From NCBI GenBank assembly GCA_963555755.3, contig OY820905.2, positions 544,001-608,000 on the forward strand: a stretch of 64,000 nucleotides of DNA. The letters are read 5' to 3'. The stretch's first letter is position 1. Each line of letters begins with the position of its first letter. Source of the DNA: Nitrospirales bacterium. Lineage in GTDB: Bacteria > Nitrospirota > Nitrospiria > Nitrospirales > UBA8639. The notes beneath the pieces were generated by a model that was not told the DNA's origin, did not search any database, and saw only the letters and a program-made list of their open reading frames with translations. The translations under genes were made by a program, and so were the position numbers. Shown here piece after piece: positions 1-64,000 of the stretch.

Positions 1-526
1 ACAAACCAAACCTCAACTCAGACAAGAAGACCTCAACCAGATTGTGGAATCCTGTTTACATTTTATCGAAGCCATTCCCACATCCAAGCCGGTCATGATC
101 GAAAAAAACCTGTCAACCACGATTCCACCTCTTTGGATTGACCGGCAACAAATCAAACAAGTCGTGCTGAACATCTTGATGAGTAGCATAGACATGATGG
201 GTCCAGTGGGGGGCACGATTACCGTGAGCACCAAACCCCGCACGAAATCGGAACATGAACCGTGGGCAGAGCTAGAGATAACCCTAGCCCGAGGGGGATT
301 CCCGTTGCCAGAATTTCAAGGTGATGGAGGATTATTGTTTGCCCATGATACCGCTGCTGACGATTTGGAACCTCAACCGATACGGGGCGAAGGGTTGGGG
401 CTGGCCATTGCGAATCAAATCATTCAGGAGCATCATGGATTCATCGATGTCAAACTGGGAACTGGCGCCGATATTTCCATCACAGTCCTCTTGCCTGCAA
501 AGTCTATCTCCTCAAAAACAACCTAA
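1..526 (+). CDS. Sensor histidine kinase, C-terminal HATPase domain (5' end outside window)
   Basis: ORF 44..526 has D..QIKQVVLNIL (N-box-like) and GEGLGLAIANQIIQEHHGFI (G2 box); stop TAA 524-526. Confidence 0.75.
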   Translation, partial: QTKPQLRQEDLNQIVESCLHFIEAIPTSKPVMIEKNLSTTIPPLWIDRQQIKQVVLNILMSSIDMMGPVGGTITVSTKPRTKSEHEPWAELEITLARGGFPLPEFQGDGGLLFAHDTAADDLEPQPIRGEGLGLAIANQIIQEHHGFIDVKLGTGADISITVLLPAKSISSKTT

Positions 527-705
527 GGGTCTGTGATAAAATAACTTGAACATCTCGCATCCCATCTTCGGGTCGGCTTTGAACGCGCCTCAATCGAAGA
601 AACCTCAACATAGGCATGCTATGCTTCGGTTTTTTCTCAATCGTTCCGTCCAAATCCAACCCAAATCTGGGCGCGATGTTGTCCAAGGTATTTTTTCACA
701 GGCCC
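527..705. mobile_element. MITE family A, copy 1 (IS5-like non-autonomous element)
   Basis: Imperfect TIR GGGTCTGTGATAAAATA / TATTTTTTCACAGGCCC; TAA duplicated at 524-526 and 706-708; homologous to reverse-oriented copy at 44319-44498. Confidence 0.8.
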
Positions 706-739
706 TAATAGCCATTTATTGGCATCGTCGAAGCTATTC

Positions 740-1123
740 ATGACCGAAAGACCTTCCTCACGAATCCAAACCCACCATATCCTAGCTGTCATCTGCTTTG
801 GATTATTTGCCGGAGCCATGGCCCTCAATGCCCTTCAAACAACGGAACCAGAGGTGGTACCAACACGAAGTGTCATGTGGAATGCCTTTCAATATGGCAT
901 GCCGTTACTCATCGGCGGGATGTGCCTCACCGGAAAACGCTGGGCCTTCATGACGGCGATTATCTATGGAACACTGGGACTAGCCTTGGACATGGCAACG
1001 TTTGTACAAAGTCTTACCGGAGGGAATGATCCCTTAGAATTTATAGTCATCATCAGTACGACAGCCCTATTGAACTTTTTGCTTATCGCTCTTGGAGGAC
1101 GCGCAGTCCTTCAAATAAAGTAA
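740..1123 (+). CDS. Small integral membrane protein (about 4 TM)
   Basis: Hydrophobic ORF 719..1123; ATG 740 is the likelier start. Confidence 0.6.
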   Translation: MTERPSSRIQTHHILAVICFGLFAGAMALNALQTTEPEVVPTRSVMWNAFQYGMPLLIGGMCLTGKRWAFMTAIIYGTLGLALDMATFVQSLTGGNDPLEFIVIISTTALLNFLLIALGGRAVLQIK

Positions 1124-1151
1124 CGTTCAAATCGAATGAGGAGAATTCATC

Positions 1152-1594
1152 ATGGCAACTTCCCCTTAGGGATCCAACGCGTGGTTCAAGATATTTTTAA
1201 CGGGCAATAGCATGAATTAGTCGATGAATTCTATGATTTGAAATGTTGCGGGTCTGATCCTGCAATAGGAAATGGACAAACCATGGGAACTGAGCAGCTC
1301 AAAGGTTTGCTCCGCACCTACCGGCAAGCATTTCCTGATCACACATATGAAATTCTTGATCTTCTAGAAGATGGGGATAAAGTCGCCATGCGCTGGCGAG
1401 TGAAAGGCACACACACGGGTCCACTGGGCGAACTCCAACCCACGGGTAAGGCCATTGAAATTGAAGGGTTTGCCATCTGCCGAATCGCGGATGGCCGTAT
1501 TCAACAAGTCTGGCAACAATGGGATAACATGGGCCTCATGGAACAATTAGGTCAGGGCGAAAACAAAGTCCTCATTGAGCCACTGGTCGGATAA
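1152..1594 (+). pseudogene. SnoaL-like ester cyclase, 5' part disrupted
   Basis: AFPD...EDGDKVAMRWRVKGTHTG...PTGK motif; RBS GAGGAG plus ATG 1152 is out of frame with the body, and an in-frame TAG lies at 1208-1210. Confidence 0.65.
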
Positions 1595-1655
1595 AAAATG
1601 AGAAGCCCCTGATCTTTCCGATTAGTTTTACTATAGTGTTTTAACTTTCAACTAA

Positions 1656-1766
1656 GGGGATTTTTGAATAATTGGCAAAATGTCGGTTTTTTGAAAATCG
1701 CACCTCTTTAAAAACAACGAGTTCCGATTTCAGTTTCCACAAAAATTCCTATTATTCAACAGCCCC
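1656..1766. mobile_element. Degenerate MITE/IS-end relic
   Basis: Imperfect IR GGGGATTTTTGAATAAT / ATTATTCAACAGCCCC. Confidence 0.35.
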
Positions 1767-1782
1767 CAAGACATCTCAAAAT

Positions 1783-1820
1783 TCCCTCGCCCCTGAGGGG
1801 AGAGGGTTAGGGTGAGGGGT
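1783..1820. repeat. GC-rich REP-like palindrome (CCCTC.CCC...GGGAGAGGG type)
   Basis: TTCCCTCGCCCCTGAGGGGAGAGGGTTAGGGTGAGGGG; related copies near 35976 and 48096. Confidence 0.55.
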
Positions 1821-2010
1821 TATCTCATCAGGAAGTTAAAATACTATAACACCAATCCACCATCAATTTGCTTTTTCCCATGTGAGCCCTCGCGGGTGTT
1901 TTAAAAAGCGTGTTTTGGGTATGGCGAAAATGCACTTGTTACCCAAAAACGCCAATCTTTTCCACCAGTAAGGCTTCTTGCTCCCCCACCAACAAAAAAT
2001 CTCCTTGTCA

Positions 2011-2026
2011 CCATATTACAATATGG
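2011..2026. promoter_or_regulatory. Putative vapBC operator palindrome
   Basis: CCATATT-AC-AATATGG with a further AATATGGTAA half-site, about 90 bp upstream of vapB; type II TA operons usually autoregulate through such sites. Confidence 0.45.
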
Positions 2027-2114
2027 TAATGAATATGGTAAATTTGAGCCTTACCAAGATGCCACCCTGGTGGGTGGCCCAATGCAATCGTTATGTTGCG
2101 GGAGGGGAAGAACC

Positions 2115-2318
2115 ATGGCCACAAAACTGAAAAAGATCACACTGGAAGTACCAGATGATGTCCTCAGACGCGCGACTGCCGTAACGGGCCAAGGTATCAC
2201 ACCCACAATCCGTAAAGGACTAGAATTGGTGGCAGCCAGCGGAGCGTATGCCCAGCTTCGTTCCTTAAAGGGGAAAATTAAGTTTAAGGTGAAATTGTCA
2301 GAGCTGCGAGAAGAATAA
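2115..2318 (+). CDS. vapB: Putative VapB-type antitoxin
   Basis: Small ORF (KKITLEVPDDVLRRA) with GGAGG RBS, coupled (TAATG) to a PIN gene. Confidence 0.7.
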   Translation: MATKLKKITLEVPDDVLRRATAVTGQGITPTIRKGLELVAASGAYAQLRSLKGKIKFKVKLSELREE

Positions 2319-2716
2319 TGCTGTGCATTGATACCAGTGCCATGATTGCCTTCCTGGAAGGAAAGACTGGAAGGGATGTAGAGTTGGTTGATCAAGCCTT
2401 GCTCGATCAGGTGGGGGCATTCTCACCCGTCGCTGTCACGGAACTTCTGAGCGACACTACGCTTCCCCCTTCGGTGAAGAACATTATTTTAGAAATTCCA
2501 GTCCTTCCGATCACAGAGGGATTTTGGGAACGGGCTGGCCTCTTACGTGCCAAGTTGATACACAGAAAGCATAAAGCCAAACTCGCTGATACACTGATTG
2601 CTCAAACCTGTTTAGACCATCATGTTCCCCTCGTGACGAGGGACACCGATTTTGCGCACTTCAAAAAAGTTTCAGCCCTAAAGGTATTTTTAGAACCAAC
2701 ACCAAAAGGTCGTTGA
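2318..2716 (+). CDS. vapC: PIN-domain VapC toxin
   Basis: IDTS...TELL...ADTLIAQTC...LVTRDTDF PIN acidic motifs. Confidence 0.9.
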   Translation: MLCIDTSAMIAFLEGKTGRDVELVDQALLDQVGAFSPVAVTELLSDTTLPPSVKNIILEIPVLPITEGFWERAGLLRAKLIHRKHKAKLADTLIAQTCLDHHVPLVTRDTDFAHFKKVSALKVFLEPTPKGR

Positions 2717-3164
2717 AATTGGACTGTAGGAAATCGGGTGTGCAGCAGGCGTTGCTGATATACTCCTCATGTTCCAGTCGCCGGGCTACAAAACCTGACA
2801 GCCATAACGGCGGCAGATGCTCGACCCGCTTGGTGAACGCGACGTCGTCGCTGTTCTTTGGTGAGAACAATCTTGCTTCCCCGACTATGCGGTGAATTCG
2901 ATAAAAGCCGAAAGACATCGTCCATCCCAGTTCCAGCATGATCTTCACCCACAGATCCAGACCCCGGAGTATTCACTTCTTCATTCATAGCCTTTTCTTT
3001 TGCCCGTAGGCAGGTGTGCTAGGAGGTAGCGTGTAAAAACAGAGCCCCACACCCGAAAGTGTGAGGCTTCATCATGTGGACGGCTTACTTCGATGGAAAA
3101 GGCCACCGTCTAGGGATGCCTGGCAGCTTCCGCAGGCTTCGGTTGCATATTAAATGGTGGCGCC

Positions 3165-3307
3165 ATGGCTAGATTTTCAAACCAGCGTCTCCTTCAGGCC
3201 TTTGATGTTCTTCATGAGTTGTATGCCTTCCAGGACCAGGACGCATTCACACAACAGTTGCCCGCTTCCATGCGCAACCTCGTTCAAACCGAGGTCTGTA
3301 GCATTAA
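3165..3307 (+). pseudogene. GAF/PAS-LuxR regulator, fragment 1 of 3 (N-terminus)
   Basis: Joins in frame to 18480 after removing the 3308-18474 insertion and one ATTAA copy (...CSIN|HVNP...). Confidence 0.85.
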
Positions 3308-3325
3308 CCTAAAAACGGCAGTTCC

Positions 3326-3472
3326 CCATTGCCTGCCGTGGAGAAAGAGGATCCCCGTTCGCTCTGGGTGAGTCCCACGGATGCTCATCCGAAGGGAAAG
3401 GCCGGGGATTTATTTGCTCGTAGACTCAAACAAGCCTTAGCGGATCATTTTCACAATTATTTCAAACCCTAA
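3326..3472 (+). pseudogene. Captured 3' tail of an SGNH hydrolase gene
   Basis: Reads ...SLWVSPTDAHPKGKAGDLFARRL...* (block V D-x-HP-like); begins right after the TIR. Confidence 0.55.
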
Positions 3473-3495
3473 TTCTGGCAGGGCCAGCCTTTTCG

Positions 3496-4701
3496 ATGAA
3501 AAAGAAAACCCCTATCCTGAATCTGGTTCTAGTGCTGATGACCATCATGATCATGTTTGTCATGATCGAGTCCTTCCTTCGAGCTTATTTCTTTGGCACT
3601 CTGGCGCAACCCTTTTCATCTCTGCCTATCATAGTTCCTCACCCAACTCGAAGTATTGCTTTAGGACCTGGTTTGGAGGGGTGGGAGCAGAAGTTGGATT
3701 TCAACGTACCGGTGAATGTGAATGCGCAGGGATTACGTGGACCTGATATTGGACCAAAAGATGATCGACAGCGGATTCTTATTGTGGCGGATTCAACAAC
3801 CTATGGTAGTGGCGTTGCCGTTGAACACATCATTCCGACAGCGTTGGCCGAAGAACTGGGGTCAGATCACGTTGAGATCATCAATGGTGGTTTTGCGACT
3901 TATAACACGGTGCAGGAGCTCTTGTTTCTGGAGGAAGAGGGACTTGCCTTTGAACCTGACCTCGTGATTCTGGCCTTTAGTCCAAACACCGATATTCAGA
4001 CAAATACCTTGGCATTGCAACGGCTTCATCAGCGGAAGACGGTTCGGCCGTATGCGAGCATTGATGATAACAGCCAATTACAACTCGATCTGAGTTACGC
4101 GAAAGCGTTTTATGAAAAGGAGAAGGAACGATCTCCAGCAGATAGACAGAAAGCCTACTACAAGCGACAGGTGGTATATCGGCTTGGAGAAATGTTCGTC
4201 AACAGTTTCCAGACCTCAGAGTTTCAAGATCCGAATATGTTTATCGGGTGGCCGTTTCTTGCGGAGTTTGCTCCCGAGTACTCGAGGCGAGGCATGAAGG
4301 CTGAGGAGTACACACGCCTATGGGAGGATGGCTGGGCTGTGACGAAAGCCATTATCCTGCGCATGCGTGATGCGGTGAAAGCCCAAGGAGGAAGGTTTGC
4401 AATGATGGCCATGGCTCCCAAGCTGCAAGTCATGGCGGATTTTCAAGCGAAGATTATTGAGGCCTATCCTCATTTGAAACTTGACCCAACCCGAATGAAT
4501 CGCGCATTTGAAGAATTTGGCAACACACACAATATTCCCGTCCTTGACGCCCTTTCAGTTTTGCGCGAGGCTTCTGGTGTCAGAGAGACTGCTCTCTATT
4601 ATAATATCGAGGATGAACATATGACGGCCAAATCGCATCGCTTGGTGGCTATGAGTCTCGCAAAACAATTATATGAATTGGGATTAGTCGAACGACGATG
4701 A
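3496..4701 (+). CDS. Membrane-anchored SGNH/GDSL hydrolase family protein
   Basis: N-terminal TM; N.QGLR; IVADSTTYG (block I), INGGFATYNT (block II), DEHMT (block V). Confidence 0.8.
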   Translation: MKKKTPILNLVLVLMTIMIMFVMIESFLRAYFFGTLAQPFSSLPIIVPHPTRSIALGPGLEGWEQKLDFNVPVNVNAQGLRGPDIGPKDDRQRILIVADSTTYGSGVAVEHIIPTALAEELGSDHVEIINGGFATYNTVQELLFLEEEGLAFEPDLVILAFSPNTDIQTNTLALQRLHQRKTVRPYASIDDNSQLQLDLSYAKAFYEKEKERSPADRQKAYYKRQVVYRLGEMFVNSFQTSEFQDPNMFIGWPFLAEFAPEYSRRGMKAEEYTRLWEDGWAVTKAIILRMRDAVKAQGGRFAMMAMAPKLQVMADFQAKIIEAYPHLKLDPTRMNRAFEEFGNTHNIPVLDALSVLREASGVRETALYYNIEDEHMTAKSHRLVAMSLAKQLYELGLVERR

Positions 4702-4704
4702 AGG

Positions 4705-5400
4705 GAATAAGAATTTTAAAAGGCCTTTTTGGCCTGAGCGAAAAGTACCAAAGACCTCGGTGAAGGGTCACTTCCCAGCCTTCGCCGTCCGACATGCTGG
4801 AGTTTACTCTGCGAGTAGGGTCTGACTGGCCTGTTTGCCAGGGATCAGGCCTGCCTTTCGCGCCCTTGGGGCATGTGGACGAGGGAACTGGGCAAAGGGG
4901 AGCGTCGGCTCAGGATCGGAACCGGAATCCGGGGTGGGATTAGGCTGTCAGGAAAAAGTCGTCGATGCGAGCCGGGGCTCGGGGTGGCGCACGCGTGGGC
5001 AGCCCAGGTGTGTGAGAATTTTGGCAATCACCGTGGGATCTTCAATGGCGGCGAGGATGGTCAACGTCCCGCCGCACTGCGGACAGATGGTGATGTCGAT
5101 CGCGAAGACTCGTTTGAGTAATTTCGCCCAGCTCATGCGAGTCCGCGTGGAGACCGATGAGAGCTCGCCGCCCCTATTGGCGGTGTTCGGCGCCTGGTTG
5201 GCCTCACCGGGAACGATCTGGGACCGCAACGCAGCATTGGGGGCGAGCACGCCATGGAAGCGAATGAGATGCAGCCGGGAACGTGGGACGAGCGCCGCGA
5301 GGCGTTGCAGGAATTCCAGCGGGCTCATCACGAGATGGGTGGTGCCATCGCGGTACGGGGTTTTGAGTTGCAACACGACCTCGCCGGTCGGGGTCCGCGC
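4705..5400 (-). mobile_element. IS91/ISCR-family rolling-circle transposase 3' fragment with oriIS end
   Basis: LKTPYRDGTTHLVMSPLEFLQRLAALVP..RLHLIRFHGVLAPN, WAKLLKRVF, CPQCGG; oriIS-like TTTAAAATTCTTATTC on minus strand at 4705-4720. Confidence 0.8.
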
Positions 5401-5533
5401 AGGCGTTTGTGGCCTAGGGCCGGACGGGTGCCATTCATCCCCATGCAAAGCAAGGGGCTTTCCTGGCAGGTCTAGTAACGCGACTCAACCCTCAGATCGG
5501 GATTGCCATATCGCAAGGAATAGTGACTGTGAA

Positions 5534-6199
5534 TTAGGAGAAGGTTTTCGTGTAGACAAAATTTTGACGTACTGATACGCCATCTTTGCCTGATTTGTCT
5601 CCAGCAGCAACTTTTTCTGTTGAACCTTGTCCCGAATCCTCCTTCTTCGATTGGGATTCAGGGGAGTCATTGGGTTCTTGAGCTCCATTCCCCTCATTCT
5701 CATCTTGCCCCATTTTGAGCTGCCTCGCCCACATATTAGGTTGGCACACGACATTGAAATTCGGTGCGGGAACGGAATCATCAATCCGCCATAACTCCAA
5801 TTCTGTGGCATAAAAACTCACATTCTCTCGGGAAACAGTATTGAGCCAATCTAAACTCCGGCGAATTTCCGAGGTAATCTCTTGCCCCACGCAAACAAAC
5901 GCTTTCGCCTCCAAACCAGCGGAATACATAATCAATTTACCCAACGTATCAGAATTTATACCATTGAGGTGCCCACAAACAATCACGTAATGCCCATGCT
6001 TCGCATCTTTGGCTAACACCCCACCCGGTAATGTCTCTAATGGATTGTTCCCACCGGCGGGTTTTAGGGGCACCTCGATAGCTTCGCCCAACATTTCTAA
6101 GATTTCCTCTTGCTGTAACCATGCCCCAAGGCCATCGGGCTCATTCCCCCACACTTCATTCAAGTCAATTTTTCGGAGTTTTCCAACCGGTTTCGCCAT
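5534..6199 (-). CDS. Degenerate PD-(D/E)XK-like protein related to the N-terminal domain of DUF4268 proteins
   Basis: GKL.KIDL.EVW..E, LGKLIMYSAGL, LDWLN, ELWRIDDS.PAP.F.VV..PN.W; catalytic D and E-x-Q positions appear replaced. Confidence 0.6.
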   Translation of the reverse strand: MAKPVGKLRKIDLNEVWGNEPDGLGAWLQQEEILEMLGEAIEVPLKPAGGNNPLETLPGGVLAKDAKHGHYVIVCGHLNGINSDTLGKLIMYSAGLEAKAFVCVGQEITSEIRRSLDWLNTVSRENVSFYATELELWRIDDSVPAPNFNVVCQPNMWARQLKMGQDENEGNGAQEPNDSPESQSKKEDSGQGSTEKVAAGDKSGKDGVSVRQNFVYTKTFS

Positions 6200-6292
6200 A
6201 ACACCCTCAGCTTCTCAATATTGTTGGTTCCTGATCACTTTCCAAAGAGAATAGCGCTCTTATCGACCGTTTAAAGAAAAAGTTAAGGAAAC

Positions 6293-6342
6293 GAATAGGA
6301 ATTTTAAACAGGCTTTTTGGCCGAGCCGAAAAGTCCCAAAGA
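6293..6342 (-). mobile_element. Second IS91-family oriIS-like end, no transposase attached
   Basis: GAATAGGAATTTTAAACAGGCTTTTTGGCC...GAAAAGTCCCAAAGA closely matches 4705-4754. Confidence 0.65.
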
Positions 6343-6703
6343 ACGCGCCGGGAGGCAATCGCCTAATCAGCGGTCTCAACATGAGGGGGTTTCTGGCTGC
6401 GAGAAAGGCCCCACCGGTCCCTCGGCCAAGGAGGTTACCCAGGATTGCCACGCATTGTGGCATTTGAGGTGCGTAAAAGGCCGAGGGGGCGTGTTGGCTC
6501 AGGAACTGACCCGGAATACCTGGTGGCAGCAGGCCGTCTGCAATAGAACTACTTGTCCATCCATTTACTGGACACCACACTAGTTATTGGTTTGTTATGG
6601 GAGAAAAATCTGCCATTTCGTCAAGATCCAATGTCAGTGTCCGATAAGGATATTTATCAATTGTAGGATAAGACATATTCAAGTAATGCTTAATGTATCG
6701 TAA

Positions 6704-8152
6704 CTACTCAGGTGTGATGATCTTTGTAGTGAATTGTGCAGGCATAAAGGGGTGGCCGATCATGGCTTGTGAAATGGCTTGCAGCATGTTGCCGCCCTGC
6801 TTTCTCGCGGTAGAAAGGTAGCTTCGTATGCGGGCGAACTGCCTCGCGCCTTGAAGCGTTCGAAAACACCCGGATATTTTGAGGCGGAGCTTGATCATGC
6901 GGATATCCTGTTCTGCCAGATTATTAGTGAAGGGAACCTGTCTGTCATGGAGGAACGCGAGCACGGAGGCTTCATGCTCGCCAAGACGGGTGAGGAGATT
7001 TTGGGCCTTGGTCTTTTTGGGCCGGCCTCGTGACTTTTTCTGTGGCGGTGCCGGAAGGGGGTTGGCCTGCCATCCGAGGGTGAGAAGATCCCTGTATTGT
7101 TTCAGCCAGGGGGTTTTCTGTTCTTCCGTTAACTGTGCGAGTTGCTTGCTGACAAACACGTTCATCGTCAGCAACAGGTCAAACATGTGTTTGGCCCATG
7201 GTTGTTCGTGCTGCTCGAACAGGCACGTGAGTTCCCGCAAATGATGGGCGTTACAGAGGCCGTGGGCACAGTCATAGGAGAGATAGGGTTTCCAGAAATC
7301 GTGGATCAGGCGGCCAGCAAAATCCGGGAGGATCTGGAACTGCTCGATCGCCTCTCTTCCCCGTTTGGCGTGCACACCGTAAAAGGTCAACGTGGCCGTG
7401 CTGGCACTGTGGAGCCAGTGGAGCGTCCCGGCCGTGCGGACGCCGCTTTCATCGGCATGGAGGATGGGACTCTTGCCGAGCGCTTCTTTGACCGCAGTCT
7501 CGAACGGCGCGAGGTGCTCATAACTTCGGCGGGAGGCCTCGTCAATGGTGGCGTCGCTGACCGAGGCGCCATACAGATCAGCCATCATCTGGCTGACACG
7601 GCGTAAGGGGATCAACTGTTGGTTCTGGAGGTAGACCAGGAGGCTGCGAAATCTGGGACCGTACTGTGCCGGCGCAGGCAGGTCATCAGGAAATGACGCC
7701 GTGACCGAGCGGCCGCATTGGGGGCAGGTTTTGATTGCTCCCCGATATTCGGTGACGTCGAGTTTTGGCTCCGGCAGTTCAAAGAGCTGCCGGCGTTCAT
7801 AGCCGGTGACCGTCTCGTTGGTGAGGTCGGCATGGCAGGAACAGGAGTGAACAGGCAGGTGGACCAGGTGGTCTGGGGTTTCCACCTGTTTTAACGTCTG
7901 GCCGGCATGTCCCTGTTGGCCGCCCGGCTTTTTCCCGGAAGGTATGCGCAGGCTCTTGGTTCGGGGCTTGGCCGGTCCATCGGACGAGGGCGGTTTGCTG
8001 CTGTTGCGACTGTGTTGGTCGAGCCGCTGTGCCAGTTCGGTGACATGCGTGGTCAGCGCCTGCCCCTGTTCCTGCAGCGCCAGGATCAGTTCGACGAGCG
8101 CCTCGGGGTTGCTCTTGGCCAGGATGAGGAGTGCGTCGCGGGTGAAGGTCAT
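6704..8152 (-). CDS. IS66-family DDE transposase
   Basis: NSSKPPSSD, KPGGQ.GH.G, CxxC, HADESG, HD.W..Y, H.LC.AH.LREL, FTNNLAEQDIRM.K...KISG.FR. Confidence 0.95.
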   Translation of the reverse strand: MTFTRDALLILAKSNPEALVELILALQEQGQALTTHVTELAQRLDQHSRNSSKPPSSDGPAKPRTKSLRIPSGKKPGGQQGHAGQTLKQVETPDHLVHLPVHSCSCHADLTNETVTGYERRQLFELPEPKLDVTEYRGAIKTCPQCGRSVTASFPDDLPAPAQYGPRFRSLLVYLQNQQLIPLRRVSQMMADLYGASVSDATIDEASRRSYEHLAPFETAVKEALGKSPILHADESGVRTAGTLHWLHSASTATLTFYGVHAKRGREAIEQFQILPDFAGRLIHDFWKPYLSYDCAHGLCNAHHLRELTCLFEQHEQPWAKHMFDLLLTMNVFVSKQLAQLTEEQKTPWLKQYRDLLTLGWQANPLPAPPQKKSRGRPKKTKAQNLLTRLGEHEASVLAFLHDRQVPFTNNLAEQDIRMIKLRLKISGCFRTLQGARQFARIRSYLSTARKQGGNMLQAISQAMIGHPFMPAQFTTKIITPE

Positions 8153-9036
8153 GGCTTGCTCCGGCAGAGGGCCTGTCGGAAGTGGCGGATGAGGGGATAG
8201 AGATAAATTGCCTTCACCGGCACGCGCAGAGCCTTGTCACGGTCCTGCCGGGACCGGCCTTTGGTCTGCCCGACATAGAGCCAGTTCGCGGCCTGATAGC
8301 AGATACCTTTGAAGCGGTCTCGCTCCACAAAGGTCTCCACCAAGTGGACGGGATGGCCGTATTTCTCGATCCAGTCCTGCCGGAGACGTCTCATGACCCG
8401 GCCCAGGAGATGGCTGGCCAGATGCGGCACACGCACCCAGGGCAGGATGAGAAAGCGGGTATTGTTGGTCATGAAGTTGAGGTTGGCGGCTCGGGTGTCC
8501 GGCTCCCAGCCGATAAAGGTGTCGCGCGGGGTGGTTTTCCAGGCGGCGGAACCGAAGAGGAGGCAGGCCAGATCCTGCCCGGAGCGATCCCGCACCAGGT
8601 ACTTGAGATGTTCACCGACCGTTCGGGTGAACCCGAGGTAGTGATGGTGGCTCAGGTAATATCCCACACAACTGGCTTCGTAGGAATGTGAGGTTGGAAT
8701 ATGAATGGACAGGGGCGTCAGGGTCTTGAGAGCTGCGTCGATGTGCGGGGCTTCGGGAGGCATAAACCCCTTTCGGAAAGGGGGGAAGATGTTGCGTCGA
8801 GAGGCGACACGAATCGGGGGCAGCTTCAGGAGCCCGCGATGTTCGAGTTTGTCGATCATGCTGCGGGCGGCAAAGGTTTTCAGTTGTCCGGACGGGGTCT
8901 GCCAGCCCCAGTGCCGACAAATATGCTGGGTTATTTTATGGCGGCTCCAGTCAGGGTGCCGGCAAACCAGATGGCGTAACCAGCACAGATCAGATTGGGG
9001 GAGGCGACGACCTTGACATGTAATCGCTTCATTCAT
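8149..9036 (-). CDS. DUF4338 (DruA-like / Mom-like) protein inside the IS66 element
   Basis: HHYLG, RD.FIGW, NNTRFLILPWV..PHLASH.L, DW...YG.....ETFV....F.G.CYQAANW..VG.T.GR; ATGA overlap with the transposase. Confidence 0.85.
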   Translation of the reverse strand: MNEAITCQGRRLPQSDLCWLRHLVCRHPDWSRHKITQHICRHWGWQTPSGQLKTFAARSMIDKLEHRGLLKLPPIRVASRRNIFPPFRKGFMPPEAPHIDAALKTLTPLSIHIPTSHSYEASCVGYYLSHHHYLGFTRTVGEHLKYLVRDRSGQDLACLLFGSAAWKTTPRDTFIGWEPDTRAANLNFMTNNTRFLILPWVRVPHLASHLLGRVMRRLRQDWIEKYGHPVHLVETFVERDRFKGICYQAANWLYVGQTKGRSRQDRDKALRVPVKAIYLYPLIRHFRQALCRSKP

Positions 9037-9152
9037 GGCCCCGATTATGCCATGGGTGGAGCCGTTAGTCCAGAAAAAAATCAGGCTATAGAAAATTGAC
9101 CTGAGTAGTTACAATGTATCTATTAAACCTGGTTCAGGCAATAGGAAGTAAA

Positions 9153-9672
9153 GAACCCCGCTTTTCCAGGCGGGGCTTTCTTAGAATAAATCCAATTGTT
9201 CCGGATGAGTCGTACGACCGTCATAAAAACGGATGTATTGACTGAAGATCTCTGCTGTGACCTTATCTCCCACCGTTCTCACAAAGTATCCATCCTCCCA
9301 GAATTCTCCGCCCCACAACTCTAGCTGGACACCAGGACATTCTACCCGAATCTCCTTCGCACTCACCGCTTTGAAGATTCTTACCACCTCTGCACTCGAG
9401 TATCGTGGAGGGAAGGACAGAAAGAGATGCACATGGTTTTTGTCTACTTCCAATTCAGCGAGTTCAAACCCATGATGCCCAGCAATCTCTTGAAACAGCT
9501 CCCGAACTCTTTCTCGGACTTCTCCCTGAAGAATCCACTTGCGATATTTGGGTGCCCACACCACGTGATACTTGGTGTCATACACACAGTGGCTGGATCG
9601 CCATGCCACTACCCTAGAGGATTTCTGCTGCCTCGGCAGCACGCATTTTTCTTCCCGCCTTTCCAGGCGGGG
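9153..9672 (-). mobile_element. tnpA: IS200-type element (Y1 TnpA only), 5' end probably frameshifted
   Basis: YHVVWAPKYR, HVHL (HUH), WEDGYFVRTVG, YI; hairpins CCCCGCTTTTCCAGGCGGGG (~9155) and CCCGCCTTTCCAGGCGGG (~9654); nearest ATG (MAIQ) is out of frame. Confidence 0.8.
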
Positions 9673-9916
9673 CAGTCAAATGCGGTTTTTCGTAAAAATG
9701 GGGAGGGCGTACGTTCTTCCCTATTGCATACATTAGTCATGGCGGTGAATCAGGTTGCTCATTCTTTCAAATGTGGTTTAGGGAACGTTCAAAAACGGGG
9801 AACGCATGGAATAATCGAGTCAAGACTGCCCAATACTCTTAGGTAATCACGATGCAAAGCCACCGCGTTACCATTTTCATTGAACCATCATGCGGGAGGA
9901 TTGCTAATGTCCTCCT

Positions 9917-11515
9917 GTGAAAAAGAGGTCCAAACTTATGGATGAACTAAAAAAAGTCAGGCAAAAAATGAAAGCAGTCGAGTCCACCAAGAAAAAAAGG
10001 GCAGCTTCGGGGAAAAAGCTCAATATGCCTTTTCTTATTGGGCTCAGCGCCGCCTTAGTCGTTGGCCTCTGCGGGGGAGTGATGTGGGTGGTCAATTCCA
10101 ATAATGTTGGGACGGTCGGGGTCAACAAGGCCAAAGCCTTGGCCGATCAAGTGACGACCTTACGGACTTTTTATACCCAACAAGTCGTTTCTCGTGCAAA
10201 AGAATCAGGGATGCGCATTAATTACGATTGGGACACGATGCCAAATACGCTACCGCTTCCTGCGACGTTTACGAACGTATTGGGTCAACAAATAAAAAAA
10301 GAAAACCCCGGTACAGCAATTCGGCTCTACAGTCGATACCCGTTTCCTCATCGAAAAGGGACTGAAGTCTACGACCAATTTGAAATGGATGCGCTCAAGG
10401 CACTTGAGCAAAATCCCACAATTCCTTTCTACCGAAAGGAAATCATCAATGGCAGATTGTCCATGCGTTATGCTATTGCCGACCTAATGCGTTCTGCTTG
10501 TATCGATTGCCATAATTCTCATCCAGAAACGCCAAAAAACGATTGGAAGGTTGGGGACGTTCGTGGGGTGGTAGAGATCATTACCCCAATCGATCAGGTC
10601 AACCGAGGTCTATTAAATGGGACGATGATTCTCCTTGCCTGTGTTGCCGTCGGGTTGCTTGGCGTGGCCTCGTTCAGCATTGCTATCATCAAAAAACCCA
10701 TTCACCAGGCGGTACAGGTATTATCTACCACAACAGAGCAACTGGCAGACACCGCCGAACAACAGGAACAATCGGCCATATCGCAATCTAGGTCGGCGAA
10801 TGAAACAACAGCGACGATGAAAGAGTTGGGTGAGTCTTCCACACGGATGGCCGATCAATCAGAAGTGGCGTCCACTGGGACTCAGAAGGCCGCTGCCCTA
10901 ACTGAGCAGGGCTCGGGCATGATCAGGCTTGCTCGGGAGGGGATTGATGCGATGCTGGAAAAAGTTGAAAAAATTGCTGATGAAATTTTTCTTCTATCGG
11001 AGCACACCAGTCAGATCGAAAACATCACACGGTTTGTCAGTGATTTAGCCAATCAGACTAATCTCTTGGCTCTCAATGCTGCCATTGAGGCTGTCCGAGC
11101 CGGAGAACACGGCAAAGGTTTTGCCGTCGTGGCCGGTGAAATCAGAAAACTTGCCGATCAGAGTAAAGCTTCAGCTGAACAAATTAATGTGCTGTTGCTT
11201 GATATTCAGAAAACGACGAAATCCACCGTCATGGTAACCCAAGAAGGGACCAAGACCGTCCAGCAAGTGAAGGAATATGCTCAAGGGGCTATCGATTCGT
11301 TCTCGAATGTCCGGACGGCCGTGGACAGTGCGTATCAAAATGCTATGCAAATTACGCAAAATGCGAAACAACAAGCCAATGCAGTTCAACCCGTTATTGC
11401 AGCGATGAGTTCGCTCAATTCTGGAGCGAAGGCAACAGCCGAGGGGATTCATGAAACCAAGGAGGGAGTGCAAAGGCTGAAAATGATTGCTGATACCCTT
11501 CAAAGTATGGTGTAA
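9917..11515 (+). CDS. Methyl-accepting chemotaxis protein with c-heme (DUF3365/Tll0287-like) sensor domain
   Basis: Two TMs around PLPAT...RLYS.YPF...CIDCH..W..GDVRG; signalling tip [30 protein letters not shown]. Confidence 0.9.
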
Positions 11516-11991
11516 CGCATGTTCTTTTTGGAAAAGATTCCATGGGGTCCACCCTCAAAGAATAAATCGGTTGGAGTCGAGTCCATTGTGGCAGGGTTGG
11601 GAACTCGAACTTCCTCCTTTTGTGGGATTCGAATGTCCCAGGAGGAAACGCCACAGCTGAGTGGATTTTTTCGAAGTAGCGTGACGGCACTTTCTCTGAA
11701 CGATCCCATACAGAATTTTCAGCTTGTCGATTCCCAAGCAGAAGAGGTTTTAGCAGAAAGGGAGCAAGGGCCTGCCCAGATAGTTAGGGTCCTACAAGCC
11801 AAGATCTTTCCAGATGTCTGTAATTTATCAACAACCCCAAACAATTTGTGCCATGTCACACGGGGGCAGTCTGAAGCACCATGAAAATCTGTGTTAACCC
11901 GGTATTAGTCACGAAGCTTTTATTCCATCTCAAAGCACGCTCATTCTCACCCTTTCGGGAAAGTGGATTGTGCTCAAGCTGTGGGTGAACC

Positions 11992-14931
11992 ATGCACTGT
12001 TCGACCTCAATATTGCCAATAACATCCGGATTCCACTTAATCTTCAATCGACATCACACACGTTATGCATTGCCTCTTCCTTTAGTGAAGGAGGTCATTT
12101 GCCTTCCCGAGCTGGTCTCTCTTGACAATATGCCAGATCATATCGTTGGGGTCTTTAACTACCATGGGCAACTTGTACCGGTGATGAATCTGGATAGCCC
12201 CTTAGGGCACGTTTCATTTCGGTACAAGATCAGTGACAATATAATCCTTTTCGAATGGGATGGCTTTGTGAGTGGATTGATTATAGATGAAACTCGGAAT
12301 GTGTTGGATATTCAAGCCGAAGAGATGGAATTGGAATCCCCGCCAGAAATCGAATCTGGTCATCCGCACCCTCTCATAGCCCATTTGGTGCAGCATGATG
12401 ATGGTGTGATCAACATGTTGCATCCACTTCCCTTACCCCAAGATCGAGATGCCATAAAGCATTTCATTCAGAACATATCTGAATCTGACCATGATGGTCA
12501 GCTGAGAGATTCTCCCAATATTATCCGAGGAATGACGCTGTTGGAAAAAACCATGTTGCGGGAACGTACCACGAGTCTCATGGAAACTGACCAAGAAGAC
12601 CCCTCGGAGTACACTCAACTCGTTGTCATCCGTATCAACCAGGAATATTTTGGGATTGATTTAGGCTTGATACGGGAATGTGCTGAATTTAGGCGCGTGA
12701 CTCCCATGCCCGGCTGTCCAGAATTTGTTGTCGGGGTCATCAATGTACGAGGGGAAGTGTTACCCATTGTTGACTTGCGTGCCACACTCAATGTGCCGAT
12801 CGCTGAGTGCGAAAATTTCCACAAGGCTGTCGTCGTCCAGTTTGAAAATATTTTCGTCGGTATTGTTGTTGAAGAAATCATTGAGTCGGTTTTTCTTCAA
12901 GCAAGTGATATGGTGTCTGGTTCCTTGACTGGGAGCGTGAAGGAAGAAGGGTATATTCGGGGAATTGCTCAATTCCACGATCAGAAATTCCTTAAGGTGT
13001 TAGATTTGCAGAAGCTCCTGGTAAATGGAGAATTAACGGTTGACCAAACATTTTCCCGGTCAGCATCTGATCAGCAGCAGGCTGTTTCGGAAGGTAGTGT
13101 TGAGCCTGCAGGTAGTGAGGATAATCAATTACATGCCATTTTTATGCGGGAGAGCAAAGAATCCCTGAGAGAACTCCGTGAATCGATTATGAGTTTACGA
13201 GATACTTTGAGTGACACGGGAGATAAAACAGAGGGCTTCGGCCAGGCGGCGCTGCAAAGAGCCTTCAACCAGTCCCATTTTCTGATGAGCGTCGCTCGAA
13301 TGTTGGGAGCCCGAAAAATGGAAATTGTTGCCCGTCGGGTTGAGGACCTATTACGACTGGCGAAACGAGGACAGGACGTGCTGACTCTAGAATTTGTTGA
13401 TTCCTTGGACCATGGCGTAAATGGCGTTCAGGCACTCTTGGATGAATTTACGACAGGGGCCACGACGGATATTGATCCCAACGGCTTTTTTGATGAAAAA
13501 AGCTTAGTCGAAGTAGGAATGGCTCACGAGCCTATGCAAGTACGACTGGATGAAGAGGCAAGCCAAAGAGATCATGGGGGAGCCCTCTTAGTAGAATCCG
13601 TCAGATTAGATGCCTTGATGGATCAGGTGAATGACCTGAAGGCAGTCATTTGTGGAAGGCAGGAATGCCTCTTAGATACTGCACAGCTTGTGGAGTTTTC
13701 CGATTCATGGGGGCGTGCGGTCTTTGCGCATCGCGCAATCGGTGTAAAGGGAAATCGTTCAAGGCAGCTGATGACTAGGGACGATATGGCGAATTTTTAT
13801 AAACAGGAAAGCCAACAGCTTGTCGTATTAACTAGTGTGGTTGGTCGCGTCGCCAGAATGGTTTGTGATGAACATCAGCGGTTGAGTTCGATCTCAGAGA
13901 CACTGGAAGAAAATCTCCGTTCCATGCGGCTCATTCCCTTTTCCTCATGCTTGCAATATCTTCCGAGGATGGTCTCTGATATCGGCCGTGAACTTTGTAA
14001 AGAGGTCGAGCTGAGTATTGAGGGGAAGCATATGACGGTGGATATGCAGGTCCTGGAAGAATTGAAGGAGCCGTTGCGTCATCTCATACGCAACGCTATT
14101 CACCATGGGATTGAGACACCAGAAGAACGGATTCAGGCTGGGAAAGCACGAAAGGGATCCCTTCGGCTCTATGTCTTTCAAATGGGAACGCACCTGATTC
14201 TTGAATTGTGGGACGATGGGAGAGGATTAGATCTTGATGCAATCAAGCAGACCGCTTTTCAAGCCAAACTGTATACTCATGAACAATTGGAGTCGATGGC
14301 CCTTCCAGAAATTCAGTCCTTGATTTTTAACCCGGGTTTCTCCACGGAATCTTCTCTCCCAGGTGGGTCGGAAAAGGGAATGGGGTTGGATGTGGTGCAG
14401 TCTCATGTCAAGGGTCTCAAAGGAGCGGTGTATGTAGGATCGACTTCCGGCTCTGGGTGTATGATACAAATTCAATTGCCGGGGCCCACGCCGTCCGTTC
14501 ATCTGTTGATTGTCTCCGTGGCAGGCCAGAAATTTGGAATTCCCATCGACCGGGTTCAGACGACGACCTACTTGCTTTCGGAGGGACCGCAGGCTTCAAA
14601 GAATCAAGGATTTGTGGGTGAAGGTGGGCAAGTGGTTCCGCTTGTGGCTCTCGCTGATTTATTGGAAATGGGGGATACGGCCATACAGGACGAACTCTTC
14701 CCATGCGTGGTTATGGTGGTAGAGGACAAACCGCTTGGATTCCTGGTTGAAGAAATTTTGACTGCACAAGAAGTCAAACCCCAACCACAGGGAATCATTT
14801 TAAAAAAAGTGCGCAACGTGTCAGGTTCTACCATTCTCAACACTGGAGAGGTATGTATCATTTTGAATCCTGATGATCTGGTGCGGTCGGCCCAGAAACA
14901 GCTGGTTGGTACACCCACCCGGCTCATATAG
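11992..14931 (+). CDS. cheA: CheW-CheW-Hpt-CheA(dimerisation, HATPase)-CheW fusion
   Basis: Two N-terminal CheW domains (GVFNYHGQLVPV; GVINVRGEVLPIVDL), Hpt-like SHFLMSVARMLG, HLIRNAIHHGIE, DDGRG, GFST, GMGLDVV, C-terminal CheW. Confidence 0.85.
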   Translation: MHCSTSILPITSGFHLIFNRHHTRYALPLPLVKEVICLPELVSLDNMPDHIVGVFNYHGQLVPVMNLDSPLGHVSFRYKISDNIILFEWDGFVSGLIIDETRNVLDIQAEEMELESPPEIESGHPHPLIAHLVQHDDGVINMLHPLPLPQDRDAIKHFIQNISESDHDGQLRDSPNIIRGMTLLEKTMLRERTTSLMETDQEDPSEYTQLVVIRINQEYFGIDLGLIRECAEFRRVTPMPGCPEFVVGVINVRGEVLPIVDLRATLNVPIAECENFHKAVVVQFENIFVGIVVEEIIESVFLQASDMVSGSLTGSVKEEGYIRGIAQFHDQKFLKVLDLQKLLVNGELTVDQTFSRSASDQQQAVSEGSVEPAGSEDNQLHAIFMRESKESLRELRESIMSLRDTLSDTGDKTEGFGQAALQRAFNQSHFLMSVARMLGARKMEIVARRVEDLLRLAKRGQDVLTLEFVDSLDHGVNGVQALLDEFTTGATTDIDPNGFFDEKSLVEVGMAHEPMQVRLDEEASQRDHGGALLVESVRLDALMDQVNDLKAVICGRQECLLDTAQLVEFSDSWGRAVFAHRAIGVKGNRSRQLMTRDDMANFYKQESQQLVVLTSVVGRVARMVCDEHQRLSSISETLEENLRSMRLIPFSSCLQYLPRMVSDIGRELCKEVELSIEGKHMTVDMQVLEELKEPLRHLIRNAIHHGIETPEERIQAGKARKGSLRLYVFQMGTHLILELWDDGRGLDLDAIKQTAFQAKLYTHEQLESMALPEIQSLIFNPGFSTESSLPGGSEKGMGLDVVQSHVKGLKGAVYVGSTSGSGCMIQIQLPGPTPSVHLLIVSVAGQKFGIPIDRVQTTTYLLSEGPQASKNQGFVGEGGQVVPLVALADLLEMGDTAIQDELFPCVVMVVEDKPLGFLVEEILTAQEVKPQPQGIILKKVRNVSGSTILNTGEVCIILNPDDLVRSAQKQLVGTPTRLI

Positions 14932-14961
14932 GTAACCCATTGCCAGCTACGGGGAATCAGA

Positions 14962-16083
14962 ATGATAAAAATTTCAGTGGATACACATTCCTCAGCGAAA
15001 GGTAATCCACAAATGATGAAGAAAAAAGATATTCTTTCTCTCCTAGAAGAGGTTCAAACAGTCGCTCAAACCTTGTATAGCGAACACGCAACCCTGGGAG
15101 ACCACGTGAAGACAATTGAAGCTGAAATGTCGACGCTTAGAGCAGAGAAAGCCCAACTCGCCCAAGCCTTACAGGCTCCTCCGCCTCAGGCTGAACCCAC
15201 CGAAATCGAAGCGAAATTGTCGAAGCTTCGGGCAGAGAAAACCCAAGAAATATGGAACCTACAGGAAATCAATGCGCACTTGACCCAAGAGTTGCAGGAG
15301 ACAAAAACCCAACTTGCCCAAGGCTTACAGGCTCCTCCGCCTCAGGCTGAACCCACCAAAATCGAAGCGAAATTGTCGAAGCTTCGGGCAGAGAAAACCC
15401 AAGAAATATGGAACCTACAGGAAATCAATGCGCACTTGACCCAAGAGTTGCAGGAGACAAAAACCCAACTTGCCCAAGGCTTACAGGCTCCTCCGCCTCA
15501 GACCGAACCCACGCAAGAGAAGCAGGCATTACAAGCCAGCAATGCGCAGTTGACCAAGGAGTTGCAGGAGACAAAAACCCAACTCACCCAAGCCTTACAA
15601 GCTCCTCAACCTCAGGCTGAACTCACACAAGAGGTCCAGACGTTACAGGCCGGCAATGCGCAGTTGACCAAGGAGTTACAGGAGACGAAAACGCGACTCG
15701 CCCAAGCCTTACAGGCTCCTCCGCCTCAGGCTGAACCCACCGAAATCGAAGCGAAATTATCGAAGCTTCAGGCAGAGAAAACCCAAGAAATATGGAACCT
15801 ACAGGAAATCAATGCGCACTTGACCCAAGAGTTGCAGGATGCGCTAGCCCAACTTGCCCATGGAGTACCGTCAGGTAAGGAAAATATCGATTCCTTGCCT
15901 CCTGAATTCCAAAACTTGAAAGAACAACTCCAATATGCGGAATTCCACAATTTTTTATTGGAGCAGGAAGTGTCAAAACAACATGATGAAATCCAGGTAC
16001 TAGAAAGGAGCCTTGAGACCGCTACATCTCAGGCCTCGCCTTTTTCACCAGTTGATGAATCCATTGCGACTTCTTCGTCATGA
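14962..16083 (+). CDS. Coiled-coil protein with internal 52-aa and 38-aa tandem repeats
   Basis: Q/E/L-rich ORF with repeated LQAPPPQAEPT. Confidence 0.7.
   Translation: MIKISVDTHSSAKGNPQMMKKKDILSLLEEVQTVAQTLYSEHATLGDHVKTIEAEMSTLRAEKAQLAQALQAPPPQAEPTEIEAKLSKLRAEKTQEIWNLQEINAHLTQELQETKTQLAQGLQAPPPQAEPTKIEAKLSKLRAEKTQEIWNLQEINAHLTQELQETKTQLAQGLQAPPPQTEPTQEKQALQASNAQLTKELQETKTQLTQALQAPQPQAELTQEVQTLQAGNAQLTKELQETKTRLAQALQAPPPQAEPTEIEAKLSKLQAEKTQEIWNLQEINAHLTQELQDALAQLAHGVPSGKENIDSLPPEFQNLKEQLQYAEFHNFLLEQEVSKQHDEIQVLERSLETATSQASPFSPVDESIATSSS
15172..15860 (+). repeat. Intragenic tandem repeats (156, 156, 114, 114, ~150 bp)
   Basis: CA[G/A]GCTCCT unit starts at 15172, 15328, 15484, 15598, 15712. 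Confidence 0.85.
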
Positions 16084-16189
16084 CCTCTGACTTGACGCAC
16101 ATTTGGGGGAACTGGGCATCATCTTATAAAGGAATGATTTGTCGATTCGCAAAGACCAACCGGAGATATGAAAAATGTCAATTCCCTTC

Positions 16190-16685
16190 TTTTGTGTTTT
16201 ATGCCGGAGAGGGGTGGCGTGAACATTCCACACAAGCCATGCAAGATGTGAATACCATTAAGGAGAAAAAGGAAACGCTTCAAGGGTTTACCGTTGTGAT
16301 TGTTGGGGACGTTTCACATAGCCGAGTGGCACGATCCAATATTGCCGCCTTAACCAAATTAGGGGAGGAGCTAAGAGTTGTGGCTCCGCGACCATGCTCC
16401 CTCTTTTTGTGGAACGGCTTGGCGCCAAAGAATTGTACCCATTTGAACGCCTTAATCGGAGCCGATGTGATTATGATGCAAGGATGACAACGAGAAGGGT
16501 GTGGGCAAGCCTTACTGCCCAATGTTCGCGAATAGCCTAAATTGTGTGGTCTAACCTTGGAACGACTCAAACTGACTAAACCTGAAGACATTGTCATGCA
16601 TCCGGATTCGCTGAATCGAGGAATTGAAATCGCACCCGCCGGTGCAGATAGTTTTCCTGTGGCCATTTTAGACCAAGTCACCAAA
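16190..16685 (+). pseudogene. pyrB: Aspartate carbamoyltransferase fragment, decayed
   Basis: AGEGWREHSTQA, IVGDVSHSRVARSN, IVMHPDSLNRGIEI, ILDQV across several frames with stops; no 5' half. Confidence 0.8.
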
Positions 16686-17276
16686 CTCTTGGTGGTTCCT
16701 CTTGTAACAAAGCCAAGGGGGGCCCCTTGGGAAACCACGAACAGGTTCATCCGGGAATGTTTCCCAAAAGACTCGGATCTCACTGGAGTCATTTATCCGG
16801 CAACCGTGCAAATGGTATTTATTTTTTGAAAACCCTTATTCCATAGGTATTTTATGATATTTCATGGAGTAGGTTACATTGCCAGGGTACTAAAAAGTAA
16901 TAATAATCCGCCAAAACAAATATGGCTCATCAGGAAATTTGTAGATACACGTGAGAGGGTTTTGATCGTTCACAGGACCAAATGGCTAAGACCGACCGGG
17001 CTTCTGAATGTTGACATGGACCTGCATTCGATCCAAGGTCCTTCAAAGCATTCAAAGATCCGGTTCATCCGCTTTGTAAGCAGAGGCGGAGGTGGGGTAG
17101 AAGCGTCCTCCGGGCTCACGATACCCGAACGAACGTGCCTAAACCCACTCCAAGCCTCTACCTCCCCTGTCCCCTCCTTACAAAGGAGGGGAATGGTGAG
17201 ACAAAGCCCTTTGGTGTTTAACCCACACAATTTCCTGAAGGGCCAAAAATATTAATCCCTAACAAGGGGTACTAAC

Positions 17277-17711
17277 ATGAAAACGTCTGTAAATATCTTG
17301 ATTTTACTCCTCTTTTCGTTTTCTGCCTGTTCGGAGACTGTTGACTCTGAGTATTCCACCTTGGATGAAGCAAGGAAGAAAAATGCCATTCGGACAGGAT
17401 TGATTCCAGAATGGTTGCCAGATACTTCCCAGCAAATCAAGGTGGCCTTTGATATTAGTACCAATGAAAAAATTTTGACCTTCCAATATACGATCGCTGA
17501 AGGCTGGAACCCGCTGGAGATATGCGAGCAAATTGACTCATTTGCTCCGCCAACCCCTCAATTAAACCGTTCCTGGTGGCCCAAAGATGTTCCTACCCAT
17601 AATGGCTCTCTTCCCCGCCATACTTTTTACACTTGCGAAAATGGAGGTTCTTTTCTTGCAGTTCATCCGCAAGTCGGGCAAGTTTTTTATTGGAACACCA
17701 AGTACCATTAA
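17277..17711 (+). CDS. Putative lipoprotein
   Basis: Signal peptide ending in lipobox-like FSAC. Confidence 0.65.
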   Translation: MKTSVNILILLLFSFSACSETVDSEYSTLDEARKKNAIRTGLIPEWLPDTSQQIKVAFDISTNEKILTFQYTIAEGWNPLEICEQIDSFAPPTPQLNRSWWPKDVPTHNGSLPRHTFYTCENGGSFLAVHPQVGQVFYWNTKYH

Positions 17712-17952
17712 TTCGGGAATACTAGACCATGCACCTTTGTGGCATACGCAATCTTAGGATGGATGAAGTACTTTTTCACCCTGTCCGGTAACTTCTGCAT
17801 TGTTTTCATGTGAGCGCGCACCTTTTTCGTGAGACCATCTGTATCTCGAATCGGGCAGCGGGAATACACCCCTGCCTTCAGCTCACAATTTAAATATTCT
17901 TCAGGATTCAATTCTGGGGAAAAGGCGGTGAGAAAGAAGAGTTCGATGGCCT
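17708..17952 (-). pseudogene. IS630-family transposase C-terminal fragment
   Basis: IELFFLTAFSPELNPEEYLN...LP.RV..YF....I.YA. Confidence 0.7.
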
Positions 17953-17960
17953 CGGTGTAA

Positions 17961-18150
17961 GAGCTATTGTCAAATCTAGTGTCTGGGCCACTGATTACGC
18001 GGCGACCGGATCAAACCTGGTTTCCTCGATGCCCTCCATAAAATGAATGCCCTTGATAACTTTTTCCAACTCCTTGAATCCCCGGAGGCATCGCCAGGTT
18101 TTCTCGGCACACCGTCCCAGCTTGAACATCATATGTAACAGGCCATCACG
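17961..18150 (-). pseudogene. IS256-family transposase C-terminal fragment with its terminal repeat
   Basis: RDGLLHMMFKLG.CAEK.W..LRGF..L.KVI.G..F..G...VAA*; terminus ACACTAGATTTGACAATAGCTC. Confidence 0.7.
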
Positions 18151-18414
18151 AGTCGGCCGCTCCTGCTCACCGCTGTGGGCAAACAGACGCGGCATCAAGG
18201 ACAGACGAAGCTGATGCTCACCAGTGCCCATGCCAAAACCGGATCCATCCAACGGGCGTTACGCGGGCTGCAACGCTTTTTCAAAGAATGTCGGGTGACT
18301 GCGGAGCAGTTGGGCTGGGCGGCCCTGTGGCGGAAGATGTTGAGTCGGATTTTTGTTGCGTTTCTGCGTGGACGGCCCCTTCGCCCCCCGCCGCTGCTGC
18401 CACATCCGACCTAA
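18142..18414 (+). pseudogene. Transposase C-terminal relic, probably IS1380 family, cognate to the 16-bp TIR
   Basis: AITSRPLLLTAVGKQTRHQGQT...TAEQL....W...LSRIF..FL.G..L.PP; ends 44 bp before the right TIR. Confidence 0.6.
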
Positions 18415-18479
18415 GAACATGTTTCGGTAAGGCTGTGGCTACGTAGAAACCATATTCTAACTGCCGTTTTTAGGATTAA

Positions 18480-19272
18480 CCATGTAAATCCGAAAACCCA
18501 GAAACTCATTGGTAATTGGCCCCCCCATTCCTTTCCCTTCTTTGCCAATGCAGAGGAGATTCTTTCGGAGTTTGGTAGAATTGGAGCGTTTGCTGCGCAT
18601 CAGAGAATTTTACGGTCCGGTTTTCAAACGTATCGAATAAAGGACGCCTATGCCCCCGGACAATACCGGCATACCCCCATTTATCAGGAGTTTTATCACC
18701 CTCAACGAATTCAGTACTGTTTGCATTCTGGTTTGTTCGGTGATGCTACCAATACCATAGGGTTCCACCGCCAAAACAGAGACTTTTCCGGAGAAGACGT
18801 GAGGATAGTGGAATTACCGCGCTCGCATCTCGTGCGAGCGCACGGTAATGCCCAGCGTGGCTCGCACATGCAATCCCACCTCACCAGGATCAATGGTGCG
18901 GTGGAGGCGTTGAATCAGGGCGTGGTGGTGCTTTCCTCAAATGGCCGGATTGCGTGGATGACGACGGTCGCCCAACGTTTCTTGAAAACATTTTGGCCGG
19001 ACTGGAAACGACGGAAAGATTCCCTCCCCGCGCTTCTTGGTAATTGGGTCCACAGTCAACTGCAGCTCTTCGACGATCCTGATTATGCCCCTGGCATTCA
19101 CATGTCCATTACCATCGACCGGGGTCAGTACCGCCTACTCGTCCGGTTGGTGCCGCAAGACAACCAACACGTCTTGTTTTTGGAGAAGGAACCGATCGAC
19201 CTGCCGTTAGACCGTCTTAATCCCTACGATCTCACTTCCAGAGAGAAAGATGTGCTCGGCTGGGCTATTCAA
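18480..19272 (+). pseudogene. GAF/PAS-LuxR regulator, fragment 2 of 3
   Basis: Open frame 18481-19272: YQEFY, HR..RDFS.ED, GVVVL...GRI, LTSREKDVLGWAIQ (start of LuxR HTH). Confidence 0.85.
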
Positions 19273-19371
19273 CCTAGACATTATGTATTGACCTGCCCAA
19301 TCTTCAGGCACGTGGGGTAAGCTACGGGGGAATCACCCGGAGTTTACAACCACCATGAAGGAGGACAGGGC

Positions 19372-20496
19372 ATGAACCAGTTTCACAAGTTTGTTGGGTT
19401 GGACACACACAAGGACACGATTGCGGTGGCGGTGAGTGAGGCGAATGGGGGGCCCACCCGGTACTATGGTGAAATTTCAAACACGCCCAAGGCGCTGGCC
19501 AAGTTGGTCAAGACCCTGACCGCCCAAGGGGACGCGGTGTCATTTTGTTATGAGGCCGGCCCGTGTGGCTATGGGATCTATCGACAACTCACGGCGTTGG
19601 GCCAGGCTTGCGCGGTGGTGGCGCCGTCCCTGATCCCCACGAAACCGGGCGACCGAGTGAAGACGGATCGGCGCGACAGTGAATCGCTGTCCCGGTTGCA
19701 TCGGGCAGGCGAGCTCACAGCCGTCTGGGTGCCGGATCAGGAGCAGGAAGCGATGCGGGATCTCACGCGAGCGCGGGAAGATATGAAAGGGCTGGAACGG
19801 ATCACCAAACAACGGCTCAATGCGTTTCTGCTTCGGCATGGCCGCAACTATGATCGGGGAAAATGTCGTTGGACCCAGGCGCATAGCCGCTGGTTGGCAG
19901 GCCTGAAGTTTGAGAACACGGTGCAACAGATTGTCTTTCAAGAATATATAGAGGCGGTGAAGCAGGCCGCAGGCCGCGTGTCCGGGTTGGAACACGAGAT
20001 GGCGCAAGCGCTAAAGACCTGGGAGCTGGCCCCAATGGTCGAGGCCCTGATGGCCCTGCGCGGGGTGAAGCTGATCACCGCCATGACCGTGCTGGCAGAA
20101 CTGGGGGACCTCAGTCGTTTTACCTCCCCGTCGCAACTGATGGCCTATCTGGGGCTGGTGCCTCGTGAACACTCCAGTGGCCAGACCCGGCGGCGCGGCG
20201 GGATCACCAAGACGGGTAACGGCCATGTGCGGCGGGTGCTGGTCGAAGCCGCCTGGGGATACCGGTTCCCGGCTCGTAAGACTGCGCATCTGCAACGGCG
20301 GGCCACACAGACGTCCGCAGCCGTGCAGGCCATCGCCTGGAAAGCCCAGAAGCGATTGTGCGGGCGCTATCGGCATCTGCTGGCGGCCGGGAAACTCACG
20401 GTGCAGGCTTGTACGGCTGTGGCCCGGGAGTTGGCGGGGTTTATCTGGGCGATTGCGTGTGAAGTCCTGAACCAACCGGCTGTGAACACTCGGTAA
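19372..20496 (+). CDS. IS110-family DEDD recombinase/transposase
   Basis: VGLDTHK, YEAG, KTDRRDS (DEDD); AYLGLVPREHSSG and GITK.GN in the C-terminal domain. Confidence 0.95.
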   Translation: MNQFHKFVGLDTHKDTIAVAVSEANGGPTRYYGEISNTPKALAKLVKTLTAQGDAVSFCYEAGPCGYGIYRQLTALGQACAVVAPSLIPTKPGDRVKTDRRDSESLSRLHRAGELTAVWVPDQEQEAMRDLTRAREDMKGLERITKQRLNAFLLRHGRNYDRGKCRWTQAHSRWLAGLKFENTVQQIVFQEYIEAVKQAAGRVSGLEHEMAQALKTWELAPMVEALMALRGVKLITAMTVLAELGDLSRFTSPSQLMAYLGLVPREHSSGQTRRRGGITKTGNGHVRRVLVEAAWGYRFPARKTAHLQRRATQTSAAVQAIAWKAQKRLCGRYRHLLAAGKLTVQACTAVARELAGFIWAIACEVLNQPAVNTR

Positions 20497-20539
20497 GACC
20501 TGAGCGAACTGACTGGTTAGCACCACCATGCACACAAGG

Positions 20540-20755
20540 AATATCCAGCCAGTCTTTGGGCCAGGGCAGGGGCGGCCGGTGGGAGAATCCTCGGCGTTTC
20601 TATGAGGCGCTCAACAGAACTGAGACGACCCTCGATCCTAGAGAGAGGCAGCTCCACGACGAAGAGAGGTCAGGCGGTGTCGACCCGCGTATATCAGAGT
20701 GATCCACCGTCGTTGATTGCCACCCCTGCCCTGTGCCAAGGACTGGCTGGATAAA
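20540..20755 (+). ncRNA. Putative bridge/seek RNA of the IS1111-type element
   Basis: ~30-bp closing stem (20542-20576 with 20719-20753); loop segments CGTTTCTA (20595-20602) and CCTAGA (20637-20642) match the target; ATATCAGA (20691-20698) matches the donor junction. Confidence 0.75.
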
Positions 20756-20795
20756 GCCAGAACGGATGCGACATTGAACACTTGATTACCAATAG

Positions 20796-20801
20796 TTGAC
20801 A
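20796..20801 (+). promoter_or_regulatory. -35 box of the IS110 circle-junction promoter
   Basis: TTGACA; in the circle it lies exactly 17 bp from CATTAT (19279-19284). Confidence 0.65.
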
Positions 20802-20934
20802 GGTCAATACATATCAGAAACGGCAGTTGGGCGCAAAAAAGCCGTGTAAGATATTGGTGTGCATGGTGAAATACAAAAAGTCGTAGTCACCTCGGTGGTG
20901 ATAAGACATTTTTGTATTTTATCAGGTGCGCTTA

Positions 20935-21197
20935 GGGTCCGTCACGAAATAACCGGGACAATTGGGAGGCCCAGATTTGTGATCGGGGCAAGGCGCGACG
21001 AGGGAGCAGAGCGGGGCTCTGTGACCGAGGAGCAACGCCGCCCCGGGCCAAAGATGGGCCTCCCCGGAGGGCCGGACGCTTTTGGGCTCCGCCGGCGTCG
21101 CTCATCGCTTCCATACTCCCGGTATGCGCGCTCTTCGCTCCTTGGCTCGCTCCAAAATCGTCTCGGCCAATTGTCTCGGTTATTTCGTGACGGACCC
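20935..21197. mobile_element. MITE family C
   Basis: 31-bp TIR GGGTCCGTCACGAAATAACCG[G/A]GACAATTGG (1 mismatch); flanks TTA / TGA. Confidence 0.85.
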
Positions 21198-21246
21198 TGA
21201 GAGCTTGCGCGGACTTTTGTGATCCAATTGCTGTTTCTAGGTTCAA

Positions 21247-21396
21247 GGCAAGTCCAATCCCGAGATCGGTCAGATCCTCGGCACCAGCCCGTTGACCATC
21301 CAAAAACAGTTCGGCAGCATTTACCAAAAACTCGGTGTCGAAAATCGTGCGGCGGCAGTCGCCACGGCGCTAGAGATCATGCGGCTGGCAAGCTAA
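21247..21396 (+). pseudogene. GAF/PAS-LuxR regulator, fragment 3 of 3 (HTH C-terminus)
   Basis: GKSNPEIGQILGTSPLTIQKQFGSIYQKLGVENRAAA...*; in frame with fragment 2 after removing the insertion. Confidence 0.88.
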
Positions 21397-21552
21397 ATGA
21401 GGATGTCACTCAAAAGAATGGCCTGGATCCCCGCTTACTACCGCGGGGATGACGGTGCTATTTTCGGAGGGCAGACCGTACCTTTGCAGTTAGTACTGGC
21501 TCGACGGCCTTAAAGACTGTCGAGAAAAATTACAACTTCGCCAATCCTCGTC

Positions 21553-21642
21553 GCGTCATTCCCGCAGGTAGTGAGCGGGAATCCAGGTTGATGTTTTTCC
21601 CTTCCTGGATGGATCCTCAATAACGACCGTCGGGAATGACGC
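21553..21642. repeat. GTCATTCCCG-type palindromic repeat between convergent genes
   Basis: GCGTCATTCCCGCAGG...GCGGGAATCCAG...CGGGAATGACGC; partial copy near 22400. Confidence 0.6.
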
Positions 21643-21654
21643 GGTGGCAGGTGC

Positions 21655-22059
21655 TTACCCCTTGGCCAGCTTTAACTCCGGAATGACTTTTGCTATGCCA
21701 ACGAAATCGCGGTCGTTATGGACAAGGCGCAGTTCGTGTTCTATGGCGATTTGGGCAATGAGGCAATCACCGGTATTGCGTATGGTGACCCCTTTCTTAC
21801 GACAACGGAAATACAGTTCAGCTGCATGTCGGTAGCTTGTGACAGGATCGCGTGGATGATAAAACCGCTGTGTTCCCAGGTAGGTTTCTAACATGGAAAA
21901 ATCTTTCAAAGAGTCCGCTCCTTGAAGGACTTCTTGATAGACGGTCGCTGTAATGCCAAAGGGAAGTTCATGGCCAAGGATGGCTTCTAACTGCGCCACA
22001 GCTTTATTCCGGCGGGAGCGAAAAAAATCAATCCAAACCGATGTATCCACCAGGTACAC
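21655..22059 (-). CDS. vapC: PIN-domain VapC toxin
   Basis: YLVDTSVWIDF, EVLQG, DCLIAQIA, HNDRDF. Confidence 0.92.
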   Translation of the reverse strand: MYLVDTSVWIDFFRSRRNKAVAQLEAILGHELPFGITATVYQEVLQGADSLKDFSMLETYLGTQRFYHPRDPVTSYRHAAELYFRCRKKGVTIRNTGDCLIAQIAIEHELRLVHNDRDFVGIAKVIPELKLAKG

Positions 22060-22061
22060 GA

Positions 22062-22265
22062 TTACGATTCCCCACTCCGCAGTTTCTTATAATCGTAGTT
22101 GGATCGGATACGGACTTTCCCACGAATCTCCCTGACATCCCGCCGCCGGTGGTGTTCCACCAACTCCCGTAAGGCTCGGTCGACTAACTCTCGTTTGGTT
22201 TTGACGCGAACATACTTGAAGGCTTCTTCCACTAATTGGTCATCAAGAACAATGTTTGTGCGCAT
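22062..22265 (-). CDS. vapB: VapB antitoxin (RHH type)
   Basis: MRTNIVLDDQLVEEA...TKRELVDRALRE; RBS GGAGG. Confidence 0.9.
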   Translation of the reverse strand: MRTNIVLDDQLVEEAFKYVRVKTKRELVDRALRELVEHHRRRDVREIRGKVRIRSNYDYKKLRSGES

Positions 22266-22541
22266 GGATACACCTCCTAAGGTGTAGGATAATACACTTT
22301 GAATCTCCGTTGATCAAACGCGCATACGTGAAGTGCTCTCCAATAGAGGTTCTTCCTACATTACCAGGGGTAGAAATTATGACTGATCGTCACCCCGGCG
22401 CGTCATTCCCGCCGGTTGTAAGCGGGGATCCAGGTTTCTCCTTTCTCCTTTACTTTTGCTGTATTTCCTCTTTTACATTAAAGAAAGGACAGAATCCCCC
22501 AACATAAGTTTTGACTCTTTTTCTTTACCCTTCTAGTTTGC

Positions 22542-22925
22542 ATGTGGCCCTTTTCTCTGGCACTATTCATCGCTATGGATCGACAACCTACCGAGCTCCA
22601 ACCTTTTAAAGTCTCTTATCATGGTATTTCGCAACTCGACGAACTCCGACAGCAGCTTTCTACTTCCCTGCGCCCCTACTCCTGTCAAGTCTATCTCTTT
22701 GGATCTTGGGCCACTGGAACTGCCCACCCTAGTTCAGACGTTGATATTGCCATTTTACCTGAAGCCCCTTTTCCGATAGGTCTTTTGAGTCAAATCAGGT
22801 TTGAGCTTGAGGAAAGTTCACTTCTTCTCACAGTGGATGTAATAGATCTCAGTCAGGTAACACCTACATTCCGACAACGGGTTCTGAAAGAAGGCGAATT
22901 ATGGATCGACTCGACGAACGACTGA
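22542..22925 (+). CDS. Minimal nucleotidyltransferase (MNT) antitoxin
   Basis: YLFGSWA.G...SDVDIAI...VDVIDL. Confidence 0.88.
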   Translation: MWPFSLALFIAMDRQPTELQPFKVSYHGISQLDELRQQLSTSLRPYSCQVYLFGSWATGTAHPSSDVDIAILPEAPFPIGLLSQIRFELEESSLLLTVDVIDLSQVTPTFRQRVLKEGELWIDSTND

Positions 22926-23287
22926 AGGTTGCCCTTCAAGCTTTAACAACATTGGAAGAACTTGTAGGGAAATCTCCTGTTTCGAAAATCGAACGCGATG
23001 CGGCCATTCAACGATTTGAATATACCAGTGAGGCTGTATGGAAAGCTGGTCAGGCCTTTTTGCGGGAATATGAAGGATTAGATCGGGGATCTCCAAAGGG
23101 AGTGATCCGTGCATTTCTCCAAGTGGGCAAATTCGAGGAAGCTGATGCCCAACTTGCTATGGACATGATCGATGATCGTAACTTAGCCGTTCATACCTAC
23201 AATGAAGCATTAGCCGATGCCATGTATCAACGGCTAGAGCGCTATGCTCAATTGATGAGGAAGTGGATAGGCGCGATGAAAATCTAA
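22901..23287 (+). CDS. HEPN toxin (HI0074-type nucleotidyltransferase substrate-binding subunit)
   Basis: RDAAIQRFEYT.E..WK, SPK.VIR, RNLAVHTY (Rx4H). Confidence 0.88.
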   Translation: MDRLDERLKVALQALTTLEELVGKSPVSKIERDAAIQRFEYTSEAVWKAGQAFLREYEGLDRGSPKGVIRAFLQVGKFEEADAQLAMDMIDDRNLAVHTYNEALADAMYQRLERYAQLMRKWIGAMKI

Positions 23288-23344
23288 ACCCCCTCTGCTG
23301 ATTCGCTGTTTATTGTTTTTGCCTTTTTCTCAACACGGCTACTT

Positions 23345-24358
23345 CTATCCCTGAACCGCCTCAATTATCACGCCATCCCAATCGCCGGTTCCTTTTTTCA
23401 TTTGAAGACATCGGGTTTTCTTGAGGCCAGAGGCTTTGAGCCATTCTTGAACCTCTTTAGCGTGATACGTATTTCCTGTGGGTGTGTAGAGCAGCATGGT
23501 AACGGCAAAGAGATTGGTTTCTTCGGCATCAAACCCTGGTGTGTCCATGAGAAAGGTGTCTTGGATTAAAATTCGTCCTCCAGGATTTAATGCGCGTTTT
23601 AATTTTCGAAATAAGGTTTTGTTTGCGGCTGGGGAAAAAATATGAAGCACGTTGGAAACCCACATCACATCAAATGTTCCGGGAACGGGATTTTTGAGTA
23701 AATCCCCTGTGTAATATGAGAGCCGTTTGCCGTGTCGGAGAGGTTTGGCAATGATTTGCGCCACTTCGAGTGCCGGCTCTCGATCCCAAATGCCCGCTTG
23801 CAGCTTTGGATTTTTAGCTAAAAACTCGAGAGCGTAGGTTCCGGGCCCACCACCCACATCCAGCAATGAATTGACTTTTTTCAGATTCAGTTGTGCAGCA
23901 ACTTGCTTAGCGGATTGAAGAGACCGTTGATGCATGGCCCAGGTAAATGAACGCCGATAGTCCGAATCATCCGGTCCATCATTTTCAATAGGCTTTCCAG
24001 TGCGAACGGAATTGGTGAGACCGCCCCAATTGTCCCATTGATGGTGCAACAGATCGAGATACGCACCTTGATAGTGTGGGCTCTTCCGATTCAGTAGCGT
24101 CTGGCCGAGTTTACCAACACCAAAAGAGATCCCACGTTTCTTAAGTAAACCGGCTGTCTCTAAATTACGGACCAAAATCTCGACTCCCCGTTCATTGGCT
24201 TTCAACGTTTTTGCCAAGCCTTTGAGCGTCCACCAGCGAGAACCCATTCGAGTAAAAATATCCATATCCAACGCAGTAGCCAAAATACGCGGTAACCGAA
24301 ACGCATAGACAGCGTTTCGAAAGTCATCAATAGTTTTGATGGGTATTGTGTTAGTCAT
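23345..24358 (-). CDS. SAM-dependent O-methyltransferase (dimerisation + Methyltransf_2)
   Basis: LLDVGGGPG, GDL, SNVLH, L.PGGR..I.D. Confidence 0.85.
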   Translation of the reverse strand: MTNTIPIKTIDDFRNAVYAFRLPRILATALDMDIFTRMGSRWWTLKGLAKTLKANERGVEILVRNLETAGLLKKRGISFGVGKLGQTLLNRKSPHYQGAYLDLLHHQWDNWGGLTNSVRTGKPIENDGPDDSDYRRSFTWAMHQRSLQSAKQVAAQLNLKKVNSLLDVGGGPGTYALEFLAKNPKLQAGIWDREPALEVAQIIAKPLRHGKRLSYYTGDLLKNPVPGTFDVMWVSNVLHIFSPAANKTLFRKLKRALNPGGRILIQDTFLMDTPGFDAEETNLFAVTMLLYTPTGNTYHAKEVQEWLKASGLKKTRCLQMKKGTGDWDGVIIEAVQG

Positions 24359-24441
24359 GTATTTGATTCCTTTTAGGGGTTCTCAAAGTAATCGACACTC
24401 ATCTCTCAATCGAAAATTCAAGAGATTCATTTCTTCTTTTT

Positions 24442-24512
24442 TGTCATTTCGACCACAGGGAAAATCTGTATTTCTCCTAGCCTCAGATTTCTCACGAAGG
24501 TTCGAAATGACA
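24442..24512. repeat. GTCATTTCGA-type palindromic repeat
   Basis: TGTCATTTCGACC...AAATCT...AGATTTCTC...TTCGAAATGACA; second copy near 59607-59723. Confidence 0.6.
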
Positions 24513-24523
24513 AAATGGAATAG

Positions 24524-24964
24524 CTAACTCACCGTAAACTGCTTTTGGTATTGATTGATCAATGCATCGAGTGCTGGAAGGTTATCTAAATCGACGTGCC
24601 TTTCAAAAAATATGGCAACGTATTCATCGGTCATTTCGGTCCGTTCGGTGAACCCGTCTTGCTTAAGACGGCCACGATATTTGGACACGACTTGTTGAAT
24701 ATAAAACTTTGCCTGTTTGGCTAGCTCGTCACTACCGAGATCTTCGGGGGTGCCATCGGACAAGAGACTTTCCATATCCTCCAGAGAGTACCCTGCTTGG
24801 CAAATAAGCATTCCTTGTGGCGTGATCTCCAGTTGCCAATCTTCATCGTCTAATTCCAAGGTGAGCGCCCCTCTCTCTTCATACTGCACAAACGTCGGAT
24901 AGGTTTTTTTTAGATAAGCCTGGGCGTGATCCCACAGGTCTGATGTCTGAGATAATTCACTCAT
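24524..24964 (-). CDS. Acidic hypothetical protein
   Basis: 146-aa ORF overlapping the TPR gene end. Confidence 0.6.
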   Translation of the reverse strand: MSELSQTSDLWDHAQAYLKKTYPTFVQYEERGALTLELDDEDWQLEITPQGMLICQAGYSLEDMESLLSDGTPEDLGSDELAKQAKFYIQQVVSKYRGRLKQDGFTERTEMTDEYVAIFFERHVDLDNLPALDALINQYQKQFTVS

Positions 24965-25766
24965 CGTGTGCTTTTTTCCTCCATGGTTGATCTAATCGCT
25001 TCCGAATCATGGCAAGGCGTTGGGTATTTTCTTCGAGTTTGGGCAAGCCATACTTTCGATCAACACGAATCACCCGGTGCAGAAACCGAGCTGCGGGTTC
25101 ATCCTGGCCCAAGGCTTCATGGCATCCCGCTAGCACATACCAGGCTCCACCCATTCGAAGTTCATCCCGCAATCGTTGCGCAATAGCCAAGCTCGTTTGA
25201 GCACAAGCAATGGCATCATCGTGACGATCCCACGCCAAGTACATTCTGGCCATCATTTTAAACACATCGGTCTGACCCGCATGATTGTCCACTCGCTTCA
25301 TCAAGGTAATGGACTGCGAATAATAGTCCATGGCTGACTCAAACTGTCGCGTTTCCTTGGCCACTAAACCCAAATCAGAGAGCAAGACGGCCTTAGCCGC
25401 ATCGTCCTTAAACAGGTCCATCATGTCCAAAGCCTCTAAATAGTAGGCACGACCACGGTCCCATTCCCCAGCATCGACATGGACGTTCCCTAAGTTGGTC
25501 AATGTCGAACTAATGCCGCGATCATCGCCTAGCAGTTTTTGGAGTTCCAAGACCTCGTGATAATAGGCATTTGCTTGCTCGCGTTTGCCGCTCACCGCAC
25601 AAATATTCCCTAAGTTGCCCAAGGTGGCCACCAAAGCTCGTTGATCTCCGCTCATCCGATCCGCCTCTAAGGCCTTGGCATAGCACTGATAGGCCTCCGT
25701 GTAAAAACCACGAGAAAAATGTGCATTGCCTTGATGATTCAGTTGAACCGAATGAGATGGTCGCAT
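24957..25766 (-). CDS. Tetratricopeptide repeat protein
   Basis: Repeated L.NLG......G....A..YY..AL helices. Confidence 0.85.
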   Translation of the reverse strand: MRPSHSVQLNHQGNAHFSRGFYTEAYQCYAKALEADRMSGDQRALVATLGNLGNICAVSGKREQANAYYHEVLELQKLLGDDRGISSTLTNLGNVHVDAGEWDRGRAYYLEALDMMDLFKDDAAKAVLLSDLGLVAKETRQFESAMDYYSQSITLMKRVDNHAGQTDVFKMMARMYLAWDRHDDAIACAQTSLAIAQRLRDELRMGGAWYVLAGCHEALGQDEPAARFLHRVIRVDRKYGLPKLEENTQRLAMIRKRLDQPWRKKAHDE

Positions 25767-25823
25767 GTGCGTGAAAGGGAATTGTGAATGAACAAACGAA
25801 AAGAGTCTAGCAGATTATTTTAA

Positions 25824-25967
25824 GGGTTCGCGCATGAATAACCTTCCCTGTTTGTGCGTCGATCCATCCCGTCTGGCGGCGTTGCTCGTCCTTTCCATCG
25901 AGGAGTATGCGCAGTCCTCGCGCCTTGCCACACGGGTGTCTCACCCCCCAAACAGGGAAGGTTATTC
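25824..25967. mobile_element. MITE family B, truncated copy
   Basis: Homologous to 35659-35815 and 52366-52521; outer part of right TIR missing. Confidence 0.75.
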
Positions 25968-26555
25968 TAAGGCTTTTTCGACAATGGGTTTTGCGCCGGT
26001 CAAAATGGAAGCGCCATCACCCACAAGCAAGGAATCAAAATTATATTTCAGCAGTCGCCGTAAACCCTCGCGAGCCTTGTCAAGATCGGCATATTTTTCA
26101 GCAGGCAGCATGCACACCGAACCTGCAGGTTTTCCAAGGATAGCATCCCCCACAATCAGCACGCCCTTGCCTTGCTGAATAAACAGAGCCGATTCCCCTT
26201 TGGATTTTTGGTCTGACAACTGAATCACCCAAATGCCACCGGGTAGCAGCTCTTGATCTCGATACACTTCGTCAGGCGTGACACTCATTTCAGGGGCATC
26301 AATTTCAGGGACATAGAGACGACACTGAAATTCTTTCTGATAGGTGGCAGTTTCTCGCACATGGTCTCGATTGGTCAGAAGGATATAATCCAACTGCCCA
26401 CTATGACGTATATGGGCGATCTCGGAAGACGTCATCGGTGGAGGATCCACCAGAATGCGATGCTCCCCGACATGAAGGAAATGCCCGTTAAAATCAATTT
26501 GTTTTTCTTCAGAAAACCACGACCATTCCGAAATGCCTGGCAAGAGCGCCTTCAT
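25962..26555 (-). CDS. MBL-fold hydrolase-like protein
   Basis: ILVDPP, LLTNRDHVR, GE.AL, LIVGDA, LLVGDG. Confidence 0.7.
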   Translation of the reverse strand: MKALLPGISEWSWFSEEKQIDFNGHFLHVGEHRILVDPPPMTSSEIAHIRHSGQLDYILLTNRDHVRETATYQKEFQCRLYVPEIDAPEMSVTPDEVYRDQELLPGGIWVIQLSDQKSKGESALFIQQGKGVLIVGDAILGKPAGSVCMLPAEKYADLDKAREGLRRLLKYNFDSLLVGDGASILTGAKPIVEKALE

Positions 26556-26791
26556 AGTGCCGAGATTTCCGCTTTCAGCATCGTGGTGACATTGGCCAAA
26601 ATATTGTCTTCAGTTGGTATATCGAGCATATCGTCTTCCGGGACCATAATAAACTTGCGATTGCCATCTTTGGTGAGTGAAATAAGAAACTGGCTATTGG
26701 ACGGAACCGTGGGAATTACAACCTCAACCGCAGAATCGATGCTCGTGATGACTTCAAGAAACTTTTGTTTACCAGCCTCTAATTCATCCAT
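26552..26791 (-). CDS. Small hypothetical protein
   Basis: 79-aa ORF with ATGA overlap to the next gene. Confidence 0.6.
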   Translation of the reverse strand: MDELEAGKQKFLEVITSIDSAVEVVIPTVPSNSQFLISLTKDGNRKFIMVPEDDMLDIPTEDNILANVTTMLKAEISAL

Positions 26792-26825
26792 TCGAAAAAA
26801 TGAATCCTTTCACGTTCACCACACA

Positions 26826-27383
26826 TTATAAGCTTGACGATCCCGATGAAGCGCCATCAGCGAGTAAGCCATTCACCACTTCAAGAATAGCTGTGTCATT
26901 GGCTAAATTCATATTGCCCACGCGTTGCCAACGAATCACGCCTTGTTGGTCCAACACATACACATTGGGAATAAAGCGCCCACCGCCATACAGGCGATCG
27001 GTCACTTGGTCAGGATCAGTGAGATATGGATAGGTCACCTTCACTGAAAACATTCCGAGGAACTCCAATACATCGGCTTTGGAGTCTCCCGATGAATTCA
27101 CACCTACGACAGCCACGTTTTTCCCCTGAGTCGCTTCATGCACTTTTTGCAAATTCGTACTTTGGATGAGACAGGGTTCGCAAATATGAAAGAGCCCGAG
27201 TACGATGACTTTGCCCTTCAGGTCATTCAAGGAGACTTGTTGCCCTGTCACGGAGGTGAGGGAAAACAAGGGTGCCGCCTCCCCGACTTTAAAAAACCCT
27301 TTGGCCCATCCTGTGGTGGCCATTGCCATAAGAACTATGAGAAACCCGATTACCACATGTTTGCGTTTCATAATGTCCTCCAC
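26826..27383 (-). CDS. Exported TlpA/AhpC-TSA thioredoxin-like protein
   Basis: Signal peptide; G..AP.FSL, CEPC, IP..YVLD..G.IR. Confidence 0.85.
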   Translation of the reverse strand: MEDIMKRKHVVIGFLIVLMAMATTGWAKGFFKVGEAAPLFSLTSVTGQQVSLNDLKGKVIVLGLFHICEPCLIQSTNLQKVHEATQGKNVAVVGVNSSGDSKADVLEFLGMFSVKVTYPYLTDPDQVTDRLYGGGRFIPNVYVLDQQGVIRWQRVGNMNLANDTAILEVVNGLLADGASSGSSSL

Positions 27384-27726
27384 CTGGTTTAGATCAGTTG
27401 AAGAGAACTCCCATCTACCTAAAGAGATCTTACCACACGATTTTCCGGGGGAGCAATTACACAGATGCCAATAGTTGGTGAGGATGGAGAAGGCGACAAC
27501 TCAAATACACCTGTGTTCTTTTTTCCGGAGGAACGATGGTGTGCATAGGCATGGCTATCCTTGAGCATGAACAGACCACCTACCTCACCAAGGATTCCCT
27601 CATGATGTGGAGGAGGTGTTGCTGAAGCCGGTGTCTTCCTCGTTTGAATTGACGTGAGCTCGTGTGATGGTAGCTGGACTTGAGGTGAAAACCAGAACTT
27701 TACGCAACAAAAAATTTTGGTAATCG

Positions 27727-29208
27727 CTAGCGGGTAGACGTGTTCCCGTCGAACAGTCCAAGCTGGAGTTCTTCGGCTTTGGTGAAGGGAATGGGGTATT
27801 TGTCGGTGAAGCAGGCGTGGCAGTAATGATCGTTGCGGCCTGGGACGGCATTGAGCATGCCCTCCAAACTCAAGTAGGCCAGACTGTCGGCAGTGATGTA
27901 TTTACGGATTTCCTCGACCGTATGGCTGAAGCCAATCAGTTCTTTTTGGGTGGGCGTGTCAATCCCATAAAAACACGGCGCAATGGTAGGTGGTGAACTA
28001 ATGCGCATATGTACTTCCTTTGCCCCGGCATTCCGCAACATTTTAACGATTTTTCGACTGGTCGTTCCCCGTACGATCGAGTCGTCAACCACAACCACCC
28101 GCTTCCCCTCCAACACATCTGGCACCGCATTCAGTTTCAGTTTGACGCCAAAGTGGCGAATCGATTGCTCAGGCTCAATAAATGTACGCCCGACGTAGTG
28201 GTTACGGGTCAACCCAATTTCAAAGGGAATCCCCGACCCTTCAGCAAAGCCCAAGGCTGCTGGCACGCCAGAGTCTGGCACGGGAATCACCATATCAGCC
28301 TGTATGTAAGCTTCCTTTGATAACTGCCGCCCCAAGGCTTTCCGCACGGGATACACCGCAGAATTGCCAAAAATTTTCGAATCGGGCCTCGAAAAATATA
28401 CATATTCGAACACACATTTGGCTGGGGTTTCAGGCATAAGAAAGGGGTGATGGGAGGTGAGCCCCTTGTCATTCACCACGATTATCTCGCCGGGTTCGAC
28501 TTCGCGGATAAACTCTGCGCCAATCAGATCAAACGCACAGGTTTCCGAGGCCACAGTCCAGGCACCTTTATAGCGACCCAAGCACAATGGGCGAAAGCCA
28601 TACGGATCTCGCACAGCAATCAATTCATTGTCGGTCAATAAGGTTAGCGAAAACGCGCCTCGGACAAGACTTAACGCCTCTACCAATCGGCTGAGGAAGG
28701 TGTCGCCTTTTGAATGTGCGATGAGATGGACAATGACTTCACTGTCCGAGTCTGATTGAAATATTGACCCGTAGGCTTCAAGTTCGCTGCGGAGCATTTC
28801 GGCATTGGTAAGATTCCCATTATGGGCCAGCGCTAAATTGCCAAATGCAAAATTGACCGTGATCGGTTGCACATTGCGAAGGTGGCTATGCCCTGCGGTT
28901 GAGTAGCGGTTGTGCCCAATGGCCTTATTCCCACGCAGACGGCGGATTTCTTTTTTGGTGAAAATATCGGCCACCAGGCCCATGCCTTTTTCTACATTAA
29001 AATTGTCTCCTTCCGAAGACACAATACCGGAACTTTCCTGGCCCCGATGTTGAAGCGCATACAACCCCAGGTAGGTGAGATTTGCGGCTTCCTTATGCCC
29101 GAAAATTCCGAAGACTGCACATTCATCATGGAACTTATCCGGCATGATGAGCTCCGAAGAATCTGTTTCACACGAAAAAGGATTGGTGGAGTGAGAAGGA
29201 TTTTTCAT
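27727..29208 (-). CDS. purF: Amidophosphoribosyltransferase
   Basis: ECAVFG, LQHRGQE, GHNRYST, HNGN, VPDSG, VDDSIVRGTT; true start may be ATG 29145. Confidence 0.97.
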   Translation of the reverse strand: MKNPSHSTNPFSCETDSSELIMPDKFHDECAVFGIFGHKEAANLTYLGLYALQHRGQESSGIVSSEGDNFNVEKGMGLVADIFTKKEIRRLRGNKAIGHNRYSTAGHSHLRNVQPITVNFAFGNLALAHNGNLTNAEMLRSELEAYGSIFQSDSDSEVIVHLIAHSKGDTFLSRLVEALSLVRGAFSLTLLTDNELIAVRDPYGFRPLCLGRYKGAWTVASETCAFDLIGAEFIREVEPGEIIVVNDKGLTSHHPFLMPETPAKCVFEYVYFSRPDSKIFGNSAVYPVRKALGRQLSKEAYIQADMVIPVPDSGVPAALGFAEGSGIPFEIGLTRNHYVGRTFIEPEQSIRHFGVKLKLNAVPDVLEGKRVVVVDDSIVRGTTSRKIVKMLRNAGAKEVHMRISSPPTIAPCFYGIDTPTQKELIGFSHTVEEIRKYITADSLAYLSLEGMLNAVPGRNDHYCHACFTDKYPIPFTKAEELQLGLFDGNTSTR

Positions 29209-29427
29209 GAAAAATAAAGTTGTTACTCGGGTTATTAAGATTCAGAGTTCACGGTTCCGGGTTGCTACCTTTGCGGGCCACATGAACCATTTGCCACTCA
29301 ACAATGCCATTTAATACAGCAATTTTCATCTTTTTCTATTTCAAAACCGTGAACCGCGAACCCCATGAACCCTAAACCTGAGTTGTTATTACAGAAATTC
29401 AAGTTCGACTTTAAGTTAACTTTAGGT

Positions 29428-31686
29428 TTAGTCGTGAAGCTTGCGTTCCAAGCTGGTATTCCAACGTTCGAATAACTGAGAAACAGCCGTATTTATCTGA
29501 CATCCAGACGTTGAGGAATGACCGGCAATCTCAATGACGAGGTGTTCCCCGCCTACTTCTCCAATAACAGCTGCAGGCACATCACGTTCTGTAGCCAGGG
29601 CTAAGACGCGGTCCGCATGATCCGGCAACACCGAAAGTACCACACGAGAGGGGCTTTCTCCAAAGAGCAAGGCATCCACTCGTAACCCATCTGCATCAAG
29701 TTGAATAGTCGCTCCCAATACCTTACCTTCCGCCACCTGAGGCGAAAAGCAACATTCGGCAATCGTCACAGCCAAGCCACCGTCTGAACAATCATGCGCC
29801 GACTGAATCCATCCTTGCTGAATCATGTGCAGCAGGCAACCATGAAGTGCCTTTTCAGTCTCTAAATTGAGCCAGGGAGGGCTACCCTGCTCCCTATAAT
29901 GTACGACTTTCAGGTATTCAGTTCCACCTAAATCTTCTTTGGTTTCGCCGAGCACAATAATGCAGTCGCCAGGGTTCTTAAACCATTGGGTAGTGACGTT
30001 GTCAGCCGGCTCAATGAGCCCCACCATCCCTATAATCGGCGTGGGGTAAATCGACAGGCCATTGGTCTCGTTGTAGAGGCTCACGTTGCCGCTCACCACC
30101 GGGACATTAAACGCCCGGCAGGCATCGGCAATGCCTTCAATCGCCAGCACAAACTGCCACATAATATCCTGCCGTTCGGGATTGCCAAAGTTGAGGCAAT
30201 CCGTCACGCCAATGGGTTGAGCCCCGGAACACACTAAATTGCGAGCCGCTTCGGCTACGGCTAAGGTGCCGCCCACATAGGGATTTAAGAGGCAATAGCG
30301 GCTATTGCCATCGGTAGTCATGGCCAAGGCCTTGTTGGTCCCCTTGATACGCACCACCGCGGCATCAGACCCTGGCCGCACGATAGTATTGATGCCCACC
30401 ATATGGTCGTATTGCCGATAGACCCATGCTTTGCTTGCAATCGTCGGCGACTCTAATAACGACAACAATACATCGGTGGCATTTTTCACATCAGGCAGAT
30501 TGTCACAGGTAAAAGACTGCAAGATGTCCTGATATTCAGGTGGCTTCAGCGGTCGTTCATACTTTGGGCTTTCATCGGTCAAGGCCTTGGCAGGAATTTC
30601 AGCCACCACTTTTCCATGTTCTTTAATGCGTACAAACCCATCGCTGGTGACTTTGCCGACCACCGCCGCATCGATCCCCCACTTTTTACAAATAGCAATC
30701 ACTTGATCCTCTTTACCAGCCTTGGCCACGAGTAGCATGCGTTCCTGTGATTCCGAGAGCATCAGCTCATAGGGCGTCATGTTGAGCTCACGACGCGGGA
30801 CATCAGCCAACTCCAACTCAATCCCTGTCCCTGCCCGTGAGGCCATTTCACATGATGAACTTGTCAGGCCAGCTGCGCCCATATCCTGAATACCGGCAAG
30901 GAGATCTTGCTCTAAGAATTCCAAACATGCTTCCAACAGTAATTTTTCCAAAAAGGGATCGCCGACTTGAACATTTGGACGTTTTTTCTCTGAGGCATCG
31001 TCAAAGCTGTCGGAGGCCATCGTCGCGCCATGAATGCCATCGCGCCCGGTCTTTGCCCCAATGTACAACACCGGATTCCCGACCCCTTCAGCCGCCCCAC
31101 GCAGCAATTGATCGGTTTTCACAATGCCGAGACAAAAGACATTCACTAAAGGATTCTTAGCATAAATGTCGTTAAAGACAATTTCCCCGCCGACCGTCGG
31201 CACACCGATACAATTCCCGTACCAGGAAATTCCGGACACCACGCCTTTAACCAAATGCCGGTTCTTTGGCCGGTCCAATTCGCCAAATCGGAGAGAATCA
31301 AGAAGTGCAATGGGCCGGGCACCCATCGTAAAGATATCGCGCAAAATCCCGCCCACCCCCGTCGCCGCCCCCTGAAAAGGCTCGATAAACGAAGGGTGAT
31401 TATGGGACTCCATTTTAAACACAGCACAGAGACCATCCCCGATATCCACAGCCCCAGCATTTTCCCCTGGCCCCTGAACCACCCGCTCCCCTTCCGTAGG
31501 AAAGCGCTTCAAATGAACCCGCGAACTTTTATACGAACAATGCTCGCTCCACATCACCGAAAACACCCCAAGCTCGGTGAGATTCGGCTCACGCCCAAGG
31601 TGCTTGAGTATCTGCTGATACTCCTCCTCCGACAGCCCATGCTGTCGAATCAACTCTGGCGTAATGTCAGTCTGAGATTGCTGCAT
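29428..31686 (-). CDS. purL: Phosphoribosylformylglycinamidine synthase subunit PurL
   Basis: [47 protein letters not shown]. Confidence 0.98.
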
Positions 31687-31857
31687 ACCTAGAAAACTAA
31701 AGGAAAGCTTGAATGTGCTAACTGGCTGTAAATAACGATTTTCTTTTGTTTTTCCCCTCTTTTGTAAGGAGGGGTCAGGGGAGGAAGAAGACTTCTATCT
31801 CATGATTTCAGATCATACAGGTTCTGAGGGAAAAGGAAAAGGTGGAATATTTTAAGT

Positions 31858-31943
31858 GGGGTTTCGTCCCCACACGTCGAGACACTTTTGTTTCGGCAAA
31901 ATTGTTCAAAACCATTTTCGCCGGTGCGCGGCCCCATGGGGAT
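31858..31943. repeat. 86-bp repeat arm, inverted relative to 34522-34607
   Basis: About 68/86 identity to the reverse complement of 34522-34607 (hand count). Confidence 0.8.
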
Positions 31944-34521
31944 CAATGGCATTCGTTTAAGGAATGGGCGGCATTCGTTTAAGGATTTGGCTCATTCGTT
32001 TAAGAAACGGATTCCATGTGCTTAAGGGACTTTCAGATAGAGGCCATCGACCCTGTGGGGTTCTTGGACTGGCTGTTCTTTTTGGGTGGATGCCACGTGG
32101 ACTCCGGTTTCATGGATGTTCGAGGATAGGATCGGCCCGGCCTCACCCGTTGGTAGTGACTCACAATGGACTCGAAGGCCCGTTGGACGGCGGTCTGCAT
32201 CCGAGCATGGAGCACGAGCAGATCTTCGAAGCTTCGCGCAAACACGTGAAGGCAATGTTTGAAGTTGGTCTTGAATGTCCGCCTCGCCCCGGTGCCGGTT
32301 CCAACTATGGACGATCCGGGAGGGGCCATGGGCTCAGCTGCGGGGGCTTCGGGATTGAGTGCGTGGTCCGCCCGATTGGCGAACAGCCGGTTCATGGTGA
32401 TCAGGACGAAATGCGCGAAGAGCTCTTGTTTGACGCCGCGCTCGGTTTTGGCATGAAACTCCTCGATGAGGAACAGGCGCTTGCTCACCTTGTAGAGTTC
32501 CTCGATGCCCCAACGGGCATGGTAGAGATCCATGAACTCCTGGAGCGGATACCGCTGCTGGGGGCCGACCAGGGTGGTGCCCAAGCAAAATCGGCTGCCG
32601 GCCATCTCATATTTCAGAAGCCGCAGGCTCAACGGGATGATGGCGAGATCAGGATAGACCGCCCGGATGTCTCGTTGCGTGCGTGCGGCGGGGAAGAGGG
32701 TGACCGTGGTGTCGGTGTCCGGGCCGGCAAAAAACTCTTGAATCTCCTTGAACCCGCTGTCTTGGAGACGAAACACGGCGTGGATCCCGGCGGTCCAGTG
32801 CTGATGCAGCAGGACGTAGGAGAAATAGCCTCGATCGTACACCACGACATCGTTGGGCTTCAGCACAGCCAGGTGCCGCAGGGCGCACCGTCGCTCGTTG
32901 CCATGCGCGACGAGGTCGAAATCCCAGGGCACTTGCGACGTGAGGTGGTAGAGGCAACTCAGCAACCCTTGAGGATAGTGTGCATTGTCAGAGGGCAAGG
33001 GGTAGCCACACGCCCGCAACGCGCGGGGCAGTGTAAGCTTGGAGCCATCGACGGCAAACACCCGATGGCCCAACCAGGTGTCGTTGGAGTCGTGTGGGGC
33101 ATAGGCGTCCAGAATGTTCCGGTTGACGGACTGGAAAATGGCTTCGTCCAGTTTGCGACGTGCGACACAAAAGGACGCCGGCGCGATGCTGTGGGGTTGC
33201 GGGAGCGCGAGCGCCAGGTTGTCGCAACTGTCCCACAAGTCATCAATGGTGGTGCCGTAACTTTGGGAGTTGGTTGACGACACCAACCGAAAGATCAACA
33301 GCATCAGGATCAGGGAATCGATCACCCGTTTCCGGACGCGCCACTGGTCATCGTACTGGGCCGCCACGTCGTGGAGGATGTGGACCACCTGTTTCCACCA
33401 GGCGACAAACCCTTCCCCGACGGACCGTGTGCGACTGGCTCGCACGTCGTTGCGATAGCGTGTCTTCACCGTGACGGCTCGATGCCCGGCAGTCAGGCAC
33501 GCGCGCCAGTCGGGTTGGAGCGGATAGAGAAAAATCTCTTTTGTCGTGGGTGGACGGTCCGACGTTGAGCCAAACCGCCCGCGCCCCTCGGTGTAGCCCA
33601 CGAAGTGCCAATTGGCCGCTCGATAACAGGTCCCGGCAAACCGGGAGGGATCGATGAACGTTTCAATCAGCACCGGGCGATAACCGTAGACTTCAACCCA
33701 GTCGTCCCCGATCTGCTTGGTGGCCCGCGCCAGCACATGGCTGGCGAGATTCGGCACGTCAATCCACGGAAAGATCAAAAACCGATCATTGCGCAACACC
33801 AATGGCAGGAGCTTCCTCCGGTGCGTCACGTCCCAGCCAATCCAGTGATCTCTGGGGGCCAGCGCCCAGGCGGCCGAGGCCGAAAACAGCAGACAGCCCA
33901 GCGGGTACGGCTGGGCGGCCGATCTCACCAGATAGCCCAGCTGGGCCCCGATCGGGTGTTTATAGCCCAAATAATGATAGGTCTGCAGGTAGGCTTTCCA
34001 GCTCTCGCGTTCCTCTTTCGAGACCACCCGGTGCAGGGTAATTGGGGCCACGGCGGCGAGGGTGTCGGTGAGTGGCTCGGTGGGGGGCGGCTCGTGAAAC
34101 GCAGGGATGGGGTGTCCCGGCGCGCGCTTGTGGCGCGTGGCCGGCAGAGTCACGATCCCGTGCGCTTCCAGCTCGGTCAGCAAGGTCAAACAGGAATGAA
34201 TCTTGTTGTGGCCCGTCGGCGTGGTCCAGCTGAGATGCTCACAGACGGTGAGGGCCAATTCCTTCCGACTCAGGTGGGGGAACAGCTGGACGGTTTCTTG
34301 GACCTGCGCCAACTGCTTGCGGGTGAACCGCCGCCCGCTAAAGGTCGTCTTGGGTAAGGTGTCCACAGTCTTCATCGAGGATAGTCTCTCAGAAGACGGA
34401 AAAGAAGTCAAGCGAAAAAGGACACCAGGGCGACTTCGGTTCAGAAGCCCTGATCAATCAACCAGTTCCGCTGATAACAGAGAAGGCAGATTGTTCGTTC
34501 GAACCAAACCGAATGCCATTG
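31944..34521 (-). mobile_element. IS4-family element encoding a DUF4338-transposase fusion
   Basis: TIR CAATGGCATTCG / CGAATGCCATTG; higher GC than flanks; no direct TSD. Confidence 0.85.
32033..34411 (-). CDS. DUF4338 (DruA/Mom-like) domain fused to IS4-family DDE transposase
   Basis: N-half: YHYLG, RD.WIGW, RFLIFPW, ETFID..RF.GTCYRAANW..VG.T; C-half: AVDGS, YDRGY, YHARWGIEELYK; start may be ATG 34375. Confidence 0.88.
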   Translation of the reverse strand: MTSFPSSERLSSMKTVDTLPKTTFSGRRFTRKQLAQVQETVQLFPHLSRKELALTVCEHLSWTTPTGHNKIHSCLTLLTELEAHGIVTLPATRHKRAPGHPIPAFHEPPPTEPLTDTLAAVAPITLHRVVSKEERESWKAYLQTYHYLGYKHPIGAQLGYLVRSAAQPYPLGCLLFSASAAWALAPRDHWIGWDVTHRRKLLPLVLRNDRFLIFPWIDVPNLASHVLARATKQIGDDWVEVYGYRPVLIETFIDPSRFAGTCYRAANWHFVGYTEGRGRFGSTSDRPPTTKEIFLYPLQPDWRACLTAGHRAVTVKTRYRNDVRASRTRSVGEGFVAWWKQVVHILHDVAAQYDDQWRVRKRVIDSLILMLLIFRLVSSTNSQSYGTTIDDLWDSCDNLALALPQPHSIAPASFCVARRKLDEAIFQSVNRNILDAYAPHDSNDTWLGHRVFAVDGSKLTLPRALRACGYPLPSDNAHYPQGLLSCLYHLTSQVPWDFDLVAHGNERRCALRHLAVLKPNDVVVYDRGYFSYVLLHQHWTAGIHAVFRLQDSGFKEIQEFFAGPDTDTTVTLFPAARTQRDIRAVYPDLAIIPLSLRLLKYEMAGSRFCLGTTLVGPQQRYPLQEFMDLYHARWGIEELYKVSKRLFLIEEFHAKTERGVKQELFAHFVLITMNRLFANRADHALNPEAPAAEPMAPPGSSIVGTGTGARRTFKTNFKHCLHVFARSFEDLLVLHARMQTAVQRAFESIVSHYQRVRPGRSYPRTSMKPESTWHPPKKNSQSKNPTGSMASI

Positions 34522-34607
34522 ACCCTCATGGGGCCGCGCACGGGCAAATATGGTTTTGGGTCCTTTTGCCTAAACAAAAGGATCTCACCGAGCGGGGATG
34601 AAACCCC
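34522..34607. repeat. 86-bp repeat arm, inverted relative to 31858-31943
   Basis: Reverse complement aligns without gaps to 31858-31943. Confidence 0.8.
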
Positions 34608-34709
34608 GAATAAAATGATTTTTGTTTTGTAGCCTTGGATATAAAGGGCAGAAGCAATAAAGAGCCTGGCAGCAAGATCTCTGGGTATTCAGGGGAAATA
34701 TTGATTTGA

Positions 34710-34742
34710 AAATCCCCCTATCCCCCTTTTCCAAAGGGGGGA
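34710..34742. repeat. CCCCCTTT(T)CCAAAGGGGG REP-like palindrome family
   Basis: Related copies near 17170, 31755, 36901, 41996, 42125 and 49797. Confidence 0.6.
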
Positions 34743-34785
34743 TCTGAAAAGTCACCTTCGGAGCAAGGTGCCGGGAATAGCAAGT

Positions 34786-35646
34786 TTAGGTGGGATTAAT
34801 TCCAACAATATACGCAATCCATGCCAAATCGGCATCGCCTTTTTCGACTCGGTGATAGGTCGTTGTACCTTCGTTGGTTTTCGGATCAGTCCCCTCCCAA
34901 AGAAAATGGACATCCTGAAATCCCGCCTCCCGCAAAAGCTCCATGACTTCAGGCATAGACCATAATCTCCAGTCATACACAAAGGCATCGCGCAGCTCAC
35001 TGCCATCTTCAAAGGAAAAGTGAATACGTGTGGTGTAGAAATGAGTTGACGGATCAAACTCATCCTGATCCCAGATAAAGGTGAAATCACCGATGCCATC
35101 ATTATCGGGATTCTCAACCTCACGCGCCTCTTCCTGAGGGACAAAGCTTTCACTCCCCCCCCAAATATCCAGCATAAACATTCCGCCTGGCTGCAGGGAT
35201 TTTCTGGCTCTTTTAAAATACTGCAGCAATGTGGACCGGTCTTTAAATACCATGTAGCTGAAATTCATGGCCACGGTCATTTGGGCTTGAGAGGGATGGC
35301 GATCAAGCACGTTGCCTTGGACGAGATTGAGGCGTTGTTGTTGTTCTGGAGTCAGACACGAAATATTATGCTTGATGCCCCAATTCAGCGTAGGCCAATC
35401 CAGATCTACACCCATGGCGTAATTATCTGGATGAGCCGTCACAAAGTAGGCTGCAAGCGCTGCGGTACCACAAAAGTCTTCCCGAAAATTATGAAGAGTT
35501 TGCCCTGTATACTCTTCATAGTGATACGCGAAAAACGGAATATCACTGTCTGGGCCTTGGACACTTTTTTGATACAAAGCATGCGGGTCAGCCAGATCGG
35601 CCATTAACGGGCGCTTCCTGGGCCTTTTGGTTTTTTGTTTTGGCAA
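34786..35646 (-). CDS. Class I SAM-dependent methyltransferase
   Basis: LYQKSVQ, REDFCGTA, GVDLD, A.NFS, L.PGG.F.LD, YDWRLW. Confidence 0.8.
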   Translation of the reverse strand: MPKQKTKRPRKRPLMADLADPHALYQKSVQGPDSDIPFFAYHYEEYTGQTLHNFREDFCGTAALAAYFVTAHPDNYAMGVDLDWPTLNWGIKHNISCLTPEQQQRLNLVQGNVLDRHPSQAQMTVAMNFSYMVFKDRSTLLQYFKRARKSLQPGGMFMLDIWGGSESFVPQEEAREVENPDNDGIGDFTFIWDQDEFDPSTHFYTTRIHFSFEDGSELRDAFVYDWRLWSMPEVMELLREAGFQDVHFLWEGTDPKTNEGTTTYHRVEKGDADLAWIAYIVGINPT

Positions 35647-35658
35647 AGGTTCTCCTTA

Positions 35659-35815
35659 GGGCTCGCGCAAGAATAATTTCCCTTGTTTGGGTGCTGAGGC
35701 GCCTGTCTGGCAAGGCGCGAGGACGGCGCATACTCCTCGTATGGAAAGGACGAGCAACGCCGCCAGACAGGATGGATCGACGCCCAAACAGGGGAAGTTA
35801 TTCTTGCGCGAGCCC
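35659..35815. mobile_element. MITE family B
   Basis: TIR GGGCTCGCGCAAGAATAA; TTA duplicated at 35656-35658 and 35816-35818. Confidence 0.88.
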
Positions 35816-36090
35816 TTAGTATGTAAGGACTAGTATAAGTCGTGTATCATAGGGAAGAAACGAATCTGTTTCTAGATGCTTTGAAAACTTTTTTAAATTT
35901 TTGGGAACTTTTTCTGCAAGTTGTCCAATCTCCGATGAGTTTCTTATACTCTTGAACAGGCCGGGATGAAAGAGAACCCCTCACCCTTCCCTTTCCCCTC
36001 AGGGGCGAGAGGAATTATAGGTTGAGCCCCCTCATTGCCATCTCATCGAATATTTATTTTCACGTAAAATTTTACGGAAGGAGTGTTTGA

Positions 36091-36759
36091 ATGGAATATG
36101 CAAAAGAAGAAGGAAAAACTGATGTTCAGGATGACCCGAAGGCCAGGGAGCTTATGAGACAGGCGTTTGAGAAGACTTCGCGATGGCCAGATGGGTTTGG
36201 TGGGTTTGAGGCAGATTTATCGATCAACGTGAATGGCGAGGTGACCACCGGTACGGTGACGGTGAAATCGTCTAAAGAAGTTGAAGTATCACTTCCGAAT
36301 GAGGACCTTCAAAAATGGGCGCAGGGGCAAATTTCCATGATTGCCACGCATCGTGGGCCACGGAACTTTGATGAGTCCGATGGGAAATACAATCTTTCAT
36401 TTGCTGGTCAGGAGAATCATCCTCAAGGACCACGCATCAATTTAGGTGATCCGATGAACTCCTCTTATCGTGTCAAAGATAGTCGCATCACACAGATTAA
36501 TCGGAAAATGCCGTATGTCGCGTTCACAATTAATGTCGAAGATAGTGCGCTGACTCAAGATGACAAATACCTCACCACCCGCTACACCGTGTATTATTTC
36601 TCCCCTAAGGATGGCTCACTGTCGAATGTCGAAAGTTTTTCAGACACTCACACAAGAGTTGGGAGTGCGGATCTGCCTGCGACACGACGCATTATTTCGT
36701 ATGAAAAAGGTGAGATGGTGACGCGGACGATGACGTTTGAAAATCATAAAACCCTGTAA
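36091..36759 (+). CDS. DUF3386-like conserved protein
   Basis: AR.L...AFE....W...F.GF.A, HR....F, S.YRV....I.QINR; RBS AAGGAG. Confidence 0.7.
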   Translation: MEYAKEEGKTDVQDDPKARELMRQAFEKTSRWPDGFGGFEADLSINVNGEVTTGTVTVKSSKEVEVSLPNEDLQKWAQGQISMIATHRGPRNFDESDGKYNLSFAGQENHPQGPRINLGDPMNSSYRVKDSRITQINRKMPYVAFTINVEDSALTQDDKYLTTRYTVYYFSPKDGSLSNVESFSDTHTRVGSADLPATRRIISYEKGEMVTRTMTFENHKTL

Positions 36760-36779
36760 CGGTAGGTTCTTACAAGTTC

Positions 36780-36828
36780 AAATTTCTCCGTTCGTGCTGA
36801 GCTTGTCGAAGCATGAACGGAGAAATTT
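36780..36828. terminator. Long hairpin (palindromic repeat or terminator) after the DUF3386-like gene
   Basis: AAATTTCTCCGTTCGTGCT...AGCATGAACGGAGAAATTT. Confidence 0.5.
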
Positions 36829-36960
36829 ATGTTAATCACCTACTTGCGAACAATATTTACTTCCACAAGCAGCTGGGAATTTATGTGGAAAATGGTTGTG
36901 AAAATCCCCCTAACCCCCTTTTCCAAAGGGGGGATACTGCTGAGCGCTGAAATTTAGATT

Positions 36961-37389
36961 ATGGATCTCAGATCAGAATATCCACGTAGCATGCGCGAAA
37001 GTTTTGGCGGCTACGTCCACTTGGCTCGGATGATTGATAAATGCCGGGCCAAGCATGTGGGCATGTTGGGCGAATATATTTTTCCCTGCCCCATAGATCA
37101 GCGCCTCTTAGATTTTACTGGGATTTCCGGCGACACGTTTCTAGAGACCGTTCACTCTCGAACAGACGATGAAGTCCTTCATTGGCTCCAATCCACCGCC
37201 CTCTCTCACACCCCTCAGGAAATTGAAGATTGGAACTCTACTCTCCTCAACCGTGGACCTGATACAGACGAAAAGCGCGAATATTTCAAAAAGATTCGCG
37301 ACAGCATCGATCCTACCCGCACCGATATTACCACCTGGGCCGATTTGTTAGATTTAGATGAAGGAAGAAAGGTGTCCTTGAGGACGTAA
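36961..37389 (+). CDS. DUF5069-like protein
   Basis: DL....PRS......GYVHLARMIDK.RA...G..GEY..PCP.D. Confidence 0.75.
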   Translation: MDLRSEYPRSMRESFGGYVHLARMIDKCRAKHVGMLGEYIFPCPIDQRLLDFTGISGDTFLETVHSRTDDEVLHWLQSTALSHTPQEIEDWNSTLLNRGPDTDEKREYFKKIRDSIDPTRTDITTWADLLDLDEGRKVSLRT

Positions 37390-37453
37390 CGTGTGCAAGG
37401 GAAGAAAAACCAATAGTGGAAAAATACGCTTTAATCTCGGCCTGCAATGCACT

Positions 37454-38182
37454 TTAAGAAAGCCCCTGCCCGCTGGTTCCGCCACCGAAGCCGCCGAAGC
37501 TTCCCCCGAATCCCCCCTGGCCTGTGCTCCAATATTCTCCACGTCGCCACCGTTGGAACGGATGCCGTCGCTCTGGTCGTGTGAAACGCCAGAGGGCAAA
37601 TACCATAGCCACCACCGCGGCGATTTTCATCCAAAAGCCCCTATTCGAGGACCGTTTCTTTTTTGCAAATTCTTTGGTCACACTGCCAGAGGCTGAGGCT
37701 AAACCAACAGCGGTTTGAAACAACGCTTCTCCAAATTGAGCATTCTGAAACATGGGATTGAGATATTCCTCTGACAATTTGTCCAGATGGGGTTTGCTGA
37801 TCACGGAGAGTAAATTCCGGCCGAGCACGACCACAGCTTGACGTTCTTTCAATGAGGCCAGCAATAAAATGCCCTGTTCTTGCTGCACCGTACCAATTCG
37901 CCATGCTCCATACAGTTCCTTGGCGTAGTCGCGGGCATGACCAAAAGGACTCACTGTTGGAATGGTCACCACAATCATTTCGACACCGGTGCGAGTTTCC
38001 AATTCCCTGCAGACACTTCGAATCCGAGACTTCCATTCATCAGTGAACATCTCCGCAAAATCACTCACATAACCTCTCGGTGTTGGAAATGTGTGTTTTT
38101 TGATTCCATAGGGCGAGTTAGCCCAACACAAGGAAGGTGCCAGCAAGAACGCCACCATCAGTATCGATGAGAGGATTTTCAT
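37454..38182 (-). CDS. TPM (DUF477) domain protein
   Basis: YVSDFA, W.IG....GILLL, TM, Gly-rich tail GGFGG.FGGFGGG.SG. Confidence 0.8.
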   Translation of the reverse strand: MKILSSILMVAFLLAPSLCWANSPYGIKKHTFPTPRGYVSDFAEMFTDEWKSRIRSVCRELETRTGVEMIVVTIPTVSPFGHARDYAKELYGAWRIGTVQQEQGILLLASLKERQAVVVLGRNLLSVISKPHLDKLSEEYLNPMFQNAQFGEALFQTAVGLASASGSVTKEFAKKKRSSNRGFWMKIAAVVAMVFALWRFTRPERRHPFQRWRRGEYWSTGQGGFGGSFGGFGGGTSGQGLS

Positions 38183-38958
38183 GATTTGGCTCCCTGAAAG
38201 CGTCCTTCTTGTGCCAGGGCCTCAACTCGTTCCGTCAATGCGCCTAAGGCCACAAGATAACGATCAAGCAGATGTGGGAATTCGTGTTTGCCTGGTGTAC
38301 TTTGTCCTCGTTTCAATAACCAGACTTCGTGGAACGCGCTGGGGTCAAGCTGCAAGACTGAGGACATGCGATCCAAGATAGCATCCGGCGTGCCTGTGGT
38401 TGCTTGACCCAGTAATCGATACAGCCCACGCAGACAGGGAATCAAGGTAGTGAGAGAAATGGGCAACAATGCATGAATACCTTCAGAATTCCCGTTAGAT
38501 TCGACAAATTGTTGGCGGACTCGGAGTAGGTTGCCACGAATTTCTCGTTCACATTCATTAAACAGGTTCCCGCCCGTGAGGTGGAGTTCAGGAAACGGAT
38601 CGCGCCCGGCCAACATCAGGTGGTGATCACGAATGTCAAAGAACTCCAACGGAAACGTTTCAAGAAAATGTTGCAATTCATTTCGTGTAAATAGCAGCGG
38701 AGTCACGAAACGTTCCTTCGCCCACCGACGACTGAGTGTACTGCATTGCTTCATGATGTCGAGCGTGATGGTGTCAAAAACCATGAGAAGATTGATATTC
38801 GATCGTCCCTCAAGAAAATCACCACCAGCCAAACTGCCATACAAAATAATGGCCGACACATCGTCTCCAAGCCTTTTCGTGACATCGCGGAGATAGGAGC
38901 GGAGGATGTCTTGAGTCCGTTCGGGCATTCCTGCCCAGGTTTTTGGAATTTCAGGCAT
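38179..38958 (-). CDS. Nucleotidyltransferase-fold protein
   Basis: ILYGSLA.GDF..GRSNINLL, FPLEF.DI. Confidence 0.7.
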   Translation of the reverse strand: MPEIPKTWAGMPERTQDILRSYLRDVTKRLGDDVSAIILYGSLAGGDFLEGRSNINLLMVFDTITLDIMKQCSTLSRRWAKERFVTPLLFTRNELQHFLETFPLEFFDIRDHHLMLAGRDPFPELHLTGGNLFNECEREIRGNLLRVRQQFVESNGNSEGIHALLPISLTTLIPCLRGLYRLLGQATTGTPDAILDRMSSVLQLDPSAFHEVWLLKRGQSTPGKHEFPHLLDRYLVALGALTERVEALAQEGRFQGAKS

Positions 38959-38993
38959 GAGAATATTGAAGCGTTGTGAAACCTTTTTTGAAA

Positions 38994-40268
38994 TTAGCGT
39001 GACAGAGCATGCGAAGGGAGTTGATTCGCGCGAGGATCTGGAAGAAAACCAGCGGCTTGCAATCGATCAATCATGCCAAAAGGTGGCGTTTTGCGCAATC
39101 CGGCTGTCGCGGTCAACACTTGATATTGAAGACGGAGGTTATGATCAATGGTCGAAAAGACTCGATTGCGAAGCCAGGCTAGAAGCGGATTGGCGGTATT
39201 CCAAAACAACACTTCTTCATCAGCCAGTCGCTGCAGCATCTCGACTTGGGGGCGCCGTTGATTCTCAAAAACTTTTAGCGCCTCAGCCGAATATGTATCC
39301 TGGGCAAAACAGGTCGTGAGCACATCAGCTAGAGCAACGGCATCAACCATAGCCTGCATCCGGCCTTGCGAGGCATGCGGGTTCATCCCGTGGGCCGCAT
39401 CACCGATCAGTACTGCTCCGTCGGCCACCCACGTTTTAGCGCGGGCACGCCCCGTTCCCATATACGCCGTTTGCTCCCATGTCTCTAACCCTTTAAATGT
39501 CTGACCAAGATCCGGATAAATCGCCTGCCACTTCCGTTGCAAAAACTCAACTCCTTGTTGTTTCACCGCCTGAAGGGCATCCGACGCAACCATAAAAAAT
39601 ACGTACACTTGATGCCCGGCAGCGGGAAAGATCCCAAGAATTTCTTTTTCCCCTAGAAAATACTGAGATTCCAAGAGTTGTTCCGGACAGGGCAAAATGG
39701 AAATCAAATAACTTTCTTTGTATCGATGCAACTGCGTCGCGATACCCAATTTTTCACGAACCCGGGAAAATGGACCATCTGCCCCAACGACCACTTTTGC
39801 GGAAATACGCACAGGCTTTCCTTGGGTTTCAGCCTCAACACCCGCAACCGTGCTCCCCTCTTGGATCAGTGACGTAAAGCTGGTGTTGTACCACAACCCG
39901 CCAGGATTTTGCTTTTCGAGCTCTTTAAGCACGGTGTGATGGACGGTGTTCGGGAGTGTGACGAGAGCACGGTTATACGGTTTGGGCAGAAGATCGTAAT
40001 CGATGGTACATAACCGCTTCCCACCGATTTGGCGAAAATGAAAGTACCGGACAGGATTGACCGCCTCCTTGGGAAGGTTATCGAGGAGATGTAATGCATC
40101 AAGGATTTGCTGACCATTGGGTTGGAGAATCTCACCACGCAAGCCGGTAGGCGGACCAGGACTTTTCTCAAGCACCAACGTTTTGATGCCTTTCTTGGCG
40201 AGTAACACGCCAAGAATGGCACCCCCTCCCCCGGCACCTACAATCACGACATCTGTTTGAATATCCAT
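38994..40268 (-). CDS. FAD-dependent monooxygenase/oxidoreductase
   Basis: VVIVGAGGGG, VGADG..S.VR, LIGDAAH.M.P...QG. Confidence 0.88.
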   Translation of the reverse strand: MDIQTDVVIVGAGGGGAILGVLLAKKGIKTLVLEKSPGPPTGLRGEILQPNGQQILDALHLLDNLPKEAVNPVRYFHFRQIGGKRLCTIDYDLLPKPYNRALVTLPNTVHHTVLKELEKQNPGGLWYNTSFTSLIQEGSTVAGVEAETQGKPVRISAKVVVGADGPFSRVREKLGIATQLHRYKESYLISILPCPEQLLESQYFLGEKEILGIFPAAGHQVYVFFMVASDALQAVKQQGVEFLQRKWQAIYPDLGQTFKGLETWEQTAYMGTGRARAKTWVADGAVLIGDAAHGMNPHASQGRMQAMVDAVALADVLTTCFAQDTYSAEALKVFENQRRPQVEMLQRLADEEVLFWNTANPLLAWLRNRVFSTIDHNLRLQYQVLTATAGLRKTPPFGMIDRLQAAGFLPDPRANQLPSHALSR

Positions 40269-40350
40269 ACCTCTACGCTTCGCTATCTAGAAATGATGGC
40301 CGTACTTGAGGGGAATGTCTGGTTGAACCGACGAAAATTGGCTGACCTAG

Positions 40351-40639
40351 GAGCCTGTCCCAGATTAGACGAATCTACTGCGGATGCGCTGGATTTGGCC
40401 AGATCTTCCGAACCTTTTCGGGGAATGTTGAAACAGGCCGCCAGCTGCGTTCTCGGGCTTTTGGCGTGCTCACGTACTCCGTGTACGCTCCGCGCGCCAA
40501 AAGTCCTGCGGCCTTGCTGGACGGCCTTTTTGAACCTTCCCCGTTTTCGTTGAATAGTCCAACTATTCGCCTCAAACGGTCGAAACATCTGACTCAAACC
40601 AGCACATCCTCGCAACGATCGCTAATCTCGGACAGGCTC
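40351..40639. mobile_element. MITE family D with a nested palindromic repeat
   Basis: TIR GAGCCTGTCC..GATTAG / CTAATC..GGACAGGCTC; CTAG duplicated; inner element 40419-40543 with its own IR (CGGGGAA.GTT.AAA.AGGCCG) flanked by TTTT. Confidence 0.8.
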
Positions 40640-40643
40640 CTAG

Positions 40644-41090
40644 TCAGTATTCAAAAATTTTTTGAAAATGATCCTCTGCTTCTTCCCAAGCAGCGGAGTT
40701 GGTTTTCTGCAGCCAACCTTTGAGAAAGGCTTTTTGCTCCGCGGTTAACATCTGTTTGATTTGATGGGTTCGTCCTTGCAGCGGTTGCAAAAACCCAACA
40801 TTCTTTTTCGGATCCAGCGTGGCCGTCCGGACATAGACATTGGTATAGGCGGATGGGACATCATCCTCTCCTTCGCCCTGGAGCCACACGGAAAGATACT
40901 TATCCATATTTAACCCCGTACTATCTATTGCCGGTTCTGTTTCATGGAACAGATCATTTTCGGTCTGAGACAGCGGAGTGGCTTCATGAGCCCGGAAAAG
41001 AAAATTGTGATTCCACATCAGCCTGTTACCTGAACGAAACAGCGAGTTGATAAAAAATTTCGAATCCGGCCATATTGTCAAGGACCTCAA
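40644..41090 (-). CDS. Hypothetical protein
   Basis: 148-aa ORF; true start probably downstream (MWNHNF). Confidence 0.55.
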   Translation of the reverse strand: MRSLTIWPDSKFFINSLFRSGNRLMWNHNFLFRAHEATPLSQTENDLFHETEPAIDSTGLNMDKYLSVWLQGEGEDDVPSAYTNVYVRTATLDPKKNVGFLQPLQGRTHQIKQMLTAEQKAFLKGWLQKTNSAAWEEAEDHFQKIFEY

Positions 41091-41305
41091 TCGAAAGTCA
41101 ACTCTAAGAAGGGTTCCACTATCGAAGATTCATCTATTCCTTGAAGATCCTTCCTTGCTACAATTGCACCCTTAGGGTTTACTCATGAGGGATGATTCTG
41201 GTAATGTTTTTTTGAAAAATTTCCTACCCCCTCGAGACAACTTGATGTCAATGATTACATGACTATTTTTGGTTTTTTCATCCTAGGAGGAAGGAGTCAG
41301 TCTTT

Positions 41306-41914
41306 ATGAAACGATTCATACTACTTGGGGTTTTGATGAGCGTGATGACACTCGGCGGATGTGCAGGGTCAGGGGAAGTCTTTCAACTCCGCTTGCATGA
41401 TGTGATGCTTCCCTCCATGGAACAAGTCGGAGGGGACCTTTCGGTTGTGGTGTCCGATTTTAGCGATCAACGTCCTCAAACCGAACATCTTGGAAGTCAT
41501 GTCTGCATAACGGGCCACATAACCCATTTTGACCTTATGGATAGCAATCTTGGAAAAGACGTCTCAGATGCATTTGTGGATTTTCTTCAAAAATCAGGAT
41601 TTCAAGTAAACAGTGGTACGAGTGGAGCAGCGGATGTGCGCATTACGGGGAAAGTCACCACGTTTTCGGCCAACGCTACAGGGAAATTTCTTCGCACGAA
41701 CCTAGAGGTTGAGACGATCATGGAATTTGTCATTGCCAATGTGGCGGACGGCAGCACGATTCGCATGACGATCGGAGCCGGTGGAACAGACGATGTCACC
41801 TTTTTTGGTCCAGAGGACATGGAAACCCTCGTGAACGAAGTCCTCCAAGAAGGATTTGAGGAACTGCTCGAACAAACCGTCGTACAGGGGAAAACACTGC
41901 GCAGAAAAATTTAA
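41306..41914 (+). CDS. Putative lipoprotein (YajG-like)
   Basis: Lipobox LGGC; V.DF.D.RP; RBS AGGAG. Confidence 0.7.
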   Translation: MKRFILLGVLMSVMTLGGCAGSGEVFQLRLHDVMLPSMEQVGGDLSVVVSDFSDQRPQTEHLGSHVCITGHITHFDLMDSNLGKDVSDAFVDFLQKSGFQVNSGTSGAADVRITGKVTTFSANATGKFLRTNLEVETIMEFVIANVADGSTIRMTIGAGGTDDVTFFGPEDMETLVNEVLQEGFEELLEQTVVQGKTLRRKI

Positions 41915-42314
41915 CATGGTAAATCACAGACTTTGTTGATTTATCGCTCTTCGCATAAACCCGTACTGACTTTTTTTAATAAATTCCTCCTTATTCCTCC
42001 CCCCTTTGGAGGGGGGCTTGGAGGGATTTTCCTTTCAAGATCTGGCCAAGTTTGAAAAATACTTTCCACGTTCATTCGTCGGCCTTTGGTTTTCAAAGAT
42101 GCTGCAGTATGTGAAGTATAGTAAAATCCTTTCTACCCTCTTTTTCAAAGAGGAAGTCGCATAACACTCCTCACCATTATCCAATTTCCCACACCAATAC
42201 CCAACGCCCTACCCATGGCCTACGTTTCCGTACATGGCACATGCGCCCGTTGGCAGAAAATTTCGTGGTCGCATTTCCCCCCCCTTCCGGTTTTGGTCAA
42301 AACCTATTGAACCT

Positions 42315-43328
42315 ATATGCCTTCCCATTTGACTAAGGTTAGTCCCTAGACTAGTCTGCTGGACTATGGACACAGGGTATGCTGCTGATATCTTGGATTT
42401 TTCTGTTAGGTTCCACACCGAAGAAGCGTGCTTCGAGTACTTGCGGGCGATTCGGTGGCCAGACGGGTTTATGTGTCCAGCTTGCGGTCATCGCGGTGGT
42501 TGGTGGCTCAAAAAATATTTCCGGTTTGAGTGTTCGTCGTGTCATAGACAGACATCACCGCTAAGCGGCACAGTGATGCATAGATCGCACTTGCCGCTAC
42601 GGCTTTGGTTTTGGGCTGCCTATTTCGTCTCCACGCACACACCTGGCATCAGTGCTGTGCAATTGCAGCGTCAACTCAGTATCAAGAAGGTGGATAGCGC
42701 CTGGTATTTGCTCCACAGATTGCGACGAGGAATGGTACGACAGAACCGTGAACGGCTCGCAGGAACAGTTGAAGCCGATGAAACCCATATCGGTGGACCG
42801 GTAAAAGGCAAAACGGGCCGTGGCGTCGCGAAAGCGAAAACCAAGACGTTAATAGCCGGAGCCGTAGAAATTGTCACGTACACACAAGGGGATCACTTTC
42901 GAGAGAAAGCAGGGCGTTTACGATTAGCGATTCTTCAAGACGCTGGAGAGAACGAGATCAAAGCATTCCTCAATAGCCATGTCGCTGAGGGCAGTAAGAT
43001 CAAGTCCGATGGTTGGAAGGGATACTCGGCAAAAGCCTTGGCAGGATACGAACACCTGAGACGGACCCAGGGTGACCCAGCAAGTGCTGGGAAGCACGCT
43101 CCACACATCCATAGAGCGTTCGGCAATCTGCAGACCTGGCTGAACGGGATTCACCATGGAGTGGATTCAAAATACCTGCAACACTATCTTGATGAGTTTG
43201 TCTTTCGCTATAACCGCCGTGAGACTCCAATGAGTACCTTCCAGAGTTTGTTGAAAATCCTGACCAGCAGCTCAAAACCCTTGGGATTCAATAAACTGAA
43301 GCAACCTTAGTTAAATGGGAAGGCATAT
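42315..43328 (+). mobile_element. IS1595-family element
   Basis: ~26-bp IR ATATGCCTTCCCATTT[G/A]ACTAAGGTT; no clear TSD, so ends uncertain by about 4 bp. Confidence 0.85.
42366..43310 (+). CDS. IS1595-family transposase
   Basis: RWPDGF.CP.C Zn ribbon, VEADET, SDGW.GY, YLDEF.FRYNRR. Confidence 0.93.
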   Translation: MDTGYAADILDFSVRFHTEEACFEYLRAIRWPDGFMCPACGHRGGWWLKKYFRFECSSCHRQTSPLSGTVMHRSHLPLRLWFWAAYFVSTHTPGISAVQLQRQLSIKKVDSAWYLLHRLRRGMVRQNRERLAGTVEADETHIGGPVKGKTGRGVAKAKTKTLIAGAVEIVTYTQGDHFREKAGRLRLAILQDAGENEIKAFLNSHVAEGSKIKSDGWKGYSAKALAGYEHLRRTQGDPASAGKHAPHIHRAFGNLQTWLNGIHHGVDSKYLQHYLDEFVFRYNRRETPMSTFQSLLKILTSSSKPLGFNKLKQP

Positions 43329-43336
43329 CACTCAAA

Positions 43337-44251
43337 ATGGTTCTGAGTCCGCATTTTAATCTCTTTTCAGTTGATAACGCCGAAGTGGCGCTCAATATAT
43401 TGAAAGAGCAACCCATTGATTTGGTCACACTTGATCTGAAACTCCCTGGTGAGCAGGGCATGGCAGTATTGGAAAAGATCCGGGAAGAAGGCCTGAACAC
43501 CGAAGTCATTATTATCACCGGGTACGGAACACTTGAGTCAGCAGTAAAGTCCATACAACATGGCGTGGCTGCCTATGTGGTCAAACCGTTCAACGTCGAT
43601 GAACTCCTAGGCATGATTCATAAAACGCTTGATCGCCGCCGAGACGTAGATTCGCTACGAAGCTCCTTAGAAGCGTTTAGCTCCTTATGGGTTCCTCAGA
43701 GTGGACCGGCATCAACAACAGAAAAACTCGAAACACTCCTTGGTGCCAAAAATCCTGAATTAGCTCGACATGGTAAACGCGTACACTATTATGTGACGTT
43801 GTTACTGGAACACCTCGAGATCCCCACCACGAACAAGGAGGGCATTCAATTGGGTGCGCTCCTGCATGATATCGGACAACTCGGGCTTCGAGATCGAGTG
43901 GCTCTGGGATCTTCCCTACACACAACGGAGGAGACGGATCTCCTCACTTGCCATCCATCGATTGGAGAACGGATGCTCCAATCCATGACATTTCCAGAAG
44001 AAACACGTGCGGTCATTCGCTCACACCATGAACGATATGACGGAACCGGGTTTCCCGACCATCTTCAAGGAGACGGCATTCCTTTGGCTGCACGGATTGT
44101 CGGCATTGCCAACACCTTCGACAATTTGGTGTCAGGTGGGAAGAACGTCGCTCCAATCACCGTACCCGAAGCTCGCGAACACATCCGACGCGAGGCCGGA
44201 CATACGCTTGATCCGAAGCTTGGGAAACTCTTTGCCAAAATCGTCGGGTAA
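43337..44251 (+). CDS. Response regulator with HD-GYP domain, N-terminally truncated by IS1595
   Basis: VTLDLKLPG, IITGYG, KPF; LLHDIG, HHERYDGTGFP; first receiver strand (acidic pair) absent. Confidence 0.8.
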   Translation: MVLSPHFNLFSVDNAEVALNILKEQPIDLVTLDLKLPGEQGMAVLEKIREEGLNTEVIIITGYGTLESAVKSIQHGVAAYVVKPFNVDELLGMIHKTLDRRRDVDSLRSSLEAFSSLWVPQSGPASTTEKLETLLGAKNPELARHGKRVHYYVTLLLEHLEIPTTNKEGIQLGALLHDIGQLGLRDRVALGSSLHTTEETDLLTCHPSIGERMLQSMTFPEETRAVIRSHHERYDGTGFPDHLQGDGIPLAARIVGIANTFDNLVSGGKNVAPITVPEAREHIRREAGHTLDPKLGKLFAKIVG

Positions 44252-44318
44252 ATTAACACCGCGATCCCTTAAGGGGCCGTTGAGAAAGTCCCAACGAGAT
44301 TAGCAAGCCTTTTACCAA

Positions 44319-44498
44319 GGACCTGCGAGAAAATAATTTGATTAATATCGCGCCAAGATTTGGGTCGGATTTGGACGGAACGATTGAGAAATACCCGAGG
44401 CATAGCACAGCTATGGTAAGGGTGTTTCGATTGAGGCCCGTTCAAAGATGGCCCGAAGATTGGATGCGAGATTGATCAAATTATTTTCTCGCAGGTCC
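44319..44498. mobile_element. MITE family A, copy 2
   Basis: Perfect 24-bp TIR GGACCTGCGAGAAAATAATTTGAT; flanks CAA / TAA; reverse homolog of 527-705. Confidence 0.85.
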
Positions 44499-44509
44499 TA
44501 AGATGACCC

Positions 44510-46998
44510 ATGAGTAAAATTCATCAGACACAACAACAATTGACCGACGAAGTGACGGTCCTGAAAGATCGAATCGCGCAACTCGAAGCGAGTGAAGTCA
44601 ACCGGAAACGTGCCGAACTGACCTTACGTGCGGCTGCCGAAGAATGGGAGCAATCATTTAACGCCCTGACGGATGAAGTCATGATCTTGGACAAATCCGG
44701 AACCGTGCTCTGGGGTAATAAAGCCGTCCACGACCGATTTGAACCGACTCATGGGAATGTACTCGGGCTCAACTACCGGATGTTGTATTACGGCAGCCTT
44801 CACCCGGATGTCCGTCCGCCCTGGGATTCCGTATTACATGGAGCCCTATCCGCGGCAGTGGAAATCTCTTTACCCAAACTGAATGGATGGTTTTCCGTCT
44901 CCTGTTATCCTCTCTGCGACATCGAAGGCAAACAATGGGGCGCCATCTCGATCATCAAGGATATTACCGACCGCCGTCGTGTCGAAGAAGCCCTCCGTGA
45001 TATTGCTCAAGGTGCCCCTGCTGCTGGGGGAGCTGCGTTCTTTCGCGCGTTAGCCAAAGACCTCGCCAAAGCGCTCGATGTCCAATACGCATTTCTTGCC
45101 GAGTTTCCCGATGCGCATCGCACCATGGCACAAACGGTGGCAGTTTGGGCTCAAGGACAATTCACTGATAATTTTTCCTGGGACATGGTGAATTCACCTG
45201 GGCCTCACATTCTTCACAATAAAACGCCCTCCTGGGGACAGGATGCGCAGCGACATTACCCCTTGGATCTCTTGTTGGCCAAATGGAATATCAATAGTTT
45301 TATTGGCATTCCCCTCCTAAACTCCAAGGAAAACATCATTGGCCTCATTGTCGCAATGGATCCTGGGCCACTACGAAATTTGCAATTAGCTCAATCCATT
45401 CTTGGAGTCTTTGCTGTGCGTGCCGCCAGTGAATTGGAACGCAAGCGCGCCGAAGAAGCGTTACGAGATAATGAAGAACGCTATCGAGCCATCGCCGAAC
45501 ATGCCTACGATTTAATTTTTGAAATCCAACCTAATGGATCCTTGCTGTATTTAAGCCCGAGTTGTGGGGATGTCCTCGGGTATGATCGGAATGAATTCCG
45601 TCAATATAATTTTCTCGATCTGCTCCACCCTGATGATCAACGTATTATCAATCCTGAGTTTGAGGACAATATCCGATCACTGCACGATTTGCAGATGGAA
45701 TGTCGGCTTCATCATCAATCGGGAGAGTGGCGGTGGTTTGAAAGTCACGTCAAACCCTTCAGGACCACAACAGGAGACATCGTGGCCGTGGTGGTGTCAC
45801 GAGATATTACCGAACGCCGACGAATGGATGAAGAACGTGTTCGTGCCACCAAATTGGAATCGATTGGAATCTTGGCTGGAGGCATTGCCCACGACTTCAA
45901 TAATATTTTGACTGCCGTATTTGCGAATATCGGGTTAGCGAAAATGTTATCGGCTAAAGAAGGCGCAAGTTTGAATCCGTCAATAGTTGAACGTTTAACG
46001 GCGGCAGAAAAAGCCTGTCTGCGTGCGAGGGACCTCACCAAACAACTTCTCACATTCGCCAAAGGTGGCACTCCCGAAAAAATCGGGCATCCGTCGCGCG
46101 GTTTATCATCGAAACGGCAGAGTTTGCCCTGCGTGGGTCAAATGTTCGGTGTGACCTGACCTTGCCGGACCACTTATGGTCCGTGGAGGTTGATGAAGGG
46201 CAAATGAGTCAGGTGATTCAAAATCTTATTATCAACGCGGACCATGCGATGCCGGATGGTGGAATCATCCAGATTAAAGCTGAAAATATTGCCGTGGATT
46301 CCTTGCATGGGCTTCCCATCAAATCCGGCCAATATGTTAAAGTATCAATTCAAGATCAGGGGTCGGGCATCCAGCCTGAAAACCTCTCAAAAATTTTCGA
46401 CCCCTATTACACCACCAAGCAAAAAGGAAATGGGTTAGGCCTCGCGACGACGTATTCCATCATCAAGCGTCACGAAGGATATATTACCGTTCAATCGGAA
46501 CCTGGCATCGGCACCAATTTCGTGTTTTATGTGCCCGCGGTTGAAAAAGGAGAGCCTGAAATCGTTGTTGAGGAATCACGAGTCATGCAGGGATCTGGCC
46601 GATTGCTGGTCATGGAAGATGAAGAGGACATCCGAGATATCCTAGGTACGATGTTAGTCCATTTGGGTTATGAGGTAGATTTTGCTACTGATGGAGCCGT
46701 CGCGATTGAACTCTACCGGAAAGCACAAGAGGCGGGGAAACCGTTTACGGCTACCATTTTGGACCTGACCATTCCAGGGGGAGTGGGGGGACGAGAAGCC
46801 ATTCAGCACCTTAAGGCTCTTGACCCGAATGTGGTGGCGCTAGTCTCGAGTGGGTATTCGAATGATCCGGTGATTGCCACCCCGGAACAATTTGGATTTA
46901 AAGGTATGGTGGCAAAACCCTATAATCTGTCCGACTTGGGTAAGGCTTTGGACCGGGCATTGGGAAACGATAACCAGACGACAACCTCACCGTCCTGA
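44510..46998 (+). pseudogene. PAS-GAF-PAS hybrid sensor kinase/receiver split by a 1-nt frameshift
   Basis: AGGIAHDFNN H-box in ORF 44510..46159; HATPase and receiver in ORF 46162..46998; adding one A to the A6 run at 46077-46082 gives a continuous frame. Confidence 0.8.
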
Positions 46999-48024
46999 AG
47001 AAAACTCTCCAGCGATTTCTTGTGGAGTAAAGACCCCTCGTTCCGTAATAATTCCTGTTACATATTCTGCCGGTGTCATATCAAACGCTGGATTCAAAAC
47101 CTTCACGTTGTCCGGTGCAATACACTTGCTCCCATGCACAGACAGCACTTCCGCTCGGTTTCGTTCTTCAATCGGAATGGCATCCCCGGTCGGTGTTGCG
47201 ATATCAATGGTCGAAGACGGTGCGGCAACATAGAAGGGAATACCATGGACTTTCGCCAAGACCGCAATGGAATAGGTCCCGATCTTATTGGCCACGTCGC
47301 CATTGGCCGCAATCCGGTCAGCCCCCACCACACATACCTGGATTTTTCCCTGACGCATGAACGATCCTGCCATGTTGTCAGTAATCAATGTCACCGGAAT
47401 ACCATCTTGCATCAGCTCCCATACCGTGAGTCGAGCGCCTTGCAAGACGGGCCGTGTTTCATCAGCCAATACCTGAATGTTCTTGCCTGATTCCCACGCT
47501 GCTCGAACCACTCCTAAGGCCGTACCATATCCTGCGGTGGCCAGTGCGCCGGCATTACAATGGGTAAGAATTGTCTGGCCATCTCGAATCAGTTGGGCTC
47601 CATGCTGTCCGATGGTTCGGCACATCGCAATATCTTCTTGCTGGATAGCAATAGCTTCATTCACCAGATGGGTTTGGATGTCTTCGATAGAGCAGTCACG
47701 GTTCTTGTCAAACACACGTTTCATCCGTTCAATGGCCCAAAACAGATTCACGGCTGTCGGACGGGTCGTCGCGAGATGATCGCAAATCTTCAAAACCGCA
47801 GCCCTAAACTCCCGATGATCAGAACATTGAACCGCCTGAGCCCCAAGTGCGACGCCCATAGCAGCCGTCACACCAATCGCCGGCGCTCCCCTCACGCGTA
47901 GTTCTCGAATCGCATCAGCCACGGTGGAATAGTCATGACAGTCGAGAATTTCCACCTGCCCGGGCAACTTGCTCTGGTCAAGCAAACGAACCACACCATC
48001 TTTCCATTCAACTGTCGGGATCAT
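46987..48024 (-). CDS. mtnA: S-methyl-5-thioribose-1-phosphate isomerase
   Basis: [49 protein letters not shown]. Confidence 0.96.
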
Positions 48025-48223
48025 GAATCTGGTCCTTCCTTCTAACCGTATGAACACTGTTAAGAATTTTACATTTCAACTAGTACATCCCAAAGCTCCC
48101 TCGCCCCTGTGGGGAGACCTGCCGGCGCGCCGGCGCGCTTTGGCGAAGGCGTGGGGTGAGGAGTTAGCCCGTCAAGAAGTTAAAATTCTAAATCAGTTTT
48201 GCCTGCCGTAAATCCGTCGGACT

Positions 48224-49675
48224 TTACCCTTTGATATTCCCAATTGGCAAGAGTTCCGCCACTTTCTTCGTGATGCCGGCAGTCTCGACCGCTTCAACAA
48301 CCTCGGAAATATTCTTATACGCGAGTCCCGCTTCTTCAGCCAATCCAGACATGGAAACCGCTTTCACAATGATTCCTCTTCGGGCCATATCCTGTAGCAA
48401 TTGGGACCCACGCACCTGCCGTTTCGCTTTGGCTCGGGACATCGTGCGGCCAGCACCATGCATGGTTGAGCCAAACGATTCCTCCATCGCTTGTGATGTG
48501 CCGACTAAAAGATAGGACCCGGTTTCCATCGAACCACCACAGATCACCGGCTGCCCAATATGCCGAAAGGCATCCGGAAGTTCGGGGGATCCAGGACCAA
48601 ACGCGCGTGTCGCCCCTTTCCGGTGAACTAGCAAGGGCTTATCGTGATACCGTTCCACCTTGGCAATGTTGTGGGCCACGTCATAGACCTGATGCATGCC
48701 CATTGACTCGGGAGATTGTTGAAAGACCGTGCGAAACGCCTCACGAATTTGATGGGCAATCACCTGACGGTTGGCAAAGGCCATATTCGCTGCACAATTC
48801 ATCGCAGAAAAATATTCTTGCCCTTCCGGCGATTGAAACGGCGCACAGGCTAATTGTTGATCTTTCACAGACAGGCCATATCGTCTCATGGCTTTTTCAA
48901 AAATCCGAAGATAATCCGTCCCGACTTGATGCCCAAAACCTCGTGAGCCACAATGCACCATGATCACAATCTGCTCATGGCCGTGAATGCCAAGCGCTTC
49001 CGCCACGGCATGATCATAAATCCGGTCATGATGAACGACCTGCACTTCCAAGTAATGGTTGCCCGCCCCTAAGGTTCCCAATTGGTGCATGCCGCGTTTC
49101 AGCGCTTGTTCCGAAATGCAATCCGGATCGGCGCTCCCAAGACAACCTTGCTCTTCAGTATGGGATAAATCTCCAGGCCACCCATAGCCCTGTTCCACAC
49201 TCCAACGTGCGCCTTTTCGCATGACCTCATGGAAACTTTTGGCATTGAGCTTGACGAAGCCCCTGCAACCCACCCCCGCCGGCACATTGCGAAATAGTTC
49301 AGTCATCAACGCATCTAATCGTGGACGCACATCGGCCAACGTCAAATCCGTGCGGATAAGGCGCATCCCGCAATTGATGTCGTAACCCACCCCACCCGGA
49401 GAAATAATGCCGTGTTGCACATCAAACGCCGCCACCCCACCGATGGGAAAACCATATCCCCAATGACCATCCGGCATACACAGGGCATACCTCTGAATGC
49501 CGGGTAAACACGCGACATTCGTCACTTGTTCAAACACACCAACATCCATGTCCTGTATGCCAGCTTCCGTGGCATAAATACGGGCCGGAACCTGCATGCC
49601 CGATTTCTCCGACATCGGGATTTCCCACAAAGCATCGGACAACCGGTTCACCATCATATGGGTTGAGAAGTTCAT
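48224..49675 (-). CDS. rtcB: RNA 2',3'-cyclic phosphate/5'-OH ligase RtcB
   Basis: PDGH.GYGFPIG, GYDINCG, GTLG.GNHY.E, HCGSRG, HRKGAT, HGAGR, EEA..AYK. Confidence 0.96.
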   Translation of the reverse strand: MNFSTHMMVNRLSDALWEIPMSEKSGMQVPARIYATEAGIQDMDVGVFEQVTNVACLPGIQRYALCMPDGHWGYGFPIGGVAAFDVQHGIISPGGVGYDINCGMRLIRTDLTLADVRPRLDALMTELFRNVPAGVGCRGFVKLNAKSFHEVMRKGARWSVEQGYGWPGDLSHTEEQGCLGSADPDCISEQALKRGMHQLGTLGAGNHYLEVQVVHHDRIYDHAVAEALGIHGHEQIVIMVHCGSRGFGHQVGTDYLRIFEKAMRRYGLSVKDQQLACAPFQSPEGQEYFSAMNCAANMAFANRQVIAHQIREAFRTVFQQSPESMGMHQVYDVAHNIAKVERYHDKPLLVHRKGATRAFGPGSPELPDAFRHIGQPVICGGSMETGSYLLVGTSQAMEESFGSTMHGAGRTMSRAKAKRQVRGSQLLQDMARRGIIVKAVSMSGLAEEAGLAYKNISEVVEAVETAGITKKVAELLPIGNIKG

Positions 49676-49934
49676 GAAAAGATAACGCTTTTTTCCTCTA
49701 AAAAAACTTAGATGTGGTATTTCATGGCCTTGTTTGCAATTTGGTCATGTAAATCCCTTTATTCCCCAATGCTTTGCGACTGGGTTACCATGGAGGTCCC
49801 CCCTTTGGAAAAGGGGGTTAGGGGGATTTTCTAATCATAAAAGTACCCCGTGGATTGCGAGGGGGGATCTTTATTTTATTTCAGATTTCGATATTCGAGT
49901 TTCGGATTTGTTCAATATATTTTTGCACAGAACC

Positions 49935-50402
49935 TTATACATCTAACACAACTCGGGCTCGATAATGGCCAGGTTCTGTATGCACTTCGTACAGATGCTT
50001 CGTGACCGCTTTGACATCGGCGCGGAGTTCTTGAGTCGTGCCATCAATACTAGCCCCCACGATCATCCCCCGAACATGCCAAGTTTGGGCACCCGTATCC
50101 TGCCATACCTCAGCCTGTATATCATGAAATAACACCGCCTCGGCATCTTTGAGAAACACAAAGGTAGACAACCATTCAAATAAAAGATCTTGGAGGGTTG
50201 GTTGAACCAACTGTACTTCATGGTTCCACTGTGTGCCCACTGTGCGTGGGTTCACCATAGCCTCCAGCAGGGCCCCGCCGGCTTCAATAAATAATTCTGA
50301 GGGGGATGCACCCCAAGCGTCAAACGCCAAATCAGCCAGAGCGATATCTTCAAGGAACCGAAATCCTTTGCCCATAGGGATTAGATTGAACTCTTTCCGC
50401 AT
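49935..50402 (-). CDS. Archease
   Basis: F.FLED...AD..F.A.G, L...L.....L.D, DVKAVT.H, V.LDV C-terminus; upstream of rtcB. Confidence 0.9.
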   Translation of the reverse strand: MRKEFNLIPMGKGFRFLEDIALADLAFDAWGASPSELFIEAGGALLEAMVNPRTVGTQWNHEVQLVQPTLQDLLFEWLSTFVFLKDAEAVLFHDIQAEVWQDTGAQTWHVRGMIVGASIDGTTQELRADVKAVTKHLYEVHTEPGHYRARVVLDV

Positions 50403-50583
50403 GAATGAAAGGAATGAATGGTCATCTCCCTAATAAAAACACAGTATAACAGAATCCCATAGAGTGACGAATACCACCATTTTGGAAAATTCCAAAGCAA
50501 AAAATAACAGATGGAAAGAACCGCGGGTTTGGGGTCACATACGATTTGGGATCAGAGTTTGGGCCAAGTTTGGGGTCAGGCCT

Positions 50584-52052
50584 CAATACTGTTCACTTAG
50601 ATATCTTCGGTGGTTTGATGGATGGTGTCCAGTCAATTTGCGCAACGGGCGGTCTCGGACGTTTGTACGGTGCGTATGGAGAGTTTCTGCGTTTCACCAT
50701 CCTCGGCTTGATTTTTCCACGACTGGATTCACACAACAGTTTCGCCGTCGCCTCAAACAGCAGCCGATACCATGTTTTTTGGCGCTCAGGGGGGAAGGGC
50801 CCCAGATTGGGGCAGGGTTCGACGCACTAACTGCACCGTGGCCGTAAAAGATACTGTGCGGTCCGGGATGTCTGCCTGGGTGGCCCCTTGATACATCAAC
50901 CAGCGCACGGCGTAGTGGGCCATCACCCATCCGTAGAACTCTTGACGCACCAACTCCGGCGTTTTGCTGCGCAGGACGCGACGACGTTGCCTCAGGTGCG
51001 TCTTCAGCTCATCAAACACCAATTCCACCTCCCAGCGCTCGTGATACAGTTGAGCCAGGTCCTGGGCGGGTGCGCCTTGGTCATCCAGCAGCGTGGTGAC
51101 GAGACGGTACAGCGGTTCGCTATTGGGCCCCTGCGGTAAGACATACTCAATCACCCTGATGGCGATCCCATCAATTCGCTTTCTTCTGGCGCGTTCACTG
51201 GGATACAGATGGCTCAGGTACGAGCCATCGTCCAACAGCTTGTCAACTGGAAGGATCAAGCTCTTCGGCATGCGCCAGAGTAGTTGCGCTCCGGTCTGAA
51301 GGCCGGCCTGCCAATGGGCGTACCCGACAAAGCCGCGATCGGCCATGCAGAGCATGTCGGGCGTGAGGCGACGCACCAAGGGCGCGGCCACCTCCCATTC
51401 GGCCTGCTTATAGGCCCCTAGTTCGGCATCCAAAATGGCGTGACTGGCACATTCCGTCAAAATGGCGCACTGGGCTTGGGGGTAGCCGGCCTGCCCGGTT
51501 CGGCTGCCTGGGTACCCAAAGGCTTGCACAGTGGCTTCCTCATCCGGGACCTCAAAGTTGGAGCCATCTATCGCGACGAGTCGGTAGCCTGCAAAAAAGG
51601 CGTGGGCATGCTCTGGACGAGCCAACGGGCGCAAGCAGCGCTGCCCAATGGCTTTCAGCGCCTGCCACGTCAGCCGTGAGCGGGCTTTGCTGATGGCGGA
51701 TTTGACAACGCTCACGGGAGCCACAGGTTGCTGGTCTTGCCAGGACAGCCCTTGGGCCACAGCGGCAAACACCGCTTCGTACGCGGCCTCGCTGTATAAG
51801 CTCAACGCCATGGTGTAGTACACCACGGCAGAAGCGGGAAAGGTGCGGACACGTTCACTGTTACAATGATGTGCGTCAAGTTCTTCGTTGATGATGGCCA
51901 CCGGAAAGGCACGAGCCAGTAATCCCGTGCTCAAATAATCCGCCAATCGAGCCCCCGCCCCCAAGCCGACTTTCTTTCTTGCCATGTTGCCTCCTCCCAG
52001 ATTACGTGTGGAGGCGAAGTATAACAGATTTTCATCTAAGTGAACAGTATTG
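50584..52052 (-). mobile_element. Complete IS4-family element
   Basis: 19-bp perfect TIR CAATACTGTTCACTTAGAT; 10-bp TSD GGTCAGGCCT at 50574-50583 and 52053-52062. Confidence 0.93.
50786..51985 (-). CDS. IS4-family transposase
   Basis: AIDGS, ADRGF, YHERWEVELVFDELK; possible +1 frameshift extension to 50593. Confidence 0.93.
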   Translation of the reverse strand: MARKKVGLGAGARLADYLSTGLLARAFPVAIINEELDAHHCNSERVRTFPASAVVYYTMALSLYSEAAYEAVFAAVAQGLSWQDQQPVAPVSVVKSAISKARSRLTWQALKAIGQRCLRPLARPEHAHAFFAGYRLVAIDGSNFEVPDEEATVQAFGYPGSRTGQAGYPQAQCAILTECASHAILDAELGAYKQAEWEVAAPLVRRLTPDMLCMADRGFVGYAHWQAGLQTGAQLLWRMPKSLILPVDKLLDDGSYLSHLYPSERARRKRIDGIAIRVIEYVLPQGPNSEPLYRLVTTLLDDQGAPAQDLAQLYHERWEVELVFDELKTHLRQRRRVLRSKTPELVRQEFYGWVMAHYAVRWLMYQGATQADIPDRTVSFTATVQLVRRTLPQSGALPP

Positions 52053-52249
52053 GGTCAGGCCTTGCAATGCCACATACGGGGGGCCCAGACCTCACGTTAC
52101 CTCCATCGTGCAATGGCCCTTGCGTTTACTTCTCGAGGATACACCCAAAAGGACATTGCCGAGTATTTTGGCGTTCATTACAGTATCGTCAGTCGAAAGT
52201 GAGCGGAGGAAAGGAAGCCGAAGTGATATGGCATTGCAAACCTGACCCC
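52053..52249. mobile_element. Internally deleted RAYT/REP-type element (left end begins ~50572, interrupted by IS4)
   Basis: IR GGGGTCAGGCCTTGCAATGCCA / TGGCATTGCAAACCTGACCCC enclosing an HTH relic GYTQKDIAEYFGVHYSIVSR. Confidence 0.65.
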
Positions 52250-52365
52250 CAACCGTATTGAGTCAGGTTCAGGCTACATACCTTTCCTCCCAAGGCCAAA
52301 TGCTGATCGATCTTGAAAATATTGGACTCTAACCTTTTGTTCCTTCTTTTTTAGTTCAGGCTTAA

Positions 52366-52521
52366 GGGCTCGCGCAAGAATAACTTCCCATGTTTGGGCG
52401 TCGATCCATCCCGTCTGGCGGCGTTGCTCGTCCTTTCCATACAGGAGTATGCGCAATCCTCGCGCCTTGCCAGACAGGTGCCTCAACACCCAAACATGGG
52501 AAGTTATTCTTGCGCGAGCCC
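52366..52521. mobile_element. MITE family B
   Basis: ~32-bp TIR GGGCTCGCGCAAGAATAACTTCCCATGTTTGG; TAA duplicated. Confidence 0.88.
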
Positions 52522-52653
52522 TAAGGGTCACTCCCCGTCTCCCTCTCTCCAGAAAGATTTCAATTCCATGGTGGAACCCAGCCCAGCTCCTCGGCAGCAT
52601 CGAGGAGGTTCATCTCTTCCTCGTCCCACCCCGTTTTATGTACGGGTGATTTC

Positions 52654-55600
52654 CTAAAATTCCTGGTCGTCGTCGGATTGATCATCTAGGGTGGAGGGTG
52701 TATCTGGAGAGTTCTTGGGGAACAAAATAGTCGCGGGAAGTGTAATCGTGTTTTTGAGGACATTAAATGCCAATTTCGCAAAACCCGTCAGCCCGGTTTT
52801 CAATGATTCTAATGGAAGGGACTTGACCACCGGATCATTAATCGGCCCTTTCACCTCAAATACCGCCATATCGATGCTTTCCTGGTCACCTTCTAACAAT
52901 AATCGAAACAATGAAATTTTTCGCAACAGTTTAAAATACGATCCTAAAGGGCTTGCAACCAAAGCAAGGTCCAATTGGTCTTCAACTAAATCATACGTCC
53001 CTGCGCCTGTGAGTTTAAGTATAGGTCCGTCCATCACAATATCTTTCGAGCTCATGATTCCGTTCTTGATTGTGAGGGTTCCGGATTGCTTGTCAAACGG
53101 ATACCCCTCCTTTTCGAGATCAACCTTTCCTTGAAGAATCGCCGGAAGGTTCATCAGGGCTAACATTTTCGGTATGACTGTGCCTCGTCGAATTTGGCCA
53201 TCCTTCACAAGAATTTTTAAATCACCATTGAGTGTGGGGAAGATGCCACGTTCATCTTTTCCATGCCCATGAACCATACCTTGAACAGAAAGAGTACCGG
53301 TCACCAGATGTTCACTGAGATTTTCTGCACTCAGAAATGTTGTCTCTAAAGGTTGGAACGGCACGTCGTCCATATTGATCCATGTTTTGACCGTAGCTGG
53401 TTGTTTGACCGGCAAATGAATGAGTAAGCGGCCTTGGACCTTTCCGGATTCTATTGTACCCTTTATCTGATCCACACCAATGATACCATTCTTGATTTGA
53501 AGCCGGCCTTGTAAGTCTTGAAACTTCATATCTTTGTACCAGGCACGACGAAACTCAATTTTTCCTTCAACCGTTTGCGTAGCCGCGATGGATTCCAATA
53601 CCTCCCGGATGGGAGACCGATCCCCTTTGGGGATCAACAGATCAATATCAAATTGGGGAGCGAGCATCTCAAATTTGACCTTGGGTGTGGTTTCCCAATT
53701 GTGAATGGAGCCCGCGATCCGTGCTTGACTATCCTGCATGTAAAACTGCAAACGTTTGACTTCTGCGACATGACGATCAAACTTGACGCGAAGAACGACC
53801 TCAGACAAGGGGCTGTTTAACCCCTCCACGGACAAGGCGCCCTTCGTAAGCGCAAACCAGCCATTTTTATTCCATTGGCGCCAATCGTTCCCCTTGCCAT
53901 CAACATTCAAAGAAAACTCGATGGATCCCTTTTGTAATTCGTCATTAAAAACCGTCAAGCCAGAAGGAAGAGATGACAGGTCGAAGGGCGTAGCGGTGAT
54001 TGACGCAGTGAAAGGGCCCTTCATATTTCCATCAAATAAGCCATGTCCCGATAGAGAAAGAGAAGGAAGGGAGAGGGTCATCCGGTGAATGTGCAACCGT
54101 GATCCTTCTTCGAATTTCAGATCGACATCGAATGTGCCTGGGACGGTCTTTTCCTTGTGAAGGACATCACCCAGGGTCATGTCCAGCTCCTCAAGATTCC
54201 ACCGTGTTTGAATTCGGGGTCTATCAATGGGGCCGGAAATCGTGGCGACCACATCTGCCACTCCTGACATCATGGTCTGGATAGCGGAGGAATATTTGCC
54301 GACCTGAATGGCTAGGTCTTTGTCAGAAATACGTCCTGTAAGTTTTAAGGTATCGAAGACTTCGGAATCTTGGAATTTGATCGTGCCTTGTAAGGCAATG
54401 GGACTGGATCCTAGAAATCCCTTTAGAGGTTCAAAGCTGATATGCTTTTGTGAAAACGTGACGGTGCCGGCAACATTCGTTATGAGGCCTTCTATTCCAG
54501 GAATGCGGAGGGTCACTTGCTCGGCCTCATATCGAGCGTGTTCAAAAGAAATGTGTTCAGGGTCGTCAAGAGGCCCGGCATAGCGAATCGTCATCTTTCC
54601 GGCTCCACTCTCCCCGACAAATCCAGCCATGGCATGATCAGGGTCTGTCCAACCGAATACCGTTCGTAAAATTTCTACCAACTTTTTTGAGGGAACGGTT
54701 CCCTGTAATTCAGTAGACAGCCACGGCCCAGTGTCCCGAAATTCGATGTTTCCCGTACCCGAAGATACGGGAATGGATTCATAGATCCCCTGAATGTCTT
54801 GTAACTGAACCCGGTCTGGTTGAACGAACACGGTTCCCTGAACGTGCTCGGCTACCCCCCATTTTGTCCCAAGGTCAAAAGATCCTCCAGAAAGTTTGAA
54901 CTCCCCGGTTACACTAAAACCCATATCGTCACGACTCGAACTCGAAACAGTGGCGGAAACCACTTCAATGGTACCGTCAAGTGATTGATCGACTATCGCG
55001 TTCCGCACAGTATCAGGAATGATATATGCTGGAACCATCTCGATGATTTTCTTCATGCGAATCGGGGCACTGGACCATGTGGCGGAAATCGTGGGAGGAT
55101 TGGCAGCCAGTAATCCCGATATGCTGGCTTGGCCTTGTAAATCAATTGCGTCGGAAATCACAATTACATCAGACAGGACCAACTCATACCCTTGTAAACC
55201 TGGCCCATATTGGATCTGACTCTGAACCTTCATTCGGCCAACATGAGGTGGCACCAAATCCTGGATGTGAAAAATTCTCGCTAAGGAACCAAGGGCCGAC
55301 TGATTCAACTCAATTTGTGTTCGGACATCGACCTTCGGACCAGAAAGTTCTTTCGTCTCCTGAGGGGTGGTGGAAAAATCGTACACGTGAGACATCGTTC
55401 CTTGGAAAGACAGTTGGGACGCGTCATCACCATTGACGTTCGCGGAGAACAACACATCCATTGGTTTCATGGCCGACAAATTGGAAATGTCCAACGCGAC
55501 TCTATTCAGCTCAATTGTTTCAGGCTGTGAATGTTCAAATGCATCGACTATCTGAATAAACCCCTTTTCAATGGTGAGAGAATAATCAGTGAGGAAGGCC

Positions 55601-56031
55601 CCAACACTTGTTGAACCGGCAGACTGATTCTGCAGGATGGTTTCTGCGTTCCACTGCCCCTCTTCGTTACGCCGAAGGTAGACTTCCGGTTCTTCGATTA
55701 GCAGTCCTTTCGGAACAAATTCATCCTGCAGGACGGAGAGGAAACTCAAATCCATTTGAATCCGTGCGGCGTGAAACACTGGCTCGCCCTGGTCAGATTC
55801 AAGGATTTGAAGATCTGTCAGTGTCAGAGTGGGAGATGGAAAGAATGACACTTGGATGTCGCCCACTTGGAGATTCTGACCAAACGTATCAAGCATCTGT
55901 TGCTGAACAACGCGTTGGACCGTATCAAGATGAAAGGTCAGAAGATATCCAATGGCCAACGCCCCAAACATGACCAACAGGAAAAATATCAAGAGGGTAC
56001 GCCGCCGTACTGACATCACGTCACTCATCAA
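52654..56031 (-). CDS. AsmA-like (AsmA/YhdP family) periplasmic bridge protein
   Basis: N-terminal TM; P.V.L.RN..G.WN; beta-rich body; C-terminal G..DL...V.G...P.V. Confidence 0.8.
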   Translation of the reverse strand: MMSDVMSVRRRTLLIFFLLVMFGALAIGYLLTFHLDTVQRVVQQQMLDTFGQNLQVGDIQVSFFPSPTLTLTDLQILESDQGEPVFHAARIQMDLSFLSVLQDEFVPKGLLIEEPEVYLRRNEEGQWNAETILQNQSAGSTSVGAFLTDYSLTIEKGFIQIVDAFEHSQPETIELNRVALDISNLSAMKPMDVLFSANVNGDDASQLSFQGTMSHVYDFSTTPQETKELSGPKVDVRTQIELNQSALGSLARIFHIQDLVPPHVGRMKVQSQIQYGPGLQGYELVLSDVIVISDAIDLQGQASISGLLAANPPTISATWSSAPIRMKKIIEMVPAYIIPDTVRNAIVDQSLDGTIEVVSATVSSSSRDDMGFSVTGEFKLSGGSFDLGTKWGVAEHVQGTVFVQPDRVQLQDIQGIYESIPVSSGTGNIEFRDTGPWLSTELQGTVPSKKLVEILRTVFGWTDPDHAMAGFVGESGAGKMTIRYAGPLDDPEHISFEHARYEAEQVTLRIPGIEGLITNVAGTVTFSQKHISFEPLKGFLGSSPIALQGTIKFQDSEVFDTLKLTGRISDKDLAIQVGKYSSAIQTMMSGVADVVATISGPIDRPRIQTRWNLEELDMTLGDVLHKEKTVPGTFDVDLKFEEGSRLHIHRMTLSLPSLSLSGHGLFDGNMKGPFTASITATPFDLSSLPSGLTVFNDELQKGSIEFSLNVDGKGNDWRQWNKNGWFALTKGALSVEGLNSPLSEVVLRVKFDRHVAEVKRLQFYMQDSQARIAGSIHNWETTPKVKFEMLAPQFDIDLLIPKGDRSPIREVLESIAATQTVEGKIEFRRAWYKDMKFQDLQGRLQIKNGIIGVDQIKGTIESGKVQGRLLIHLPVKQPATVKTWINMDDVPFQPLETTFLSAENLSEHLVTGTLSVQGMVHGHGKDERGIFPTLNGDLKILVKDGQIRRGTVIPKMLALMNLPAILQGKVDLEKEGYPFDKQSGTLTIKNGIMSSKDIVMDGPILKLTGAGTYDLVEDQLDLALVASPLGSYFKLLRKISLFRLLLEGDQESIDMAVFEVKGPINDPVVKSLPLESLKTGLTGFAKLAFNVLKNTITLPATILFPKNSPDTPSTLDDQSDDDQEF

Positions 56032-56268
56032 CTCTATTGTCCCCTACTGTTTTCAGGTTCACGAAAAGGTTTATCCATTCTAACAAAGGCGCCATCGAGA
56101 ATCTTGTGCTTTCGACATCTCAGTTTCTACTTGAGCCCCACTTCCAATAAGGCAAGCCCCTCATGTATTGAAGTGGCTTGACACTGACGTGCGACGCCGA
56201 TATGTTCGGTTCCCAATAAAGAAGGGCCTTTACCCGTCCAGAAAGAGTGGGATCGGAATACTGGCCTG

Positions 56269-57174
56269 TTGATTTCTTTGTCACAGTTTCTACCCTTGAT
56301 GATGAATGCGTTATCCATCCGCCCTCAGCGCCTGCTTTCCCGAACCCTGACTGCCTCTTTATTGAAACTGTATGATTATCCTCATCCGACCAATCCTCAA
56401 AAAATCATTAAAGGCTACGACAAGGCCCATGCCATGCGAACCGCAAAAATGTGTGTCGCGGTAGCACGTTCTTTGGGACATGACTTGGACCGCGTCCACC
56501 ATTACCAAATTGCCTGTGTACTTCATGATCTGGGACGAGCGGGATTGGATCAACCCTTGTTTGGCAAAATTTGGTCCTGGGCCAAGATGCATGGCATTCC
56601 CACACGACCGGCTGAATGGCGAGCCAAACATACCAGCACCCCGTATGGCAAAGAAACGGAAGCATTCGTTCAGAAATATCGCGCCCAACTTGAAGAAGAA
56701 GGCATTCCTATTAATAAATGGGCCTGTGAACAAATTGAAATGCGCTTGGGTTATGCTCGGCGGATGAAACGCATGCTTCGTGTGATTAAGCCGCAACTTC
56801 GACATCTGAATATTTCATGGCATCGCTGGATGGAACAGGTTATTCTATATTATTATTACCCGGAACTCATATCCCGAGAACAGCCATGGGTTCGCGAATT
56901 AGGTGAAATCCTTGTTGCCTGCGAACAACTTGAAGCCTACAGCAATCGGCAACGCGGGCAGGACTACTATACCCGATCACAGGAAAGCTTCGAGGAGGCC
57001 TTTCGTTATTTGAATTCTTTAATACGAAAAAAGCAACTCGGTAGAAAAGTGGTTGGGGCGGTTCGCACCTTGACGGCCAACGGCCGATTTGATTCCATTC
57101 TGGCGGCTGCCAAAGGGAGCGCCCTCACACCCAAAGACATTCAGTTTCTGCGAACGTTGGCACCATCGCAATAA
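56269..57174 (+). CDS. HD-domain protein
   Basis: HA.RTA, ACVLHDLGR. Confidence 0.65.
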   Translation: MISLSQFLPLMMNALSIRPQRLLSRTLTASLLKLYDYPHPTNPQKIIKGYDKAHAMRTAKMCVAVARSLGHDLDRVHHYQIACVLHDLGRAGLDQPLFGKIWSWAKMHGIPTRPAEWRAKHTSTPYGKETEAFVQKYRAQLEEEGIPINKWACEQIEMRLGYARRMKRMLRVIKPQLRHLNISWHRWMEQVILYYYYPELISREQPWVRELGEILVACEQLEAYSNRQRGQDYYTRSQESFEEAFRYLNSLIRKKQLGRKVVGAVRTLTANGRFDSILAAAKGSALTPKDIQFLRTLAPSQ

Positions 57175-57176
57175 CC

Positions 57177-57599
57177 ATGGCAGTTCATACCCATCAGCTC
57201 TCACTTCAGATGCAAGGTGATTGTCATATTGAAAGTATGACCGCTCACATTCGACGTCTGCTCGAACAAGGTGACTTGGAAGCTGGCATTGTCACTATTT
57301 TTGTGAAACACACCACAGCCTCGGTCTTTATCATTGAGGACGAGCCAGGGCTCCGTGCGGATACAAAAACGGTATGGGAGCGGTTCTTGCCAGCTGATCC
57401 CACCTGGCAGCACAATACCAGAAATCCCGGAGAAAATAATGGGCATAGTCATCTCCGTGGACAATTTCAAGGGCAATCGTTAACCATTCCGTTTGTTGAA
57501 CGGCAATTGACGTTGGGAACATGGCAGGAAATCGTGATGATCGATTTTGATACCCGTGCGCGCCAACGGGAACTCATTATACAAATCATTGGAGAATAA
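57177..57599 (+). CDS. yjbQ: YjbQ/UPF0047 family protein
   Basis: HTTAS..I.E, N..SHL, LGTWQ....DFD...R.R. Confidence 0.88.
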   Translation: MAVHTHQLSLQMQGDCHIESMTAHIRRLLEQGDLEAGIVTIFVKHTTASVFIIEDEPGLRADTKTVWERFLPADPTWQHNTRNPGENNGHSHLRGQFQGQSLTIPFVERQLTLGTWQEIVMIDFDTRARQRELIIQIIGE

Positions 57600-57604
57600 G
57601 AGCC

Positions 57605-58765
57605 TTGCGGACACAAACCTCAATCGACACTAGAAGTTTTCGCAGTGGACGCCGCTATCGATTAACGACCTTCATTCTCTTCCTATTTGTCACTATGGGC
57701 AGCGCATTTTTCCCCACAATCGTGTTTGCAAACTGGGAAGCTCAATTTCTTGGGAACAATAACCATCAAGGGGCTCCGATACCCACACTCATTAAACTCG
57801 GACCTGATGAACGAGAGACCATTTCCATATTCGAACGCGCGACGAAATCAGTGGTGTTTATTACCAACACAGCTTTCCGTCGAGACTTTTGGTCTCTCAA
57901 TACGTTTGAAGTTCCGCAGGGGTCAGGGTCCGGGATTATTTGGGATCGTCAAGGGCATATCGTCACAAACTTTCACGTCGTGTATGGAGCTGACTCCATT
58001 CAGATCGTGCTATCGGATCAAACCTCGGTTCAAGCACAAATAATTGGGGTCGATCCCGACCATGACTTGGCCGTCCTACGCATTCGCACATCAAAGGATC
58101 ATCTCTTCCCAATCGATGTGGGGAATTCCCAGGAACTTCAGGTCGGGCAAAAGGTGCTCGCCATTGGAAATCCCTTCGGATTGGATCATTCATTAACTAC
58201 CGGGGTTGTGAGTGCTCTCGGGCGAACGATCAAATCCATGAACGACCGAACTATTGAAGGGGTTATTCAAACCGATGCGGCCATCAACCCGGGAAATTCC
58301 GGTGGTCCCTTGTTGGATAGCGATGGTCGTTTGATCGGGATCAATACCCAAATCATCAGCCCAAGCGGTGCCTATGCGGGAATAGGGTTCGCTGTGCCGG
58401 TCAACACGATCACCCGTGTGATTCCCCAACTGATTCGATTCGGCAAATTGATTAGACCGGGCATGGGCATTTCACTCATTCCCGATTCCATTGCCGCTCG
58501 ATGGGGCATTCAGGGACTGATTATTTCAAAAGTTGAACCGGGAAGCCCTGCAGAAAAAGCAGGGCTGGAAAGCGCACGAGAAACACGTTTAGGCCGCATC
58601 CAACTCGGGGACATCATCACCAAAATCAATCAAGAGCCGGTGAACATTTTTGATGACCTGATTCGAATTCTTGATCGACATAAAGTCGGGGATCGCGTAA
58701 CCGTTGAAGTGCATCGGAACGGAAAATCGCGAAAAGTCAAGGTGACGCTCAAATCAATTGACTGA
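57605..58765 (+). CDS. HtrA/DegP-family serine protease with one PDZ domain
   Basis: GSGSG, VTNFHV, DLAVL, IQTDAAINPGNSGGPL. Confidence 0.93.
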   Translation: MRTQTSIDTRSFRSGRRYRLTTFILFLFVTMGSAFFPTIVFANWEAQFLGNNNHQGAPIPTLIKLGPDERETISIFERATKSVVFITNTAFRRDFWSLNTFEVPQGSGSGIIWDRQGHIVTNFHVVYGADSIQIVLSDQTSVQAQIIGVDPDHDLAVLRIRTSKDHLFPIDVGNSQELQVGQKVLAIGNPFGLDHSLTTGVVSALGRTIKSMNDRTIEGVIQTDAAINPGNSGGPLLDSDGRLIGINTQIISPSGAYAGIGFAVPVNTITRVIPQLIRFGKLIRPGMGISLIPDSIAARWGIQGLIISKVEPGSPAEKAGLESARETRLGRIQLGDIITKINQEPVNIFDDLIRILDRHKVGDRVTVEVHRNGKSRKVKVTLKSID

Positions 58766-58877
58766 TTATTGAAATTCCTTTCCTCCCTTTCTTTTCCCCT
58801 TCACCACCATTTGCGCAAATCCAGAAAAAATTGTATTTTAAAAAAAATTCTTATTTCTGAACTCCTGGAGAAGCTTT

Positions 58878-59603
58878 ATGGAACCCTTTCCAAAAAAAAT
58901 GAAATGTATTACTGGCACGTTCACTGGTTTCACCGTTGTCTTCACAGTATCTATTTGGCTACTTGTCGGGAGTGGGTTGGCCTGGGGCAATGCTACTGAT
59001 CAAACACAGCTTGTGGACAATGCCACACACACCATTGAAAGCTTCATGGACGATCCTCAGTTAACCTGGTTTCACGACCATGTCAAAGATGCCAAAGCCT
59101 TGCTGATCATTCCACAATTATTAAAAGGTGCGTTTATTTTTGGGGCAGAGGGGGGAAGCGGCGTGCTCATTGTCCGCGATCAAGATTCAAATAATTGGAG
59201 CAACCCGGCTTTTTACGTGTTGGGCGGACTCAGTTTCGGGTTTCAGTGGGGGGGACAAGCCTCGGAAGTCATCATTATGGCCAGGACAGACGGCGCTGTT
59301 GAAAACCTATATACCTCCTCCTTTAAATTGGGTGGTGATGCCTCGATTGCGGCCGGCCCCTATGGTGCGGGGATTGAAGGAGGGACCTCAGCGAATCTCA
59401 ATGCCGATTTTCTCTCATTCTCTCGCTCAAAAGGTGCCTTCGCAGGCATTTCATTTGTAGGAGTGGTCATCTACGCCAGTGACGACTCAAATGAAGCGTA
59501 TTATGGAAAAGCCATTCGACCACTTGATATACTGACAAAAAAGTCAGTCACCAATCCACATGCCAATGGCTTACGAGAAGCAGCGAAAAAGGCTGTTCAA
59601 TAA
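58878..59603 (+). CDS. Ysc84/SYLF lipid-binding domain protein
   Basis: IIP...K.AFIFG...G.G, WS.PAF, S.GFQ.G, SRSKG.FAG, N.AYYG. Confidence 0.88.
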   Translation: MEPFPKKMKCITGTFTGFTVVFTVSIWLLVGSGLAWGNATDQTQLVDNATHTIESFMDDPQLTWFHDHVKDAKALLIIPQLLKGAFIFGAEGGSGVLIVRDQDSNNWSNPAFYVLGGLSFGFQWGGQASEVIIMARTDGAVENLYTSSFKLGGDASIAAGPYGAGIEGGTSANLNADFLSFSRSKGAFAGISFVGVVIYASDDSNEAYYGKAIRPLDILTKKSVTNPHANGLREAAKKAVQ

Positions 59604-59759
59604 TCTGTCATTTCGACCCTTGGGAGAAATCTCTCCATTGGGGTTAGAAAGGTTGCATGGGGGGTGGGAAATAAGAGATTTCTCCCAGGGGTCGAAATGA
59701 CAATGGTGAGGGTCGAAATGACAACGGTGGCGGTTGTTCCAACCATTCCTAATATTCCC

Positions 59760-62354
59760 TCACCCTCGAATGGTTGGGACGATTACGACCTGCCCGTCCT
59801 TATAATCGATCGTCACAGCATCGCCGTCCTTCACTTCGCCCTTGACCAACAACCTTGACAATGGCGTTTCAACGTCATGTTGAATCAATCGTTTCAATGG
59901 CCGCGCGCCATACATGGGATCGTACCCCCGCCTGCCCAAGTCAACCAACGCTTCAGGTGTAACATCTAACGTAATGCGTCGATCCGCTAATCGAGATTTC
60001 AGGCGAGCCAATTGAATATCCACGACTTGACTCAGTTCTTCAGGAGTCAAGGGATGAAAGACCACTGTCTCATCTACTCGATTCAAAAATTCAGGACGAA
60101 AATGATTTTTCATCTCGTTCATGACAATGGTCTGCAATTCCTCATACGTGCGACCATGTTGTTGTGCTTCAAGGATTTCCTGGCTAGCGATATTCGAGGT
60201 CATGATGAGGATCGTATTTTTAAAATCTACGGTTCGTCCTTGGGAATCCGTTAAACGACCATCATCAAGTACTTGGAGAAGGACATTAAACACATCATGA
60301 TGGGCCTTTTCGATTTCATCCAGAAGGATGACGGAAAACGGACGGCGCCGAATGGCTTCGGTTAATTGCCCACCTTCGTCATAGCCAATATACCCAGGAG
60401 GGGCACCAATGAGCCGTGCCACGGTGTGTTTTTCCATGTATTCGGACATATCGATTCGCACGAGATTGGCTTCGTCATCAAATAGAACGTGCGCTAAGGC
60501 TTTTGCCAATTCTGTTTTTCCCACACCAGTAGGGCCAAGAAATAAAAACGATCCAACGGGTCGATTGGGATCTTTAATCCCCGACCGTGCCCGCAGCACG
60601 GCATCCGCCACTGCACAGACGCCCTCTTCTTGCCCCACCACTCGATTGTGAAGCAACTCACTTAGCTTCAAGAGCTTTTCCATCTCGCCTTGAAGTAACC
60701 GACTGATGGGAATTCCTGTCCATCGGCTCACCACTTCCGCGATATCGTCTTCATCGACTTCCTCTTTTAATAGTCGTGAGTCCCCCTTGTCTTGATCAAG
60801 ATGTGCTTCTTCCGCTTCCAGATCGCGTTCGAGCCGCGGAAGCGTTCCATACCGAAGTTCAGCCACTCGATTGAGGTCATAGTCGCGCTCAGCCTTTTCA
60901 GTCTGATGCCGGATATCTTCGATCTGTTGCCGAATATGCTGCAACCGCCCTACCGAAGACTTTTCGGCTTCCCATTGTGTTGTTAATGCAGACAGTTCCT
61001 GGCGTTTCCCTTCAAGCTCCTCTTCGAGGGTTTCCAAGCGAGCCTTACTTCCATGGTCTTCTTCTTTTTTCAGCGCTTCCCGTTCAATCTCAAGCTGTAA
61101 TACTTTGCGCGAAATCTCATCGAGCTCCACCGGCATACTATCGATTTCGGTTCGAAGTCGAGCACCAGACTCATCAATTAAGTCAATGGCTTTGTCGGGA
61201 AGAAACCGATCTCCAATGTATCGATGAGACAGTCGTGCCGCAGCGACCAAAGCTGCATCCTTTATTCGAACGCCATGATGAACCTCGTACCGCTCCTTCA
61301 ACCCTCGAAGAATCGAAATGGTATTTTCTACGGATGGCTCCTCAACAAACACGGTTTGGAATCGACGTTCGAGGGCCGCATCCTTCTCAATATGTTTTCG
61401 ATATTCATCAAGTGTGGTGGCCCCAATCAAATGCAGCTCTCCTCTTGCCAACACTGGCTTCAACAGATTGGCGGCATCCATAGCTCCTTCCCCGGCACCC
61501 GCCCCAACCACTGTATGTAATTCATCGATAAAGAGAAGAATCTGCCCCTGCGAAGATTGAATCTCTTTCAGGACAGCCTTTAATCGTTCTTCAAATTCAC
61601 CACGAAACTTGGCTCCGGCAATGAGTGAGCCCATGTCTAACACCACGAGGCGTTTCTGCTTCAAACCTTCCGGTACATCCCCTTTGACAATGCGTTGCGC
61701 CAACCCTTCGACAATAGCCGTTTTCCCAACCCCAGGTTCACCAATCAACACTGGGTTATTTTTTGTTCGTCTCGAGAGAATTTGAATCGTACGACGAATT
61801 TCTTCGTCGCGGCCAATGACCGGATCGAGCTTACCTTGGCTTGCCAGTTGAGTCAGATCTATCCCATATTTTTCTAAGGATTGGTAGGTCCCTTCAGGAT
61901 CTGGACTGGTGACTCGCTGGTTTCCACGAACCTTTTGTAATCCAGCTAACAATTTATCGCGAGTGACACCCAACTCCTTCAAGACCCCACCGTCTTTCAC
62001 CATCGCCAGGAGCAAATGTTCGACACTCCCAAATTCATCTTTTAATGCCCGCATTTCAGCCTCGGCATGGGAAAGAAGGTTTGCCATCCGCTGCGTGAAA
62101 TGGATTTGTCCAGGAGCGGGACCGGAAACTTGCACTTGTGGAATTCGGGAAAGCACTTTTTCAGCAGAGGCTTTGACGGCGGAAACCGCCACTCCAGTTT
62201 TCTCAAAAATCGGGGCGGCCAATCCGTCAGGTTGTTCAAGTAAGGCAATCAACACATGCTCCACATCAATTCCCTGATGATTACGTCTCATGGCCAGAGA
62301 AGAAGCGGCCTGGATAGCTTCTTGCACTTTCAAAGTCATACGATTTCGATCCAT
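59760..62354 (-). CDS. clpB: ATP-dependent chaperone ClpB
   Basis: Two AAA+ modules ([16 protein letters not shown]) with middle coiled-coil domain. Confidence 0.97.
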
Positions 62355-62532
62355 AATTGACAGCACCCCTCCAACACGTTTTTAATTTCGTTCTTTTAAG
62401 GTAACCACCCTCTCCTTGAAATCAAGGCATGAGATACGAAAAGATCTCGTGACATGTTGACGGCAAATTGTTCAACTGTTTAGGAAGAGTACCAGGAAAA
62501 AATGAAGCAAGAAAGGAAAATTGGTGAAAGGG

Positions 62533-63495
62533 TTATGGCAAGGCGATCTGCTCGCATTCTAATTCAGTCTTAACCAATTCTAAGCGTGCAACGAGTTTTT
62601 TGACTTTTTGTTTCGTCAAATCTTGAAACTGCATAGTCATCAGAACCTGGGTAATATCCTTAGCCAAGATTTCTGACCGGGCATTCACCTCAATAACCAT
62701 GATTGCTAATTCATTGTTTTTCTCAGCCACCGTAGTATTCAAATGCCCTAAATTTTCCTTGGCCTGGTAGACACTACTCATATCCATTGCCCCCAGAGAT
62801 TCAAGTTCTTCAATCACCACGGCAACACTTGTGATAGCACCGTTCACCAATTTTTTAATGTTTGTTGCCGCAATCCCAGACCGACTCGCTAATTTCGCGA
62901 CTTCTTCTGCGACCACAGCAAACCCACGGCCATGCTCTCTGGCACGTGCTGCCTCAATAGCTGCATTCAAGGCAAGTAGTCGAGTTTGATCAGAAAGAAA
63001 CTCAATTTCCTCAAGAATTGGAGCAATGGCCCTTGTACTGGCTTCAACCTGTCTCACCACTGACCCTATTTGTAGCGCAACTTTGCTAGAATTATCGACT
63101 TCTTCCACAAAACTGTCCAATGCGTGGTCATAGGTCTCCGACCCACCATCTCCGGTCTCTTCTTCAACCTTCCTGACACTGGCCTGTTGGGTTTGACCTA
63201 CATCACGGTTTGCACGATCAGAAAGCATTTCTAAACGATCCATGAGACCACTAACCCCTGCCTCCATTTCATCGGAAATGATATGGATATCGCGAATGAC
63301 CTCAGGAATTATAGCAGCATATTTGCTGGATTGATTCTCTATGCAGTCTTGAGCTTTGGCTTCCATACGATTTTCAGCCTCCTGTAATTGAGGTAGAAAC
63401 CATTGTTTTTTGGAGTACATCGCACCAAGCCACATGCCCCCAATCAGGCCAACGCCAACACTGCAAAATGAGATTATCAAATATTCAGTAAGCAT
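62533..63495 (-). CDS. Short methyl-accepting chemotaxis protein
   Basis: Single N-terminal [36 protein letters not shown] tail. Confidence 0.85.
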
Positions 63496-63665
63496 ATATT
63501 TGTGAATGTTGAAGCTCTTTCATAAATTTTCGGACAATTTCAATCAACTCTTTAATGGAAATAAACTTCCTGCAAAATTACTGAAATATCAATATCTTAT
63601 GATTTCCCGACAAAAAATTCCTATGGCACCATGAAAGACTGATTTCGAATAGAAAATAGGACGGC

Positions 63666-64000
63666 CTAAGACAAAATGTGTTGAAATAGATCCCGGACTT
63701 GGCTGGTAATCATTCTGTACTCGGTAAGAAATGGAGCGGGATTGTTTTTGAGTTGTTGAGCATCATACCCCATCCGAATCGCACATTTGAGGATTTCCTT
63801 TTCCTCAACCGGTAAGGTATGGGTTTGAAGTTCATGCACCATCTGCAGTTTATGCTCGAGGTCTCGCAGATACAGGTAGTGTTTTTGTAGCCTCTCACCT
63901 TGATCTGGCAATAGATATTGATGCGCCACCAAAAGCCTTAGACTTTTGAGGGTATTGGGTTCAAAGAGTTGTGGCTTCAAGGCCACATGCATCAATTGAA
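63666..64000 (-). CDS. glnE: Glutamine synthetase adenylyltransferase, 3' end (continues beyond window)
   Basis: L...Y..LR.LEH.LQM....QTH.LP, A..MGY, VR..F. Confidence 0.75.
   Translation of the reverse strand, partial: QLMHVALKPQLFEPNTLKSLRLLVAHQYLLPDQGERLQKHYLYLRDLEHKLQMVHELQTHTLPVEEKEILKCAIRMGYDAQQLKNNPAPFLTEYRMITSQVRDLFQHILS

Follow-up and report, generated by a model that had tools for sequence, protein, structure and literature searches.

A candidate Mom-like DNA-modifying enzyme carried by an active ISBst12-type insertion sequence of a Nitrospirales bacterium and shared with unrelated transposase families

The 64,000-nucleotide stretch of DNA analysed here (the window) contains at positions 6700-9112 an insertion sequence of 2,413 bp that is actively spreading, transposes with 8-bp duplications and encodes, besides an ISBst12-type transposase, a 295-amino-acid protein whose predicted fold is closest to that of the phage Mu enzyme Mom. 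The best explanation, tentatively held at rather less than an even chance, is that this Mom-like enzyme would mark the element's own DNA against host nucleases during movement. A broader proposal, to which a probability only just short of even is given, is that a leaderless promoter and a Mom-like enzyme form a portable cassette common to insertion sequences with at least seven unrelated types of transposase, and that the enzyme's tRNA-derived DNA hypermodification would protect or time transposition.

The element is bounded by perfect 14-bp terminal inverted repeats, GTAACTACTCAGGT at its downstream end (6700-6713) and the matching repeat at its upstream end (9099-9112), and is flanked by two direct copies of the 8-bp target-site duplication AATGTATC (6692-6699 and 9113-9120). 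The genome, which is 99% complete, contains 14 full-length copies with 99.6-100% identity, and 11 of the 14 possess exact 8-bp duplications whose sequence differs from copy to copy. An empty site was found in sequencing run X11, in which position 6691 is joined to 9113 with a single copy of the duplication, so that 2,421 bases are skipped, equal to 2,413 + 8. Because of the near-identical copies, their different exact duplications and this empty site, the element is not a chance arrangement, and the intact, repeat-bounded element described by the sequence-only reading is confirmed. Two genes, both on the minus strand, together fill the element: the 295-aa gene (8149-9036) and the transposase gene (6704-8152, 482 aa). 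They overlap, as had also been noted, in an ATGA at 8152-8149 of the minus strand, where the stop codon of the first meets the start codon of the second, suggesting translational coupling. An IS66 relative at C1:2671595-2672978, 88% identical, is disrupted by a further insertion ahead of the extra gene and is uninformative.

The transposase is an IS66-family DDE enzyme of the ISBst12 type, composed of DUF6444, a zinc finger and the DDE domain. It matches NF033517 at E 9e-88 (294.9 bits, cut-off 180) and, among Pfam models, DDE_Tnp_IS66 (PF03050) and DUF6444 above cut-off and zf-IS66 below it; all 26 aligned relatives retain D234, D285 and E414. IS66 elements are characterized by terminal inverted repeats beginning with GTAA and by an 8-bp target duplication, and the classical three-gene type possesses the accessory genes tnpA and tnpB. 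The perfect 14-bp repeats and the duplications at 11 of the 14 copies agree with the family's end traits. Neither tnpA nor tnpB is present within the element, and IS66 TnpB (PF05717) is absent across the 99%-complete genome, the control being positive in 3 of 14. The earlier view that the 295-aa gene stands instead of TnpA and TnpB fails, since the transposase belongs with the single-gene ISBst12-type elements, which have neither, and since the extra gene is absent in 22 of the 24 related IS66 transposases having enough upstream DNA. The same 22 relatives show the gene to be optional cargo, which disposes of the suggestion of a transposition cofactor in its obligatory form. Elements without the gene are also plentiful in this genome, the IS66 transposase tree implies that it was gained or lost 3 to 7 times, and the closest plasmid transposases (40-46%) are encoded by stand-alone genes. 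ISBst12 elements are defined by a single open reading frame, and the second, 295-aa gene is thus a variant feature of the present element.

The 295-aa protein (Pfam PF14236) consists of a small N-terminal helical domain, a basic linker and a GNAT domain. The GNAT domain, at about residues 105-290 (8167-8724, minus strand), contains the conserved residues H132, Y133, R194, S208, E234, E238 and Y247-x-A-x-N-W, and its nearest solved structure is Mu Mom. With the AF2 model (pLDDT 89.7), Foldseek ranks Mom 8BV8 first at E 8.7e-6, and VIA-align against 48,161 chains also places it first (Z 14.1, rmsd 3.6, 164 aligned), with the next GNAT at 12.4; in a viral structure library, a Salmonella-phage Mom appears at rank 4. 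The GNAT/Mom fold anticipated from the sequence is thereby borne out by structure prediction, although Mom stands only modestly above ordinary GNATs (Z 14.1 vs 12.4) and sharing the GNAT fold is not enough to establish the substrate. Mom substrates are themselves not predictable from structure (PMC13219725). Sequence searches of the PDB, run both from the protein itself and from alignment A1, returned no match. The Pfam Mom model is matched at E 0.0011 with 19.1 bits, below the cut-off of 27.1, which the relative L026, an IS701 fusion, passes at 30.4; 23 of 75 family members match the model at E<=0.01. The match to Pfam DruA/DUF4338 has E 2.6e-32 and covers only positions 67-228 of the 297 in the profile. 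The N-terminal domain (residues 1-73; 8818-9036, minus strand) is predicted to form three helices with small hairpins and is missing from ISAs1 fusions and from L026. Searched alone, it has no match in Foldseek at E<=0.001, and its structural matches to helix bundles and winged helices reach only Z 5.8; Pfam HTH_32 matches 10 of 55 members, all below cut-off, and ESM Atlas matches fall in unnamed clusters. A winged helix is a weak lead for this domain of the model.

Mu Mom is a Gly-tRNA-dependent modifier of adenine N6 in double-stranded DNA. The residues needed for its activity have been reported (PMC13219725), and the aligned conserved residues here are among them. R111 and S124 of Mom align with R194 and S208 in MAFFT, and S124, D149 and Y159 align with S208, E238 (Glu for Asp) and Y247 in hhalign, in which the profile-to-Mom sequence match is weak (probability 2%, E 0.024). 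Among 75 aligned homologues, R194, Y247 and H132 are present in all 75 and S208 in 74. In a set of 28 sequences (25 loci from the Pfam family search and three fusions from this genome), the H, R, S/T, D/E and Y positions are each conserved in 28/28. At position 205, in the acetyl-CoA loop, the four commonest residues account for 75/75 and none is glycine. The conserved H132/Y133 can be paired with H58/Y59 of Mom by motif order, by eye, MAFFT having left them unaligned. R151, a further essential residue of Mom, aligns with D240, next to an R241 found in 43/75, and position 123, opposite the dimer residue Trp48, is mostly Cys. Between the last strands, residues 258-275 form a short basic loop, free of helix in the model, where Mom has its helix-turn-helix insertion (175-209), reported to be essential (PMC13219725). 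The top fold match and the retained essential residues uphold the proposed resemblance to Mom, and this resemblance makes DNA modification the leading idea for the role of the protein.

The predicted promoter of the 295-aa gene lies on the minus strand and comprises a -35 box TGGACT (9067-9072) and, 17 nt away, a -10 box CATAAT (9044-9049) with an upstream TG; the latter ends 7 nt ahead of the ATG and is of the leaderless type, with no Shine-Dalgarno sequence. This pattern, CTGGACT-17-YANNNT, is conserved. In 42 of 52 homologues a -10 box ends 5-8 nt before the start, against 0-18 of 52 at control offsets; a Shine-Dalgarno-like sequence precedes the start in 3/52, and the -35 motif (C)[TG]GGA[CT]T occurs at the same place in 47/52, compared with 1.3% of background windows. 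In RNA runs X3 and X13 the element was recovered as contigs with its flanks uncovered; for a multi-copy element with no silent control, these do not demonstrate transcription. Against L001, dN/dS was 0.105/0.365 for the 295-aa gene and 0.124/0.387 for the transposase gene, and the identity of the former was at least that of the latter in 6/6 pairs. As judged from these comparisons, the 295-aa gene is under purifying selection equal to that on its transposase.

The gene adjoins, or is fused to, transposases of IS66, ISKra4, IS4, IS50/Tn5, IS701, ISAs1 and IS1634, and this genome alone contains 74 copies on four element types. Transposase models were matched by 62 of 77 scanned neighbours (IS66 46, ISKra4-like 9, IS4 4, IS1634 2, IS1182 1), the other 15 showing no transposase match at E<1e-7. 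Five of these were rescanned: L056 and L114 are weakly IS66, L096 contains DUF6444, L052 weakly matches DDE_Tnp_1_assoc, and L125 gave no relevant match. The gene lies inside terminal repeats in L017 (IS66), L105 (ISKra4) and L006; clear terminal repeats were not found at L005 (ISKra4) and L048 (IS1634). In elements of the IS50/Tn5, IS4, IS701 and ISAs1 types, the GNAT domain precedes the transposase within a single fusion protein. A quick GNAT tree has 17 label changes over 9 partner groups, the minimum being 8. The gene is optional cargo, swapped repeatedly among at least seven types of transposase. Stand-alone or decayed copies may exist, as L183, L184, L187 and L188 (drawn from Pfam) and L203 show no transposase in the scanned frames or in the short available flank. 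The family comprises at least 8,000 clusters and is rare on plasmids and phages (2 of 72,556 plasmids, 0 of 50,697 phages and two viral-contig loci, in collections that lean to cultured hosts). Full-text literature searches yielded no description of this IS-borne family; the surveys of Mom homologues by Iyer et al. in 2009 and 2013 may mention Mom-like genes near transposases.

In the mechanism suggested by these features, one predicted leaderless transcript, postulated from the conserved promoter pattern, would begin at the extra gene and enter the transposase gene through the ATGA, so that both proteins would be made together. The GNAT domain, which on the model and alignments has the Mom fold, most essential Mom residues and no acetyl-CoA-loop glycine, would by analogy with Mom transfer an amino-acid group, probably from a charged tRNA, onto DNA adenines. 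Fusion of the domain to the front of IS50, IS4, IS701 and ISAs1 transposases suggests that it may act locally where the transposase binds, at ends, intermediates or fresh insertions of an element that transposes with 8-bp duplications. Restriction enzymes or other nucleases would be kept from cutting the marked DNA, as happens with Mu DNA modified by Mom. Palindrome avoidance in transposase genes with (24) and without (16) the enzyme is 0.91 vs 0.87 for 4-mers (p 0.13) and 0.80 vs 0.80 for 6-mers, and SASNY avoidance shows no difference between the two groups. An anti-restriction purpose is weakened by this equal palindrome avoidance and by the rarity of the gene on the vehicles that meet restriction.

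The null result of this footprint comparison is consistent with a Mom-type mark that serves as a switch and not as a shield, an unlikely alternative in which modified adenines in the promoter or ends would set transposition on or off, the DNA being unmarked at entry or just after replication and marked when resident. The unusually fixed -35 box, which reads CTGGACT(C) in different phyla and with IS66, ISKra4 or IS1634 partners (47/52) and (C/G)GGACA in IS50 fusions, would suit such a role, as would coupling to the transposase and possible DNA binding by the N-terminal domain. GACTC/GAGTC moreover fits the loose SASNY target of Mom on both strands (PMC13219725). However, the site in the present element is GACTA, which is not SASNY, an A standing at this place in 8/47; any sigma-70 -35 box would be expected to contain GAC, the motif is confined to a single end of the element apart from one internal copy, and the DNA-binding fold is weakly supported.

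It is also doubtful, and is rated in the low range, that the substrate acylated by the GNAT domain is not DNA but a protein (the transposase, for instance, or some host factor) or a tRNA, or that the domain is a structural helper of transposition. Most GNATs act on protein or small-molecule amines and score nearly as high as Mom (Z 11-12.4), DUF4338 is treated in the excerpted text of PMC10853773 as a GNAT possibly targeting proteins, and fusions to transposases of four families would suit a helper. One specific protein partner is nonetheless argued against by at least seven unrelated, repeatedly swapped partner types; the gene is missing in the 22 of 24 related transposases, and its conserved residues and C-terminal YxAxNW are Mom-like.

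A mobile gene for anti-phage or self/non-self defence, Druantia-like or restriction-modification-like, is improbable. It is recommended by the Pfam family name DruA and by the occurrence of DUF4338, according to excerpted literature, in Druantia and fused to DndF. Against PADLOC DruA models, however, the 295-aa protein gives E 5e-4 over 50 residues, while five full-length DruA-like proteins (L175-L179) give E 1e-82 to 1e-181; when aligned, the latter show none of the HY, RFL and YxAxNW motifs, and not one of the five matches Pfam Mom at E<=0.1. The DruE domain (PF09369) is absent from the genome (control positive in 8 of 14), and the element, with only two genes, has no space for an effector. 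Membership of Druantia is therefore rejected, and the label "Druantia DruA" given to these IS genes by Pfam and NCBI is misleading. Of the interpretation made from sequence alone, the GNAT/Mom resemblance stands and the Druantia or defence part falls along with the replacement of TnpA/TnpB. That the gene is a neutral or inactive passenger, retained solely because it is linked to the transposase or supplies a promoter, would agree with its being dispensable to this transposase group and gained or lost 3 to 7 times, but is very improbable and largely refuted by dN/dS and by invariant active-site residues; the size of the family (at least 8,000 clusters) and the in-frame fusions retained in several families also speak against it.

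If the Mom-like enzyme does act on DNA, insertion sequences, commonly viewed as bare transposases, would bring their own DNA hypermodification. The tRNA-dependent modification of DNA, which for Mu Mom was established only in 2023-2026, would then reach thousands of proteins from environmental bacteria, a large pool of new and possibly targetable DNA-labelling enzymes. The naturally occurring fusions with Tn5-type transposases suggest that such marking might be directed to particular sites. Annotation as "Druantia DruA" can inflate counts of defence systems, as in this one genome with 74 copies and no DruE. Mom assays exist and residues to mutate can be named (R194, S208), so that a sharp experiment is possible now.

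Among known systems, the element resembles the ISBst12 group, represented by ISDge4 of Deinococcus geothermalis, in its single DDE transposase, lack of TnpA/TnpB, 8-bp duplication and ends nearly identical to those listed for ISDge4 (GTGACTACTCAGCA / GTAACTGCTCAGCA) in the excerpted text of PMC12898284; it differs in the second, coupled 295-aa gene ahead of the transposase, with its own conserved promoter pattern, and in its length of 2.4 kb. Druantia type I is described, in the excerpt of PMC13316683, as the gene set DruABCDE, with DruE a helicase containing DUF1998. Its DruA shares with the 295-aa protein the Pfam model PF14236 over profile positions of about 67-228 and an RD.xIGW segment, but is about 400 aa long, matches the whole profile, shows none of the Mom-like motifs when aligned and acts with DruB-E, none of which is within the element. 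With Mu Mom (PF25680, PDB 8BV8) the protein shares the GNAT fold, the Arg, Ser, acidic residue and YxAxN[FW] in register, the lack of the canonical acetyl-CoA glycine and a basic stretch ahead of the GNAT core. It is distinguished from Mom by an identity of 14-18%, the missing helix-turn-helix insertion, the extra N-terminal domain, an R151 not clearly kept, and a predicted function in a family that resides on insertion sequences and not on phages. Finally, Dam methylation controls IS10 and IS50, and an adenine mark on the element's DNA could likewise time transposition; there the methyltransferase is supplied by the host, whereas the present element would bring a modifier of its own with a different chemistry.

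The IS66 element (6700 to 9112 of the window) is delimited by perfect 14-bp inverted ends, GTAACTACTCAGGT, and flanked on each side by the direct repeat AATGTATC, in agreement with the sequence-only reading of an intact, bounded element. Two minus-strand genes occupy the whole of it, one encoding a 295-aa protein (9036-8149) and the other a 482-aa transposase (8152-6704), and they overlap at the ATGA that had also been described. The element has 58% GC in a host genome of 4.62 Mb and 51% GC, where it is found in 14 full-length copies (99.6-100% identity) and one 88% fragment; an exact 8-bp duplication surrounds 11 of the 14. The public sequencing run X11 contains an empty site, with 6691 joined to 9113 and 2,421 bases skipped, and element depth there is about 50-fold above the flank; other flanks occur in public runs X3, X5 and X13. 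The element is real and has been recently mobile. Past the element's end, at a distance of 45 bp, comes a minus-strand Y1 transposase gene of the IS200/IS605 type (9181-9642), bracketed by two near-identical hairpins (9157-9176 and 9654-9673; whole span 9157-9673). The window also holds an IS91-like Y2 transposase fragment (4948-5448), a small gene paired with a PIN-domain gene (2070-2716), presumably VapBC-like, and an IS110 transposase (19372-20496), and repeats cover about 11% of the chromosome.

The 482-aa protein is an IS66 DDE enzyme with DUF6444, and its D234, D285 and E414 are invariant across 26 aligned relatives. The plasmid-borne transposases closest to it (40-46%) stand alone, accompanied by none of tnpA, tnpB and the extra gene, and the genome lacks any gene for an IS66 TnpB. 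Transposases of 35% identity or more were found at 36 loci; 24 of these extended 900 nt or further upstream, and two of the 24 have the extra gene. On a FastTree phylogeny of 55 IS66 transposases, which excludes duplicates, loci under 330 aa and loci with little upstream DNA, the trait changes seven times, at least three of the changes being forced by well-supported branches. The extra gene is therefore added cargo and not, as had been proposed, a replacement for TnpA/TnpB. The element represents a variant of the ISBst12 group, whose members carry a single transposase, and its ends resemble those of the single-ORF element ISDge4 (PMC12898284). In a distant IS66 lineage (loci L239-L246), the transposase is directly preceded by a conserved gene for a protein of roughly 100 aa, at the place where the Mom-like gene would be.

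The genome contains 74 matches to the Mom-like family on four element types: 14 as separate genes in IS66, 45 as ISAs1 fusions, 13 as IS4 fusions and two as IS50/Tn5-type fusions. Carriers include three of the genome's most numerous elements, and non-carriers are abundant as well. Elsewhere, 62 of 77 scanned neighbours of the gene are transposases, of the IS66, ISKra4-like, IS4, IS1634 and, in one case, IS1182 types; alternatively, its domain is fused to IS50/Tn5, IS4 and IS701 transposases; in a few IS66 elements (as at L017) it lies behind the transposase, still within the ends. A quick phylogeny of 108 GNAT domains implies 17 changes of partner, where 8 would be the minimum; the domains are clustered by partner yet repeatedly swapped, with, for example, an IS1634-linked gene nested within the IS66 group of the query. 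The family comprises at least 8,000 clusters from many phyla, mostly of uncultured bacteria. It was found in two of 72,556 plasmids and none of 50,697 phages, a rarity that may explain why it has been overlooked. Four Mom-like genes (L183, L184, L187, L188) show no transposase in the frames scanned or the short flanks, two adjoining a DUF3443 gene, and are possibly stand-alone or domesticated copies. About 42 copies exist of the fused-domain ISAs1-type element (L280:1095-1239; own-genome chromosome C1:89417-91320 and copies). Its coding sequence breaks into two overlapping frames at an A-AAA-AAG run in all 19 copies checked, as does that of a second, divergent ISAs1-type element (L282); the run is likely a programmed -1 frameshift yielding a short and a full-length product. 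ISAs1-type copies form head-to-tail tandem pairs with the target repeat between them (for example C1 89417-93234 and 987418-991234). Target sites of the IS4-type fusions in C1 are GC-rich palindromic or poly-G.

Upstream of the 295-aa gene is a sigma-70-like site, TGGACT-17-CATAAT, whose end lies 7 nt from the ATG. In 42 of 52 homologues, a hexamer resembling a -10 box stops 5-8 nt short of the start, while an SD-like word occurs in only three, so the message is predicted to be leaderless. The motif (C)[TG]GGA[CT]T is present 30-40 nt upstream in 47 of the 52, against 1.3% of background windows; IS50 fusions have (C/G)GGACA as upstream motif, and in the ISAs1 fusion of this genome CATACT precedes the ATG by 7 nt. 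The predicted promoter and the Mom-like gene appear to travel jointly as a cassette.

The Pfam name DruA, DUF4338, spans two protein groups. In a phylum sample of 301 genomes, 39 had a Pfam DruA match. Among the 30 loci listed from these matches, five (L175-L179) encode proteins of about 400 aa that match the whole profile and reach 1e-82 or better on PADLOC DruA; in the alignment these five show none of the HY, RFL and YxAxNW motifs, and they do not match Mom. The remaining 25 belong to the IS type, with a transposase fused or adjacent in 20. The 295-aa protein scores only 5e-4 on PADLOC DruA and the genome encodes no DruE domain (Druantia as defined in PMC13316683); membership in Druantia was rejected. 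Within short flanks, genes adjacent to L175-L179 have no PADLOC DruB-E match; one of the five lies next to a TmtA-like gene and another next to a NurA-like gene, so DruA-like proteins may serve other systems.

Most likely, and with somewhat better than even confidence overall, the enzyme performs Mom-type chemistry on DNA; transposases are coupled to it and have repeatedly been fused with it, which suggests that it would act on the element's own DNA. By analogy with Mom, whose mark protects, a protective mark on element DNA is tentatively preferred, against which stand the rarity of the gene on plasmids and phages and one null test for relief from restriction (palindrome and SASNY avoidance in transposase genes with and without the enzyme). 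Epigenetic switching at the promoter or the ends and, almost as probable, a substrate other than DNA are lesser but live possibilities. Host defence is unlikely, and neutrality very unlikely; the gene is under purifying selection similar to that on the transposase. No description of the IS-borne family was found in the literature searched, although two Mom-homologue surveys by Iyer and colleagues may mention it. PMC10853773 only remarks that DUF4338 is a GNAT, and the available parts of PMC7261163, PMC7824862, PMC4738411 and bioRxiv 2025.09.15.676423 contained nothing relevant. The family is real, widespread, directly testable and apparently unstudied.

An AF2 model of the 295-aa protein, built from a 75-sequence alignment with high confidence (pLDDT 89.7), predicts a small N-terminal helical domain, with only weak winged-helix-like matches, that an extended basic linker joins to a GNAT domain. 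Phage Mu Mom (8BV8) is its top match in Foldseek and first in VIA-align (Z 14.1 against 12.4 for the next), which upholds the GNAT/Mom resemblance initially noticed. In BFVD the best viral structure match, ahead of the phage Mom proteins, is A0A3G4ZXG3, an uncharacterised 469-aa protein of a giant virus; its alignment spans about 300 columns. According to the accessible part of PMC13219725, Mom moves glycine from Gly-tRNA to adenine N6 of double-stranded DNA and requires R111, S124, R151 and a helix-turn-helix insertion, with H58, Y59, D149 and Y159 also of importance. Several points argue against full equivalence with Mom: there is no such insertion, R151 has no clear counterpart, the H/Y pair was matched by eye, and the two resemble each other weakly in sequence. 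The glycine found in the usual acetyl-CoA loop is absent. When Mom, translated from the Mu record, is aligned, its R111, S124, D149 and Y159 fall on R194, S208, E238 and Y247, positions nearly invariant across the 75 homologues and in 28 sequences, 25 of which came from a family search independent of the motifs. The 295-aa protein fails some features of Mom membership, yet by prediction it works like Mom.

Follow-up and report, generated by a model that had tools for sequence, protein, structure and literature searches.

The window, as we call the whole 64,000-nucleotide stretch of DNA analysed here, contains an insertion sequence that is very probably an RNA-guided IS1111-type element reading the terminal repeat of a MITE through its own bridge/seekRNA. 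Four observations carry this reading: the anatomy of the element, its site specificity, the structural covariation of the RNA and the covariation of guides with targets.

The element and its insertion sites

The insertion sequence and its host MITE comprise the following features.
19278..20817, + strand: IS110-family, IS1111-type insertion sequence of 1540 bp, splitting the left MITE terminal repeat
19276-19277 and 20816-20817, + strand: two copies of the core AG, placed by the family alignment
19282..19295, + strand: left subterminal inverted repeat, TATGTATTGACCTG, 13/14 bp
20800..20813, + strand: right subterminal inverted repeat, 13/14 bp
19372..20496, + strand: DEDD transposase/recombinase of 374 aa, with PF01548 and PF02371
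19273..21241, + strand: host MITE, 429 bp without the insertion sequence, sitting in a LuxR-type regulator gene

The N-terminal DEDD/RuvC-like and C-terminal Transposase_20 domains are both present in the transposase, which matched PF01548 (E 3e-16) and PF02371 (E 3.8e-23) and scored 273 bits against NF033542 ("IS110 family RNA-guided transposase"; cut-off 140). The sequence GLVPREHSSG, starting at residue 261, represents the IS1111-group motif GL-P----S(t)G. Non-coding sequence of the element extends for 94 nt 5' and 322 nt 3' of the gene. When the 13-bp repeat is used and one core copy is put at the left, extensions of seven bases (AGACATT) on the left and three (ATC) on the right are obtained. 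Subterminal repeats of ~11-13 bp, 7-bp left and 3-bp right extensions, a downstream non-coding region and the GL-P----S(t)G motif are the IS1111 traits given in a published account (PMC11187229). The same account states a transposase length of 330-350 aa for the family, against 374 aa here; identity to the IS4321/IS5075 transposases is ~25%. Judged by its domains and anatomy, the element belongs to the IS110 family as an autonomous member of the IS1111 type. The IS1111-type identity assigned in the first-pass annotation is thus in agreement with domains, subterminal repeats, extensions and the long 3' non-coding region alike. A second, distant IS110-family gene with 33% identity is found in the same genome (G000:C1:386063-387001).

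Scanning one genome per species yielded 79 related loci with 51-91% identity. A total of 83 rows were examined (the window, L012-L014 and L019-L097), of which 68 allowed the right end to be located. Among plasmid relatives whose host is named, the closest (47% identity) lies on Shigella pINV; it was left out of the comparison because it is unannotated and truncated by an IS3-family element. Among the relatives the left end is conserved as AG-ACAT.ATG.ATTGACCTG and the right end as CAGGTCAAT.CATATC-AG; the flanks vary by lineage. In this family alignment the dinucleotide common to both junctions is AG, or CT on the other strand, and CT is the core known for IS621 (PMC11208160). The boundary of the window copy can be drawn anywhere from 19276-20815 to 19279-20818, as AGA is repeated. 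The CT core on the other strand had been recognized at first pass and stands; the shared "AGA" given with it is replaced by AG, the third base appearing at the junctions because the target base after AG happens to be A. Excision of 19279-20818 does join CCTAGA to AACGGCAGTTGG and restores the 18-mer MITE repeat. L042 and L043 differ from their sisters L041 and L044 only in a right end that is longer by 77 bp; element sequence continues there beyond an early end-like ATATCAA, perhaps because part of the end has been duplicated.

The host MITE bears 18-bp terminal repeats, CCTAGAAACGGCAGTTGG on the left and an intact near-complement on the right (21224-21241), and TTCAA is duplicated at both of its flanks (19268-19272 and 21242-21246). 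Allowing up to 3 mismatches, the 18-mer occurs 347 times in the 4.62-Mb genome, which corresponds to the ends of ~170 MITEs. The commonest size determined from paired ends is 163 bp (49 copies), and others measure 328, 429, 488, 589 and 772 bp; an exact 5-bp duplication, mostly TTNAA, flanks 77 of 125 small copies. The family also includes seven minimal 40-bp palindromes that run from repeat to repeat. The first 10 bases of the terminal repeat, CCTAGAAACG, are found 158 times in the genome, with 8.8 occurrences expected from composition. As many as 150 of these 158 sites fall in MITE ends free of the insertion sequence, 109 in the 'gcgcaaaa' end of the MITE and 34 in the other end type. The LuxR-type regulator gene is split by the MITE into 18721-19320 and 21247-21452, with the helix-turn-helix region on both sides. 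Neither half taken alone had a Pfam match; the gene is uninterrupted in a relative (contig from run X3).

The target had been labelled an IS1380-like terminal repeat in the first-pass annotation. A CC start and a 5-bp duplication would be compatible with the IS1380 family. The eight full IS1380-family copies resident in the genome (NF033539; 1587 bp; for example G000:C1:706518-707711) have terminal repeats CCCAAGATCCGCGATGG, which differ from the MITE repeat, and the label was dropped. No autonomous parent of the MITE was found among the 1.6-kb end pairs, the solitary ends and the IS1380-family copies of the genome. Of the ~1.6-kb pairs of MITE ends, at G000:C1:3591525-3593120 and 2032117-2033709, one has an IS1595-family transposase between its ends and the other contains a PIN/RHH pair; they may be nested insertions, or neighbouring MITE ends framing cargo. 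Other solitary ends adjoin host genes. A related repeat, CCTAAAAACGGCAGTT..., is present as two inverted ends at window positions 3308 and 18474, 15.2 kb apart and facing each other, and a second MITE family with a CCTAAAAACGGCAGTT-type variant repeat occurs elsewhere in the genome.

Three copies of the insertion sequence reside in the genome, identical at 100% over 1540 bp and with intact reading frames. The three share both their orientation and the exact base at which the MITE repeat is interrupted, and none lies at an unrelated sequence, as expected from the targeting first proposed. Their outer flanks differ, and so do their host MITEs, in sequence as well as in kind (163 bp, 429 bp and truncated). 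In other genomes, L022 (91% protein identity) and L012 (90%) meet the MITE repeat at the same left junction and in the same orientation as the window copy, making five of five insertions; the right junction, readable in the three genomic copies and L022, is likewise the same. The element lies 5 bp inside the repeat, leaving only 5-6 bp of MITE to its left. With 3 of ~153 suitable CCTAGAAACG-type sites occupied, its activity is low or recent. A solitary 38-bp fragment at G000:C1:2801318-2801355 has 92% identity to the right end and terminates in ATATCGG, as in L093.

The same distribution might arise if the insertion sequence had entered one MITE once and then spread passively, either with the MITE transposase or by homologous recombination between MITEs. 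The MITE family is clearly mobile, judging from its ~170 copies and the TTNAA duplications, and the insertion sequence is always found in the 'gcgcaaaa' end. That bias is nevertheless expected by chance, since 109 of the 150 free G-variant sites are of this end type, and we do not regard three out of three as a significant preference. The short MITE remnant left of the element makes homologous recombination implausible, and the variety of host MITEs carrying identical copies argues against MITE and insertion sequence moving as a unit. Moreover, relatives with other guides sit at sequences matching their own guides (see below). Passive spread is already largely refuted by these observations, and we give it almost no credence.

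The structured RNA and its target guides

The 3' non-coding region contains the following elements of RNA structure.
20542..20753, + strand: structured region of the bridge/seekRNA (z-score -6.6; covariation)
20542-20576 with 20719-20753, + strand: long basal stem closing the RNA region
20589..20648, + strand: target-binding internal loop, from the comparative structure
20589-92 with 20645-48, + strand: outer stem, CCUC with GAGG, variable among relatives
20604-20633, + strand: inner hairpin, from the comparative structure
20594..20602, + strand: guide 1, GCGUUUCUA, the complement of top-strand T-AG-AAACG, with 8 contiguous pairs with TAGAAACG
20636..20642, + strand: guide 2, UCCUAGA, equal to top-strand CCT-AG-A and therefore pairing with the bottom strand
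20656..20713, + strand: donor-side multiloop, with a stem (20656-61 with 20708-13) and a hairpin (20674-88)

The presence of a structured RNA in this region, suspected from the single sequence, is confirmed by covariation among 38 relatives. In an alignment of 38 distinct right ends of at most 350 nt, 88.3% of the cells assigned to helices could pair, compared with 35.9-41.7% when the partners were slid by 1-3 columns. Compensatory changes were observed in 42 of 60 pairs, and the observed values were matched in none of 500 column shuffles. RNAalifold, applied independently to the same alignment, returned the same helices and an additional pairing of GUCA 20669-72 with UGAU 20700-03; it left 20594-20602 and 20636-20642 unpaired as the two sides of the internal loop. 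The structure model has a further helix of GGAG with CUCC, and the outer stem appears among the relatives as CCUC/GAGG, CCCU/AGGG, CCUU/AAGG and CCCA/UGGG. The minimum-energy fold of the single sequence was set aside in favour of the comparative structure: it pairs both guides together and hides the internal loop, being misled by the partial complementarity of the two guides. Searching 19000-21400 against Rfam (E up to 1) matched no family, so the RNA is defined solely through the alignment of this analysis. A profile search of the genome for orphan RNA copies returned only the three insertion sequence copies.

The internal loop matches both strands of the MITE repeat around the AG/CT core, as the first-pass annotation had proposed and as alignment and covariation bear out, and the guide match ends at the MITE terminus. 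The strings on which that proposal was built, GGCGTTTCTA (20593-20602), CCTAGA (20637-20642) and ATATCAGA (20691-20698), are located as described. The first of them is a guide by position and by complementarity to the target, except for G20593, which belongs to the conserved stem flank CCUCG. Guide 1 of the window ends in a distal G that pairs with nothing in the target, and guide 2 pairs just 3 bases beyond the core; through the identity of CCUAG(A) with CCT-AG-A, the two guides jointly specify CCTAGAAACG. When the 321-nt right end was shuffled, 31 of 2000 shuffles contained both an 8-nt complement and a 6-nt sense match spanning the core. The match in a single sequence is therefore only modestly beyond chance, and the weight of the argument falls on the comparative data.

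For the comparison of guides with targets, 4 of the 68 right ends were dropped (flank <6 nt), leaving 64 rows with 46 unique combinations and 30 distinct guides. Across the 46 combinations, an average of 4.63 of the six variable bases of guide 1 agreed with the right flank, versus 2.06 after permutation (0 of 10000 permutations reaching the observed value). Eight combinations matched at all six positions, 22 at five, 7 at four and 9 at three. Reducing the set to one row per distinct guide gave 4.53 versus 2.05 (0/10000). The low scores of L052 and L078 reflect a one-column misalignment, and both match fully when read correctly; some of the other combinations with three matches may be decayed copies. 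Mismatches are commonly at the distal position, in the window as elsewhere, so guide 1 effectively reads T-AG and five bases. The base before the core also covaries: guides with CTA go with T, and CTT goes with A in L078 (L052, which has the same guide, is without a left flank). On the other side of the loop, agreement of guide 2 with the last flank base was seen in 43 of 44 combinations; for positions -4 to -2 the score was 1.75 matches out of 3, versus 0.92 after permutation (0/10000). L093 and L076 have CCA in place of CUA in guide 1. The right junction core of L093 is GG rather than AG; with its CCA guide, this core thus appears to go with the target guide and not with the donor loop.

These data also bear on the possibility that the protein or the subterminal repeats alone choose the target, the 3' structure being an mRNA stability, termination or regulatory element with incidental target matches. 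The shortness of the window matches (8 and 6 nt), modestly beyond chance as noted, and the absence of a left-end guide (see below) would be in keeping with such a scheme. It fails to account, however, for variable loop bases that follow the flanks over 30 distinct guides while the surrounding stems are conserved. In the IS1111-family elements ISEc11, ISPa11, ISKpn4 and ISPst6, moreover, experiments show that a seekRNA is required; ISEc11 and further IS1111 members also bind their RNA, and that of ISEc11 has been reprogrammed (Siddiquee et al. 2024, PMC11187229). Target choice without the RNA is accordingly very unlikely, and recognition through the two guides is the reading that we retain. With ~30 naturally reprogrammed guides on one conserved scaffold, the clade offers useful material on how IS1111-type bridge RNAs pair. 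The rules suggested are that one side of the loop contributes an effective 5 + 2 + 1 bases and the other 2-4 bases plus the core, with the distal position often unpaired.

Donor recognition and expression

Two further features concern the donor side and the junction of the ends.
20691..20698, + strand: donor-loop segment, AUAUCAGA, consisting of ATATC as in the right IS end, AG as in the core and the first base of the left end
20796..20801, + strand: TTGACA, a -35 hexamer read from the sequence

The second loop had been described as identical to the circle junction, and its match to the right end and core is upheld: 64 of the 68 relatives keep ATATCAG in the loop, and the next base differs between lineages. 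L095 has ATAACAG at both the end and the loop, a compensatory change. L027, L031 and L035 (loop ATCTCAG) and L093 (end ATATCGG) are uncompensated. Covariation of the donor loop is thus thin, with one compensatory case against two uncompensated lineages. The loop matches the right end and core alone rather than both ends of the element. No complement of AGACAT was found in the RNA region by alignment of relatives and RNAalifold, in accord with the earlier remark that a left-end guide was not evident. The candidate GA(A/G)GUCA, complementary to AGACATCA at 6 of 8 positions, was rejected: it shows no covariation with the variable seventh left-end base, after the AG core, and RNAalifold pairs its GUCA with UGAU inside the RNA.

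A donor-matching segment in a multiloop has been noted for many IS1111 orthologues by Durrant et al. (PMC11208160). For ISEc11, it is reported that an 82-nt RNA holding the identified target matches suffices and that excision needs intact target flanks (PMC11187229). The short RNA and the need for flanks fit a left end read via subterminal repeats and protein. This suggests that the left end of the present element, too, is probably recognized through subterminal repeats and protein rather than RNA. Some contigs of runs X2 and X8 share 20674-20704 exactly and have a different sequence upstream of window position 20674, which points to another related element that has this donor-loop segment in common with the window copy and is absent from the genome G000.

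In an excised circle, TTGACA would stand 17 nt from CATTAT (19279-19284), and 38 relatives show no variation at the T, G, A, C and A of the hexamer. A junction promoter with its -35 hexamer in the right end is described for ISEc11 (PMC11187229). For this element we infer a circle, a promoter of the form TTGACA-17-CATTAT at its junction, binding of the RNA to the protein and a causal role of pairing. The element would be excised as a circle whose abutted ends create the promoter, which would drive the transposase gene together with the downstream non-coding region. The latter would fold into the bridge/seekRNA and bind the DEDD recombinase. One internal loop would then read the target on both strands around the AG (CT) core, GCGUUUCUA pairing with top-strand T-AG-AAACG and CCUAG(A) with the bottom strand of CCT-AG, and the multiloop segment AUAUCAG(A) would read the right end and core. 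As the guides jointly specify CCTAGAAACG, the element would land 5 bp inside the MITE repeat in one orientation.

An element built as described could also be inactive here, its three copies being relics whose RNA is no longer made or used. The low occupancy of suitable sites points in this direction, and a search of the integrated copy for a sigma-70-type promoter found none. Only the circle form would be expected to have one, though, and the three copies have neither diverged from one another over 1540 bp nor lost their frames. Contigs from RNA libraries (X1, X2) cover 19994-20772, 20410-20703 and 20675-20784 free of mismatches, and their depth is greater over the 3' half and RNA region than over the 5' part of the element. 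Such contigs carry no strand, start or level and may include DNA carry-over, so they add a weak hint of activity. On balance we consider inactivity unlikely and favour a functional RNA-guided element.

A broader and decidedly tentative proposal is that the clade combines hybrid donor recognition, with the RNA reading the right end and core and the protein and subterminal repeats reading the left end, with the habit of a hyperparasite. By cutting the tip of the MITE repeat the element would immobilize the copies it enters, and the ~150 MITE ends would serve as safe landing sites. We regard this extension as possible but doubtful.

Relation to known systems

RNA guidance is an established mode of targeting for IS1111 and IS110 elements. 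ISEc11, ISPa11, ISKpn4 and ISPst6 share with the present element a DEDD transposase, subterminal repeats, 7-bp and 3-bp extensions and a downstream non-coding region. As in the window RNA, a complement of the top strand lies 5' of the bottom-strand match in this group, the two overlapping at the insertion point, and a -35 hexamer in the right end is ready for a junction promoter. The window element differs in its longer transposase (374 aa versus 330-350) and in its target sequence.

The first-pass annotation had considered the target class to be undescribed, which was overstated. IS4321/IS5075 target the terminal repeats of the Tn21 family (Partridge and Hall 2003), 20 of the 21 IS1111 copies of Coxiella burnetii lie in the MITE QMITE2 (Wachter et al. 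2018, PMC5896051), and Durrant et al. (2024, PMC11208160) predicted bridge RNAs for 93% of IS1111 elements. IS4321/IS5075 are also IS1111-type, with the terminal inverted repeat of another transposon as their natural target. Theirs is a plasmid-borne Tn3-family transposon, whereas the window element addresses a non-autonomous MITE of 163-429 bp with ~150 free chromosomal sites. The Coxiella element likewise lands in an abundant MITE; its site in QMITE2, however, is an internal GTAG palindrome, and that of the window element is a terminal repeat, 5 bp from the tip. Our literature search, within the texts accessible, retrieved no account of a MITE terminal repeat serving as the target of an IS110-family element. 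Even so, the window element joins two known habits. It shows one mobile element taking another's terminal repeat as its address. It is a well-resolved natural example of RNA-guided recombination and leaves the current picture of the mechanism unchanged.

Similarities to IS621 of the IS110 group (PMC11208160) are the two-loop logic, the CT core common to target and donor and the reading of opposite strands by the two sides of a loop. In contrast to IS621, where the RNA is in the left end, the window RNA is in the right end and has its strand matches in the opposite order; its multiloop holds the donor-matching bases, with only one donor side evident. The window transposase matches the IS621 structure over residues 226-293 only (E 5e-7).

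Follow-up and report, generated by a model that had tools for sequence, protein, structure and literature searches.

The window, a 64,000-nucleotide stretch of the genome of a Nitrospirales bacterium (GenBank assembly GCA_963555755.3, contig OY820905.2, positions 544,001 to 608,000), carries on its minus strand an IS4-family insertion sequence of 2578 bp (31944..34521). We found that these coordinates, already proposed in the preliminary description, are the exact ends of the element, both of which are closed by a perfect 12-bp inverted repeat, CAATGGCATTCG. The left terminal inverted repeat (34510..34521, minus strand) lies on the gene's upstream side and is degenerate in its inner part relative to the right end, where the terminal inverted repeat and tandem core copies, CATTCGTTTAAG, occupy 31944..32004 (plus strand), with cores at 31950, 31972 and 31993 and hence spacings of 22 and 21. 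Eleven full copies of the element, with 0–2 mismatches, lie on contig C1, and further copies comprise one partial copy on contig C2 and one sibling at 85% identity. Seven of the 11 copies are bordered by an exact 10-bp target duplication; two copies lie in C runs, where duplication length is not fixable, and one duplication carries a one-base mismatch. The flanks of the window copy were checked for a target duplication and none was present. The ends, 5'-CAAT, agree with the 'CA' signature of IS4Sa and not with 'CAT', and the 10-bp repeat fits several subgroups, as judged by end signature and size against Table 1 of PMC2266710.

Immediately outside the element, the left flank (31849..31943) is an inverted half of a genomic repeat of ~200 bp, and the right flank (34522..34616) is the same half of that repeat. 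The ~200-bp repeat, for which Rfam gave no match, is a favoured target, as five of the 11 copies occupy one identical hairpin position within it; blast matches across the intact site number 56. In congeners, purL and a methyltransferase gene lie in conserved order around the window copy's site. In genome G003, ~2.3 kb of other DNA separates the two repeat halves, and in genome G006 the end of a sibling element falls at the identical base, on the methyltransferase side. We infer that the intervening DNA at the window site was lost through element-mediated deletion. The 110-nt inverted repeat that surrounds the element was considered as a long terminal repeat and rejected, its halves being missing at the junction in six of the 11 copies.

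The element holds a single gene (32033..34375, minus strand), with no antitoxin-like extra gene within its ends; antisense ORFs of 437 and 250 aa gave no Pfam match and were treated as shadows. The element is also present in contigs of two RNA runs, although such contigs cannot show transcription. The gene had been described as a 792-aa ORF, and the frame is open as far as TTG 34411 (32033-34411, 792 aa), but homologues begin at ATG 34375, with M1 nearly invariant in 118 rows, which makes this the most likely true start and gives a protein of 780 aa. In searches with the 792-aa translation, the N-half matched Pfam PF14236 (E = 2e-36), the C-half matched PF01609 (E = 3e-17), and the NCBIfam IS4 transposase model NF033592 scored 153.8 bits, above its cut-off of 115. 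The 780-aa protein begins with an N-terminal three-helix domain (aa 10-80; 34136..34348, minus strand; model helices 19-31, 37-48 and 59-71), followed by a Mom-like GNAT domain (aa 109-296, PF14236 DUF4338/DruA; 33488..34051, minus strand) and an IS4-family DDE transposase (aa 320-765; 32081..33418, minus strand). On the structural model, the three-helix domain is a putative helix-turn-helix DNA-binding module; a weak HTH_32 match (E = 0.008) was found on the IS66 version of this domain only, and the ISAs1 form in this genome does not have the domain. The C-half contains the intact D-D-E triad noted previously, D443/D514/E625, together with Y618-R621-E625-K632, and both triad and YREK motif are kept in 117–118 of 118 homologues (780-aa numbering).

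With the IS4 family (NF033592 type), the element shares the DDE and YREK residues, short inverted repeats starting 5'-CA, the 10-bp duplication and a preference for hairpin or repeat targets, and among solved structures Tn5 transposase comes nearest to it. It differs from the family in its ~2.5 kb length, its 300-aa N-terminal addition and, in this element, its asymmetric ends. In passages of PMC2266710, extra DNA is mentioned for the IS231 subgroup only, as separate passenger genes.

Relationship of the N-terminal half to phage Mu Mom

A model of aa 1-300 was confident (pLDDT 94, pTM 0.88). Foldseek returned phage Mu Mom (8bv8) as the top solved match (E = 1.8e-6), at 19% identity versus 8–14% for other GNATs, and VIA-align, run against 48,161 chains, also placed Mom 8bv8 first (Z 14.8, rmsd 3.2, 165 aligned residues), 2.8 Z units ahead of every other representative (runner-up Z 12.0). 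A protein named Mom was among the top rows of a viral library. In the ESM Atlas, which we took as a lead only, the top named matches were Mom clusters (0.87–0.89), and a search with the N-terminal part returned unnamed clusters. The full-length fusion model was less confident; there Tn5 transposase was the first match, and Mom was the best among GNATs. As modelled, the domain belongs to the GNATs, and among solved folds it comes nearest to phage Mu Mom.

At the sequence level, an hhalign profile alignment (138 domain rows against 121 Mom rows) gave an E value of 4e-4 at a probability of 31–35%, and its score exceeded those of 20 of 20 column shuffles, a signal that is weak but non-random. This alignment pairs Mom H58/Y59/S124/D149/Y159 with H134/Y135/S212/D242/Y251 of the fusion. 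R198 is probably the counterpart of Mom's essential R111, an assignment made by strand register, as hhalign itself left this invariant residue unpaired with R111. H134, Y135, R198, S212, D242 and Y251 are retained in 116–118 of 118 fused homologues, whereas R245, the counterpart of Mom's essential R151, is only partly conserved (74/118), and a gap or short hairpin occupies the place of Mom's essential HTH-like insertion (Mom 175-209). Only four of the 138 domain rows contain the pyrophosphate loop of canonical acetyl-CoA GNATs, Q/RxxGxG/A, and among the 121 Mom rows a single one does. Scores against the Pfam Mom family, PF25680, were 13.4 and 19.1 bits, under its gathering score of 27.1 (E = 0.001–0.06); the domain sequence had no match in the PDB, and single-sequence hhalign of the domain to Mom gave no significant score.

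According to PMC13219725, Mom transfers glycine from Gly-tRNA to the N6 of adenine in double-stranded DNA and protects from restriction, its active-site residues are H58, Y59, R111, S124, D149, R151 and Y159, and its HTH-like insertion is essential. The fusion domain resembles Mom in its GNAT fold, in five of these residues and probably a sixth, R111, and in having no canonical acetyl-CoA loop. It departs from Mom in falling under the Pfam cut-off, in being without the internal HTH-like insertion, and in having its own N-terminal helical domain, an RD.WIGW insert and a fused or coupled transposase, and its activity is only predicted.

The name DruA that Pfam attaches to PF14236 refers to Druantia. 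Stand-alone DruA-type PF14236 proteins are clearly homologous to the fusion domain (hhalign probability 97%) and share its core, but they are ~390–430 aa long and not on transposases, and they branch apart in the domain tree; the four that we examined, from five loci of which one yielded no sequence, appear to be without the Mom-type H/Y, R, S and D residues. PADLOC matches of DruA to the domain covered ~50 aa and were weak (E = 0.01 and 0.0005), the fusion matches positions 36-224 of the 297 in the PF14236 model, and, compared with Druantia type I, there are no DruB-E neighbours here and no full-length DruA match.

Transposase partners, distribution and domain-less relatives

The window contains a second element with a related domain, here as a separate gene. 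This IS66-family element of 2413 bp (6700..9112, minus strand; 14 copies, 8-bp duplications) encodes a stand-alone protein of 295 aa comprising the N-terminal domain and a Mom-like GNAT (8149..9036, minus strand), and the gene overlaps that of the 482-aa IS66 transposase (6704..8152, minus strand) by 4 nt. The arrangement anticipated in the preliminary description, with the domain fused in IS4 and coupled in IS66, is borne out, as are the motifs shared by the fusion N-half and the 8149..9036 protein, including the GR..SR..L..C..W segment (37% identity over 287 aa, E = 2e-57). To speak of 'a second IS family' is an understatement, since IS50- and ISAs1-type elements carry the domain in this genome too. 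Among 74 domain ORFs in the genome, 72 are fused to, or lie upstream of, a transposase (43 ISAs1, 14 IS66, 13 IS4 and 2 IS50-type), and the other two are short fragments without one. The ISAs1 element is 1904 bp long, and 35 of its 42 ORFs have the transposase split at an A7G site, suggesting a programmed frameshift there.

We found the same variety of partners elsewhere. An exhaustive search with the domain gave 7906 clusters (50% identity) at E<=0.001. From the best 150 of these, the 66 clusters of at least 340 aa were scanned, and a transposase domain was present in 38 (19 IS4-like, 12 IS50, 3 ISAzo13, 2 IS66, 1 IS630 and 1 ISAs1), a different domain in 3 and no further domain in 25; in the two IS66 clusters the domain is at the C-terminus. 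We also collected 80 metagenome loci of the stand-alone gene, four of them too short, and in 73 of the 76 counted a transposase-like gene lies directly downstream. These partners were 60 IS66, 2 IS1634 and 1 IS50, as well as 8 IS5/IS1182-like and 2 weakly ISAs1-like genes that fell under curated cut-offs or were assigned by likeness. We take all assigned partner families to be DDE-type by established classification. With so many unrelated transposases as partners, a substrate common to them all, such as DNA, is more plausible than a surface on a single protein. A quick tree of 46 domains required eight partner changes (minimum 7, shuffled mean 23.4), which suggests few old captures and then co-descent of the domain with its partner.

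The fusion itself is not unique to this copy. Both Pfam domains are present in all 120 best hits listed of 1513 (59–90% identity), and single-ORF fusions make up 69 of the 80 best genome loci of 492 recruited by transposase motif, in bacteria and archaea, in a ranking that favours full-length matches. Among 1770 pairs from 60 distinct proteins, 68 had 0.1<dS<1.5, and the 15 disjoint pairs used gave Nei-Gojobori dN/dS values of 0.07–0.28 for the GNAT part and 0.07–0.25 for the transposase. By this comparison of coding sequences, the domain is under purifying selection at a level matching that of the transposase, and the fusion is old and selected. Family-wide features are ends of 5'-CAATG(G/T)CATT, a length of ~2.5 kb and 10-bp duplications, and the end core is repeated at +21/22 in 38 of 41 distinct right ends versus 4 of 32 left ends.

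Carriage of the domain is patchy, with many copies per carrier. Of 41 relatives, four matched PF14236, as did 12 of the 121 phylum genomes, counts that include genome G000 and some DruA-type proteins, and four of five genomes chosen as fusion carriers had 17–62 matches. Either a trait of the hosts or a habitat that they share could lie behind this pattern. Only two plasmids out of 72,556 and no phage out of 50,697 carried the domain, in collections that under-sample these hosts, and a scan of viral contigs with the end motif gave 12 loci, with the transposase in none of them.

Three related lineages are without the domain: a Robbsia plasmid locus, loci in genome G315 and loci in genome G279, with transposases 38–40% identical. 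These sister IS4 elements (L216; L253, L256, L258 and L260; L254) are 1427-1448 bp long, with symmetric 18-bp ends, CAATGGCATTCGGTTAAG, 10-bp duplications and no PF14236, and the +21/22 right-end repeat was sought in all three lineages and found in none. Genome G315 has four scored sister copies and, as assembled, no PF14236 match. The three lineages form one clade, in a tree whose root is weak and whose outgroups are long. Because this clade has the same ends and also multiplies, and because the domain is often a separate gene, it is likely accessory; in this lineage cut-and-paste chemistry can probably do without it, at any rate in the hosts concerned. The clade also reveals which features travel with the domain.

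Possible roles of the Mom-like domain

The Mom-like fold and active-site residues lend real support to the 'modification system' of the preliminary description, in which modification itself is only predicted. We propose that the GNAT domain may be an accessory DNA-modifying enzyme, fused to the transposase of a multi-copy IS4 element, that would acylate adenines within the element and in its surroundings. The acyl group would probably be an aminoacyl group donated by a charged tRNA. The transposase or the N-terminal helical domain could target the activity locally, and the extra right-end repeats might serve it as loading sites, so that the enzyme might act in cis on element DNA or intermediates, and the modified DNA would be shielded from host restriction-type nucleases. 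In this scheme catalysis, the adenine substrate, the tRNA donor, local targeting and the protective benefit are all predicted parts. By analogy with Mom, such tRNA-fed adenine acylation as a shield is a serious possibility that we hold to fall slightly short of probable, and DNA modification of some purpose, whether as a shield or in self-regulation, seems reasonably likely. The near-absence of the domain from plasmids and phages fits poorly with protection during transfer, though hosts of this kind are under-sampled there. GNATs switch substrates easily, and according to PMC13219725 the substrates of Mom were not predictable from structure.

An adenine mark might instead serve the element itself. 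Placed at its own ends or promoter, the mark could act in self-regulation, as a Dam-like on/off switch or as a label on used or occupied DNA that averts self-insertion, rather than as a shield, and the evidence from fold and residues applies to this explanation equally. Dam controls IS10 and IS50, and in ISAs1 elements the domain is joined to the N-terminal part of the transposase before the A7G slippery site, like a regulatory upstream product. The extra right-end core repeats, so frequent among fused elements and found in none of the domain-less lineages, could be read in the same way, but this asymmetry counts as a single event because the three domain-less sisters form one clade. Moreover, by eye, we found no adenine motif common to the ends of the three common elements and saw no Mom-type SASNY motif there, and dozens of copies persist in carrier genomes. 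We consider self-regulation unlikely, though it is the alternative that survives best.

Proteins or small molecules are the substrates of most GNATs, and instead of DNA the domain could acylate a protein or an aminoacyl-tRNA, the candidates being the transposase, a host factor and a toxin-like target in translation. DUF4338 is called a GNAT in a DndF fusion and treated there as a co-effector acting on proteins, in a passage of PMC10853773 that draws no transposase link, and tRNA-targeting GNAT toxins are mentioned in part of PMC13219725. Against a protein or tRNA substrate, Mom stands well clear of all other representatives in the structural comparison, the element ends enclose no antitoxin-like gene, this genome tolerates 74 copies of the gene, and the partner transposases are unrelated to each other, so that we regard acylation of this kind as rather improbable. 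We give still less credence to a non-catalytic role, in which the domain would bind nucleic acid, such as target DNA or tRNA, and raise transposition efficiency. The putative helical DNA-binding domain, a basic GRGR loop and strong selection are all compatible with such a targeting aid, but the catalytic-type residues are near-invariant, and target duplication length and ends are unchanged in elements without the domain. Finally, Druantia-like anti-phage cargo, retained for its benefit to the host, is suggested by the Pfam name and the homology to stand-alone PF14236 proteins but is very improbable, given the poor PADLOC matches, the separate branching of the DruA-type proteins and their apparent lack of the Mom-type residues, and an element with no other gene; discrimination of phage DNA would also need a partner that is not encoded here.

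Iyer, Tahiliani, Rao and Aravind (Cell Cycle, 2009) reportedly linked Mom-like proteins to diverse bacterial transposase families and are said to have proposed DNA modification by transposable elements, so that the transposase association of the Mom-like domain appears to have been predicted already. In the mainly open-access literature searched, we found neither a description of DUF4338/DruA or Mom on insertion sequences nor an experimental follow-up to the Mom-transposase link. A link between the domain and insertion sequences was likewise not found in passages of PMC7261163, PMC7824862, PMC4738411, PMC2266710, PMC12707154 and PMC3874153. To this the present analysis adds the lineage of NF033592 type and the sister clade without the domain, together with the asymmetry of the ends and the residue-level comparison with the solved chemistry of Mom.

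These results also bear on annotation, as the name 'Druantia protein DruA' in Pfam and NCBI would count transposon genes, 74 ORFs in this genome, as anti-phage. Insertion sequences are generally regarded as encoding hardly anything other than mobility functions. Should this domain prove to modify DNA, environmental elements in large number would be making a base modification of their own, with consequences for the way in which they get past host defences and for base marks in long-read data that lack an explanation. Because the chemistry of Mom has recently been solved (PMC13219725), a short experiment now suffices for the question. More broadly, and more tentatively than for the shield itself, a very large class of insertion sequences across at least seven DDE lineages, in bacteria and archaea, may encode a tRNA-fed DNA hypermodification enzyme, tethered to the transposase or to the sites that it binds, that places a local, non-methyl mark on element DNA. 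If true, insertion sequences would be adding an epigenetic layer of their own, and the enzyme would lend itself to site-directed DNA labelling.

Copies of the IS4-family element and their target repeat

The 2578-bp IS4-family element (window 31944..34521, − strand) is flanked on both sides by the same half of a dispersed repeat, at 31849-31943 (inverted) and 34522-34616, and the repeat is also found at G000:C1:939250-939540 (locus L270). This repeat is approximately 200 bp long, has internal hairpins and returned no match in Rfam; an intact copy was spanned by 56 blast hits. A single position within it is the insertion site for five of the 11 IS copies. Two identical copies of the element are clustered within 12 kb at G000:C1:4359017-4370524, together with an 85%-identical sibling that has an internal deletion inside the PF14236 (DUF4338/DruA) domain. 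On a viral contig, we also observed a 120-bp miniature element (L239:3001-3120) with the same ends as this element and a 10-bp duplication. A 437-aa open frame lies antisense to the transposase (31964-33277, + strand); it matched neither Pfam nor NCBIfam, and we took it as a shadow frame.

Proposed deletion beside the window's IS copy

The loci bearing on the purL/methyltransferase comparison were L266 (contig C106 of the congener genome G006), L261, L262 and L268. In the closest congener, an end of a sibling IS (L266) falls on the identical base on the methyltransferase side, and purL is bordered by different DNA that contains a Uma2-like gene, identified by eye. The comparison suggests that the window's genome underwent an element-mediated deletion.

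Distribution of the domain

Within the window, the domain is absent from the IS200-type transposase adjoining the IS66 element (9181-9642) and from an IS91-type remnant (4948-5448). A chemotaxis-like cluster recognized by eye (9917-17711) includes a 979-aa protein that, also read by eye, looks like a CheW-CheW-Hpt-CheA fusion.

Stand-alone DruA-type PF14236 proteins at four loci (L002, L003, L218 and L219) apparently lack the Mom-type residues, the counterparts of the phage Mu Mom active-site residues. The L002 gene adjoins a HerA-like ATPase, as judged by eye.

Among other transposases, a 1904-bp ISAs1-type element (G000:C1:4217013-4218917, with ~38 further copies), one of the genome's two most abundant elements, has the GNAT domain joined to the N-part of the transposase and an A7G slippery site. 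Two protein clusters, P0282 and P0308, carry the domain at the C-terminus of an IS66 transposase, the reverse of the usual order. At seven loci (L184, L194, L213, L175, L176, L190 and L198), a recurring partner without a Pfam match lies downstream of the domain gene; its likeness to IS1182 is weak, and it possibly represents an unclassified transposase lineage.
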